Below are positions 1-64,000 of a DNA stretch of 64,000 nucleotides, piece by piece. Both the position numbers and the translations under genes were made by a program. Every line of letters starts with the position of its first letter. Position 1 is the first letter of the stretch. The notes below the pieces were generated by a model. That model had not been told where the DNA came from, ran no database searches, and saw nothing but the letters and a program-made list of their open reading frames with translations. Origin of the DNA: Laetmonice hystrix (taxonomy: Eukaryota). Location of the stretch: the NCBI GenBank assembly GCA_965235115.1, contig OZ249436.1, forward strand, positions 38,068,001-38,132,000, read 5' to 3'.

Positions 1-49
1 GGCAGTCTAAATTAGTATTAAAATCATTAACCTTATTTTACATTATCAG

Positions 50-3036
50 CAACACCTGGAAGGTTGGTTGATCACCTAGAAAACACAAAGGGCTTCAACT
101 TAAGGGCACTGAAATATCTGGTGAGTAAAATCCCCATTGAAAATCCCTGTTCGTTATATATAAAGCTTCAATTTTATTGCATTATCTTTGTACAATTAAA
201 TGGAATTTGTTGGTTTTTCCATTCCATCTTACCTACTTGAGCCATTGACTAAAAACATTTTGACTAAAATCCTAACATTTATATGCAGGATGGTGGAAAG
301 TCATTTGAAAATTGAGAAAACCAAACTGTGCACAGAGAACTGTGGTGTATTTTAAGGAAGTATTCTTATATATTTCTCAGGTGATGGATGAAGCTGATCG
401 TATTCTTAACATGGATTTTGAGATAGAAGTTGATAAAATCCTCAAATGCATCCCACGTGAACGCCATACCTATTTGTATTCAGCTACAATGACCAAAAAG
501 GTAATTTTACTGTGAATTTGTTGTGCTACACCAACTGGCCATCAGAATCAAAGTAGCTTGTAATTTAGTAAGATGTTCGCAAAGTTATGATAGGTGCATA
601 CCCTGTAATTCTTCAGTTAAAAGTTAAACGAGAGAACAAATGGAAACAAAAAAGTAAGATTGAAATGCCTTTTTTCTTTTTAGGTGGCCAAACTCCAGCG
701 TGCATCTTTGCGTGATCCCGTCAAGGTGGAAGTTTCAAACAAATATCAAACAGTCGATAAGCTGCAGCAGTACTACATCTTCATTCCAGCAAAGTACAAG
801 GTAAGAAAATAAGACTGGCTACATACAGAGAAACCTTCACAGCTACCTCCCCTGGTACAATATTATGGACTCATTGCTAAATAAGTTATAAAGATTTGCA
901 GTAGAATTTCTGACTAGAGGTCTGTTAGTTTTTACAATTTTATGCATATAAAGAGTCAGGGATGAAAGTTTTCAGGAAATTTTAGAAAAAATCCCCCCCC
1001 CCCCGCAAAAAAAAATAACACCCCAAAAAAGGAAATACCCTGTAGGCCTAGGTCTATAGGTAAAAGAGGTAGGCCTAAGCTAAGGCTAATATTGCCCTGG
1101 GCTGTGTGGTGGGCAGTTTTATTTGTTAATATCAAATGAAAGAATATCCCCTTCCAGGACGTTTTTTAACACCATGCAGCTCAATATATCTACCTGCCAA
1201 AGTTCGTATATGGGAGATATTAGAGTGTGCATGGATCTGTGTATGAAGGAATATTGTGAACATTGACCCCCACCCCCACTGTCCTGATTTCAGGAAATTG
1301 TACAGCTGGCCACTTTCATCCTTGAAGAGTACATATGAAGAACTCAACTTTATACTTGTTTGATGTACATGTATGGTATTATAATTTCAGGATGTGTACT
1401 TGGTGTACATTCTGAATGAGATGGCTGGCAATTCGTTCATGGTATTCTGCAGCACCTGTGCCAACACCCAACGTGTGGCTCTCCTTCTACGGAACCTAGG
1501 ACTGAATGCTATACCACTCCATGGTCAAATGGGACAGGTAGAACACAGGCTGTTTGCTACTCTATGGGTGTGTCAAGGGGCTAATGTTAAATGCAGTAAA
1601 TACTTACCGATGTAATGTGTGGACAGTATATGGGAGTAGGCTCATGTTTTAAAGTCATTTTTCAATTTAATATATACCACTGCTCTTTCCTTCTATTATC
1701 AGGTATATTTTCTTTCATTTCAGTCCAAGCGTCTGGGAACTTTAAACAAATTCAAGAGCAAGTCAAGATCAATCCTGATTGCAACAGATGTAGCAAGCAG
1801 GTTAGAATATTAAGAGTTTGTTATGTACATATGTATTCAATTAGGTACATAACTGATTTGGATTTGGGTTTTATGCCTTTGCAACAGCCGGGGTCATATC
1901 AAGGTGGTCAGCTTCACTGGTGGAGCAAACTAGAGTGTCCCGGGAGGAACCACCTGCTTTGGAACAAAATTTTGTGAGGGTGCTCAGGTATATACCACAT
2001 AATATTTATTTTATGGTTAGAGAAATATGAAATTGTGAAGGTAGCTAAAATAATGTTTTTGTTTTATGCAGAGGCTTAGATATACCACATGTAGATGTGG
2101 TTATAAACCTGGATATCCCAACCCATTCCAAAGACTACATTCATCGAGTCGGCAGAACAGCGAGGGCTGGCAGATCAGGAAAATCTATCACATTTGTTAC
2201 ACAGTATGTATTTGTTTTCTTTTAAACAATATGTCACCTCCTGTTGAAATCTCTTTGGAATTATCAAAAAAGACTGAGTCTCAAGCAAAGGTCTGCATGA
2301 TTTGAGTTCTCCCATAGGAAGGGTGAGGCCCAAAACTCCTTGCATCAGTTTAGTTGCATTGACATTGGAACATTTGAGACAAACGGCACGTTTCAAACTT
2401 GAGACTATTTCATTATTTGGTCCCTGACCCTGAGGAAACAAATTCCTTGTCTGTGAATTTAAGTGTAAATTGTTACCCATACGTTGTTTCAGATACGATG
2501 TTGAGTTGTTTCAAAGGATAGAACACCTGATAGGTAAAAAGTTGCCTCTTTACAACACCGAGGAGGATGAGGTCATGATGTTGGCTGAACGGGTGACGGA
2601 AGCACAACGGTTTGCCAAAATGGTAAACCTGGTTGATATAGCAAATATTTTCCTTGATATGTCAAATTTCTTTTCCTACTTTGATTGTAATTTGTATGAA
2701 GAACAGACACTGATATTACTATCATTATTCTTCATAAAAGGGCATCTTTTTGAAGCTGTCAATCAAGTTTAGGGTTGAAGGTATTTTTGAGGAGTGGAGA
2801 GCCGTGATGTTGGGTTCAAAATTTGCAATCAAAAATGAAGAATTGTTGCTTGAAGTATAGTAAATAATGTGCTTCTTCTTTTCCAGGAATTAAATGAAGA
2901 AATTAAGAAAGGAGGGAAGAGGGGGGCCTCTCGTAATGACGATGAGGAAGATGACACAGAGGAGTCAATGGGAGTAAGAAAGAAGATGAAGAAGAAGACA
3001 GATAAAGGCAAAGGGGGTTTTAAGAAAAGAAAATAA
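50..3036 (+). CDS. DDX47: DEAD-box RNA helicase DDX47/RRP3, 3' part (8 exons; 5' end lies outside the window)
   Basis: GT-AG exons 50-120, 381-500, 684-800, 1391-1537, 1724-1800, 2072-2203, 2493-2622 and 2887-3036 splice in frame. The product runs [37 protein letters not shown] (DEAD), [13 protein letters not shown] (motif VI), [18 protein letters not shown], then a basic tail KKRK-TAA. It closely matches recalled human DDX47. Confidence 0.96.
957..1324. mobile_element. hAT-like MITE (CAGGGATGAAAG termini) in DDX47 intron 3
   Basis: TIR cagggatgaaag ... ctttcatccttg, flanked by a perfect 6-bp direct repeat AAGAGT. It is homologous to both ends of 7341-10870. Confidence 0.75.
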
Positions 3037-4111
3037 AGTGAGAAGTCAAAATCCTGTTTGTATTCATAAAAAAGAATATTCATTTCTGATTTTATAATAT
3101 ATTGTGAGGAGTGTAGAAAATATGGAGAGATGGGGTCTGGCCACACCGGAAATTAGCTCTCCTGAACTCAGTTTCATCATTTTGAGAAGTTTGGTACCTT
3201 TTTGGCATTAATGATAGCCTCTCTAAGTCATTCATAAATTCACGTAATCAATGGGAGGGGCGTGTCTGTTGTAAGTTATATGGTTATATGCAGAAAAACA
3301 GTTGAAGTCCTGGGCAGCCATTACTAGACTTGATATATCGGGAGGGCCAAAAAAAACTGGAACCCTCTTTACTATAGCTTCTACAATTTGCATAGTTTGT
3401 CAATGATATTTGGTGCATGATATCATATGGTTAATTACATTTGTGGTAAACTTTCAGGCATATAGGTCAAAACCTAGTGGCAAAGAATTAAACATCACAT
3501 GTCGAAAAATACAGTACCGCAGAGCCAAGTAGGTTTCACCCACCTTTTTTAGTTGAAAAGGTGATCGATATGACCCCCACTTGGCCGGCCACGTGTTTTT
3601 GCAGGTGGCATTTGATTGACAGATTTTACATCATTCAAACACAGTGGTACCGACCCTGCCTAAGACGTGTAACACCATGTTAATTATCTTGGTCCGGGAT
3701 TGCAGTTTTTGACATGCATTTGTTAAAATGGCACTATCTTTAGATGTTATGATCTATTTATGTGAAATTTATACCACACGGCGCCATTAACCATGTGATA
3801 TCATGTTCAAAATATTATGACATCGTTACAATAATAATTAAAGAAATTATAGAAATTACAGTGAAGAAAAGAGCGTTCCATTTTTTTCTGGCGCACCCGA
3901 TTTACTATGGTCATCCTATATGTGTGATAGTAGAGGAAGGCATAGACTTCAAAAAATTCATGGTTGAGCTACAGTTTTGTACATGTGTATATCAAAGTTT
4001 GTTTCACATGGGACCGACTGATGTTGCATTGATTTAAATAAAATTAATGTGTTTAGCCCTATACGTATTGCGTTCCCTGTATTTTATCTCGTTCCATTTG
4101 AGTCCCCACCT

Positions 4112-6178
4112 GGGTGTGTATAAAACGAAGACCGAAGACCTAAGACCTGTAAAAAACAAAGACCTATAAAACGAAGACCCTACCAGGTAAAAAACAAAGA
4201 CCTATAAAACGAAGACCCTACCAGGTAAAAAACAAAGACCTATAAAACGAAGACCCTACCAGGTAAAAAACAAAGACCCTGGCCAAAAAAACGGAAACGA
4301 ATGCTACTATCGGTTTCATATTTTCTGGTCGTCCTCTCACAACCAAAAGGACCATTTAGGCAGAGTATGGCCATAATCGGTGCAGTGGTTATGACTATTT
4401 GCATTGGTGTTCTATATCAGTGGACAAATATACTGAGAAAACATTACCATAGTAACGCAAAATAGACATGCGATGCTTAATCACAACCAAATTTTACCCA
4501 ACGTTAGAGAGGAGCGTTATATACTACACCTACCAATTGCAGTTCAATCCGATTAGTATGTTCTGAGATATTTGAAATTAAAAAGGTATAAAACGAAGAC
4601 CCTACCAGGTAAAAAACAAAGACCCTGGCCAAAAAAACGGGAACGAATGCTACTATCGGTTTCATATTTTCTGGTCGTCCTCTCACAACCAAAAGGACCA
4701 TTTAGGCAGAGTATGGCCATAATCGGTGCAGTGGTTATGACTATTTGCATTTGTGTTCTATATCAGTGGACAAATATACTGAGAAAACATTACCATAGTA
4801 ACGCAAAATAGACACGCGATGCTTGATCACAACCAAATTTCACCCAACGTTAGAGAGGAGCGTTATATACTACACCTACCAATTGCAGTTCAATCCGATT
4901 AGTATGTTCTGAGATATTTGAAATTAAAAAGGTATAAAACGAAGACCCTACCAGGTAAAAAACAAAGACCCTGGCCAAAAAAACGGGAACGAATGCTACT
5001 ATCGGTTTCATATTTTCTGGTCGTCCTCTCACAACCAAAAGGACCATTTAGGCAGAGTATGGCCATAATCGGTGCAGTGGTTATGACTATTTGCATTGGT
5101 GTTCTATATCAGTGGACAAATATACTGAGAAAACATTACCATAGTAACGCAAAATAGACACGCGATGCTTGATCACAACCAAATTTCACCCAACGTTAGA
5201 GAGGAGCGTTATATACTACACCTACCAATTGCAGTTCAATCCGATTAGTATGTTCTGAGATATTTGAAATTAAAAAGGTATAAAACGAAGACCCTACCAG
5301 GTAAAAAACAAAGACCCTGGCCAAAAAACGGGAACGAATGCTACTATCGGTTTCATTGTTTTTTACCTGGTAGGGTCTTCGTTTTATACCTTTTTAATTT
5401 CAAATATCTCAGAACATACTAATCGGATTGAACTGCAATTGGTAGGTGTAGTATATAACGCTCGTCTCTAACGTTGGGTAAAATTTGGTTGTGATCAAGC
5501 ATCGCATGTCTATTTTGCGTTACTATGGTAATGTTTTCTCAGTATATTTGTCCACTGATATAGAACACCAATGCAAATAGTCATAACCACTGCACCGATT
5601 ATGGCCATACTCTGCCTAAATGATCCTTTTGGTTGTGAGAGGACGACCAGAAAATATGAAACCGATAGTAGCATTCGTTTCCGTTTTTTTGGCCAGGGTC
5701 TTTGTTTTTTACCTGGTAGGGTCTTCGTTTTATACCTTTTTAATTTCAAATATCTCAGAACATACTAATCGGATTGAACTGCAATTGGTAGGTGTAGTAT
5801 ATAACGCTCCTCTCTAACGTTGGGTGAAATTTGGTTGTGATCAAGCATCGCGTGTCTATTTTGCGTTACTATGGTAATGTTTTCTCAGTATATTTGTCCA
5901 CTGATATAGAACACAAATGCAAATAGTCATAACCACTGCACCGATTATGGCCATCCTCTGCCTAAATCGTAAATGGTCCTTTTGGTTGTGAGAGGACGAC
6001 CAGAAAATATGAAACCGATAGTAGCATTCGTTTCCGTTTTTTTGGCCAGGGTCTTTGTTTTTTACCTGGTAGGGTCTTCGTTTTATAGGTCTTTGTTTTT
6101 TACCTGGTAGGGTCTTCGTTTTATAGGTCTTTGTTTTTTACAGGTCTTAGGTCTTCGGTCTTCGTTTTATACACACCC
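4112..6178. mobile_element. Foldback-type (Mutator/MULE-like) non-autonomous palindromic element, 2067 bp
   Basis: Termini gggtgtgtataaaacgaagaccgaagacctaagacc and its reverse complement. 9-bp TSD TCCCCACCT at 4103-4111 and 6179-6187. The arms are built from 38-bp subrepeats and 346-bp tandem units, with the inversion axis at about 5356. Confidence 0.88.
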
Positions 6179-6519
6179 TCCCCACCTTGATTATAGGTCT
6201 GACACAGAAAACTTCACGTATCATACCTTGTCCATTCCTGGTGCTACCAGTACCTGTCTGTAAAATTTAGGAATTATATTGTCCATATGTCAACATAAAA
6301 GGAAATCTTAGGTACCGGTAGTAAAATTGGGCTATCCCTGGCTTCACGTTTCAGTTTCAAAACCCAGAAAAAGGCAAAGAAAGGATATTTCCTAGTATCT
6401 GGAGATAGGAATTATGAAATTTCTCAAAGCATAGGCCTAGCCTTAGCCTAGTAATATTTTTTGTCAATTGGAGTGGGCCAAAACATACTCTGCCCCCCCC
6501 CCCCCCCATGTTACACACA

Positions 6520-6670
6520 ATTATGTAATCTAAAATGGCCACAAGATGGCAGCAGGAGACGAGTGCTTGTTTCAGAAACTTCCACCAGAGGGCAGTATAA
6601 ATGGGCTTCTCAGCCAATCAGACACCGTTTCATCTTTAGTTCGGACTAACATCTGTGCCACAACACCAAC
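6520..6670 (+). promoter_or_regulatory. Probable HID1 proximal promoter: YY1-like, CTCF-like and CCAAT motifs
   Basis: AAAATGGCC and AAGATGGCAG (YY1-type), CCACCAGAGGGCAG at 6582-6595 (CTCF core consensus) and AGCCAATCAG at about 6612-6621, all within 150 bp upstream of the ATG. Confidence 0.55.
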
Positions 6671-9600
6671 ATGGGAAACAGTGACACCAAATTAAATTTT
6701 AGAAAGGCTGTAGTACAGCTCACGACGAAAACCCAGGTACGTAAACACATTAATCATATTCGATGTAGTTTGAAGATCATATTCAGTAAGAAAAATCGCA
6801 ACGATCAGTGATGGGAAAACGCCCACGTCAGGTCTATTCTGAGTGTGTTTGTTTTGGGGACCCGTTCAGGCGTAGGCGTACCGCCGTCCGTAGGCGTAGG
6901 CTGGCCACACTCACAGACTGAGTCTGAGACTGTGAGAGAGAACAGTGCCCCAAAAATAAAATGGGCTTTCAGTTTCTGTTTCATTAGTTTTTTCCCTAGC
7001 TGGGTCATGACTTTCATGGTTTTTATTTGGTAGTCTTTGGGAAAATACTGGGGTTTTTGGACTTAGGACAATATCTTTTCGGGGTCAAAACTTTCTAAAA
7101 ATTTTTCTCCCCTGGGCCGGGGCCAGTTGCATGATTGTCCGTTCGTTAAAATTCTCATTGAAAATACATGGGGAAATTAACGAAGTCATGCAACTGGCCC
7201 CGGGATCAAATTGAGAGTTTTCTAATTCGCACTTGGTTATTTTGCTGGCATTCTGGCAAAATAAGTAAGTTTGACTAAATATACCGACACGAAACAATAT
7301 GTTTGGGTTACTTAATTAGGTTAAGGTTAGGCCTAGGAATCAGGGATGAAAGTTTTCAGGAAATTTCCTGAAATCAGGAAATTTGAAAAAATCCCCCCCC
7401 CCCCCCCAAGAAATAACACCCAAAAAAGGAAATAGGCCTAGATCTATAGGCAAAAGAGGTAGGCCTAAGCCAAGGCTAAGTATTGCCCTGGACTGTGTGG
7501 TGGGCAATTAATATCAAATGAAACAATATCCCCTTCCAGGACGTTTTTTAACACCATGCAGCTCAATATATCTCTACCTGCCAAAGTTCGTTTATAGATG
7601 GGGATATTAGAGTGTCTCAAACCCGTCCAGTGTCACGGGTGCCACCGTGCATAGGCCGGTCTGCCGGGGGTGCTGGTCCCTGTAGCTGTGGTGACATCGC
7701 TCACATAGACCGGCCCACGTGGGCTGACTTCTACCGGCACGCGGTGGCGTCTGTCCCGTCTGGCAGGCACGGCCCCTGTGGTGAGAGCGACTCACCTCAG
7801 GTAATGACTTCAGGCAAAATTGATGGTCAGGCAGCTGCGAAGCCCGTTGATTCAGGCTTGCCATTATGCCATATCCATGCGCGAGTTTTGCCTGAGCGCT
7901 CACTTAGTGATAGCAACGAGACTATAGACAGACCGGTCTGTCTAGTCCCGGTGATAGTGATTAGGCTGACGAACTACGCACCATCACGGGGGTTGGTCAA
8001 AGCGTCCGACGATAAAAGCGTCCGAGTCAATGTGTCCGCCGCTTGAGTCAATGTGTCCGCAGTTTGAGTCAAAGTGTCCGGCGATAGGAGTCAAAGTGTC
8101 CGCGGGTCCAAAGCCAAAAAGGCCGTGGGCCCGGGGTTCAGGCCCAGTCAGGCCCGGGCGGGCAGCACGAACCCTGGCTCACCTGCCGGACCTAGGCCTA
8201 AGCGCAGCCAGTTTTTATAGTCGGATTTATTCATTTATGATTATGTATGGTAATCTGCTCTTACACTTTGACCAACGTCTCGGACACTTTGACTAATGAC
8301 CTCGGACACTTTGACTAACGACCACGGACACTTTGACTAACGACCTCGGACACTTTGACTTTTCACATCGGGCACTTTGACTAGCCCCCGGACACATTGA
8401 CTCGTCGGACACTTTGGCGATCGGACGCATTGACTATACTTCACCATCACAATGTCACTCCTCACAGGAAACTGGGTCAATTTAGTTCTATGAATCTGCC
8501 TAGTATATATGTCAGTAAGTTCTCATAATGTGTTCTTGCATATAAATTTGAGGATAGTGGCATTACGTAAGTGGTTTTCACTGAAGTTTTGGGGTTGTCA
8601 GGACCTTTCATTACATTTGTCGATCAGTGCAGGTGTCCTGATAAGACCGGAAGTGACAATTTTCACAACAACATGAGTGGCACATGGACACACGGGCTGA
8701 ACCACTGGACTCAGCGAAGCCTGTGTTGCTTGGCTGAGAGCCGCTGAGGGTCGTGACTGCTGAGGGTCAAGACTGATGGACAGCCTGTGTGGTCAGTCTA
8801 ACACATGGAAGCTGTTTGACAACGTAATCGGTTGCATTTTGGACGCTAAAAGCCGACTGGATTCCAATGTTGGAGAGAGACGGCAGAGCCAGGCAGAGGT
8901 TGACACTGACTGTGACTGAGTGACAGGCAAGCAACAGCCTTGAACAGGGGCATGGACTGATGAGTGATGGAGTCTATCCAGCAAATTTGCAGGGGTGGGG
9001 GGTTGAGGGGGTGGGATGGGGGGGGGGTGGCGACTAAATACTGAGGGCTAGGCCCTATAATATCGGGTGGATAAAAAAAAACGCCCCGAACTTTAAACTT
9101 TAATATCTCAAAAAGTATGCATTATAATTCAGTAAAATTTCTCTTAGTATCACTTCATGATATTATCTCTAGTATGTTAAAGTCTCAGGTCAATAGCTTT
9201 GATATTAATTCCGTGGCGATAAAAACAAAAATCAGTGTCTAAAAACGCAATGCCGGAATTAGGTCAAATATCATGCAGCTGCCAGGTGTTCAATTTGACA
9301 ACTGTTTGATGCACCGCATTGTACCTTGGGTAAAAAAATTTAATATTTAGTTTTTGCATGTTTTACAATATGTATAATGTTGTGGACCACTAGATATAAT
9401 AAAATAATTATGTGCTATTCCTAGTACTTTTAGAGAAAACAGATGTTTAATGTGCCAAACCCTACAGAGAAACAGTCTCGATCATCCAGACCCTCAGCGG
9501 CCGGAGCAGAGGGTCTGGAAAAGTTCCTATCTGAGAGTTGTTCGTTTCGTTGAGCCCGTAAGCGGCCCGTTTACTCGGTTCTAGTTTCCGGTTTGCTCGC

Positions 9601-12600
9601 AGCTGATTGGTCCATACCGAAAATCTACCAAGAGCCGGAGCATTTGGGGGGGGGGGGTCGCATGCAGCATGCATGCAGCGACCGAGCGTGGGAATATCAA
9701 GCCGGACGGGGCGTGAGCAGGTGATCCCGTCGGGCCTGCCGGCGTGTTCACGCGTCCCACAGAACCTAGCCATTCACTCGTTTTTTAACAATTTTACACC
9801 GGTCTGAGCGCATGAGGTTTTAAAAAAAATATATGCTCCTAACATAGGCATATATAGAATCTAGTCCTAAGCCTTAGTTTGTGGGTGGTACGTTTGATAA
9901 CGATTCCTAGCACAGTGGGATATACCGGTATATGAAAAATTACGAGTTGACTGTCGGCAGTCCGACACTGACAGCGACTCGCGCCCGGGTGCCTGGTCTG
10001 CCGTGTTTCAATGACTGACGCTGGACATTAAATAACATATTGACATCTCACGACACTGTTTATTCTTAGTTATAATATTAGAACAATCTTATTCGGGAAA
10101 ACTGACCAAAACAAACACCGCTCTGAGGTCGCTTACGACATGGAGCACGGGGCGCCACCTTATGACGAACAAACGCCAGACACAAACTTTCCCAGACTCT
10201 CGTACAGCGAGAGAGAGTCGGGTGACCGAGACTGACAGAGAAACTGCAACATTAGGACGATATGACTGTAACCAGAAGTTCAAGGGAAATCGTATCATTA
10301 TCACGTTTAGCAACACGTTCAGAACGTTGCGTATTTCCCAATGTTGGGAAGATATTTCCCTATCAGAGATCGGGAAGTGCACTGGCTCATGGAAAAAGAG
10401 ACTGAGAGCAGTATGAAGTGAAAACAGGGGACCGATTGACCACCTACTCTAGTGTGAGGCCAGGGACTCTGGGTGCGACTACCACTCGCTTTAGGCCGGC
10501 ATTGCGCTTTTGTACTATGATTTTTGTTTTTAGCCCCACGGAAAGATTATCCAAGCTATTGAGTTGTAACGCAAACAACTAAGAGACAACATCATGAAGT
10601 GATACTACGAAAAATTTCATTGAATTACAATCATTACTTTTTGAGATATTGAAGTTTAAAGTTCGGGGCGTTTTTTTTTATCCACCCGATATATAGCTAG
10701 GAGGCTTTATCGGATCATGATTGTCTGCTGTTCCTAGCCTGACTTTTTTTAAGGGGGGGGGTAAGCCTTGGATGTGCGCATGAACAAATATTAATTATGG
10801 ACATTGGCCCCCGCCGCTCCCCCCCGGTCAGAATTTCAGGAAATTTTACAGCTGGCCACTTTCATCCCTGGAATACACCCAGCTTATTGAAACACCCCCT
10901 GGTGCTGGTTGGTGTAGGTCAGCCAATTATAATCCAGTTTAAAAATTTAAATGATCCTAGATCTGCCTAGGCCTATCCTGCTCTCTACCAGCCGAGGCCC
11001 CCTACAAGCCCAAGCCGAACCGACCAGCCGAGGTCCCCTACAAGCCAGCACCTGAAATGGCCCGGGGCAGTTTGAGTGAGCGTGAACGGCAACTCGCTCA
11101 CCCCGGACAGGCTTGGGGGCCACCCCAAGGAGGCGTTTCACTAACGTTGATTTTTGCCAACACCATCGCCTGGAATCCTGGAAACTCATGGAATTTGATA
11201 ATCCATTTTCCAGGCTTGGAAAGTCATGGAATTTTGCATAATTCAGTCTAGTCCCAGTTTGCCTAATTTTGTCTTTTATTTAAGAAATTTATTATTTTAC
11301 GTACTATTTATAAACTGTACAGTCTAATTTGCTATTTGCCACTGCCACAGACTGAGTGAGAAGAGTTATGAATAGATGGTTGAATTATTTTTTTCTATTG
11401 CAGCCAGTAGAAGCAGGAGATGAAGCGTTCTGGGCACAGTTTTGGTCTGACAGCGTTACGTGTGTTCAGGATGTGTTCACATTAATCCCAGCAGCAGAGA
11501 TACGGGCATTACGGGAAGAGTCGCCTTCAAATTTAGCTACACTATGTTACAAAGCCGTGGAAAAGTTAGTGCAGGCTTCTGAAAGTGGATGTCGCACAGC
11601 AAGAGAACAGCAGACAGGTGAGATAATTTGGTAGAGATCTCTACCAATCTCTATCTCTAACATGTGTTTCTGATCAGTTAAATTAATCTCAGGTTTGCGA
11701 TTGTTAATGTTCAGAAGGATATCACAGGGTTCACGCTACCCATTGCCAATGGCGACTGATGACCCAATCTGGTGAGTTCAACACTTGTTTTGGCCGAACG
11801 TTTGGCGAACTAGGCTATGCCCTAGACCCAAAAATCTTGTCTGGCTGGGCCACAACCTGGTCTACTCTGCCTGGCCCTAGGCACTAGGCAGAATAGGGCC
11901 AAAGAACTTACATTGTGCCTAAGCTTACTGCCACTCACAGTGATTGAAAACCTATGAAAGCCAGGAAACGAGCCTAGCTCTGCCCACTCCTTCCCCACCT
12001 GCACGTTATAATATCAATTGGCAATGAGTGACTGGATTTGGGGAATTAACGGCACAGGTGGGGAAAATACTAAAAGATGGCCTAGCTCTAACCCTCATCA
12101 CCTCATCAGTTTTACCAGAGAAATAATGAATGTTTACACTTTGTGCTTGCAGTGTTAAATTGTATCCGTTTGCTGACCCGCATCCTGCCGTATATATTTG
12201 AGGACCCTGATTGGCGTGGGTTCTTCTGGTCCACCCTACCTGGCCAGTCACAAGATGCAGTCACTGAGGTATGTACACCACGGGTCTAAACATGGCACAC
12301 ATTCTGAGAATCCAGTGGCCTTCCTACTGCAGTAATCATCCTTTTATTGAAATACTGTATTCCACTTAAAGCCAATGCTACAGGGGATAACCCGGGTCAA
12401 AGGTAGTCCTTCATGTTATCCCAGAGCTATGGGGCCAGAGATGATAGAAATCAGATTCTGGGGCCAGAGTAGGAATCTTGAGAAGACTTGGTAGAAAACA
12501 TCAATGTCATGTCATTGAACTGACCTTTTATGTCCTGCTGATATTGTTTGGCAGCTACCTGACATGATACATCTTCTACTTTCACTTTTCAGGATGAAAG

Positions 12601-15600
12601 TCCACCATTGGCACAATCCCTTCTTAATGCCCTTTCAGTAAGTGTAATAGTGTAAAAATCCACTATATAAATACAACTTAAAGTTAATATAATGATACAG
12701 CGCAGGACCTTTGGAGCAGTAAAAGCCTCATTCTTTGATCCTGGTAAATATGTTTGGTGTCTTCAATGTAAATTCTCCCAATTATGTCCCGCTAGCTGAT
12801 GATATTAGTTCTGATCTCCAGAGCACCGTTGTAATAGATACAAAATGTAAGTAGAACTTGCTGTATAATACTGGGAGCATTTAGGGGTCAGGGTAATCTG
12901 AAGGGTATTTTTCATCTTTAGGACCTGATGTTTTGCCCAGACTTCACGGTGGCCTCTAACCGTAAGACTGGTCCTGACAACCCAGAGGACATGCACACCA
13001 TCGACAGCTGTGAATACATCTGGGAGTCGGGGGTGGGGTTTGCACACTCACCTCCTTCTAATCACACGTTTGACAACAACCGTATGGAGATCTTGAAACT
13101 TCTGCAGACCTGTTTCTCTGAGACGATGTATCTACCACCAGTTGGTGAGTATCGAATAAATGAAAATTCACAAGTAAATATTTTAAGTATTTTAATAAAG
13201 ATTTAATTTGTTTTCACACCTTCTCCACATAGATTTAACATAGATTAAAAAAGATTAAGAGCAAAGATTACATGGAAAGTAGTCCTTGAAGTGATGAAGC
13301 AGGACTCTAGGAAATAAAGGGGTAGGCACTTCTAATTTGCCCTCTATCCATATGTACGTCCGTATTATATATAGAAAGTGATTTCTCAGAAGTCTACGGG
13401 TCAAATTGTATGAAACTTTATCAACATGGCAGCCATATTTGTTTTTTGACCCCCAAAATAACGTTTGAACACTGTTTGGCTCATATCTCGAAAATGGTGC
13501 AATTTACCGGGGGTAGTTACTATTGTTACAGGTAGGAAGCCATTTTCCATGACCTTGAGTGACCCACAGATAATTAGTCCCAACCCAGTTAGGGTTTTGT
13601 TTTCTTTAAATTAATCTCCTGTTCTCAGAAGTTTTTTCCTTCAGAAGTTCAGATTCATCTCTTTATCACGGTTCTTGTTTCACATTTTCAGTGTATGAAG
13701 AAATCATATAAATTTACTACAATTTGGTATTCAAAATTCGCCAAGTTTGCTACAAAAAATTCATATTTCTCTCATTCTCTGAAACATACAGTTTTCTTGT
13801 GAGTTTCAACAGCCTGTCTGGCCAGTCGAGTGTGATTAGAACACGTATTTCAGCATAAAATCAAAGATTATAATTTACGACTGTCAACTGTGCCTCTTCG
13901 ATGTCCTCCATCTTGGCTTTTCTTCTCGCGTGAAAAATACTAGTTCCTCACGTGGTCATGTTGTACTCTGCCAGGGGTCACATGATGATGACAAATGCAG
14001 GCCGTTAGCACTAGGCAGGGCTGAAGCAGGTCAGTTGGCAGGTCTGTAATGAGGACCTACTATGCTGTTATTGGAACAGGGTAGTGCTAAAAATCATTGA
14101 AATTTAACTGCATTTCATAATGCTACGGACTGAGTACGGTAAAGTATAGCAAATCGTTCTCTGGTTCAAGTCTCTCTCTCAGCCTGACCTACCTAAAACA
14201 ACTCCCCCCCCCCCCTTCCAAATAACCGTCATGGATGCGCCCACAAATCGTTCGCAGCGTATCATACAAATCAAGAAACGGGTTGAGAAAGGAGATCATG
14301 ACAGAAGAAAGAGCTTTGTGTATATTGTCTGACTGCCCATGCCAATTTTCAGTTCATTACGGTACAACTGACAACATAGGTAAGTTCGGCATTGACTATG
14401 TCTCACTGATTTCTGACGCCAAGACTCCACACTGTCCTTAACGCACAGCTGAACTATTGAGTAGATCTTGGCAGCTCCAGCTTAGCAGAACCGTCTAAAT
14501 AAAAAATGTGGGTTGGTAATTGGCACAGCAGTGTGTGATAACCCAATAGAACATCTCATACACTCCAAACGTTTTACAGACTGGGATGATTTATCACAGG
14601 AAAGTGAGCATTCAGGTAAGTAGGCAGGATATTTGGTCTGAACTGAATACCCACAATGGGCTGTGTACTGTAATATAATATAAGAAGCACAAACTATTTG
14701 GTCTACAGGTATAAACAATACCAGGAAGAAATGCTCATGTTTTTATAAACCTATACTACAACCAAAGATACTTACACAAGAGAGAAATTAAAAAAGAAGT
14801 CTTTTGTCTTGTTCAAAATCATATCTGGTCTTGATTGAATTTGGAAGCATTAATTGCCAAGAGAACTTTATTACTCTGAATACTAGGCTAGAGCATATCT
14901 GGCTTACTTGTGAGGGACTTTTGTCTGTTCAGCAGACAAAACAAACTATAAAACTTTAAAAATTCTAATATTATGTAATTAAAATGAGTACCATACGCCA
15001 GGGAATAAAAAACCAGGGATTCTACAAAATCGTTTCTGATTTTGAGATGCTGTGCTGTTTCTTACTAACCAAATGTTGAAGTCACTAATAATATTGGAGT
15101 AATGCAGAGGTCCTCCAGAGCAAAAGTGGCTGAGCCACGTTTTTACTTGCATGCTTAATCGTTGGTGAATTGTTCATATTATGGTGGAAGAACTTTGATG
15201 GAATATTCTAAATAATGGACGAATAATAGCCACAAGCTTACGGTGTAACAATTATCATGCAGCTATCATAGGTCTTCTCTTATAACTTGCTTTGTTGTCA
15301 GAGCAGGATTAACATTATTAAAATTTAGGTGTGTAGTGTATAGCCGACTAAGCAGTGCCTTTGTTTTTACTGGGATCCTTAGTCTAGACAGTGTCTGTAA
15401 TATTAACCTTTGTATGTTTGATGATTGTAGTATGTACAGGTGCTGACTCAAAGTATCCTTAAAATTATAGAACAAAATAAACATAGTTTGATTGTATGTA
15501 GTTTTTTGTGAAAATGGTGCATTTAATTTATAATAACAAAATGATAAAGTAAAACTTGAATTAAATAGCTTGAAAATCGTGATAAATATTATATTTTATA

Positions 15601-18600
15601 CACACACCATTCCTAAAATTGCCAAAAAGGCAGAAGGTTTCCTGTAGAAAGACACTGGTAAAATTTAGACATGACATTGACAGGAGCAAGTTTTTGTTTA
15701 TTGAAATACTGATTCATGGCTTTGGTGAAGAATGGATAGATAAATATTGTGTCATCCACCGCTGGGTCCACTGCATTGAGTGGGAACAGGTTGCACTGAG
15801 GTTGCAATGACTTTATTTATGAGTCATATGCCAGCATCGATTTGTTGACTGGGTGAAAGCACGGTCTGTCTTTTCTGTATTATCTACAGAGATTAACATA
15901 TGATCCATGTTCAGTATTCAGGTGTGCATGGGAAAGCTTTGATATTAACAAATTGATAACGTCTTTTGTCAAGAAAAAATTAAATGAGTAAATAAACATT
16001 TTTATGCACTTATAGAAACAGATTATTTTTATCTTAGAGCAGATATGAATGTCTGTGCTACACTGGCCCTACATGTCCCAAATACAAAACAGTTCTATAT
16101 ACATTGTCTTTGATTCTGCTCTGTGTATTGGCCATACTCAACTGTTGACAAAACCATCCATCGCTACGCTTACAGGGTACCATTGGCCAGTGTCACGTGT
16201 CACAAAGCTAAGACTTGTCTTACTTACATTGTGATACCTGTTCGTCATAATCAGAATTTTTGGTCGTTTTCAGCGGATGCTCACATGCAACCCAATCAGT
16301 GGATAGCGTACTTTACGTCGACAGAGAATCGGCATGCCCTGCCGTTGTTCACGTCCTTGCTGAATACAGTGTGTGCCTATGACCCGGTCGGTTATGGCGT
16401 ACCATACAACCACCTCATGTTCTCGGACAGTCGCGAGCCATTAGTAGAGGCCTGCCTACAGGTGCTCTGTGTTACCATCGACAATGATCCGACAGGTGCT
16501 ATCGCCGAACAGTCAGCCGGGAACCCTCCACCTCCTGATGCCCCGAGTGAGGTAAGGCATGAAATGAAGATTACTAGGAATAGGAATAGGAGTCGAAATC
16601 TTCAGGATTCTCATCTGAGAACTCAGTAGAGATAGAAACACAGTACTCTGCCAGACGTATTGATTGAGTGTGATCAGTATTCCCGTTGGAAGCGTATATT
16701 TTAAACACAAGTACTGATTTAATAAACTATTAACTCGGTCTTTAGAGCTGTTACTTGACCGAGCTATTGTTCATGAAACGTGTGAAATCTTCAGGTTGGA
16801 GGTGCAGACAATCTGTTTGTGAACTACATGTCAAGGATTCATCGTGAAGAGGCAAGTATTGTTTGGAATCACTCCTTCAGTGACTAGGGATATTATTTTT
16901 GGTGTCTGACCTTGAAATTGAGCTATTTAGCAGATGTTTTAAAGTCTTAAATGTCCTGTTTATGTTTGAGTGCATTCTGCCTAATCCAGAGGACAGCAGG
17001 TATCACAGTAGATGGACAGTAATGGTTCACATGACCATTCCAACCTTATTAGTCAGAGAAAACTTTATTATATCAACTTTATATCAACTACTTAAAGAGA
17101 TGCCAGGCACAAACTACATAAAGATTATCAATTCTGACTCTAGACAATGAAATAGCTTCATATGTGCCTGACAAGTGGAAAATTATGTGTAGGTAACGTA
17201 ACGTAGGTAACGTTTCAAAAGTTTACAGGTTTATATTGCTCCATCTAGTGGCAGAACTGATATGCATTCAACTGTTTTTTCACAAATTAAATTGGGCTTC
17301 AGAGTACCACCCACTGTTTTAAAATGATTTAATTTAGAAAAAACATAAACTTTTGAGATAGCCCCTAATGATGTGAGATATGGGGGCCGTCTTACTAATG
17401 ATGATCCCACCAAAGTCCCCCGATCAGACATATCCCTGTTCTGAGGTGTCTTACTGAAAAGTCCCTGCATTGAAACAATGTTGGGGAGATGTCCCCAATA
17501 TGGGGATGTCCCTGATTTGGGAAGTGACATTCTTAGTAAGACGGGCCTCAGACGAATTGGGGATCTTTGGAATAGTGTATTACTGATACATGTTATACAG
17601 CCTATAGATTGTGAGTTTAATGAAGAAGTATAAACCCGAAGATTCATCACAGTTTCCGCTGTGAATCCCAGCAGAGTTTTGTGATAAGATGTATGGTGTA
17701 ACTCTGTGGTATGGTTGCAGGACTTTGCCTTCATCCTCAAGGGCTTGACGAGGCTGCTCAACAACCCGTTGATGCAGACCTACTTACCAGGCTCATGTAA
17801 GAAGGTGCAGTTTCACCAGGAGCTCCTCGTACTCTTCTGGAGGATGTGCGACATCAACAAGAAGTTCATGTTCTACGTCCTCAAGAGTAGCGACGTGCTC
17901 GACATCCTTGTCCCCATCCTTTTTCACTTGAATGATGCCCGTGCTGACCAGTGTGAGTGTAGAAATCAGTTATTACAAAATCTATCTTTATTATATGCCT
18001 CATTCACAAGTGTTTATGTAGAGATCTGTATCGACAATATAGAAAACAGTATAGAAGTGTTTGGTGAAACTTGTTCATGTACTGGTTAAACACTCTCCCA
18101 GCAAAGTGAGCAAATCCTTCATTTATACCTGCTGCCCTTATCCTTTATAAGTGAACCCTTGTAGGTGACTCACCAGTTTCTGTCTGATTTCTTAAACAGC
18201 TCGTGTTGGTTTGATGCACATTGGTGTCTTCATTCTCCTGTTGTTGAGTGGTGAGCGCAACTTTGGTGTTCGGCTTAATAAACCATACACAATACGCATT
18301 CCCATGGATATACCTGTGTTCACTGGTACACATGCCGACTTTCTCATCATTGTAAGTACTCAGAAAACTGAGGTTTATGGGTTGTAATTATATATATCAC
18401 TCTGCTCATAGCTTTTAAAAAGAGATGTGAAATTTGGGAGACTGAGAATGAGGGACTTCACACTCCTTGAGACGCATGCGCAACGGCGCATTTCAGGTCA
18501 TATCCGCGTGGTGGCAGCACTGTCGCCCGGTCCTCTTGGCTACACATTAGTATGACGTTAGATAGGACGACGAAATGCTAATCTGTGGCAGGATGTGTTT

Positions 18601-21600
18601 AGACTATTTGTTATGAAAAATAATAACTTGATAGGCTTCACCATGTTGTAGAACTCGTAAACATACCATAATATTTCACAGCAAATAGCTCTACGACACC
18701 CAGCGATAGATTAGCATTTCGTCGACCTATCTAACATCATAATAATGTGGCCCAAGGGGACCGGGTTGATAGTGCTGCCGCCACGCGGAAAAGACGGTAA
18801 CAAAGTCCCTCATTAGTTGGGGTTTTTTTTCAAATCAACAATTTAAAAACATTTTGTTTTTCTTATGTCCTCAACTGTACTTCAACTGTAACTTTCTACT
18901 CCCACAGGTGTTCCACAAGATTATTACAACGGGCCATCAGCGCCTCCAGCCTCTCTTTGATTGTCTGCTAACAATTATTGTTAATGGTAAGTTATCAGGG
19001 TCATCACATACTTAACCTTCTCGTATTGGAGTCAGTGAGTCTAATGAATCTTTTTTTTGTTGTTGCCCTTTTATTAAGAGCTACATATGAATTGTCATTT
19101 GTTTCTTTTCTCAAGGCTATTTTCACAGATACAACTTGTAATCCTCTGCGATTTTAATAGATCTGTATTTATAATGCAATCAGAACATACTTTCTGGTTA
19201 TCTCTTCTATCAATCTCTATTTAAAATTATTCAGTAACCTGTATTTTTGACAATCTTAACACATTTTAAATGGGTACCAAAGTGCTGTATTTCAAACATT
19301 TGTAGTGGGATTGTGGCCTTTTTGCAGCAAATAGATATGTATTTTGCAGTGTCCCCCTATCTGAAGACCCTGTCTATGGTGGCTAGTACCAAACTCCTCC
19401 ATTTGCTTGAGGTAGGTGTATGTACAGAATGAGAGGTGAAGAATTGATCAAAATGACTTCTGGAGCTTGAAACACTGAGACATTCCAACCTCAAGCTGAC
19501 TCGTGACTCGTGTCTTTATATGGCAGAAAATTAGTTCAGTTTATGGAACACAGTGAGTTCTCATCATGCTGAAGGATATAAATAACATGCCTGACTGGCA
19601 ATCATGGTTGAAATTGTTTTGATGTCTGCAGGCATTCAGCACTCCATGGTTTCTGTATGCCAGTCCCACCAACCACCACCTTGTGTTCTTCCTGCTGGAA
19701 GTCTTCAATAACATCATCCAATATCAGTTTGACGGTCAGTACTCGGGACAAAAAAATCAGTACAAAATGTGGATTTCACAAATTAAAGACAGGTTGACAA
19801 ACACTTCAACTATTTGTGCAGTCATAATTTGCCGTTTATGTGGCCTGATTTTCTAATGACATACAGGCGTATTTAAAAAAAATTAAATTTCACGGTAAAG
19901 AGCTACTTCTCATATAAACGGTAAGTGCATATAAAGTTCCAATTTTCCCTACATGACTCCTGCTTCGTGAAACGCCCTAAAAGAATATTTTTGGTATTTT
20001 TCAGGTAATTCCAACCTAGTGTATACAATCATCCGGAAACGTAACGTTTTCCATCAGTTGGCCAACCTGCCCACAGACCACAGTTCCATCGCCCGTGCCC
20101 TGACAAAGCGTGGTCGCAAGGTGACACAACAGAGCACCCCTGAACTAGACAACCTACCCTCGATGGAGGGCTCCATTCCAGCCTCCGAAGCTGAACCGGG
20201 GACATTGAAAGCCACCCTGGCTGCCACACCAGGTAAACATGCTGTTTGTTGATTACACCCAAGGTGTCACTTAAATAGTTCCCCTGTCAGTTTGATATTC
20301 TCCATTGACTTGTCACAGGAATGTTCTAGTATATAGACACTGTATTTTCTTCAGAAGATGGATGTTTACGGGATCTAGTGGTGCCTGTCTTTTCTTTTGA
20401 AAAACCTGCAACCCAAACTATATTTATCCCTATGGATATTTTTCTCCTTACTCTATAGTGTTTTTATTTCATAATAAAGGCTTTCAAGAATTTTTGAAAT
20501 GGGTGTTTCGTAAGCTTGCATATATTTCCACAGCCAATCTTTATTTCCCGATGTGTTGTGTGGTTATAAGAGAATGCCATAATCATAGGGGTGTCTGTGG
20601 CAGGAAGTTAAATCAAGCCTTTCTCTTACTGCTTGCTAATACATGTCAGGTGGATAGAATGTGATTCACCCAGATATCATTAGGAGTGTTATAACATGCA
20701 GTAGTATATCATTGTTTGTCCAGACTCCTGGTCAACATGCTGATATTAAAAAGAAATTGAGTTGTAACAAAACTGTTTAGATGTAGAATCACTCTCTGTG
20801 AATAGTTATAGAGACAGGAACTGCAATGAGTGATTACCAGCATGCTATCACCCAGCCCTGGTGATAGACCAGTGTCTATATACTTGGACTAAGTAAGGGA
20901 TTGAGTGTGCACTGGGCCTGACAACACTTTGTCACATAGCTGCTATATTCAGCTAAGGAAGCATTTGAAGGGTCTCAAACTGGCATTGGTGAACTACTCT
21001 ATCTAGAAGAGCACCTTGGGTTTCAGATTAAGCAAATTGGCATAGGTTCACCGAGGGTAGTCAACTTTACTGGCTCCCATACTTCTGCAGATTATAACAT
21101 AGGGTGTGTTTCCCATCGGGTGTGGCTGAGAGGTAACAAACTGGGGTATTAATGAGTGACTTTAACCTCGGTGAGGATGTATACCCAAGTTTAACTGAGG
21201 CTAACTGATCCTAAAACTTTAACACACTAGTTACTCAGTCGTAATAAGATGCACATAGAGTAAGTACAAGCAGAGGTTCATAGAGAAGGAAGTTCACCAT
21301 GTTTATGATGTTACTGTAAGAATGTTTTGAATTGAGATTCAAGGTATTAGGTATTTGAGGTATTAAAATATTCCTTTAGAAGGTGCTAAGCTAAAATTTG
21401 GTCATATGCAGCAGCATGTTGATAATGTCACAGCTTTCGTTGTTTTTGGTAAGCTTGGCTAACTGGAAGAATTCTTACTAATGTTACTCATTTACATGGC
21501 CAGTACATGCCTTAAACCACTGTTTAAAATACATACATTTGTCTCACATGGGTATACTGGTAATGGTCAGCTTTTTGGAAACAAAAATAAAAGGGAAACG

Positions 21601-24600
21601 TTTCTGTTTCTTTTTGGGCATGCGGTTTGTGGCACTGTTGTTTTGCAGTTTTTGTGGTTGTGGTTTATGTGACTGAAATGCATTGTGATTGAAGTGCAGT
21701 ATTTATATTGTTGTCAGGTTGGCTGTATGGCTGGGGTTGATGAACGCTAATATTGTGACTTACGTTCTCCAATTCCTTTCGGTTTGACATGCACTCAACA
21801 GCATCAGACTCCAAATCCATTTTCTGGCCTTATTGCTCACCTAGTGAGATGGGTTCCATGGAACCCTTTCTTCATTAGAATCTTGATCTCTGGTTCATAT
21901 TTCATTATGTACCTTGGATATTCTCTGAATGATGCTAGAAGAAGAGAAGAAGATTGGAGTCTTGTCCATGACATGTGAAAATCTTCATTGACTAAGGCCC
22001 TCAGGAAGATATTAGAAATAAAAAACCAGTCAAGAAAATAACAATTTGGTTACCCAACAAAATGATGTTGAATGAATAAATCTGCAAACTTGGGTTCAAT
22101 CTGGATTCGAACACAGGGACCCTAGGGTCTCATGTCTTAACTGAATCTCCTCCTGTTCTTTGGGCTGCGTGAATTTCTTCCTCCAGGTGAAAGTACTGGA
22201 GTAGTGTTCTGGTAGAGTACCGGTAGATGGTATCCTCCGTGTTAAGTGTGACCTCACGCTGATCGCGTACTCAGTGTGTACCTGTGTTGTCTTCCACTAG
22301 CCTTCCCTAGTCCTTACCTAAGTTACCGGTACACTGAGGGAGTGCACGACGCCCGCACAGGTGGGGCATTCGGCCATGATCACATCTCGCAGGCTGGCCC
22401 GCATTGTCCATTCGACGACCCATGGGAGACAATGCTACAGAAAGCTTTCTCACCCGAACAAATTCAGATTCAGCCCAAGAATCTTCTCTTGGATGCTGAC
22501 AGCCTCAAAGTGCCAGGCAGACGGACTAAAGTTAACAAACCACCACTGTGTAAAGGTGCTTTCGGAGCTAGTAACGTTGACTGTGATGAAGACGATGTTA
22601 GCAGTAAAGGCTCTGTTCAGACAAATGTGAGTGAAGCAGCTGAGGAGTGCAAACCGTCCCTGTTGGAAATGGCCTACCAGCCAGCATTAACTGAGGGCAG
22701 TGCGTTCAAGTCACAAGTGGCGGCTCTTTTGTTGGGTATGTAACTATTCTCACTGACTGTCTGCCGAGGTGTCTTGGTCCTCCTACTACCTTCTCTCTCA
22801 CACAATACTAGAGGTTTATGGTTCTCTCTCACCTTGGGTGTTAATAACTGGTGCTGTCAACGTACTGCTTGACCTGCCTGGACTAAGTGAATGGATTGTA
22901 TCTGTGATACGACTGACCGGCTGGCCTCTGGTAGCACCCTCTGACCCTTGGGTTACTCCCACGCAATCCGTGCCTTTGACAGTGTATGAGATAATGGGTG
23001 GTGAACTTGTAGAGCTAGGACGCTGTGAATATATTTTAGCTTGGGCTGAACCAGGTATAGGCAGACATGATGTCAGCTGCTTGCTATATAAGATAACAAA
23101 ATGCAGAGGGACAGAATCACAAGAAGTTGTCCTCTCATGTACTCTGATGACATTTTCACAATGTCATGAAAGTGTGTTGTTTTTTAAACAGTTTTTTTTC
23201 CATTCAGTAGAATGTTCTTTGAAAGAAGTCGCTATATGTTTAGCATATCTTGCTCAGACTACTGCGTTCCAAATGGAATTCAGTGTAAACATCCCAGCTA
23301 TTTTGACCATTTAAACAAAAGAGGTTTTGTTGAAAGTCCAACAGATTTGAGGTATTTAGTGACCTAGTGTCAGGCATCGATAGGTGTTTATGTCTTAGCG
23401 TTTAACGCCTGATTAAAGCCCCCCTCCCGTAACATTTGTTAACATGTGCTGGCACTATTTGCTCTCCACAGGCTACAAAAGCATGGTGCATGGTAAGCTA
23501 ACGATGCCCAACAGCGTACAAGGTAAACTAGGCTAGCCTGGTGGTCAGTTACTGACACCATAACAAACTTAACCACATCTGACGACAGTTTTTGTTGGGG
23601 TTTTGTTTGATGGTGCATTTATGCTTTCATCGTTGCTTCTAATAAGTACATGTATGTTAATAATTACAGCAGGGAAATTGTTGAAGGTGCTTCTATTTCG
23701 GTTTGATGCATGCAAATTGCAGTCTGAAACTCACCAGTTTGCCAGCTTGACACAGCGACGATGGCAGTGTGATGTTTTCTAAGATACCAAGTTTAAACAA
23801 TTCATAATTAAGCTAGTGAATTAGGTAAAGTTATAGATGAAGTTGTTCACAAGCACACAGAGTGATTATGGTGTGAAAATGCCCATTTGCTTACCAAACA
23901 ATCTCATATTGCAGTGCTTTGTTATGTTGGTGGGGGGGGGGGGGGTTCATAATAAGAAAAGGGAAGGTAGACAATCGTCTTTTTCCTTGTTTGTTTTTTT
24001 GGCCATTAATTGCAGGAACATTATATTTGTACCTAATATTTAGGCTATAAGATGAATAGCTCAGGGTGTTGGTCAACAAAATAAGTCATATAAGAGGTAC
24101 AAGTATTTTTCATTACTTTCTGAACATAGCCCTGGTTTACTTTTCTTTTAGTGTCATTTGTTTTTATTAAAAATATACAAAATTGAAAGTTTATGAAAGC
24201 AAGTGTTTTGCCCCCCCCCCCTTCTACTAATAATTAAGCGAAAGGCTCTGAGAGTGTAAATTAGTTACGGTATATAATCGTTAATACTGGTAATATTAAG
24301 CAGCCACTGACAACAGCTTATATTACAACTGGAAAAACATAGGCCTAAATGTCTGGAAAGATTGCCCCCAAGTGACTGAGATTGACCACAAGTACTTGAT
24401 GACCTTCACGGAGAGACATTTATACATGAATGTATGTTTATGCACAACAAGAGCTGGACTTGTACCACCAGGAGTTACCCTTCAGTGAGTCGACACATTC
24501 TTGTTACTGTAACTGCTACTCGTACTCATGTTATTAATCATACCTCCAACTCAGAATGACATACCTATAATCATGATTTGCATGACCATTTATGTAACGT

Positions 24601-27600
24601 TCTTGTTTTCCTTGTCAGGGAGGCAAATTTAGAACAAATTCTTCCAAATTGTTAGTAATTGATGGATTGTACTGAGCTTGTACCCTGCGGACAATTTCTG
24701 TACATTAAGGGACTTGAAACTCTTTTATGAGAAATGTTTTATTGATAGAGAAAAGAAAGTTACACTTAAATACAATTTGACGTTCATCTTATTCGTCGTC
24801 TCACTGTTACGTTTAAATTAAGTATCTCATTAAGGAGTACGTTCGTCACTCTATTTTTTGTACACTGCTTACTGTATCTTGTACTGCGATAGGTCTCGTA
24901 ATTTTGTTATTGCTTTAACATATCTATTGGGAACAGTTTATTGAGTTTAATGACACTAACATTGGTACTCGGTGCCCCCACAGATTTGACGTTACAATTT
25001 CCAATTGTGGACATCAGAATTTATGAAAACAAAATGGCGGCTGCCTATGGATTGTCACTTATGCTTTTGCTTGACCTCAGTGGTATACCATTTTAGTGCA
25101 ATAATTATCACATTAAAATTTGAGAAGAAGATGGGTAATTGCGTCACTAGTATTCCCTTTACTTGCAGTTTTTAATCAGGTTGAATTTTGACAGTACTCG
25201 TGCCATTTCCAAATGTGTGCTTTTGATGTACACAAGATCAGGGTGTCTACAATATGTTTATGTAAATACACTTGTGCCTCTAAGTTTAGTGTTAAACTGC
25301 TAACTGTAAATACATTGTACATTGTACTATTAGTCCATCTCTCCTTTACCTTGGCCCTGAGTTGATACAATAGCCTCGTCAAAAAATAATTTCAATTTCT
25401 GTTTTAACTCAGCCGGACCAGAGTAGGATGTAGACATATCCACACCACTCCCATCCTGTCACCCCCCCCCCCCCCGCCTACACCGGTAGCCTTTCTCTAC
25501 CCCCGACACCCACCACCCATGGTAGTGAGAACTGATGCTCACCTTATTCCTCATTTCTCCCGCCACGTTTTCCACACGTGTGGGGAACCGCTGGATTTTC
25601 ATCTGTTATGATGTCATTTATTATGATGCCCGAGGAGACACTAGTCGAAACTGTGCACCTCACCAAGCAACTAGCTTGCGTTTCTGGTCGTCAACCCTGA
25701 CTACACACATGACACCTTGGACACTCACGAGGAAGTATGCCGTGTTGTCACCCACCGTTGACAGTATCCTTGGAGATGTTGACAGGAACATATTTAAGGC
25801 TGTTTAAACTGTTCACGGCCACATTTCTGCGGTAGCATCACGACAACTCGCATTAGCCTCGTACAATACATACATTGTACATAGGCTCAATCTCATTCCC
25901 AACACAATTTGAATCGATACTTGAGTTTTTGTACATTACCATACAGTTTTGAATATAAAAGGGGTCCAAAATGCTTAATCTGAAGGAACTACACTAAAAT
26001 CGTCGACCTTTTTACACAGGGGCCTAATGTTTCCAAATAGAAATACCTTGGGTTGGTGGATGAGGTTGTAGTTGTGTCAGCCTACACTAGTACTTATTAT
26101 TAATGGACCGGTGATGTTTCTCCTGCCACATGTCAGTGCCGAGTTGGCACATGTCACAGCCACTATAAACTAAGAAACTGCAGATTTTGTGGCACATTGT
26201 ACCAGTGCCTAGCGGTCTATATGCCTGGTATACGGCTCAGGTCAGACCATGGGGAGAGTGTTGTGTCAGCCAAGTGACCATTAGCAGAGATTGTTGGGAT
26301 AGACACACACACACAATTAGTGATCGCTTATAGACTGATGTTTTCCCATATATAGAGGGATAGTATGCGGCGTTATATTTAAGAATGATCAATCCCAGAC
26401 TGAGATATGCCACACATTCTGTGCCTTAATGTAGTGCAGCGTACCGGAGGGGTCGGACATGTTACATGTCATGATTGTGATAACAAAGGACCTTTAAATA
26501 ACCTGGCACTGGAGAGGACGCAGGTATTCCTTGCTTTATGTGAACGGGTGTAGGAATTATAATGAAGGCTCTCAAATGGCGCACGTTTTGTGGTGACTGG
26601 AAACCTCTACTATATCAATCTGCCTTTGTCTGCCAATTTCACTGATATATCCTTATTCCATCTGCATGCCAGGGCAGAAGGGGAGATGAAGTCTGCTGCT
26701 TCTAGTACGGTACAAACTGTGGATCAATGGAAACAAATTTCATGCATGTATTCTAAGAATGATTATACCGGATTTGGTTATCTTCACAGAATTGATAAAA
26801 TCGCGAGGTTTTCCAAGCTGAAACGCATGTACTAAATACATGAATAAGTTTGAAACTGATTTCATTCACTTCCCTCACAGGAGTATGTCATGGCCTACCC
26901 TCAGTCTACCGCTTCAAACATTACCTGTACTTTCCTCCACTATAGAATGAATTAATAAGTGGGAACAGCAACTTGTTCTCAACATTTGAACATTGAAAGT
27001 AGACTATAATTATGATTGTACATTTAATATAACACATGCCGAACTGTCAGTTTGACATTCTAGGTTTTAGACAGTGGTAATATTGACATGACCATGCTTT
27101 TGTATAATTCTATGTGTCTTTTCATATGTGTGAGTGGGCATAAACTAAAATATTCGGGGGACTGCTTTAAGTACTTTAGCGTTGACTTTATGACCATTTC
27201 TTTACCTGTGTTAGCTTGACCACTGTTGACAGATAATTCTAAGGGCAGGTCATCCTCTGTGATATTCTCTATTGTAGAGAGAAGAAAAGATTCTCAAACA
27301 TGAACAGTTACCGTCAAAAGCATTTTTTAATGGTGGTGTGGCCGTTGCCTGTTTCAGGTATTGAGAAGATGACGGAGAAGACAGCAGCTCACGCGGAGCA
27401 GCCGGTGATGTCGCCGCTGGCATCCCCAGCCGGTACGGAGAACATTCAGCCAGGACAGGAGGGGGCCGACTCCCGTGCTACCAACATACCTGATGGTCAG
27501 CCCAACGACGCAGGCGACAACAAGTTGGTCAAGTCGAAGAGCATGGTAGGATGCTTACATTGGGCTCTTGTCGGCCGGGCATAGGCAGTCTCATGATATG

Positions 27601-29211
27601 TCTCAATTTTACAGGCTCGAAGGTCATGCTGTATTTATGCTTAAATTTTGTGTCATAATTTTAAAAGGGCGATGCTTTTTGTAAAACTAAATAATAAATG
27701 AGTAAGTCGACTTAGCGGAGTGTACGTGTCAGAAAGCCTGACAATGTTAACTTAGCGGAGTGTACGTGTCAGAAAGCCTGACGATGTTAACTTAGTGGAG
27801 TGTACGTGTCAGAAAGCCTGACAATGTTAACTTAGCGGAGTGTACGTGTCGGAAAGCCTGACAATGTTAACTTCATGGAGTGTACGTGTCAGAAAGCCTG
27901 ACAATGTTAACTTAGCGGAGAGTGTACGTGTCAGAAAGCCTGACAATGTTAACTTAGCGGAGAGTGTACGTGTCAGAAAGCCTGACAATGTTAACTTCGT
28001 GGAGTGTACGTGTCAGAAGGCCTGACAATGTTAACTTAGCGGAGTGTACGTGTCAGAAGGCCTGACAATGTTATTATGATCTTGTTGCCAGCCGACCCCA
28101 CCTGCCAGTCCGACAACCAGTGGTTCACCGCTGTCTGATCCAGAGGGAGCCGCTCGTCCCCCACTGAAGCGGGATTCGTCAGTATCGAGTTCGTCTAGCT
28201 GGGTGCCCACTCCTGACTGGGTAGGTATTGATTTCAGGGGCTCGGTTCAATGTACGAGCTTGTACAATGGCCTTATAGCTCGTAAACAAGAAAAAACTCG
28301 CTTTGCTATTATGACCTACAGAAAATACGAGCTCGTAAATTATGAGTGTTTTAAATGGTTTCTTGGTGCGATTGGCACTGATCAGTATTCAATATAGGGG
28401 GTTCTGGAAAGTTTACATTGTTCAAGGTTCACATTAATCTGTAATCTGTAATCTGTAATCTACAGGTGGGCTCATGGAAGCAGAAGTTGCCCCTGCAGAC
28501 CATAATGAGACTTCTCCAGGTTCTTGTGCCTCAGGTGGAAAAAATATGCATTGACAAGTAAGTATTCTCTGATTGTGAATTCCCGCACTACTATATGTCT
28601 AATCTGTAAGTACAGACCAGTGCAGTACAATATTTGTAGAGGTTTCAGATAATGCACGCTTTATTCTAGATTCATTTGTTACCATTTAGTCATTGAAGTA
28701 TGTAAGGTTAGAATAACCCAGAGAGCGTGGGTGTGTTGTTTGGTTAGGAAAGCTGCAGATGTTGTCTCATTGCAAGTCGCAAATTCTCATTGTATGGTTG
28801 TAATTCAGAGGGTTGACAGACGAGTCTGAGATCTTGAAGTTCCTGCAGCACGGTACCCTGGTCGGTCTACTTCCTGTACCCCACCCGATCCTGATCCGTA
28901 AATACCAGGCCAACTCAGGCACCACCATGTGGTTCCGAACGTACATGTGGGGTGTCATCTACCTGAGGTACGCACCTCTTCGACAACATTTTAATATTTA
29001 AATCACTCAGTCTCACGATAAACCCAGATTAACTGTGCCTGACGTGTGTTGTGGTCATAATCTTATTCGGTATCTTCTGTGTGTTACTTGTATTTATAAA
29101 TAGCGAAAAACCGTCATGATATAAACCAGGCCTTTCTGCTATTCCAGGAATGTAGACCCTCCGATCTGGTATGACACAGACGTCAAACTGTTCGAGATCC
29201 AGCGGGTATAA
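6671..29211 (+). CDS. HID1: HID1 (dymeclin-family dense-core-vesicle/Golgi protein), complete, 18 exons, 828 aa
   Basis: Exons 6671-6736, 11404-11617, 12153-12268, 12593-12637, 12922-13144, 16274-16551, 16795-16851, 17721-17952, 18200-18351, 18908-18986, 19350-19411, 19632-19734, 20005-20232, 27358-27545, 28092-28220, 28466-28557, 28809-28967 and 29148-29211 total 2487 nt with all phases consistent. It starts MGNSDTKLNFRKAVVQLTTKTQ (myristoylation-type MG start) and ends RNVDPPIWYDTDVKLFEIQRV*, matching recalled HID1 termini. Confidence 0.96.
7117..7203. mobile_element. Tiny Harbinger-like palindromic MITE
   Basis: ccggggccagttgcatga ... tcatgcaactggccccgg inverted termini around a ~50-bp core. 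No clear TSD. Confidence 0.5.
7988..8441. mobile_element. MULE/foldback-like MITE with tandem GTCAAAGTGTCCG subrepeats
   Basis: 9-bp TSD CACCATCAC at 7979-7987 and 8442-8450. The left arm has repeated gtcaa(a/t)gtgtccg and the right arm has repeated cggacactttgac. Confidence 0.82.
9063..10689 (+). mobile_element. Tc1/mariner-family deletion derivative with >100-bp TIRs and a transposase C-terminal remnant
   Basis: TA|tcgggtggataaaaaaaaacgccccgaactttaaac ... gtttaaagttcggggcgttttttttatccacccga|TA. Positions 10342-10452 read CWEDISLSEIGKCTGSWKKRLRAV*SENRGPIDHLL*, typical of a mariner/Tc1 transposase C-terminus (W..I...I...SW.KRLRAV...GG.I.H). Confidence 0.8.
17382..17549. mobile_element. Harbinger-like MITE
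   Basis: Inverted termini ggggccgtcttactaa ... ttagtaagacgggcctc. Confidence 0.55.
18450..18811. mobile_element. MITE with long (~80 bp) subterminal inverted repeats and GAG...CTC termini
   Basis: gagggactt ... aagtccctc. Internal tccgcgtggtggcagcac...gacgaaatgctaatct is mirrored by agattagcatttcgtc...gtgctgccgccacgcgga. No clean TSD. Confidence 0.65.
27711..28073. repeat. 40-bp minisatellite, about 9 copies, in HID1 intron 14
   Basis: Unit cttagcggagtgtacgtgtcagaaagcctgacaatgttaa, with 42-bp variants. Confidence 0.95.
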
Positions 29212-31076
29212 CGAGCTGAGCAGAATGATTTGAAGAGAAGAAGAAATCTGCTCCCTAGTCGGCAGATCCAGGCAATGTCCCCGGGTACGTGATGTCAAGA
29301 CGAACTGTGACCACCGCCTACCCCTGCTGTGTTGTCACTTCATTCTGTAGTAGGCTGTGCCATTGACTGATATTTGAGAAAATATAAAGATTGATTGTTA
29401 ATATGATTATTATTGAGTAATGTTATTCCAGGAAATATCTGTTGCTATTATTTTAAAATGGGGCTTAGACAGTACATTTCAGTAGTATGTCTGGTTGTTG
29501 TCTATATTTTCAGCTGGTTACCGAGACATGGGGGTAGAATGGACAATCGGTCATTGCCAACAGGGTATACTGTGGGTGTAGTTTTAACAGAAGGTTGTTA
29601 TTGTATATATGTGGACAGTAAAGTGCTGAACTGAATGGTGTGTACATGTGACACTAGTTTATGGCACAGCTTACAACTGAAACCCTTCTCAAAAAGAATA
29701 CCAATACAAAGCTACATCTAGTCTCCGGCTGTGGTTCTCTCAATTCACTTTCCGTCAATGTTGTAGCAGATATATTTGATAAAACTGAGTGAAGTAATAA
29801 AGTGAAGAGTTATATTAGGGAGAAGACGAAGGACACGTGTTATGACATTGAATAAGTCAGGGATGTTAATCCTTGTGAACTTGGGCAGAACTAGAAATGT
29901 CAGTGCAATAATGTTGTGATTAGTATGTTGAATATATGGGCAGACATTTTGGCATCGTTTAATAATCAGATTAGGTCTTTCATCAGTTGATCATGACTCT
30001 TGAAAGTTACCTTAACCAAAGATCACCAGAAAGGTTTGCCAGAGATACGACAGTCACTGTGAATGAACGATGCTGACTATAGAGTAACATGGGGGGGGGG
30101 GGGGCAGTATCCTTTACTTACCTTTACTCAACCCAGTTAGTAGAAAAATCGTTTGTAACGGTTATCAAGTGATCAGCTGGACCAAGACGTTAACGTTTAA
30201 ATTCATTTTTGCACTTACCAATGTTGTAAACTATATCCACTGGCCTTCACATGACATTTGACATGTACAAGGTAAGAAACCTAAAACGGGGAAGAAACTG
30301 GAAAATACGGAAATAATTATGGTGATATAGCAGGGGGGATGCAGGGCGACAGCATTTGCCAATAGTCATTTTTTTCAGTGCAGTGCTTTTAACAGCTGAG
30401 ACCTTAGATGTGACAATATAAAACGGGTCCCTGAAGATTTTATTCGGGTAAAATTAGATGTTGACGCAAGTATCTGGGGAATGCTTGGAAATGAACCCTG
30501 TAAGGGCCCCGTGGACCGAGTATAGAACCGAGTAGCCACATTCACAAGTCGAATATTGTGGACTGGGGTAGTATCTTCAATTGGGTTGAGTGTCTATCAT
30601 CAAATTGTTGGCCTCATGTCTAAATTTAGTTCAGCTCTATTTATAGAAATGATCTTATTTATTGGTTATTTGTGCTGGCTACACCTTTTTATGTTATGTT
30701 AAAATGTTTGTTTTGTGGATTATTTAGAAACTAAAGGAGGCAGAGTTTTCCCCAAATATGGTGACTCTGGTTGTTCAAAATGACGCGGGAGACATGAAAG
30801 TAATGACGTGATACGAAGACTTATTGGTAGGGGTCCACCGCTGTGCGTTGGCCGAGTTGGAGATCTGTTGAGCAGTTGCCATGATGAATACTGAGTTACT
30901 ATTTGGGGCTCCGAATCCATCGAGATCTTTGTAGATGAACACTACTTAGCGATAATCTCCTTAAATATTTGCACAAGTGGTGACATTACTTAAACTGCCA
31001 TACAGTGTACAGTTTGGATAAAAATGGTTGGGAGTAGAGAAAAAATGAGCATGAGAAAAAATTAACGTGAGCCTTA

Positions 31077-31353
31077 AGGCCCCGCCACACAGACCGACGA
31101 CGATCGGGTCAGCGTCCATTGGTCTGTGTGGCCAGGGCAGCCGACACGCATCAGACCAAATCAGCTGACGGATTCGTCGCTGCGGGAATGTTAAGATGTT
31201 GAACATCTACGACGCGACGATCTCGTCGGCAGTGTTCAGCGGTAGGCCCATCGGCCTGTGTGGGAGGGGTTCCCGACGCGACGTTCTTACCCGTCGGTGA
31301 CTCGGCTGGTTTATGCCCGACGATCCGGTCGTAAGGGCTGTGTGGCCGGGCCT
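31077..31353. mobile_element. PIF/Harbinger-like MITE
   Basis: TTA|aggccccgccacacag ... ctgtgtggccgggcct|TTA, giving a 3-bp TWA TSD. Confidence 0.7.
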
Positions 31354-32889
31354 TTACTGTTGGCTTGTAATGTTGGTTATAATCAGTCAAGAAAGACACG
31401 CATTTGTGGCATTCCATGCAGAAAGAAAAGTGTCTACGTATTCTCTTAAACTCTCAAGGGTGACGTCACACCATGTTATTGCCTTAAAAACAGACAAGGG
31501 AATGCATTACTATTGAGTCAATTTGTGGCAATTTATTCTCCAGGACTAAACTCTCCCAATCCCAGATTTTGACAGTAATTGTAAAGTTGACTGGTTACGA
31601 GTAGTACACGGAACGTTTATTAGGGGGCAGGGGAAGGTCAAAAGTATCAGGGACTGAAAATTCGATGTTTATATTGAACAAGTGTAGATAGATGTGTGTA
31701 TATGTTGACCTTCAGATCTTGTGGTAGAGCGTCTATTCTGGTGTACATCCTTTGTTAAGTTGTATGGTACATATAGTCGGTACACGAGGACGGCGTGTAA
31801 TGTTATATGGTGATCTGGTTGAAGTTGTTCAGGAGTACCTCCTTCTCTGTATGAAAGTTACTGTCTGACCTAGCGACATCCAAAGAATATCCTTAGTATT
31901 GCAAATAAAATACCAAACGGTACCCTTATGTCTCCGACTTTATAGTTTCTTCCAGCTGTGACATTTCTGTCTCGGGTGTACATACATCTTGCCTTTCATT
32001 TCTGTCCAAGTTATCCTTCCACTTTCGAATAAACTCAATTCCAAGACCTCCAAGCGGACGATTTTTTTAAAGGCCACAAAATAAAGGGCCCCTATCCTGA
32101 AATAAAAGGTTCTTTTGTTGAGGAAAATAAAGGTCCTTTATCACTGGATATGATCAACCTATGGATGACACGGGTACTTACATGAGGTAAAGCATTACCT
32201 TGATGACCCTTGACTGGGTCACACTTACTTCTTTAGTGTATTTTACATGCCTTTTCCTTCCTTAGTGCATGTTCTTGATGAATGATACGCAGTAAGCATT
32301 TCGTGTGTAAAAGTCGAGAATGAAGATGGAAAACTACATCGATGTTTGGCCATTTTAAGTACCTAGGGGCATAGGCGGTCCCTGGACCATCGCCTCAAGT
32401 GCTGTGAAAGTATCCCCCGGTAAGCTAAACCCCCATACGTGGCTGATGTGGAAAAAGTTTGCCAGATGTTCATAGAAAGAAACAGACGGCACTGATGGTT
32501 TACCTCCGGGTCACTATTTGGTGAGAATACGTGTAGCACAAGGTTTCATATCAGAAATAAAGGCATTTAAAGGTTAAAACAATCGATACAGTTTTAGGGA
32601 TAAACTGTTTGTTAAGGAATACGCGTACTTAATTCATAACCTAACAAACTTAATGAGATTTATTGCTAGTCCTTTAGCCATTGGTCAGAAAAAATTCCTC
32701 TGCAGCTGCGCGCCCGACCGCCCCCTCCCTCCTGATGACATCACCAACCGGCCCATGTGAACTGGCTAGCTAGTCACATTTTGTCTGACCCCCAAAAAGA
32801 AGGTGGCGGAGGAAGGCCGGGGTAAGCCGTTATGAGGTAAGTACGCGTACTGCGGGTATTCCTTAAACAGTTTATCCCTAAAACTGTAT

Positions 32890-33800
32890 TGGTTAAGGTC
32901 ATACGCTCCCTTACCGCCCGCCAGTATGCAGCCTTCATGATGTGCCCAACACTCACCCCGTTAAAATGGGCCCAGGACGCTGAGAACGCCCTTACCTCGT
33001 GCGCCCTCACCTGGCAGACAACCAACTGATCTGGCGAGGCGGTGTCATAAGCTTGCCTTACAGTCTCGCAGTCAAGCAGCGGAACAGAGAAGCTGGCGAT
33101 ATATGTCTCTATGAACCCGGTCATTGTAAGAGACAAATAATTTTGACGACGCCCGCCGATCTGCCGTCCTAGTCAGGTGGAATCTGACAGCTCTCACAGG
33201 GAAAGGAGTCGCTCAGCATCATGTTGGCCCACATCAGGGGACAGTAGGGTAGGAACTGACAGATCCTGATTCTTAGGAATGAACTGCAGTAAGAAGTAAT
33301 GCCTGGGATCCACTGCCACGATCAGCCATACACACATCATACAATTAGTCACGATGGGTCCCGCGCTACCTGTCGTGGACATGGAGTTTCGTGTACAATC
33401 GTGCCATACGTCGGTGGATTGTCGTGACCTATCCTAAAGTATGCGCAATGCGTAAGCAGCTGATCCACTCTACACCATGCTGACATTGCTGTGCACTTAT
33501 CTTGAGTCGTCAACCTGGGATCACATGGTTTCAGCACGGCTTCTTATTGGTTCACCTCCACAATCATCTTGAGCGGTCCTACGAACACACGTAGCCCGTG
33601 ATGAACACGTTTGATTTCTGCCACGATCGCTTATGACATCTTATGTCCACCACGATACGGGAAGCTTGTCTTGGTCTATCGTAAGGTGGTCGTGGCTGCG
33701 TGATCGACTGCCACGACTGATGGTGACATTTTTTGACTGAAAACGATCGTGGTTCATCGTAGCACCATCGTAGCCCTGTCGGATCGTGGCATTGGATCAC
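32890..33800 (-). pseudogene. DIRS tyrosine recombinase, disrupted
   Basis: FIPKNQ, (C)PVRAV and VRAHEVRAFSASWAHFNGVSVGHIMKAAYW (HxxR box) motifs, in several frames. Confidence 0.82.
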
Positions 33801-33859
33801 CCCCTTCAATCGTTACCCCCGGATACCACCACCCAAACCGCCTCCATCTCAATGCTAAA

Positions 33860-34916
33860 GCCACATGGAACAACACCTTCCACGTCAGGTGAGAGCGAGT
33901 CCGCACACTCGTTGGACTTCCCCTGCACGTGGGTTAGCAGTAAGTTCACCCCTTAGTTGCGGCACCACCACAGGATGTCCCACGTCAGCCGAAACAGACG
34001 AGCCGAATGCATGCCCCCTCCTGCAGTCCCCTGAAAATGGCCAGCAGTTCCAGGATGTTCACTTGGTATCCTAACTCTGTCAGGGACCACGTGCCCTGGG
34101 CCTCCCAGTCTAGGAGATGGGCCCCCCAGCCCGTCAATGACGCATCGGTGAACATATGGACAGTCTGAACAGTCGGCAACATGCGCTTCCAGTGGATCCC
34201 TGAACGGTCGCCACTGACTCAGCAATGCGAATTAACTGCATCAGACGAAAGTGCAGCCTGCCCAATGACACTGCCGATGACCCCGAATTGAGTAACACCT
34301 GGAGCCACAAGCACGCCGACGCAGCCCAGAAGCGTGTCCCAACGGACTCCCAGATAAATGAACTGCTGGGACGGTCGGAGGGAACACTTCGGAAGGTTGA
34401 GCCTCCACCCCAGTCCGCCATGGTACGGAGCAACCCGTCCACCTGGTTGTAAAACAGCTTATGATCTGGGTTGCATACCAACCAGTCCTCCAGATACAGA
34501 TGAGGGAATATTCCTCTCTGCCGGGTCCAGTGTCCAACCTGCGCCGCCAGTTTCGTGAACACCCGTGATTCCGACGTTAAACCAAATGGGAGGACTGTAA
34601 ACGGATGAGTCCTTGGAGCATAGGAAATCGCAGTAGCGCTGATGAGGACGTCTCCATTTGAAATCTTTCCCGGTAGTGGTGAGCGTTCAGAGCTTTCAGG
34701 TTGAAGACCGCCGGACGCCTTGCTCACCAGAAACACCGGGGAAAAGAAGCCTGGCGCCGCCTTCCCTGGCACCACTCGAACCACTGCCGCTTTGTCCAGA
34801 AGAGACCAGACCTCAGTCAGCAACGCGATGCGCAGACCGTCCCTGTGAAAGGGCTGGGTCCACGCATCTGCAATTTGCAGAGGGAAATCAGCTATAGTCG
34901 CAAGTCGGTTGGCCAA
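33860..34916 (-). pseudogene. DIRS reverse transcriptase/RNase H, frameshifted and internally deleted
   Basis: GFFSPVFLVSKASGG, FTVLPFGLTSESRVFTK, HLYLEDWLV (YLDD mutated to YLED). RNase H motifs MFTDASLTGWGA, QVNILELLAIF and HVQGKSNECADSLS. Confidence 0.88.
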
Positions 34917-35399
34917 TTTCGGGATGATTTGAAATAGGTACTTTGGGTGTTTCTGACTAGATACTTCCGTTCAACATAGCGGCTGCAGATGATTTCTCCG
35001 AAGATTTAGATGTTTGTGTGGCATCGTATTCTAACAGTCTGCGCCATAAATGTAAACAACAAGAGTGCCTCAGCAAAATCGAGCAGCCACGATTCCAGCT
35101 CGGCTGGCCTGGTTGGGGGTTTCTAGGTCAGGTCAGGGGTCACTCAAACGGCAGACTGTCCCTGAGGGCGGACAGGGTCCACGCATCGCGACAACCAAAA
35201 ACGCGTGCCCACACGTCGTGGGCCTGCCGAAGGCACAGACCCATGGGCCGAGAGAGCAGGGGAGACGACAGAAGGGAGGCGACCAGGTCTGAGAGGTACA
35301 AATCTAGCCCCCCCCCCCCCCAACCTCCTGGAGAGAGAGTGCCACTAAGGATGGCCGCGCCACTAAGGATGGCCACGCCACCGGCCCCGTGACTGCATG

Positions 35400-37379
35400 G
35401 GGACAGCCCCGACTGGGTCCCCGTCCCCGTCAGCCTAAGAGTCGGCCCACTCTGGTGGTAGGACGACCGAAAGGGCTGCAAAGGCCGGCGCTGAACCTGG
35501 CGATCATAACGAGGCAGAGCCGCTGGGGGTTCGAGACTACAACGCAATTCCCGAGCAGCCTTCTCGCGCGTCTGCCTGAAGGGGGGTTTGGCGTAACAGA
35601 TATGCCTAGTGACTTCAAGGCCGCATCACTCCGAAGCAAAACCACATTTGCCCGAGTTCGAACCTGTAACTCGATAACGTAACGAAGGGCGACCGCAGAC
35701 GACGAAAGAAAATCCTCCACATCTGGGAGGGACCCAGCGCGTAGAGACTTCTGGGCCGCAGCCAACAAAAACTCGCCCGAAATCGCTGCGGCCATCGTAG
35801 CTTGAGCCCTATTGTCAATCCCTCCTAAGAGGCTACAAGAAACCGATAGATTGGTAGGCTCTGAAATGTTGAGAGACGCAGTGTTATGTATTGCACACGC
35901 AGCATCCCCATCCAGCAAGGGACCGGCGGCTGGAGGTCCTGAGTGTAACAAATAGTCCTGGGGACGGAACCACTTAATCCAGGTCCTTCCCTTGTCAGAC
36001 CTCCCGGTCCCCATACTGCTCGGGGTCAAATCCAGGGCTCCCATAGGTGGGACCGGCATGCCCGACGTGGACGGCCTGCCCGATACCCCTTTAAGCCAAG
36101 CCGTTAGGCCGTCCCAAACCTGAGTGTTGCTGGCTCCATACAGGAAATTCACCACCGGATGGAGAGAACCCCATTCTAGTTGCAACGCAGGCAAGGCTGG
36201 CATGGCTAAGCAGGGGGGGGGGGGGGTCACGCCGAGGCGGGCAAACCCGCTCTCCTAGTAGGTGGGACCTCTTGCCACGTAGCTTGGCAAAGCTCAAAGG
36301 AAGCTCCTCCCTGGAGTCTCCATCCAAAGGCTGCTGACGAAGCAGAGGAGACCTAACCCGGCCGGACTCTGCAACTACTCGGGGAGGGAAGAGATCTGAC
36401 ACTGAGTCACTCCCATCTTCAAAAGGCGGGGTACTACGCCGCTGGCCGAGGTCCAGCCTAACCGACTCCCGTGATAACGTGGTCGAGGGCGTCGCAGTTC
36501 TCCCCCATGAGGACTGAAGGCAGGCGCCGTTACGAGTAGGCTCATCCTGTCTGACGCTCGGCGCCCCGCGCCCTGAATGGCGCCACCGAAGGGCTCAAAA
36601 GCTCTGAAGGAATCAAGCCCGGGGGCAATGCTACCGCCCTGACCATGGCCAAGTCTCGCTCCTCCGTCAGGTAAGCCGGATCCCTGTCGATGCTGTCTCG
36701 GCTGACAGATCACCGGCTGGGAGACTGACAGCCCGAGCATCAGGGCATCATGCATGCAGTCTCCCTGGCTACCACTTTGGACGAGACGCCGCCCTGCCCC
36801 TGCCCTGCCCTGGCTGACAGTTCGACGTCTGGGTCAAATCCAGCATCACGGTTTCCCGTCTATCTTGACCATCAACCGCGTGCATTCCCGTCTCAATCAC
36901 AGATTGGTTCTGTTCCTCTCGTGCCAACCAATCATAAAACCGAGCCAAGTCTTCACTCCGACGAATAGAGACCGGAGCCACACCGGACCCCTCAGCGCCC
37001 GTCACTAACCTCCCCGGGAGGTCGTCCTCGCATAGTCTAAACTCGACGGAAGGTCCGACTGAGAACCCCTGGACTGACGACCCGGGGACCCGACCACTGA
37101 GTCCGCCCCGGCCGTTGACTGAGATGGAGGGCCGAGGTCCGTGGCCCCATCTGGCCTCCACTTCTCGAGCGCCTCACACCGACCGACGGTCGTCCTTCGC
37201 CAGCGGTCCTTTCGTCCTCGGCTTCCTCAAAACACGAACCGCCACGCGCCGTGCTTTAAGAAAAAGCCGCTCGTCCCATTCCTGGCAGACTGAACAAGGC
37301 TCCAGAGCAGAATAATCCCGGCACCTCACGCAGTGGCATGGAAGCCCCACAGTGGCAACTCATGTTGACACCTAGTCAT
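35400..37379 (-). pseudogene. DIRS ORF1 (gag-like), frameshifted
   Basis: The N-terminus MTRCQHELPLWGFH/CVRCRDY...PCSVCQEW is Cys/His-rich, as in DIRS gag. The 266-aa ORF 35430-36230 contains RANVVLLRSDAAL (RRD-type motif). The 3' boundary is approximate. Confidence 0.65.
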
Positions 37380-38779
37380 CTGTGAGGGTAAAAACAACCA
37401 AAATTGCATAGCGGGGGGACCAAGCGGTGACCGGCACCACCACGGGTGACCAACACCAAATTACATGGCGAATCAGTAAATACAACAAACCGAAAACGCA
37501 AACCACTCGTAAAACCACACACTCCGGACAGGAAAAACGTGACGAGGGAAATTCGAAGAACAACCAAGGGTTTCATACTCACAGTTTCTGTGTTTCGAAA
37601 TTCATAAACCAAGGCCTGACCAAAGGCTATACATGTAATAAACTCCGCAATAGTCTGACACGTGCAGCAGCACCCGTGATCAGACAGAATGTGACTAGCT
37701 AGCCAGCTCAAATGAACCGGGTGGTGACGTCATCAGGAGGGAGGGGGCTGCGCGGTCAGCCGCGCAGCCGCACAAGAAAGTTTTCTGACCATTGGCTAAA
37801 AGACTAGCAATAAAACTCATTATGTTTGTTAGGTTATGAGGTAAGGGAGCGTATGACCTTAAAGGGAATAGAAAAGTTCAAACTATCAATATAAGGGTGT
37901 TCAGCATGAACAAGCTTGTTCTTACCTACAATTCTGTGATTATCTGATCTTTAATAAAGGAATAATCAACCGAAATGTAGAGACATTCTCCCGCTGGCTT
38001 CGTCGGTTTGTTTACCCTATTTGGCCATTATCTCAATCTATTAATAGATATAGCTCGCGCTGTCTCGCGTGAGAAATAGCGAATGACCCGGGCGGTATTT
38101 TTAAAAAGTCGCCGTAGACAGTGTTCCACTTATCGGTGTGACCTTAGACACTTTATATGGTGTTACTGGTGTTCAAAGGTACGTTACTGAGGAACTTTTG
38201 CTGTAGGTTTAACATAATGGTTTCGTTTTAACAGTTTGCTTGAAGGCCTGCAGTGCCAATATGAGTCAGTCTCCCAAGTTTTAATAAAATTTGTTATTAT
38301 TCAATACATAAATACGAGTACAATGTATTTAGTTTGCTTTTATGGAAATTAAGCTATTTATTAAATTAACTAGGCCTATTATGGTTAATCCCAATTAGAA
38401 ATTAATGAACTTTAAGTCCGTTTTGTTTGGTAAAATTAACTCTGTCCAGCCGAGGTAATCTCATTAAACACGAGTCCCACACGAGGCTGACCGGTGTAAA
38501 CCAGACAATGAATGAAAGCGTTCTTACATCTGGCCCAGATTTTATCACGGGTGCGTGTCACACAGCCTGTCGTTAACTTCAGTGTAGTAAAAAAAACAAT
38601 CTCTTTTCAAAGGAACTGGTAACGCATGACAGGAAGTTTAGTTTTAAATATTTTATTCATCATCCAAGTGATAAATATTTCCATAAAGGTTTTCTACATC
38701 ACAGTAAGAACTTTTTTGATACTACAATTAACATCTGTCCTACCACCCGATACACAATGTTCTCTTCTTCTTGAAGAAG

Positions 38780-39007
38780 GATAAACTGCCTAGGTCTCTC
38801 CTTCAGGAAGGGCATCATAGTATAATAACGTGCATCATGTGGAGCGCATGTTGGGCTAGCTAGGCGCCAGTCCTGCAGAGGCTGCAAGGAGTACCATATG
38901 CTGGTCTCAATCCCGAAGGACTTCTCACAACATGTGCCTGACATGATGCACATTATACATGTACTATGATACCCTTCTTGAAGAAGCAGAGACCAAGGCA
39001 GTTTATC
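38780..39007. repeat. 228-bp imperfect palindrome (hairpin/MITE-like)
   Basis: gataaactgcctaggtctctccttcaggaagggcatcatagta pairs with tactatgatacccttcttgaagaagcagagaccaaggcagtttatc. The inner pair is gtgcatcatgt/acatgatgcac. Confidence 0.7.
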
Positions 39008-42000
39008 ATGTGTATCGGCTCGTCCTACTCGCACATCTCTGAAACATACAAGAATCCAAGCCATCATGGGCTAGGCCTACGTAATTTACGGCGAAGAATT
39101 CTGCAACATCCTCCCAGAATCTTGAGCCCTTGTGGTATTTTAACCATATCCTGATAAACGGCAACTAACTCTTATACAAAGGTGGGATTGATCCAACTAT
39201 GGAGGGGTTGTTTTGGCGGTTTGGGGGGGGGGGGGGGGGGGACAGTGATACTGGTACCCTCCCTGGTAACCCAACCACCGCTAAATATTGTTGGTCATTC
39301 CTATGCTGCAGACCGTTAAAAACGTAAGACGTGTAGCAGCTGGTGCACATTAACGTAGAACGTGAAAATTACACCTCGTCGGTAGGTCGTCATGGACTGC
39401 GCCGAGTTTCAGTGACACAATGAAGATTTGCGCTAACACAAGAACTCACAATGATACATTTAATAATCGGAGATAGTCGTCCCTCAAACTTTGATCTGGG
39501 GTTTCTATGAAAATATGTGATGTGTTTGATCACGCTAGCTACTGCCCGATATACAGTTTCAATCTTTATGTACTCTGTGACCACACAGACCGGTGTGGTG
39601 TATAGAAAACACGTCCATGCAGTTATTCTGGCCGGTAATACCCTCGATAACTGAAGGTTATAATTATAACAACACACCATTTGACAGAAATCCTTAATAT
39701 ACCCTAATAGCTCGGGAACCCTCAAAGGTGGGGGGTAGTGATTTCTTCCACTCAATCGAGCCTGGTATTAAAACAATAAATGATCTGTACACTACCAAGT
39801 CATGGAGTGATGCTACTTATTAAATCACACTTCAACATATTATCATTCTTTGGTCAAATCTGATTAATATTCCGAATCAACGCTTATGATCACATTTATA
39901 AGGTAACGCTGGGAAAAGAAAATTATATTAATGACCTCATGGGTACAATGGAAACCTACTATCGTTTCACGATTTCGAATAGCAAAATGTCTGGCCTTAA
40001 CCCTCGGCGCTCGTATTTAGAATGCGCTATCCCAGCATACTGTAGCTTCATCGCGAAGACGTCAATACCTTTCACCTCTGACGATGGCTGAGAGCATTTG
40101 GCCTCTGACAGCGGCTTGACCAGGTTCTGATCAAATATACTATTTCACACTCAGGATCCCCACAATACTCGTTTGTTCTGACTTCAAACCAAAAGAGGTA
40201 ACTACGAAATATGTGGCTCTAGCACAGTACGATTCCCATGCCAGGAAGAGGTCTAGGCGGGGGCGTGTGATTAGCGACCGACTGGGAATCGTAGTGTGTG
40301 GTGGGCTTTAGAATCATACGTTGTCATTTAAGCTACATTTCTTCAACTTAACATTGATCACTTTAGTGAAGAAAAAAGGTCCTTATATCTTGACAGTATC
40401 AAGAGGCGGCACAATTTCCTTCTTCTCAACTCTGGCCTGTCAAATTTGTGTAATACAGTGTGCTTTGATATGTGGCTGTTATTTATCACAGCTGTTTGGG
40501 GAAGTAATAATAACCAGGGAAATACTCTGCCGTTTAATACTGTCCATTACAACCAACAGACCAGCAGTAGGACATTAACACAGGTCGGTTATGTCCTCAC
40601 CATTCTAAAGGTACTTGATGGAAACCTCTCTGATAGAACTAATATATACCAAAGTGATGTCACAAACGGGTCTTACCCCTGGTGAACCGACAACAACCTA
40701 CAAAACACGTGTTCATCTCAAGAGATTCAAATTTTATCTGGCCTAGGGCCTACATCATGGACTTATCCTGACCATCAGAAGTAAAATATCTGACAGGTAT
40801 CTGGAAGTAAACTCAGAAAAGAGACTGCGTGTGCTGTACTTGACCTAATCACATGAACAACAAATATGTCACCTCAAGATGAGTTAATTGAACTCCTTAT
40901 TTAAGAAATAACTCAGACAACCAGTTACTAACTCAGTTACCATGATCTCAAATTACCCGGTAGACGTCTACCAGATTTCTGATCGCAAAGCTTTCATAAC
41001 ATGCATTTCTGACTCTGTGAAAACCTGGGTTACCACAGATAAATGAACAAATACATCTCAGACAAATCGCCTCTCATTATCAATTATAGATCAATATATC
41101 CTACATGTAAGATGGATCAGGTTAGTCTGTGTTACGAAGACATAATTGAGGTGAAAGTAAATCATAAATAAGCTGTATTCGACTTTATGCTAGCCCCTCT
41201 GTCCCGTAAGCCCGGATACTAAGACAATATGTTCAGTAGAACTGCCGCACATCCTAGATCAGTTGAGAAAGACTGACCGACAGCGGGATCAGATGGACTC
41301 CCGTTTTATCTACCTCTCCTGCTCATATGCACCGGTAGAATCACTGAGATGGAAAACAGTTTCCAACTGTTTGATGACTAAGAGTAGTAAGACCTCCAGG
41401 AATACAAGACCTCCAGGAATACAAGGAATACAGTTAACAACCCCACCCTACCCCAGCCCAGGAACGGTAGGTTTGTATCTGGGGCTCCCTGGGAGGTCAC
41501 ACATCCACACACCTTGCTGCGTCTACCCGCACTGATTAAAAATAAATACTATATATACCAACTGTCTCTTTATCCTCTGTACATCCATGACTTCCCAAGC
41601 ACTTGTATAAAATATAAATATAACCTACGGACCACCATGTCCTGGATATCTCTAAATCAATGTCCGCATAATGGCAAAATGAGACGTAGCCAGAGACTTT
41701 CTGATGTACATTGTTTTCAATAATTTCCCCTCATAGCTGCATCACGAGTTTGACAAAGAATGCCTACTCGGGTAAATCTGAATACACAGTCGTGTTTGCA
41801 GTTGTTGGCTGCTTGTGTAGACTACAGTCATCTGGAGCTTGGTCACAGCGATTAGCCATGGCATTGTGGCATAGCACCCATCCATATACATGTTATGAGG
41901 GGTAGTCCCCCTGTAACTCAGACTCCCTTACCATCCAGCCCGTAATAAACATGAACTCATTTGTTACATTGTGGTTGGTATGACTGGCAGCCTCCGTGGC

Positions 42001-42456
42001 CATCTTACTACTAGATCTCTAAATATGGTCAGATTGGTGATTAAATGAAATAATGCAAAACTTACTTGTGGGCAGCCCAGAACCTCAACACACCGAGTAT
42101 AACAGCATTCAACTCCAAGTCAACAGGTACTGAATGTAGTGATATAAAACAGGGATTCCCTTGACAACGACAGTATGCTAGTAATGTACTGAAGACAAGA
42201 GACATGTATCCTAAGACATATCCTATTGTAGCTTACCAATAGAGGCCATGTTCGCAATGTGACAACTACAAGCAGCACATGATGACATACGATATGACTT
42301 GACGTCATGCACAAATTACCTCCCCCCCGTTACCCACTTCAACCCACACCAATCCCTTGATGTGTAATGATACCATATTGTAAATATCTTCCCCGGCTGA
42401 AGGTTCCTGGAATGTCTGCCCCTTGCCACCTGTGTGGCCAGTGGACCGACTGGCCT

Positions 42457-45400
42457 TCAGCGCTTGAGGAGCTGTTTACGCTGCTGTTCGAGCAGTCCTT
42501 CGAGGTGATCGGCCCGCTTGAGTGCTGCCTGGTACTGGCCCTTTAGTTGGTTCACTACCTCCTCCTTCCTGACCATGGCCTGCTTCACCCTGGAACGACA
42601 TAATCATCCACGTCACTCGAGTACCAACAAGTACACATCAAACAGACAAACACCGGGTGAATCATAACTTTACACTGGAACGACATAATCATCCACGTCA
42701 CTCGAGTACCAACAAGTACACATCAAACAGACAAACACCGGGTGAATCATAACTTTACACTGGACGACATAATCATCCACGTCACTCGAGTACCAACAAG
42801 TACACATCAAACAGACAAACACCAGGTGAATCATAACTCGAGAACTGGTACACATCAAACACACCATCCAGGTAAACACCAGGTTAATCATAACTTCACC
42901 CTGGAACGACATAATCATCCACATCACTTGAGTACCAACAAGTACACATCAAACAGACAAACACCAGGTGAATCATAACTCGAGTACTGGTACACATCAA
43001 ACACACCATCCAGGTAAACACTGGGTGAATTATAACATCACCCTGGAACGACATAATCATCCACGTCACTCGAGTACCAACAAGTACACATCAAACAGAC
43101 AAACACCAGGTGAATCATAACTTCACCCTGGAACGACATAATCATCCACATCACTTGAGTACCAACAAGTACACATCAAACAGACAAACACTGGGTGAAT
43201 CATAACTTCACCCTGGAACGACATAATCATCCACGTCACTCGAGTAGCAACAAGTACACATCAAACAGACAAATACCAGGTGAATCATAACTCGAGTACT
43301 GGTACACATCAAACACACCATCCAGGTAAACACCAGGTTAATCATAACTTCACCCTGGAACGACATAATCATCCACGTCACTCGAGTACCGGTATACATC
43401 AAACACATCATCCAAGTAAACACCTGGTGAATTATAACTTCACCCTGGAACGACATAATCATCCATGTCACTCGAGTACCAACAAGTACACATCAAACAG
43501 ACAAACACTGGGTGAATCATAACTTCACCCTGGAACGACATAATCATCCATGTCACTCGAGTACCAACAAGTACACATCAAACAGACAAACACCAGGTGA
43601 ATCATAACTCGAGTACTGGTACACATCAAACACACCATCCAGGTAAACACTGGGTGAATTATAACTTCACCCTGTAACGACATGATGATCCACGTCACTC
43701 GAGTACCAACAAATACACATCAAACAGATAAACACCAGGTGAATCATAACTTCACCCTGGAACGACATAATCATCCACGTCACTCGAGTAGCAACAAGTA
43801 CACATCAAACAGACAAATACCAGGTGAATCATAACTTCACCCTGGAACGACATAATCATCCACATCACTTGAGTACCAACAAGTACACATCAAACAGACA
43901 AACACCAGGTGAATCATAACTTCACCCTGGAACGACATAATCATCCACGTCACTCGAGTAGCAACAAGTACACATCAAACAGACAAATACCAGGTGAATC
44001 ATAACTTCACCCAGGAACAACATAATCATTCACATGACTCGAGTACTGGTACTGTCGGTACATGTCAAACACACCATCTAGGTAAACACCTGGGCCCGGT
44101 TTCTCGAAACATCTCAAGGCGTACTTAAGTACCTTATGCTCAAATTGAGCACGGAGGCGTTTCTCGAAACTTTTTCACGTACTTAAGCATGTGCTCAACG
44201 GCCTGATTCTGAGCATGCTACCATAGCATGCTCAACTCTGAGCACCATCATCTAAAATTAAAATTAACTCATCTTCCACACTCCAGTTAGCAGCCCTCTT
44301 CCTTCCTTTCCTAACTTTGCCCTTCATGAGTGTCTTTGTGAAATAATAATGCGAAAAAACGACCGCAAAAGTCGGCAGGAACATTTGCAAGTCGTGTTTA
44401 AAAATACGCGCCAGCAGACAATCGCTCAAACAACTTGACACACTTATTGTTATTGTGACGTAATCTATTGTCACCAGTGACGTCTTCATTGTCGTCAGTG
44501 ACGTCGTTCATTGTCATCAGTGACGTAATAGAATCTTGCATTGTCTAGAGTTGAGAACGGGTTCTCAAGCCTGAGATGCTTGGAGAAACGGCTAAGAACC
44601 GCTGAGTACGCCATTGAGCACGCCAGTTGAGCATACGTTCTCAAAAATCCTTGAGATGTTTCGAGAAACCGGGCCCAGGTGAATTATAACTTCACCCTGG
44701 AATAACATGATTATCCACGTCACTCGAGTACTGGTACACATCAAACACACCATCTAGTTAAATACTCTGTGAATTATAACTTCACCCTGAAACGACATAA
44801 TCATCCATGTCACTCGAGTACTGGTACATGTCAAACACACCATCCAGGTAAACACCGGGTGAATTATAACTTCACCCTGGAATGACATAATCATCCATGT
44901 CACTCAAGTACTGGTACACATCAAACACACCATCCAGGTAAACACCGGGTGAATTATAACTTCAACCTGTAACAACATAGGATTCACACATATTACTTGA
45001 GGACTGGCACCAACTGGACAAACACCAGATTGATTAAAACGTCACTCTAGAGGCCCGTTGATACCTTATTCTATGCGAATGGGCGCAGTAATCTTGGGGC
45101 CGGGGTACGGCTCTCCTATTTTTTCCTTCGGGACATTCTGGAAGTTGTTTGGGTAACCTACACCTGGGGACCGTTTCATCAAAAACTCGTATTTTATGAG
45201 CTCGTATTTTCCATAGATCATAATAGCATAATGTACGAGTTTTTTCTCGTTTATGAGCTATAAGGCCATTCATATACAAGCTTGAACAGTCTTAGTGAAA
45301 CGAGCCCCCGATACCTGAATCCTTCTATTTACCCTTAAAAAATCACACATCACTCAATTCTTCTATTTCTTCTGAAAAAAATCTTGCATCAAACAAACCA

Positions 45401-48400
45401 TCCAGTCAAACACCAGTAGTAATATAACGTCTTCCTGTAACCAATCACACACTGCCATCTAAAATATGCATCGTCACCATGCCATGTTTATACACGTATT
45501 TGTTATAATTGATCCCTCACCGTTTATGTACTTCCTCCATTTCCTGTTCCTTTGTCTGGGTGACCTCCTCGACCTTGGTCTTGGCACCCTGGAGTTCAAT
45601 CTTGTGCTGCGCTTTCAGTTCAGCCATCTGGTTCTTCACTCGTCGGTTTTCCTCGTCAGTCAGTGCCAGGCGGTCAGCAAACTCCTGACGAATGACCTCG
45701 GACACACGGTCACGTTCTTCATTCAGTTTGTCCAACAGCTGTCGTTTATCATAAACACATCACATTATCACACTATGTCCGTTGACCTTATCTTAGGATG
45801 CAAGATAAATGTCTAGGTTCAAGTAATTATTTTGTCTAGTAAAAAGGACACCCAAAGCTGGGGGGTGTTTCAATAGTGAATAAGTGTGTCGGACTGTCCA
45901 ACTGGCGACGGATCATTCTGGAACATACAAACAAAATGGGAGGGATGGTCCATCGCTCGGTCGGAAGGTCTGACGCGCTTATTGAAACACCCTTCTGATC
46001 TCTTCCCATCTCCAATGAATGTGTTAGAATATTAACTGTAAATTGCTATTTACCCTTTTTATTTCTGCCACTTCTCTGTCTTTCTGTTTTAAGGTCACTT
46101 TCCTACGTTCATTTTCTCCTTCCATTTCAGCAAGTTTTGCCTGGAAGAACATCAAAGAATGGTTATAATGACATGACATGGATTTGCTTTGTAAAAAATC
46201 ACAAAATCCCTGTAACACCAGTAGGATTTGTCATCAGTGATGTATCTGAACGTTTACTTTATACATGTCAATTGTTGCGATGACATTATGATATTCAAAA
46301 ATATAATTATTTGAAAAGTCCAGGTGAAGAAATCATAGTTCACTTAATCGTCAAGCCCCCAAGACACATATATTTTTCATTTTGGGTGCGCTTCCTGCAA
46401 TCACTTCTAGTTGAACAGTATGACAGATCCCATGTCTCTGATAATAATTTTGAGAAACATTTGCAGTATGATAGATGCGAGTTCAGCCAACTCACCTTGA
46501 TCTCATTGTATTTCTGGGATGTTAGCCTCTCAGACCGTTCAAGTTCGGCAATTTCTGTCTCGTACTTGTCACGCATGCGTCTTAAAAAACAAACAAAAGT
46601 TCCACATCATGTAAAAGAAAGTTTCAGAATTATGAGGACTAAGACACTTAGACAAAGCATCTAAAGAAAACATCTTCAATCATATGCTATATTTGTAAAT
46701 AGTGATGCAATCACTTCTCGACATTTAGATAACAGGATTCGTTATTATACCAAGGTGCAGTAAGTTAGACCAAGTACCAGACAACCGTTTCCCACGGGTA
46801 TTTTAGTCTTTGTTTTTGGGACGCTTTGTTTCAGATAACAAGGTACTGACTTGATTCTGTTCTCGGCCACTCTCTCACACTCGTCCCTCGCCGCCCGGTT
46901 GTCCTCTTCCAGTCGACTGATCACCTCCTCAATCTCCATATCACGATCTTTTCTCACCTAGAGGACAGTAAGAACCGCAGGCTATTCTTGATTCCGACCA
47001 TCCATGTCCAAAAACTGATCTGGTAATTACAGATTTTACTCATGGCAGATTAGACCAAGACCACACTGAGCTATATTATCTCATTATTTGGTTTGAATCC
47101 AATTCAATATGTATTTAAAGCAATCCAGAAAAAAATCAGTGAGCCTGCTTCGCCTTACATTTTCCTTGAGGTCTCGCTCCTTGGAGAGCAGCCATGTCTC
47201 TTGTTTCTTCTTGTAGTTCTCCTCCCAAGCAGCCTTCTCAATGGCAAGTTGTTCCTTCAACTGTTGTAACTCAGTCTGCAGAGGAAACATTCAAAACGGC
47301 TCATACTATACTGAATCAAACATGTCAGTGTGCTATGCTCCTATATACTGATGTCTTACATTAAGTGTCATTGCATGGATAGACCATGCAGAGGGTGATA
47401 ACCCGGGGGTCGGCCGATTTCAATGAAATTTGGTGGACATGTGCACTTGACCAACTTATGAAAGAATGTACGCTAGCAGCCAAATCCATTCGGTTCTTTC
47501 CGAGTAAATGCCAAAAAATTATTTGGAGGTCTCTGGAGGCCATTTTCCAAGGATTTTCAAGGGGTTATTTCCTGTGGCCCTCAACAGAAAACGGTAGAAG
47601 CTACAACATTGCCCCTTTGAAAGCCACTTCCCCATCATATGGCCCACTAAATGGCAGAAAATCATAAAAATATTTCTTTAAATCTTGGAGATAGGGGGCA
47701 AAGTATTGCCCCTACCCACAACGTGGTATTATCTTAAGGCATCTTCAGGGTCCAATATCTCAACTGCGGCAGGGATCTGGATGTTGAAACTTTGTGGAAA
47801 TATTGCCAGTATCATGGTCTTTCAAAATCAGAAAGAAAAAGTTTGGGCGCTACTGCCATTTTTGAATGGTAGCCGTGGACATTATAACGATTTTACGGCA
47901 CTTTGCAGTGCTGCCCTCTAGCGTTAATGTGTAGAACTACAGGCCCCTAGCGGTAATGTGTAGATATACAGCCCCAAATAAGAAAAATCTGGTTTCAGGC
48001 CGAACAAAATGTTTATTTTTTATCTAAACCCAGTGGCGTATCCAGGGGGGGGGGTTCCAAGTATCCCGGACCCCCCCCCCCTTAAAAAATTACTATGTTA
48101 AGGACATTTTGGTAAACAAAAGGGGGTGTAAAATGCATCATTTTAACCAAAGGAAACCTTCATATTTCCACGCAAGATGTCCTGAGATTGCATTATTTGA
48201 TGCCTTTTTGTTAAATTTCCTAGAGGAGCATGGCCTAATGGCCATTTCTCAAGTACCTAAATTTCGGAAACCCCCCTTTAAAAAATTGAGGATCCGCTAC
48301 TGAAACCAGTGGCCGAAATATCACGTTTTTCAGGCTATGACGCACCAGGACAAAATCAGGGCCGATCAGGTTCCGATAGCCTAAAGCAGTACTAAAGGAG

Positions 48401-51400
48401 GTGATCGGGCGCAGTACCAGTGCCACTTCTTGTCGACGACGAAGCATAGACTCTAGCAACTCCCGATCGCCCCCCCCCCCCCCGAATTAATATCAAAAGT
48501 TATTTGATAGGCCTCCTAACCCAAATGGTAACAGGTCAACCCACACCCAGGCGACTCGCCCTGTCAACTCGCACCTCACCGCGGGCAGCCCATCGGTGGG
48601 CGGGCCTTGGCCCACTGCATCTCCCGGCGTACCGTCACTGCGTCAGCCACATGCCCGCCAGTGCCAGTGGACTAGCGGAGGCCAACGTGACTGATTCGCT
48701 TAGGGAGGCCTATCAAACCTACATCACCTCTCGTCGCCTCAACTAAATCGAATTTGACTTCAATAAAATCAATACGACCCTGACTAATTCTCAAATCGGC
48801 TTTGGATCTGCGTGGAGACAAGGGGTCAGCGGCCAAACGGGAGCTTCGTAGCCAAACAACACCTCCCGGAAGCGAACGTTCTGTTCTCCCCGTACTAGAG
48901 AGTTCCACTAATCGACCCAACACTGGCGATCCCCGAACCGGAGAATTAGAAGGCATTCAGTTCAAGAGAAAGAAAGTTACAAGTGATGAAATTCACGACA
49001 TTTATAATATTTGTCAAAGGCAAACAAAAACTCCCCCATGTATTCGGAGTGGTCGTTGTGGTGTCGGCCCTTTCGTTCAACATGCCCCCTGGCGACAGTT
49101 TCTGCCACTAGCCGTTATAGCTAAAAACCAGGGATGATCACGGCGCTCAGTAAAAAAAGTGAAAGGAGCGCCCAAACTTTTTATTGTTTTGAATGAAAGA
49201 CCTACACTTGATGTCACTTATGAGCAAAAATAATTGTCCCAATCCCTGTGGCAGTGGAGATATCACAGTGTGAAAATGGTGTACTTTTCAATATTTGGGC
49301 TCTTTAGGGGGACAGTGCAATTTTAAGGGACATAATACCTTCAATTCCAGGATTTTCAGAGAAAAACATTAATACGAGAAGATGGCATAAGACCTCTACT
49401 TTAATATCCCTATAAGTAATATGTGGTCCTTTGGCTAGGAAAGGAATGAAAAATCGACAAAATTGGCCATTTTGTAAAAAAAATCCTCCATTTTTTTAAG
49501 GGAAATGAATAGAAACGGTTAATGCCCCCTAAATCTTGAACAATGTGATTATTCGCCGAATGGCTTTACCTGCCCTAACCCTACCCCAAGACCAAACTTT
49601 GGTGCAAATTTGAGCCCAATCCGTTATCCAGTGGGTTATCACCTCCTGCAGATTTTTGCATGGTCCACTCATGCAATGACACTTAAAAGCATCAAAAATG
49701 GAGAGCGTCCAGAAATTTGATATAATTCCCAGTTTCCTGAGATGTACCCCACTACTGGTTAGCATTCAATACTGTAAACCTACACTGTGTCTCCGCTCCT
49801 GTTCTTCTCTTGCCTTCTCAAACTCTCGTTTCATTGCCTCGGCAGTGTGGCTGTGGTTATCCTCTAGCTGTCTCTGGAGTTTGTCTAACTCGGCACGTTG
49901 CCGCGCTGATGATGCGGCCAATCGCTCCTTCTCATCTTGAACCTCTGCATACAGGCGACGCCTCTGCTGCTGGTAGGCCTCCTCCTCCTGCTGCAACTGT
50001 TTCTCATACCTTCAAACAGATGGAACTAGGCTTTCAACTTCACAATATTAAACAGATGGAACCAGGTTTTCAACTCCATAATATCAAACATATGGGACCA
50101 TGCTCTCAATATCATCGTATCGAACAGCCAGAACCAGGCTTTCAATTTCATAATATAAACCAAAGCCAAGGACAGCTTTTTTACCCTAGCATAATCCTTT
50201 CTCATCTTAGCCTATAAACCTTGAGCTAGTATATATTTTGATGATCTTAGACAAAGTATACTGGTAATTTAACATAAACAAGATCCTGTCAGAGTAACAT
50301 GCCCAACTTGGTACGGTGTTAATTATCTGTGGGTCTGGGAATTATGCGTACTTTGTATTTTTGAGATACAGTTCATGTGAGAATATCTTTGATACATCAT
50401 TCACAAAGAATTCTTCATATATATGTCTTCATCCATCATTTGTAATAAGTGGTAATCTTAAAGTGTTTTATAGATATCTGGGCTTCCGCTAGCCGTTCGC
50501 CACATTCGCATTGGCGAAAGCAATAGCAAAGTGGAATATTTTTAACAAAACACACCATGTTTCCGCCACACTGGCACACTTTGAAATCCGGATATGGAAG
50601 AAATTCATACCAATATTTCTGAAACGTGCACACCTCCTCAGGTTGTATGTTTTATTTAGTTGGAGAAAAATATGGCTACACAAATTCTGATGTGGCTAAA
50701 GAATTTGGTTACCCATTTAGCCATGGTGGCTAAGGACTATTTTTGCATAGAGCAAGCCAAGGATATGAATCATCCAAAAAGGCCCTGATCTTGATTAACC
50801 TCACAAGGTCACTCCTTGTAAAGGAAAATGGTGACAAATGAAACATTATATATGACTTCCTTTCTTTCCATTATACTAAGTATATCTTGAACACTTATAT
50901 TTAATCTGAGCACAAAATAAATTGGCATGCTTGTTGCCCCTCAAGGTCACGGAAAATCACGCCAAACAAAAATTCATATCCGACATCCTATACCTACATC
51001 GTCCCTCATATGTTTCTTCTTACACCACATTTGAAAGAAATTGGCATCGTTGTCCGAGTTACTGCTCTAAATGTGTTAACATCCAAGATGGCTGCTGAGC
51101 AGCCATTTTGAATTATATACATGTAGAAAATCTAATTTGACCTGTGTGCAGGGACGGTCATTCTCAGACTGTGTCCCTGATCATTGTGTAACGTTTCAGA
51201 CAATTTGACCAATACACTTCTGAGAAATCAGACGGACATACACATGTACAGACAGATGGAGGGCCAAATTGAAGCCCCCGACCCTTTGGGTCGGGGGCTT
51301 TATTATTTTTTATACAATCAGAGTCAAGGACCACTCACGTCTGTCTTGCCAGTTCTCTCTCACGAGCACATGCCGATTCTTTCTCTTTTGCCAGCTGGTC

Positions 51401-54400
51401 TCTCAACTCCTCCGTCATGGAGATGTAACGCTGTCCCGCACGCTCATCTGATGCCAATAACTCTGCCTCGTGGATTGACTTCAGTTTCTTGATCTCAGAC
51501 TTGTGTTTGGCAATCAAACGCTGGATCTCTGGTTCCAGGCCCTTCACCGTCATCTCCTATCAGAGAGTAAAAAGGCATAGCAGTGTTATCTTTATGGCAT
51601 TACAAGACACACAAAGGCGATGACCATGATCACCTAGGGAACTACCAGAGTTAAGCAAACCCACATCAGATCTGTAGGACTAAATGTGTACAGTGTTTGC
51701 CCCATTTTTAATGTTTCCTAGTTATAGAACTCCTACACTGCACCCAAGAACACATTTTTCTCTGTAACGTACTTTTATCTTTTTTGTCTTTTCATCGATC
51801 CACCTTTCACGTCGTAGCTTTTCTGCTGCAGCTTGGACATCCTTGACTTTCTTCATTTCAATATCAAACCTGTCAAATAATAATGAAACATGATTAGAGC
51901 AGATTTCTGCTATGTTACAAGAAACAACTCTCTAGAACTGGAATTTGTAATAATATTATCATGTTTAATGATTACCCAGAAGATAACCAGAACAATTAAA
52001 ACTGATAATGTAGCAGAATAAACATACCGTTCTTGTTGCTCCTTCAATTTGGTCTGGCACTTTTTATCTATTGTCTTCAATTCTTTCACCAGGTTTTCAC
52101 ATTTTTCACTCAAAACCTTCTTGTCATCAATAAGCTATAAGAAAAAGAGAGGAACCGTGTGACATTTATTAACAGGGGAATACTAAACGTACTTCAGCTC
52201 AGTTCTGTAATATGCCACCAAAGAGCAGAAGTGTCTATTTCTTAGAACTTGATATTATTTTTGCTTGCCATGCCAATCGGTTGCTTTCAAGCCTCCAGTC
52301 CAAGACTGACCTGATCAATGAATCCTAAGTGACGTTTTACTGTCTCCTCATATTCTTCCTTCTGTACATCCAGTCTTTTCTTCATTTCCTTCTCCGTCTC
52401 CCTGGCATGGCGAACTGTCAACTCCCGCTGTTGATTCTGTAAGACATTTATAAAGGACCATCAGTATTGGCTCTATAGACATTAGCCTACAATAAACATA
52501 TGAGACAAAATGGTTATTATATTAATTCGTGGAAACTTCTCCATGAAGTAGGGGTCAGGGTTAAGGTCAGGGATAGGGATAGAGATATGTTTTTTGTGAG
52601 GTCTAGGGACCGGAGTTAGGGTTAAGGTCAGGTATAGGGATAGTGATAGATCTTTACTTCTGACCAAGTTTCGTGGGTTTTAAGTTACCAAGAATTATAT
52701 ACCCGCAAAATGAATATGACAGAGGGTATATTGACACTGAGTTTCCCCGAGTTATACTAGTGAGGATGTTACTGTCTGACATCATACCAGAGCTTTCTGC
52801 AGCATACTGACAGATCGTTTCCTCTCGTCAAGTTCCAAACGCTGGGCCAACATTGTGTTGGTCACCTCGGATGCCATGGCTGAGGCTTGCTCCATCTCGG
52901 CGATCTGTTCCCCAGACGGTACTTGTAGTGCCGGTAACGTCAGAAACTCATTGGTAACAATCTCACTGCCACTGCCTCCATCTTTCTTGGCTCCCTCCTG
53001 TCAAAATAATTTAAGTCCACCTTAAATACTCCAGTCATTCTCTCTGCACAACGACATATGTTCTTATATATTACTTGACATACTACTTGTGAAAAGTTAT
53101 ACAATTTATTTCAAATTTATTTCATGCATGACAGCCTCTGCAAGCGACAACTCACATTCAATAATTAATGAAAAAAAAACTTATTTCCTAAAGTCCTACA
53201 GTAAGAGCGAGTTACAGATGGGTCTCACCTGGTCGATCTCATCGAGCCGGTCAGCAGTTTCAACTTCATCCAGGAACGAGATGATGCTGCGTAACTTCTC
53301 GTCTGTGAGAAAGCCACTCTTCTTGATGTTGTCCTTGGAAGGGTTCAGTGTCTGCAGTTTGTCTGCCGTCAATAACGTCAGATCAGGTTTCTCTCCTTCA
53401 CTCACATCTTTCTCCAGGTCATCAACTGAAACCAGTCGTAAATAGAGAATGGTAGTTCACGGATCGTAAGGTCCTCAGTCATATATTATCAGGATAAATA
53501 TTTCATTAAAATCTACATCATGGGCAAATAGTGAGTGTCACAATCATTGTTAGAATTAGACATTAATGTCAGCACTCTCCGTTTGTATCAAATTGCTGGC
53601 CCATAAAAACTAGTTAAGTAACTTTACTTTCTCAACAATAATATAAATATAATTATATCTCACTGAAGATCGAACTTACTGCTTAGAGGCTATATAATAT
53701 ACGTAACATTATTTCATGCTAGAGTGATAGTCCATGATATCTTAAGTTCCCGTATACCTCTGAAAACTAAGACTCACGCCAATTCCTGGGGGTCTTATTC
53801 TTGTTGTGACTACCACTCGGTAGCTTTTCCTCTTCCTCCAGCTTCTTCAAGGTCTCCATGAGGTCATCGAGTGTTGTCTTTGTCCCAGACTGGCTGGCTG
53901 CTGCCCCAGCATCATCCACCGAGTGATCTCTACCCCTAGATGTTGTCCGGCCAGTCCGCTCTGTCTGCAGAGCTGAGATGGTGTGATCGTCATCCTCTTC
54001 CTCCTCCCCATCTTGGACCATCTCGGCTCTCGGGGAGGAAACCTGGCCACCCTGACTGTTGTGTAAAGATGGCCTTGGGCTATTGTTCTGCAAAAGTCAA
54101 AACATGAGGTCTGTTATTTAGGCTCCATATTTGTATGCACTTATAAACCATAGGAAAGTAAAGGTTTCTTAGTAGTGTTCAGTTTCTTTTTGAAAAACGT
54201 TTCCAAGTGTCTGCAGACACGAAGGGACCTAGGGTAGAGAAAAGGCAAAGATGAACCAACCTGGAATATTTCTTCTATCCTCCTACCCGAGGTCGGAGCT
54301 GTTCCAGGTCGTGCTGCCCCTTCCACAGCTCCAGACTGCTGTTCATTGTCAGAATCAGAATGACCATCTGCCTGTGCGGCCGGAGCCTTGGCTTTCTTCA

Positions 54401-57008
54401 CATTGGTCGACTTGTGGGATGGTACTTTTGTCACCTTGCCCGACGGCTGTAGATACTTCATCTCCCCATCGGAACACCTCTGCCCTTCTTGCCGTTTTTC
54501 GTCCCTTTTTCTTTGCAATTCCTAAAAAGTGGAGATTCCTGTAATTCTATTCTGGGTCATGAAATGATGTACCCATAATCTCATGTACCTGAGGATCAAG
54601 TTTATTACATGAATAAATTCAAATTTTTGAATGAGCAATTATCTACCTGAATTGCCTCCTGTCTAGCTTGCCTGGCCTTCTCTTCCCGAAGACGTTTTCT
54701 TTGCTCAGCACCCTGTCCAGCAGAGGCTGCGCTCACATAGTCTCGCTCCTGTGACATCTCTTCTGCCTTCTCCGCCCTCTTGGTTTCCATCAGGCGTTTC
54801 ATGGCTGCTTGCCCTGCCTTCCGACGTGTCTGATGTCGCCGGTACCACCGCTGGATCTTGGTGGCAGCCATGGCACAACTACGTGCATAATCTTCTGACA
54901 CTTTTTTACCTGTCCCAGTTGGATTTAGTGGCGATTGCCTCACTTGGTTGACAGGCGTCTTTGGTTTAATATTCTGGTAGGAATTCTCCATATCCAACAG
55001 AGCCATTTTTGTACCTGGCGACATGGCTTGCGACGTCATGTTATTGGCTATACTGTTTAGTTTGTGAGATTTCTGCACCGAGGTATCAGCAGCACCTTGC
55101 TGACTGTTTTCACCATACAGAGAGTTCCTACTGCGGTTGATTTCATCTTGCGTCATCGGTTTAGACTCAAACCCAAGAGGCTTTGCTTCGAAGGGTTTGT
55201 GATCAAAATTGAAGTTGATGTCCTCGTGTGAGGGCGATCTGTGGCTCAGGTTCAGTTGGAGTTCCTCGCGAGGCTGAGGTCTGTTACTGCGGTGGTCCAT
55301 GTTGTGGTTGGTAAGGTCTTCCTCATCCAAGGTACTTGAACTCCTGGCACTGGTGGGTTGGAACACGCTGTGCGTGTAACGACTGTGGCCACCACCCGAG
55401 GCCTGTGTTCGATGGTCAATCTCATGGTCTGTCGTTGCACTCCGTGCACTGTTCAATTGGCTTGCCTGCAATAAAAAACCATGCAATCAAGGCAATGTCC
55501 TAGCCATTCTTCTCTCAATCTCATAATCATACAAGTTTAGAATTTATGAATATGATCTGGAGGGTGGTGGCAGGGCATAATAATCCTTCATTCTACTTCG
55601 ATCAAAGCAAAGACAAGGCGAGAAAACATATACGATGAGGGGTGGCTCACCCATGCTGGCCTGGGACCTCCAGCCCCACCCTTCTTGTGTGTTGGCTGTG
55701 ACCTTGTAGGACCCGGCTGCAGGATCTTGGGCTGCGTGCTGCTTTCAAACAGAGCCAGAAAGTCGTCCCTGGAACAAACCATAAGGTCTGTATGAGACAG
55801 CACAGCAAATTCTGTTTGTATTCATGAACAAGAATTTCCCCATATTTCTTCATCTTTGAACTTAGAGTGACACGAAAAATTCCTCAGATACTTACCTTTG
55901 AACCCCAGCCCAGGGATACCACGTTAAAATTTCAGGCTTGAACAATAAGGGTTTATCATTTGAAGTATCTAAGGAATTTTTTGTGTCACCTTAAAGCAAA
56001 TTTTTTTGAAAGTGATGTATTTCAACTCGTGTCCCCCTGATGTTAAGTCAAGTATGATGTGAGAATGTCAATTTTTGCTTCTGAAAATGATTACTTTTCT
56101 TTAAGCTCAAAACATACCGGTACTTACCTTGCACTTGTGACTGGAGTGAACGTATCGATTGCCATGGGTTTACCATGGCTTTCTGAGACCCTACCCTGGG
56201 ACCGAGCACTCATCTGACGGGGTGTGCCTTGAGACCGTGCTGAGCCCTGAGATTGTACCGTACCATGAGACCGTGCCGAGGTCTGAGAGCGAGCCGTGCC
56301 TTGTGATCGAGGTGTCCCATGGCTGTTGCTGCGCTGTCTAACTTGATGGGAACTAGCTGCCCCAGATACTTGGTTAGATAATCCATTCACAACATTCTGA
56401 AATAAGATAATACAGTATACAATGTACATTAAGATTTGCTTCTTTCCTGTTCTAAGTGTATAGCACTTTTTTTTCTCTGAATTACATATCAATAAAGAAA
56501 GATAAAACTTTGACACTGTTAATACCACATTTGCTTCCATGATGAAAGATAAAAGTTTTTCTTTTTTTGTCATTTTTTTATAACTCAAAACAAGAATATT
56601 GTATTTACCGCTATGCAAGTTTAGAACTCAGATGAATTACCAATACCTATAAATATGCACTATCGTATCAGTCAATAACACAATAACAAAAGTTCTACCT
56701 GGCACCTAGGCTCCATATTATATGATGGATCGGTATCCCTACCAGATTACACTATCTATTCCTTCAGTACAGAATACCGGTAATACTCAAAATAACAAGA
56801 CCTGGGGAAGATAAAAGCTAAAGCAAATTTAGCAGCACCATGAGTTGCTCACCAGGCCAGTCTTCTCCCTTCCACCTGAGGTAGAGCTGGGTCGTTTCCC
56901 ACCACCCTTGGCAGATGCTGGACGTCTCCCTGCACTAGCCGGGGACAACAGTTGGGACCCACTTAAACTCAGGTCAAGATCATCCGCATTGAAACTCTTC
57001 CGTGACAT
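42457..57008 (-). CDS. CEP131: Centrosomal protein 131 (AZI1), 19 coding exons, 1286 aa if the ATG at 57008 is the start
   Basis: Minus-strand exons 56853-57008, 56128-56396, 55651-55768, 54647-55465, 54261-54521, 53778-54087, 53229-53425, 52788-52997, 52311-52436, 52028-52134, 51773-51869, 51339-51556, 49784-50009, 47159-47275, 46851-46957, 46496-46580, 46054-46140, 45521-45738 and 42457-42589 total 3861 nt in frame. Features include an N-terminal DLSLSG, an IQ motif (AATKIQRWYRRH), a long coiled coil with KGLEPEIQRLIAKHK, and C-terminal RVKQAMVRKEE...KRADHLEGLLEQQRK. An acceptor at 57013 implies at least one more upstream exon. Confidence 0.92.
42583..45030. repeat. Complex satellite (85-bp unit plus ~56-bp variant subunit) filling the last CEP131 intron and overlapping the terminal exon start
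   Basis: Unit cttcaccctggaacgacataatcatccacgtcactcgagtaccaacaagtacacatcaaacagacaaacaccaggtgaatcataa, about 19 copies. It is interrupted by the MITE at 44093-44675. Confidence 0.95.
44093..44675. mobile_element. PIF/Harbinger-like MITE inserted in the satellite
   Basis: TIR ggcccggtttctcgaaacatctcaagg ... ccttgagatgtttcgagaaaccgggcc. Flanks are CTG and CAG (CWG target), and the satellite resumes in register after the insertion. Confidence 0.85.
45050..45310. repeat. Dispersed repeat (Harbinger-like end gtgaaacgagcccc), related to 28229-28345 in opposite orientation
   Basis: tatgagctcgtattttccatagatcataatagc...gagttttttctcgtttatgagctataaggccatt is the reverse complement of aatggccttatagctcgtaaacaagaaaaaactcg...gaaaatacgagctcgtaa at about 28270-28340. 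Confidence 0.7.
47365..49682. mobile_element. 2.3-kb TTAA-flanked non-autonomous DNA element with nested inserts, in a CEP131 intron
   Basis: TTAA|gtgtcattgcatggatagaccatgcagagggtgataacc ... ggttatcacctcctgcagatttttgcatggtccactcatgcaatgacac|TTAA. Confidence 0.75.
48031..48302. mobile_element. hAT-like MITE with a 5-bp TSD, nested in 47365-49682
   Basis: AAACC|cagtggcgtatcc ... ggatccgctactg|AAACC. Confidence 0.75.
50014..50175. repeat. 36-bp minisatellite, about 4.5 diverging copies
   Basis: aaacagatggaactaggctttcaacttcacaatatt recurs at 50014, 50050, 50086, 50122 and 50158. Confidence 0.85.
55866..55990. mobile_element. Small TTAA-type (Kolobok-like) MITE
   Basis: TTAG|agtgacacgaaaaattcctcagatact ... 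agtatctaaggaattttttgtgtcacc|TTAA. Confidence 0.6.
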
Positions 57009-59325
57009 TGTCCTGAAATACACACAATTCATCAAGTGACAAAATTCGTAGGTAGTATCAGTTCATAATAACTCTAAAACAAGCTTGTGAAGCTTATAGC
57101 CCCAACCAAGAACTATGGATTCTTGAAGAAACGATGCACGACTTCAATTGATCTTTGAAGGGCAAAGAAAATATTGTCAAATGAAACTTTGTAGGTACTT
57201 CGTCTCGAGAATACATAAATCAACACACTGGAACCCGTGAGTCTGGTGTGATTGTATCATTGTAAAGAGTAGATAATTCCTGTCCTATACTCCAGACCTT
57301 CTGGCAACTCATGACTGAATCAACACCCTGGAATCAGTGAACCGGTAAAGAGAGGGGTGCACCTGTGCCTTCTAGCTCCTCTGTGTATACTAACTGCTTT
57401 ATCTAAACTCTACGTGGCAGATGCCCAGTCAGATTCTATAGGTAGGCCTCTGAATATAACGTCCTGCAACTGAGAAATGTTCAGTCAGTGTGTATTGATC
57501 AGTACTTGACTGCATAGCTATTCAAGTACCGTACTGACCTACCAGTATGAAGCATAGAGACCCTGTTTGGCAATTTTTTGCCATTTTTTTAGAATTGTAA
57601 TGATGTTGTTCTTATTGCCCAGTATTGCCCACTTAGCTGATTTTAGGGATATTGCCCAGCCCGGGTTTTCCCAGGCATTATTACCCGCCCGGGTATTGCC
57701 CGGCCAACCCTGTCCACCAGCCCTGGAGGGTGTAAGAAGTGCACCAGGCACCCTCCAGTCCTGTGTGGGGGTCCGGTAACAATAAAATTTTTAGACGAGC
57801 TAAGTGGACTGCCCTGAGTAGATTTGGCTGCGGAGAGTGAACTTGATAGATGGGTGCATCAATTAGGTTCATGCAGTATGGGACCTGTGTTCTGAGTTTG
57901 AACATCCAGTTTCGCTCTATGGTATTGCACACAAAAAACTATGATTGTTTCATTCATGATTCACACAAGATGGCCCAAACTGTCACGGCAGCTTCAATGC
58001 ATCTAGAGCTAAGCTGCGTGCAAATGAACGTAGGGTTGGTAGCCGTTATCCCATTGTGAGTGTTTTTTTCCTAGATCATTTAGTGACAACCAGACTGAAT
58101 AGATGAAAGACTTCTAAGTCCACTCTGGAGATGGCCATCAGTTGCTGAGATTGCATAAACTTAAGCAACCATTTGCAGTGCTCAATACCATAAACTTTAG
58201 GTTCCATCACCAACACACTGATTCAAAGTTCTGATATTTGGCTTGGGCCCACAGTTGCCAGTGTCCTACCTTGGAGAGGAAAGCCACCAACAACTTACTC
58301 ATTCGCCCAGTCAAAACATGACCTCACTGACCTGGCAAATTGTCAAAAGCTTATTCTAAAATACATGTTGATCTAGGTGGGAGACAAGCCAGGAGGGATT
58401 TCACTAGGTTAATTTATGCATATTGGCATTTTTCCAAGGCAGTTCAAGCTGATTACCCACAAAATAACCAGTGAAAGGTTGACAAGACACCACCCACAAA
58501 TAATGAGCAATCCGATATATATATTTTAACTGTGGAAAGTGAAGTGCAGGCCTCCCAGTCCATTCAAAGGAAAATATAGGCAAAAACAATATTTCTAGGA
58601 CATCATCACAAAATATAGGTTTTTATAGGTCAAAAGCCTTACAAAAAATAGGTTTATGACTTTATGTACTAGGCAAGTGGAAACTAAAAGACCAATTATT
58701 TTCAAACCCAATGCCATAAATTAAAAGTTTATTCATTTCTATATTGACCATACTTACAGCTTACCGGTACATGAAAACTCCACAATGTATTCACATTTCA
58801 TGGATCAAACATGTACACTGATCTATGTACACGTATAACTATAAACTAGGTACTCAAGTGAAAATGTGCCAGAAAGGAACTGTTGGAAAGTTTGACTGAA
58901 CGTGGAACCTCATATTAAATCTTATGCTCAAGAGCATTTCTTCTACTGGGTATCCTCGGGAGGTAAACCCCAATGCTAAAAAAATAGCGTTTTAATCTAT
59001 CTAGGTCATTTTGTGCAAAAAATTATAGGGTTGATTCTATCAAACCACATGCCTCACTTATTACCAGACAATCAGTAGGGGACTGAGCAGGTCTGCTTTT
59101 AAAGTCCTGTGTGATTACAGCCCCATGTGTGATTTCTTGTGGCAGTGGTGAGATATGGAATGACCCAAGCGACCTCCACCCCCTCCACCACCTTGGGCCA
59201 GACAGTCTGCCACCAGTGCAGGCCGGCCAATTAATAGCTTCATTAAATTAAGTGGTGAGTCAAAAACTGCCAAAACAGAGAAGTGTCAACTAGTGAACAT
59301 TGTTTAAAGATAGTGTATGTATACA

Positions 59326-59489
59326 CAGGGCTCGAATTAACCAGGTTTGCATTGCAATTTGCATGCCAAAATCAGTCTAACTGCGAATCAAATGAAGAGA
59401 GGAATTGCAAAATATTCCCGACTGCTTTTACAAAGTGGATAACTCAGTAGTTATTACGAATCAAAATTTTTAAAGTATTTCGAGCCCTG
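59326..59489. mobile_element. hAT-like MITE with a 5-bp TSD
   Basis: ATACA|cagggctcgaa ... ttcgagccctg|ATACA. Confidence 0.75.
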
Positions 59490-59887
59490 ATACATATGAC
59501 AAAACATGTGATTTCCAGCCTATCGCGCCAATTTTGAAATTTTGTAATTACACAATGATAGCCCATAACCCGAAATTTCAAAATCTATCTTTGGCTACAA
59601 GACCACAGTGGCGCACAGTTAGCGTGGCACACACTGTCACTCAGTATGTGCTTGACGTCTAGACGTCTAAACTTCAGTTTGCCCAGATTCAGCTGAATCT
59701 CTGAGAAATTTAAAACAGTTACTTGATCAATATAAACATTTCAAACAAACTGGTTTGTTTGCACTATTTTTCATAACTGGCCTCATAATTGGGGTACACA
59801 TTGCCCAAATGTTTTCAGATGTTTAGTAATAAGATTTTGTATAAGTTTGAAAACACCCAGAGATCCCTAATATAGACAATAGTAACT

Positions 59888-60251
59888 CAGTGCTTGCCAT
59901 CTGAAATTTGCAGGAGAGCGTTTCATCGCTCTCGCACTTTATTGTACAGGAGCTATTCGCTCTCCTGGAAAATGGAAACAGTCACTTCAATCTGAAATGG
60001 TATGAGCTCAACAAAACTAGTACAGGTGGAGGCCTGGCAACTGGCAGCGCTGCATTATACTTTATCTATGCATTTTTGATGCTCATGAAATACTCAGACT
60101 GAAACTTTTAAGTGGTCTGCGAGAAGGCATCATGCTTGTCTGTTGTTAACCTTCTTTTGGCCGGCGGGAGCGATGGATAGCGCTCGTAAATCTGATTTTA
60201 CGGGAGCGGACGGGCGCGGGAGCGATCGCTCCCGTCAAATGGCAAGCAATG
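59888..60251. mobile_element. hAT-like MITE with GGGAGCGA/TCGCTCCC subterminal motifs
   Basis: GTAACT|cagtgcttgccatctga ... tcaaatggcaagcaatg|GTAACA, a 6-bp flank repeat with one mismatch. Confidence 0.6.
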
Positions 60252-62299
60252 GTAACATGACATTTTACACTAAGCTCTGTGACGTTTGACCCATTACAGA
60301 CTACGAATTTGTATCAATGAAATGGTCCTTAAAATAGACTTTAAATATTATTGTCATTTAAAGGTTCTGTTAAGGAGCTTTAAGTGAAAAATATACTGGA
60401 CCTGTGAGAAAACACAGGGGAATCAGAGCTTAGTAAGTGCAGTGCCCGGTTTCAGAAAGGTTGGCATTTTCTTAACTTAAAGCCATACAGTAAACTCTGC
60501 TTAAAGGTACAAAATTTTTAAAACCTGCTAATATCGAACCCCTGCCATATAAATCAGCTTAGTGTCACATGTAAAAGTCAAATAAATTGAAGTGAGACCA
60601 ACTAAATGTAATGTGAGAATGCTCAGCTGACTCCGTTGCGATCTAGCGCTGTGCCTTTGAACCGCTCAGCCATTTTCGATAACCGTTCCCACGCTCAATA
60701 TCCTGCGCGCCTCTCACAGTCTAAGGTGACGCTCGAAGTGTCGGGTTTCAAGGCCATCCACCGATCTATTTCAATGCCACGAGCACTCTCACGTCTTCTG
60801 TCCAACTCCTTTCTCAGTTTTTAGCTGATTCTCCTGCATACATCGACTTTTGTCGCTTAAAAGCCCTCGGCGGCATATTTCCAAAGCAAGCGTATGATGA
60901 TGATCAAATATGGTGGAGCGATACCTGAAGACCTAGGACTATTATGGGATGTTTTGCATCATTTGCAGCGCCCCTTCCGGAGAGCGGAGGCAAATTCAAA
61001 CTCCTGTTAATTATCATGTTTTAGCTTCGGTCCGAATTTAGTTAACAGAAATCACCATACTGCAGTATGGCAGCAACAGTGTGTCTTCATATGTCAATAG
61101 GTGGCTGTAGGGGACAGGTAAGTGTTTTATACTCGTTACCAGTATGTCACTTTAAGTCGAAACTTTTGGGACCAGCTTTTTGTGTCAGCAATTACGATTT
61201 ACACCCAAGTCACCATGATTATGTCGATTTATGCATAAGGTGACATTTTGACGACTTGTGCATATATCGGGTGGGCCAAAAAATTCCTGGTTGGAGACTC
61301 GCACCTCGAGCATCAACTCACACCTCAGGCTCAGCTCGGGAAACCCAGCGGCAGCCCTTGCCCCGCATCTCCTAGTATACCGTCGGCGAGACGGGGGATC
61401 AGGCAGCAACCCAGCGCTGGCAAGTTGACCTAGGCGCTAGGGTACAGTTCGGTTGGGGAGGGGCACTTGACTAGGGATGTTGGGTGCGAGTTTGTATAAG
61501 GTGCGGGTTGTCTCGAAACCGGGCTCCAACTGACCACCTCGGCACCTGCCACATCAAACATGCAAATCTTACCAGTTACGTAAAGCTAAAGCCTAAACAT
61601 AAGAAGATAAGTTCCTTGGTCTTACCTTTGCAAAGGTAGAGAGGCCGAGTCCAACTGACATTAATTCACAAAGTGACAAACGTCAACCATATCAACAACG
61701 CCAAGCCAATACCTGGCTGTAGTGTTCCCTCTAGGCCTAACTTCGGCCGGGCCTCTCACGTTAGATGCTAAGACAGTACTACGAAAAAGTAAGATGCCAA
61801 ACCACACATTGACACAACCACAACAACACGGCTGCCTGGCTTGAGTTTGACGGTGTCGGTGACACCGACAAGCCCGGGGATAAATGGGTTAAATTACTGA
61901 CATCTGCTTAATAACGTCGCTCACCTACCTTTGAGTGTGATTCCTTATGACCCACGTAACGTGATCACCCGTCCATAATTTTATGTTATATGTTTGCGAA
62001 GGAGGACTTTGCAGCAAACCCAGACAGAAAGCTCACTGAGTTGAACTTCTCGCGTACAGTTTGACGGAAGTCAGAAGCCCACACATGCGCGACACAGTTG
62101 CATCCCATAATATTTGGACTATTTTTCTTCCTAGAAGATATTCCTACATTTAACCCTCCCGCGGAAATATCTGTCGATCGGGTCACTTTCTGTTTTCCTC
62201 AGTCATTCAACTGAAGATCTAATACGACACCTATGTGGAACATTTTTTAATGTTTGTGCATCGACATTACGTACAAATAATATCGGTACTTCTTTCTGT

Positions 62300-62600
62300 G
62301 GATGGATATATAATTTTTGCCTGTTTACCAACATTTCGACGGAAAGGTTTGAGGACGGGGCAGCCATTTTGAACGAACAAAGCAAAGGGAGATTGATTTT
62401 GGACCACACTAAAGGTCCAGGGTACATACCTGGCAGTTCGGCAACGTTACATGGCATGTATCTATCACTCAACCACTTGTGTATATAGCCATGGCGGACA
62501 GAAGAAAACTACAAGGTGAGATATTTGTAAAATAATTGCGCGAAAGAAAATCTCGCCACGCCATTTTTGTCTTCTCGCAGTTGGATATGGTTTCCAATAT
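62300..62600. promoter_or_regulatory. Probable divergent promoter region for CEP131 (-) and CNOT3 (+)
   Basis: CpG-containing segment with YY1-type GCCATTTT motifs at about 62363 and 62559, flanking the CNOT3 ATG. The genes are head-to-head. Confidence 0.45.
62491..62515 (+). CDS. CNOT3: First coding exon of CCR4-NOT subunit 3 (rest beyond the window)
   Basis: gccATGGCGGACAGAAGAAAACTACAAG|gtgag encodes MADRRKLQ(G) in a 25-nt phase-1 exon. This matches the recalled CNOT3 N-terminus MADKRKLQGEIDRCLKK. No second exon was found before 64000. Confidence 0.72.
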
Positions 62601-63252
62601 GTCAAACTAGTTTCATCAGAATTGATAACATTTTGCACCAATAGGTTTCCTCCCTTTGTATCGTTCCATAAAATACTTTATGAAGTGTGGCTCTTGTCAG
62701 CACAATAACGCGTAAAACGCCGATTTGCGCCTCAGTCTTTTCTCGTCCGACTGCGTCGACGCACAAACGGAGGAGCGCATCTTTCGGCCAGGTGAAGCCT
62801 GTCTCCCGACAGTCCACTCCCAGTCAGTGGCATCATCATTCACCGCCAACAGCCAGATATGTCAGCCCAGCCCCGTGTCACGGATATAACATTATGTACA
62901 GGTTTTAGACATCTTTTCATAATTATATCTTTGCATCGTTCACATTGAAAATAAGGCTTCACGCATGACGTGTGATGTAAGATTGCTGCAGCATATTCAT
63001 TATGAAAAGCAGGTCACAATATCAACTGTTCTACCAGTACCAGGCAGGGCCCACCTGGATATCATATAAATATGCGTCAATTGTGGATTGTGTCAGTACT
63101 GAGTGACTGGAAACAAGCATTGTCATTTTCTGAACAAACGAATTGTCTTCAGATGAACTGTTGTCTTCCAGGCAGTTTATAATTCTATAGAATGCCAATG
63201 TACTTTTATGTATCCCACATCAGAAAGTGTCTTACTTACTACTTAGTGAGCT

Positions 63253-63430
63253 GGGGCCTGTTTCTCATCCCTTGTCATGCGTTAAGTTTGTCGTAGACTG
63301 TCAAATAACGACAAATTGCGTTTCACAACCCATGTCGTGCATTAAAACCTGTACGGCGGTGTCGTAAACCAAGGCCAAAATAAAGACAGCTCTGACCCTG
63401 TAGTTAAGCTGTCGTAACGACTCACGAATT
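63253..63430. mobile_element. Truncated Harbinger-like MITE end
   Basis: ggggcctgtttc start followed by repeated tgtcgta motifs. The other terminus was not found. Confidence 0.35.
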
Positions 63431-64000
63431 AATCAGTCCATTTATCTGGGAAGTAAATACTGATGTTTTTCGCTCCATATGGCCTCTTTTAAGAATTGCA
63501 TCCATATGCAAAAATCCCTAAAAAGCCACAAATACCAAGTACAGGATAGCTGTTTCCGACCGATCATCTCACTGACAGCCCGACATACGGTTGAGCAAAG
63601 ATTCCGCATGAATTCTAATGTTAGGGGGCGTCACAATCGGTGGTGGCAAAAGGCACCTCCACAACACAAAACGGAGCTAAAACACTTTCGCCACATGATA
63701 TGTTTCAAAAGTGATTAGGGGTATTAATATACATGTGTGTACACGTGTCAAAAAATCTAGTGTGTGTGTGACTTTGATGAAGCAAAACAACAGCTCCATT
63801 TGGTTTACGCTCACTGTGTCACAACGTAGTAACTTGCAGTGATGGCCGATTCCTATTGCCCGGCGCGGGGCAAGTTGATTGCATGGGACCTCGGGCAAGT
63901 CCAACAGACAAAAGACAATAGCCTGATGGCTAGTGCTCTGACCCAGCATAGACTTAATAAAGAATATGGAGGGCATGTGCAGGGCATCCGCCAGAGGGGG

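Follow-up and report, generated by a model that had tools for sequence, protein, structure and literature searches.

A probable mirage-type minisatellite in the last intron of CEP131 of Laetmonice hystrix, with many copies of the terminal exon's 3' splice site

How is a single acceptor chosen when the intron upstream of it is occupied by copies of that same site? The question is raised by CEP131 of Laetmonice hystrix, whose last intron carries a minisatellite on the minus strand, a tandem array at 42590-45045 (all positions are those of the window, the whole 64-kb stretch of DNA that was analyzed). Each full unit of the array consists of 78-83 intron nt followed by GGTGAAG, so that intron and exon sequence of the authentic junction are both part of it. 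The locus is a natural experiment on 3' splice-site choice.

The bay-scallop protein annotated as "centrosomal protein of 131 kDa-like" aligned colinearly with the gene through 15 HSPs on the minus strand (55090 to 42460), and further full-length hits named CEP131 came from amphioxus, sea urchin, bat, and fish. Overall identity was about 61% with the scallop, 58% with Branchiostoma, and 59% with the sea urchin. At the 3' end of the coding sequence, the penultimate exon was 68% identical to residues 1039-1112 of Argopecten CEP131 (tblastn) and the terminal exon 75% identical to residues 1112-1155; the stop codon TGA lies at 42457-42459. The Pfam search recognized an IQ motif alone, in a 293-aa exon, and an Rfam search of 41500-46000 gave no match. 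The donor of the last intron reads cg/gtgagg (45521/45520; slashes mark splice junctions) and its true acceptor ccag/GGTGAAG (42590/42589), the latter furnished by the last unit of the array. The sequence between them is taken up almost wholly by the array, by degenerate units of greater age, and by two inserted transposons. A second, older array with a 36-bp unit, at 50012-50160, ends exactly at another acceptor of the same gene. The features are listed in Table 1.

Table 1. Features at the 3' end of CEP131, in window coordinates, and the grounds for each
Feature	Position	Strand	Grounds
Terminal exon, coding part (G + VKQAMVRKEE...QLLKR + TGA)	42457-42589	-	Translation; RNA joint
AGGAAGGAGGAGG, purine-rich, encodes RKEEE; candidate exonic splicing enhancer	42558-42570	-	Lies 20 nt into the real exon
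Last intron, 2,931 nt	42590-45520	-	RNA-like joint "skips 2931, CT..AC"; nhmmer unit map
Young homogenized block	42590-44093	-	13 B units, two A units (one full, the other split by the MITE), four "a" units; TRF, nhmmer
TCGAGTGAC, candidate branch-site-like motif	42612-42620	-	23-31 nt upstream of the true AG
Non-autonomous DNA transposon, MITE-like, 586 bp	44092-44677		33-nt perfect terminal inverted repeats
Older A-type block	44675-45045	-	TRF period 90, 88% matches; nhmmer E 4e-4 to 2e-22
U1, decayed unit-like stretch	45340-45434	-	Global alignment to the A unit, z = 6.2; none of 2,000 shuffles did as well
U0, decayed unit-like stretch reaching the donor	45435-45520	-	z = 3.2; 16 of 2,000 shuffles as good
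Penultimate coding exon (...EEVHK + cg)	45521-45738	-	Translation; RNA-like contig joints; tblastn with Argopecten CEP131

Between 42583 and 44979, TRF reported arrays that overlap one another (periods 85, 90, 142, 227, and 312 nt), with scores up to 1806. With the repeat phase set at TTATRATT...CCAG-GGTGAAG, 22 units lie head-to-tail between 42590 and 44966: four units of 90 nt (A), one A split by an insertion, thirteen units of 85 nt (B), and four truncated units of 57 nt ("a"), which stop at CTCGAG and are without an acceptor. Their order, A A A A+MITE B B B B a B B A a B B B a B a B B B, forms a higher-order pattern. The B units differed from one another at 0-9 of 85 positions and from their own consensus at 1-5; the unit bearing the true acceptor is one position off that consensus. 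A profile of the unit matched 26 times on the same strand within 42590-45045 (nhmmer), once more marginally at 45394-45430, and nowhere else in the 64-kb window.

The array falls into two blocks of different age. The younger holds 13 decoy acceptors that bear an AG. The older consists of three 90-nt units, a part-unit upstream of the MITE-like element, and one degenerate unit, and adds four such decoys, at 44966, 44876, 44786, and 44696. Closer to the donor, U0 is 86 nt long, with gtgagg at its start and ttacag at its end; its resemblance to the array unit (p about 0.008) is only suggestive. The whole last intron may be made up of its own copies, old and young, together with the two transposon insertions.

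We searched for the 21-mer around the acceptor, TTATGTCGTTCCAGGGTGAAG; with up to three mismatches allowed, the minus strand has 17 matches from 42583 to 44890 (chance expectation 0). The pattern missed two copies, a degenerate one at 44966 and one with an indel at 42759. Besides the real site, the acceptor region was present in 18 copies, the number that a sequence-only reading of this DNA had given approximately, and the AG was kept in 17 of the 18 (the copy at 44011 has CTG). That reading had also counted about ten essentially perfect decoys; ten copies of TTATGTCGTTCCAGGGTGAAG are indeed perfect, one of them being the true acceptor, which leaves nine decoys, and the site near 43043 has GGTGATG. 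When joined after ...HK(cg), 15 decoys read RVKL-stop, in agreement with the claim that most do, one reads RVML-stop, and one RLKL-stop. Upstream of the junction the perfect decoys agree with the true site for 21-36 nt, and downstream for exactly 7 nt (GGTGAAG), beyond which the true exon reads CAGGCC and the repeat TTATGA or TTATAA.

The core 3' splice site is common to all copies, and it is a rather weak one. The tract of the true acceptor has 50% pyrimidines at -25 to -4, near the bottom of the range of the gene's acceptors (0.41-0.73), in which the weakest tract, with 41%, is that of the penultimate exon. The motif TCGAGTGAC, which we infer to be the branch point, is exact in 13 units and present as a variant in 3 more, and the intron of a relative has it 24-32 nt upstream of its own AG. 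The two decoys nearest to the true site have T for G at +1, and one of them has lost a T from the pyrimidine tract; these changes are one event by common ancestry and carry no statistical weight.

The insertion that splits one A unit is a MITE-like element with at least 40 dispersed copies in the genome, at 91-99% identity, and a contig of the DNA run X1 that skips 586 nt represents the empty site. These data bear on whether the array is real. In favor of an assembly artefact, k-mer contigs of the DNA runs end inside it, so that its copy number is that of the assembly, and the four runs derive from one sample. Against this, the unit variants are distinct and ordered in a higher-order pattern, the MITE-like insertion sits within one unit, junctions between units recur in DNA contigs with 0 differences (e.g., 43645-43759 and 43931-44113), and a typical long read is longer than the array, which measures 2.4 kb. 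A dispersed satellite or transposon with a mere likeness to the acceptor is opposed by the absence of the unit from the rest of the 627-Mb genome, in which a two-unit query of 170 nt had its sole match region at G000:C1:38110589-38112964. Artefact or dispersed look-alike, this explanation is extremely improbable. Genome-wide, the 21-mer was found at up to two mismatches 16 times at the locus and three times on sequence C19; the C19 trio belongs to another repeat, with 26-27 nt in common, and an origin of the array from a dispersed repeat or satellite was rejected, the unit being confined to the locus.

Which of the acceptors is used was read from sequencing runs. Four runs cover the locus, all from one sample and kept as assembled contigs. 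One of them, X4 (58 million letters), is RNA-like, and was taken as such solely from its spliced contigs; it gives evidence of presence only, as contig assembly drops rare variants. In the CEP131 gene, X4 showed four GT..AG joints. A contig of 280 nt, at a depth of 22.6, links 45521 with 42589 across 2,931 nt and continues unbranched for 129 nt beyond GGTGAAG. This joint, together with 45738 as another spliced boundary, confirmed the exon coordinates that had been read from the sequence. In X4 contigs, depth was zero over 42589-43990 and 44715-45076, no RNA contig lay on the array, and the depth in the bin of the exon start was wholly accounted for by the single junction contig. The joint from 45521 to 42589 is the sole junction from that donor in the X4 contigs, which supports the expectation that the spliceosome reaches the most distal acceptor. 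At contig level, neither a decoy-spliced nor an intron-retaining form was detected in X4, with a floor of about a tenth of the canonical level, in one tissue.

We consider it likely that the array is a tolerated minisatellite of the mirage type (see below), whose decoys are essentially silent. The decoys could also be leaky, a small share of transcripts being spliced to them and encoding a CEP131 that ends in ...HKRVKL-stop, minus the conserved last 41 residues. Such leakage would be non-adaptive noise, greater with higher copy number. It would fit with the identity of the decoys to the true site on both sides of the junction and with their being transcribed ahead of it. A stop in the last exon has no exon junction downstream, and the contig-level RNA data are compatible with minor isoforms. 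Leakage is nevertheless unlikely, given that the array is untouched by RNA contigs and that the junction contig does not branch past GGTGAAG. The sequence-only reading had added that nonsense-mediated decay would not be expected to remove decoy products. This stands as far as the missing downstream exon junction complex is concerned, but the 3' UTR of such products would be longer by 0.2-2.5 kb, which could trigger decay; a decoy product could then be made and degraded through its long 3' UTR.

If the decoys are silent, the means of their bypass probably lies outside the splice-site core. Purine-rich exonic enhancers recruit U2AF to weak acceptors. The first 50 nt of the real exon are 74% purine and contain five GAR-type motifs, and within them lies AGGAAGGAGGAGG, whose composition suggests an enhancer role. 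The sequence that follows the decoys is U/G-rich and 42-56% purine, with no GAR-type motif and no AGGAAGGAGGAGG. One relative (L016) has GAAGAAGGAGGAAG at the matching exon position, keeping a similar purine run because the run encodes KKEE. Recognition of the weak 3' splice site would be set by the downstream sequence, where the differences between copies start after +7: the last copy alone precedes the real exon body with its enhancer-like run, and the decoys, which precede U/G-rich repeat, would stay essentially silent. Acceptor choice is thus probably set by the exon body.

Other means of bypass were weighed. Definition of the terminal exon by a near poly(A) site, as had been proposed from the sequence, proved a weak discriminator: RNA contigs extend the 3' UTR to 545 nt or more and the first AATAAA/ATTAAA stands 1.9 kb past the stop, and therefore the distance to poly(A) barely separates the real site from the decoys. 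Neither hexamer was found within the last intron. Pairing of the decoy AG in a small hairpin (CCAGG.GUGAA/UUCACCUGG), which would have arisen at the duplication junction and has a predicted MFE of -10.6 to -15.7 kcal/mol, may contribute slightly. Masking by this hairpin was rejected as the main means of bypass, shuffled sequences folding equally well (z -0.1 to -1.6) and the two decoys nearest to the true site having no hairpin.

Intronic sequences that resemble 3' splice sites can bind splicing factors without being used, as does the decoy acceptor of caspase-2 In100. Decoys of that type actively regulate a neighboring splice choice, and those of CEP131 are likened to them by sequence only. 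Recursive splice sites resemble the CEP131 copies in that an acceptor directly precedes a donor-like GTGAAG in a long intron. They require, however, an AG/GT that regenerates an in-frame donor, and the CEP131 copies read ccag/G/GTGAAG. Recursive or nested splicing of the units was rejected, since the extra G at the junction (AG/G/GTGAAG) shifts the frame and GTGAAG lacks the G at +5.

Where the units came from can be traced through other CEP131 genes. All named orthologues read ...EVHKR/VKQAI, VKSAI, or similar, R/VKQA being kept from bivalves to mammals and RVK across Metazoa; since they share HKR/VK, the codons that start the terminal exon, G GTG AAG, are ancestral. The position of the intron is old as well, because unspliced gene calls of other species enter it right after HKR. 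In one relative, whose penultimate exon is 75% identical (L016/L017), the same intron has 53 nt and reads gtgagtgtgctgaggtggtaatcgagtgacctttgctggattttcattcccag/GGTGAAGCAAGCC; in a second (L018, penultimate exon 72% identical), it has 60 nt. In the closest relative found (P0146, 80% identical), the next open reading frame with CEP131_C begins 264 nt past the penultimate exon, according to the gene table alone. The array is missing from these relatives with 72-80% identical exons, their intron measuring 53-60 nt or, in P0146, no more than about 264 nt. The L016 intron has in common with the 3' part of the unit ggtaMtcgagtgac, a short pyrimidine stretch, and ccag/GGTGAAGCA, and its global alignment to the 53 nt at the 3' end of the unit gave z = 3.4, with 5 of 2,000 shuffles as good.

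The ancestral RVK, the 53- to 60-nt introns of the relatives, and a unit private to the locus together argue that the array was born from the boundary of its own intron, and they support its growth by duplication of most of a tiny intron plus 7 exon nt. These grounds support the claim that the satellite was built out of the 3' splice site of the terminal exon itself: RVK is ancestral, the relatives' intron resembles the unit, and the unit occurs only here. We infer the following duplication history. The ancestral last intron would have been very short, in this lineage probably some 86 nt. Duplication in tandem of ~85 nt would have taken most of it together with the first 7 exon nt, and unequal crossing-over would then have multiplied and homogenized the copies. 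The present 2,931 nt of the intron would be due to these copies and the two transposon insertions. As each full unit carries TCGAGTGAC, a modest pyrimidine tract, and an AG, 17 pseudo-acceptors stand upstream of the true one. It is a matter of speculation that the first duplication used a GGTGA microhomology between the donor (cG/GTGAgg) and the exon start (aG/GGTGAag). Duplication of the whole intron likewise stays speculation, because the similarity of U0 to the unit reaches a p of only about 0.008.

The history of the locus also bears on function. It had been suggested that the array is a copy-number-tunable switch for a truncated CEP131. Array length would then set the ratio of full-length to truncated protein, and this ratio would be under selection. 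The geometry alone speaks for this: the decoys are in frame, a stop follows at once, and the intron is the last one. The suggestion lost ground with the RNA contigs, none of which lies on the array or represents a decoy product at contig level. Relatives with exons 72-80% identical do without the array, the truncation would delete a deeply conserved segment, and a second array abutting a junction in the same gene points to mutational bias and not to a gene-specific function. A selected switch is, on this evidence, highly improbable. The best reading is that the array is a by-product of minisatellite dynamics and not a regulator.

Comparable arrays are known. In amphioxus, tandem repeats that span exon-intron boundaries, termed "mirages", occur in Adh3, troponin C, globin, and PGBD5; their copies keep the AG/GT signals, and the mRNA is still normal (PMC3087553, PMC3902484). 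Like the CEP131 array, the mirages are composed of boundary-spanning units (tens to about 160 bp in the mirages) and undergo concerted evolution within the cluster. The globin mirage (BflGb6; BflGb6/9 are described) has the same build, joining the 3' end of an intron to the 5' part of an exon. The differences concern host, size, and consequence. With a CEP131 that shares only 58% identity with the Branchiostoma lanceolatum protein, the host is not an amphioxus. Compared with the mirage examples, the array includes only 7 exon nt and is larger, with 17 AG-bearing copies. Unlike them, it lies in a last intron, so that a misused copy would yield a stable-looking truncated ORF. The CEP131 array is best read as a mirage-type minisatellite, a member of a class already described and a large case outside amphioxus, and on present evidence it reveals no new regulatory mechanism.

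A mirror image is found at a donor. The first element of the 37-bp VNTR in intron 7 of human F7 spans the exon 7 donor and gives rise to five to nine identical 5' pseudo-sites (PMC1557585). Only the site adjacent to the exon is used, the pseudo-sites being functional in experiments but out-competed (PMC1557585, Borensztajn et al. 2006). In both loci the boundary element spans the junction and pseudo-sites are identical to the authentic site (nine of them here, over the 21-mer). At CEP131, as read from sequence and contigs, the copied sites are 3' and not 5', and the last element is the real one and not the first. Neither the published mirages nor the F7 VNTR produce aberrant mRNA (PMC3902484, PMC1557585), which speaks further against leaky decoys. 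What the F7 VNTR does for 5' splice sites, the CEP131 array does for 3' splice sites, separating the splice-site core from the exon context: 17 candidates have the same branch-site-like motif, pyrimidine tract, AG, and initial 7 exon nt as the real site, and the RNA shows only the copy adjacent to the exon body. It would also show an intron of 53-60 nt growing about 50-fold by amplifying its own boundary.

We regard as highly improbable a heritable, length-variable dial, by which a share of transcripts dependent on copy number or tissue would be spliced to a decoy; were it real, a stable mRNA would encode a CEP131 ending in ...HKRVKL and modulate centriolar-satellite or cilium function. In the DNA run X2, the unit junction at 43645-759 had a depth of 28.8 against about 55, and this half depth is only a hint of length polymorphism in the array.

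A second tandem array lies in CEP131 (36-bp unit; Table), and its end coincides exactly with the acceptor of another exon of the gene, ...ctgtttgaag|G. The upstream copies terminate in tttaat, tttgat, or ttcgat and therefore carry no AG. This array is older than the 85/90-nt array of the last intron, and it may be a decayed array that was likewise seeded at a splice junction.

Within the 85/90-nt array, the two decoy acceptors nearest the true one, 42674 and 42759, had in common two substitutions that give ccag|TGTAAAG: G>T at +1 and G>A at +4. In the CEP131 frame, these substitutions would be synonymous (CGT GTA AAG, with RVK kept), and they abolish the predicted local hairpin that pairs the decoy AG. 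They count as one shared event, so they support no inference.

Two mobile-like elements were found in the same intron. The 586-bp MITE-like element had at least 40 copies in the genome, with identities of 91–99%. Many of these copies are 99% identical. One DNA contig from the same sample skips exactly the 586 nt, and the insertion therefore looks young and possibly heterozygous. For the ~150-bp element, k-mer depths from the DNA runs added up to ~54,000, compared with ~50 for sequence that is unique. This points to a copy number of very roughly a thousand, although a summed depth is not itself a copy number.

Features in the window and near-match loci elsewhere in the genome assembly (G000)
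Feature	Position	Description
Tandem array, 346-bp period	4149–5356	99% identity; contains a 38-bp sub-repeat
Tandem array, 22-bp unit	8263–8402	6.5 copies
Tandem array, 40-bp unit	27710–28073	9 copies
MITE-like element, 586 bp	44092–44677	Inside one array unit of the CEP131 last intron; 33-nt perfect terminal inverted repeats
Element, ~150 bp	45077–45310	CEP131 last intron; imperfect terminal inverted repeats GGGGCTCGTTTCAC... / ...GATGAAACGGTCCCC
Tandem array, 36-bp unit	50012–50160 (minus strand)	4.2 copies, 74% matches; adjoins CEP131 exon starting ~50009
Near-match loci L013–L015	G000:C19:20705136, 20745703, 20827599	Three copies of one unrelated repeat

The acceptor motif also had a 26–27-nt near-match, TTATGTCATACCAGGGTGAAG(T), in each of the three copies of a repeat on C19. 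Beyond these 26–27 nt, no similarity of the copies to the array unit was found. The match was taken as coincidence, since ~0.6 such near-matches are expected by chance in the whole genome.

The additional tandem arrays in the window are consistent with a minisatellite-rich genome; the 38-bp sub-repeat of the 346-bp-period array is also present in inverted orientation at 6050–6141.
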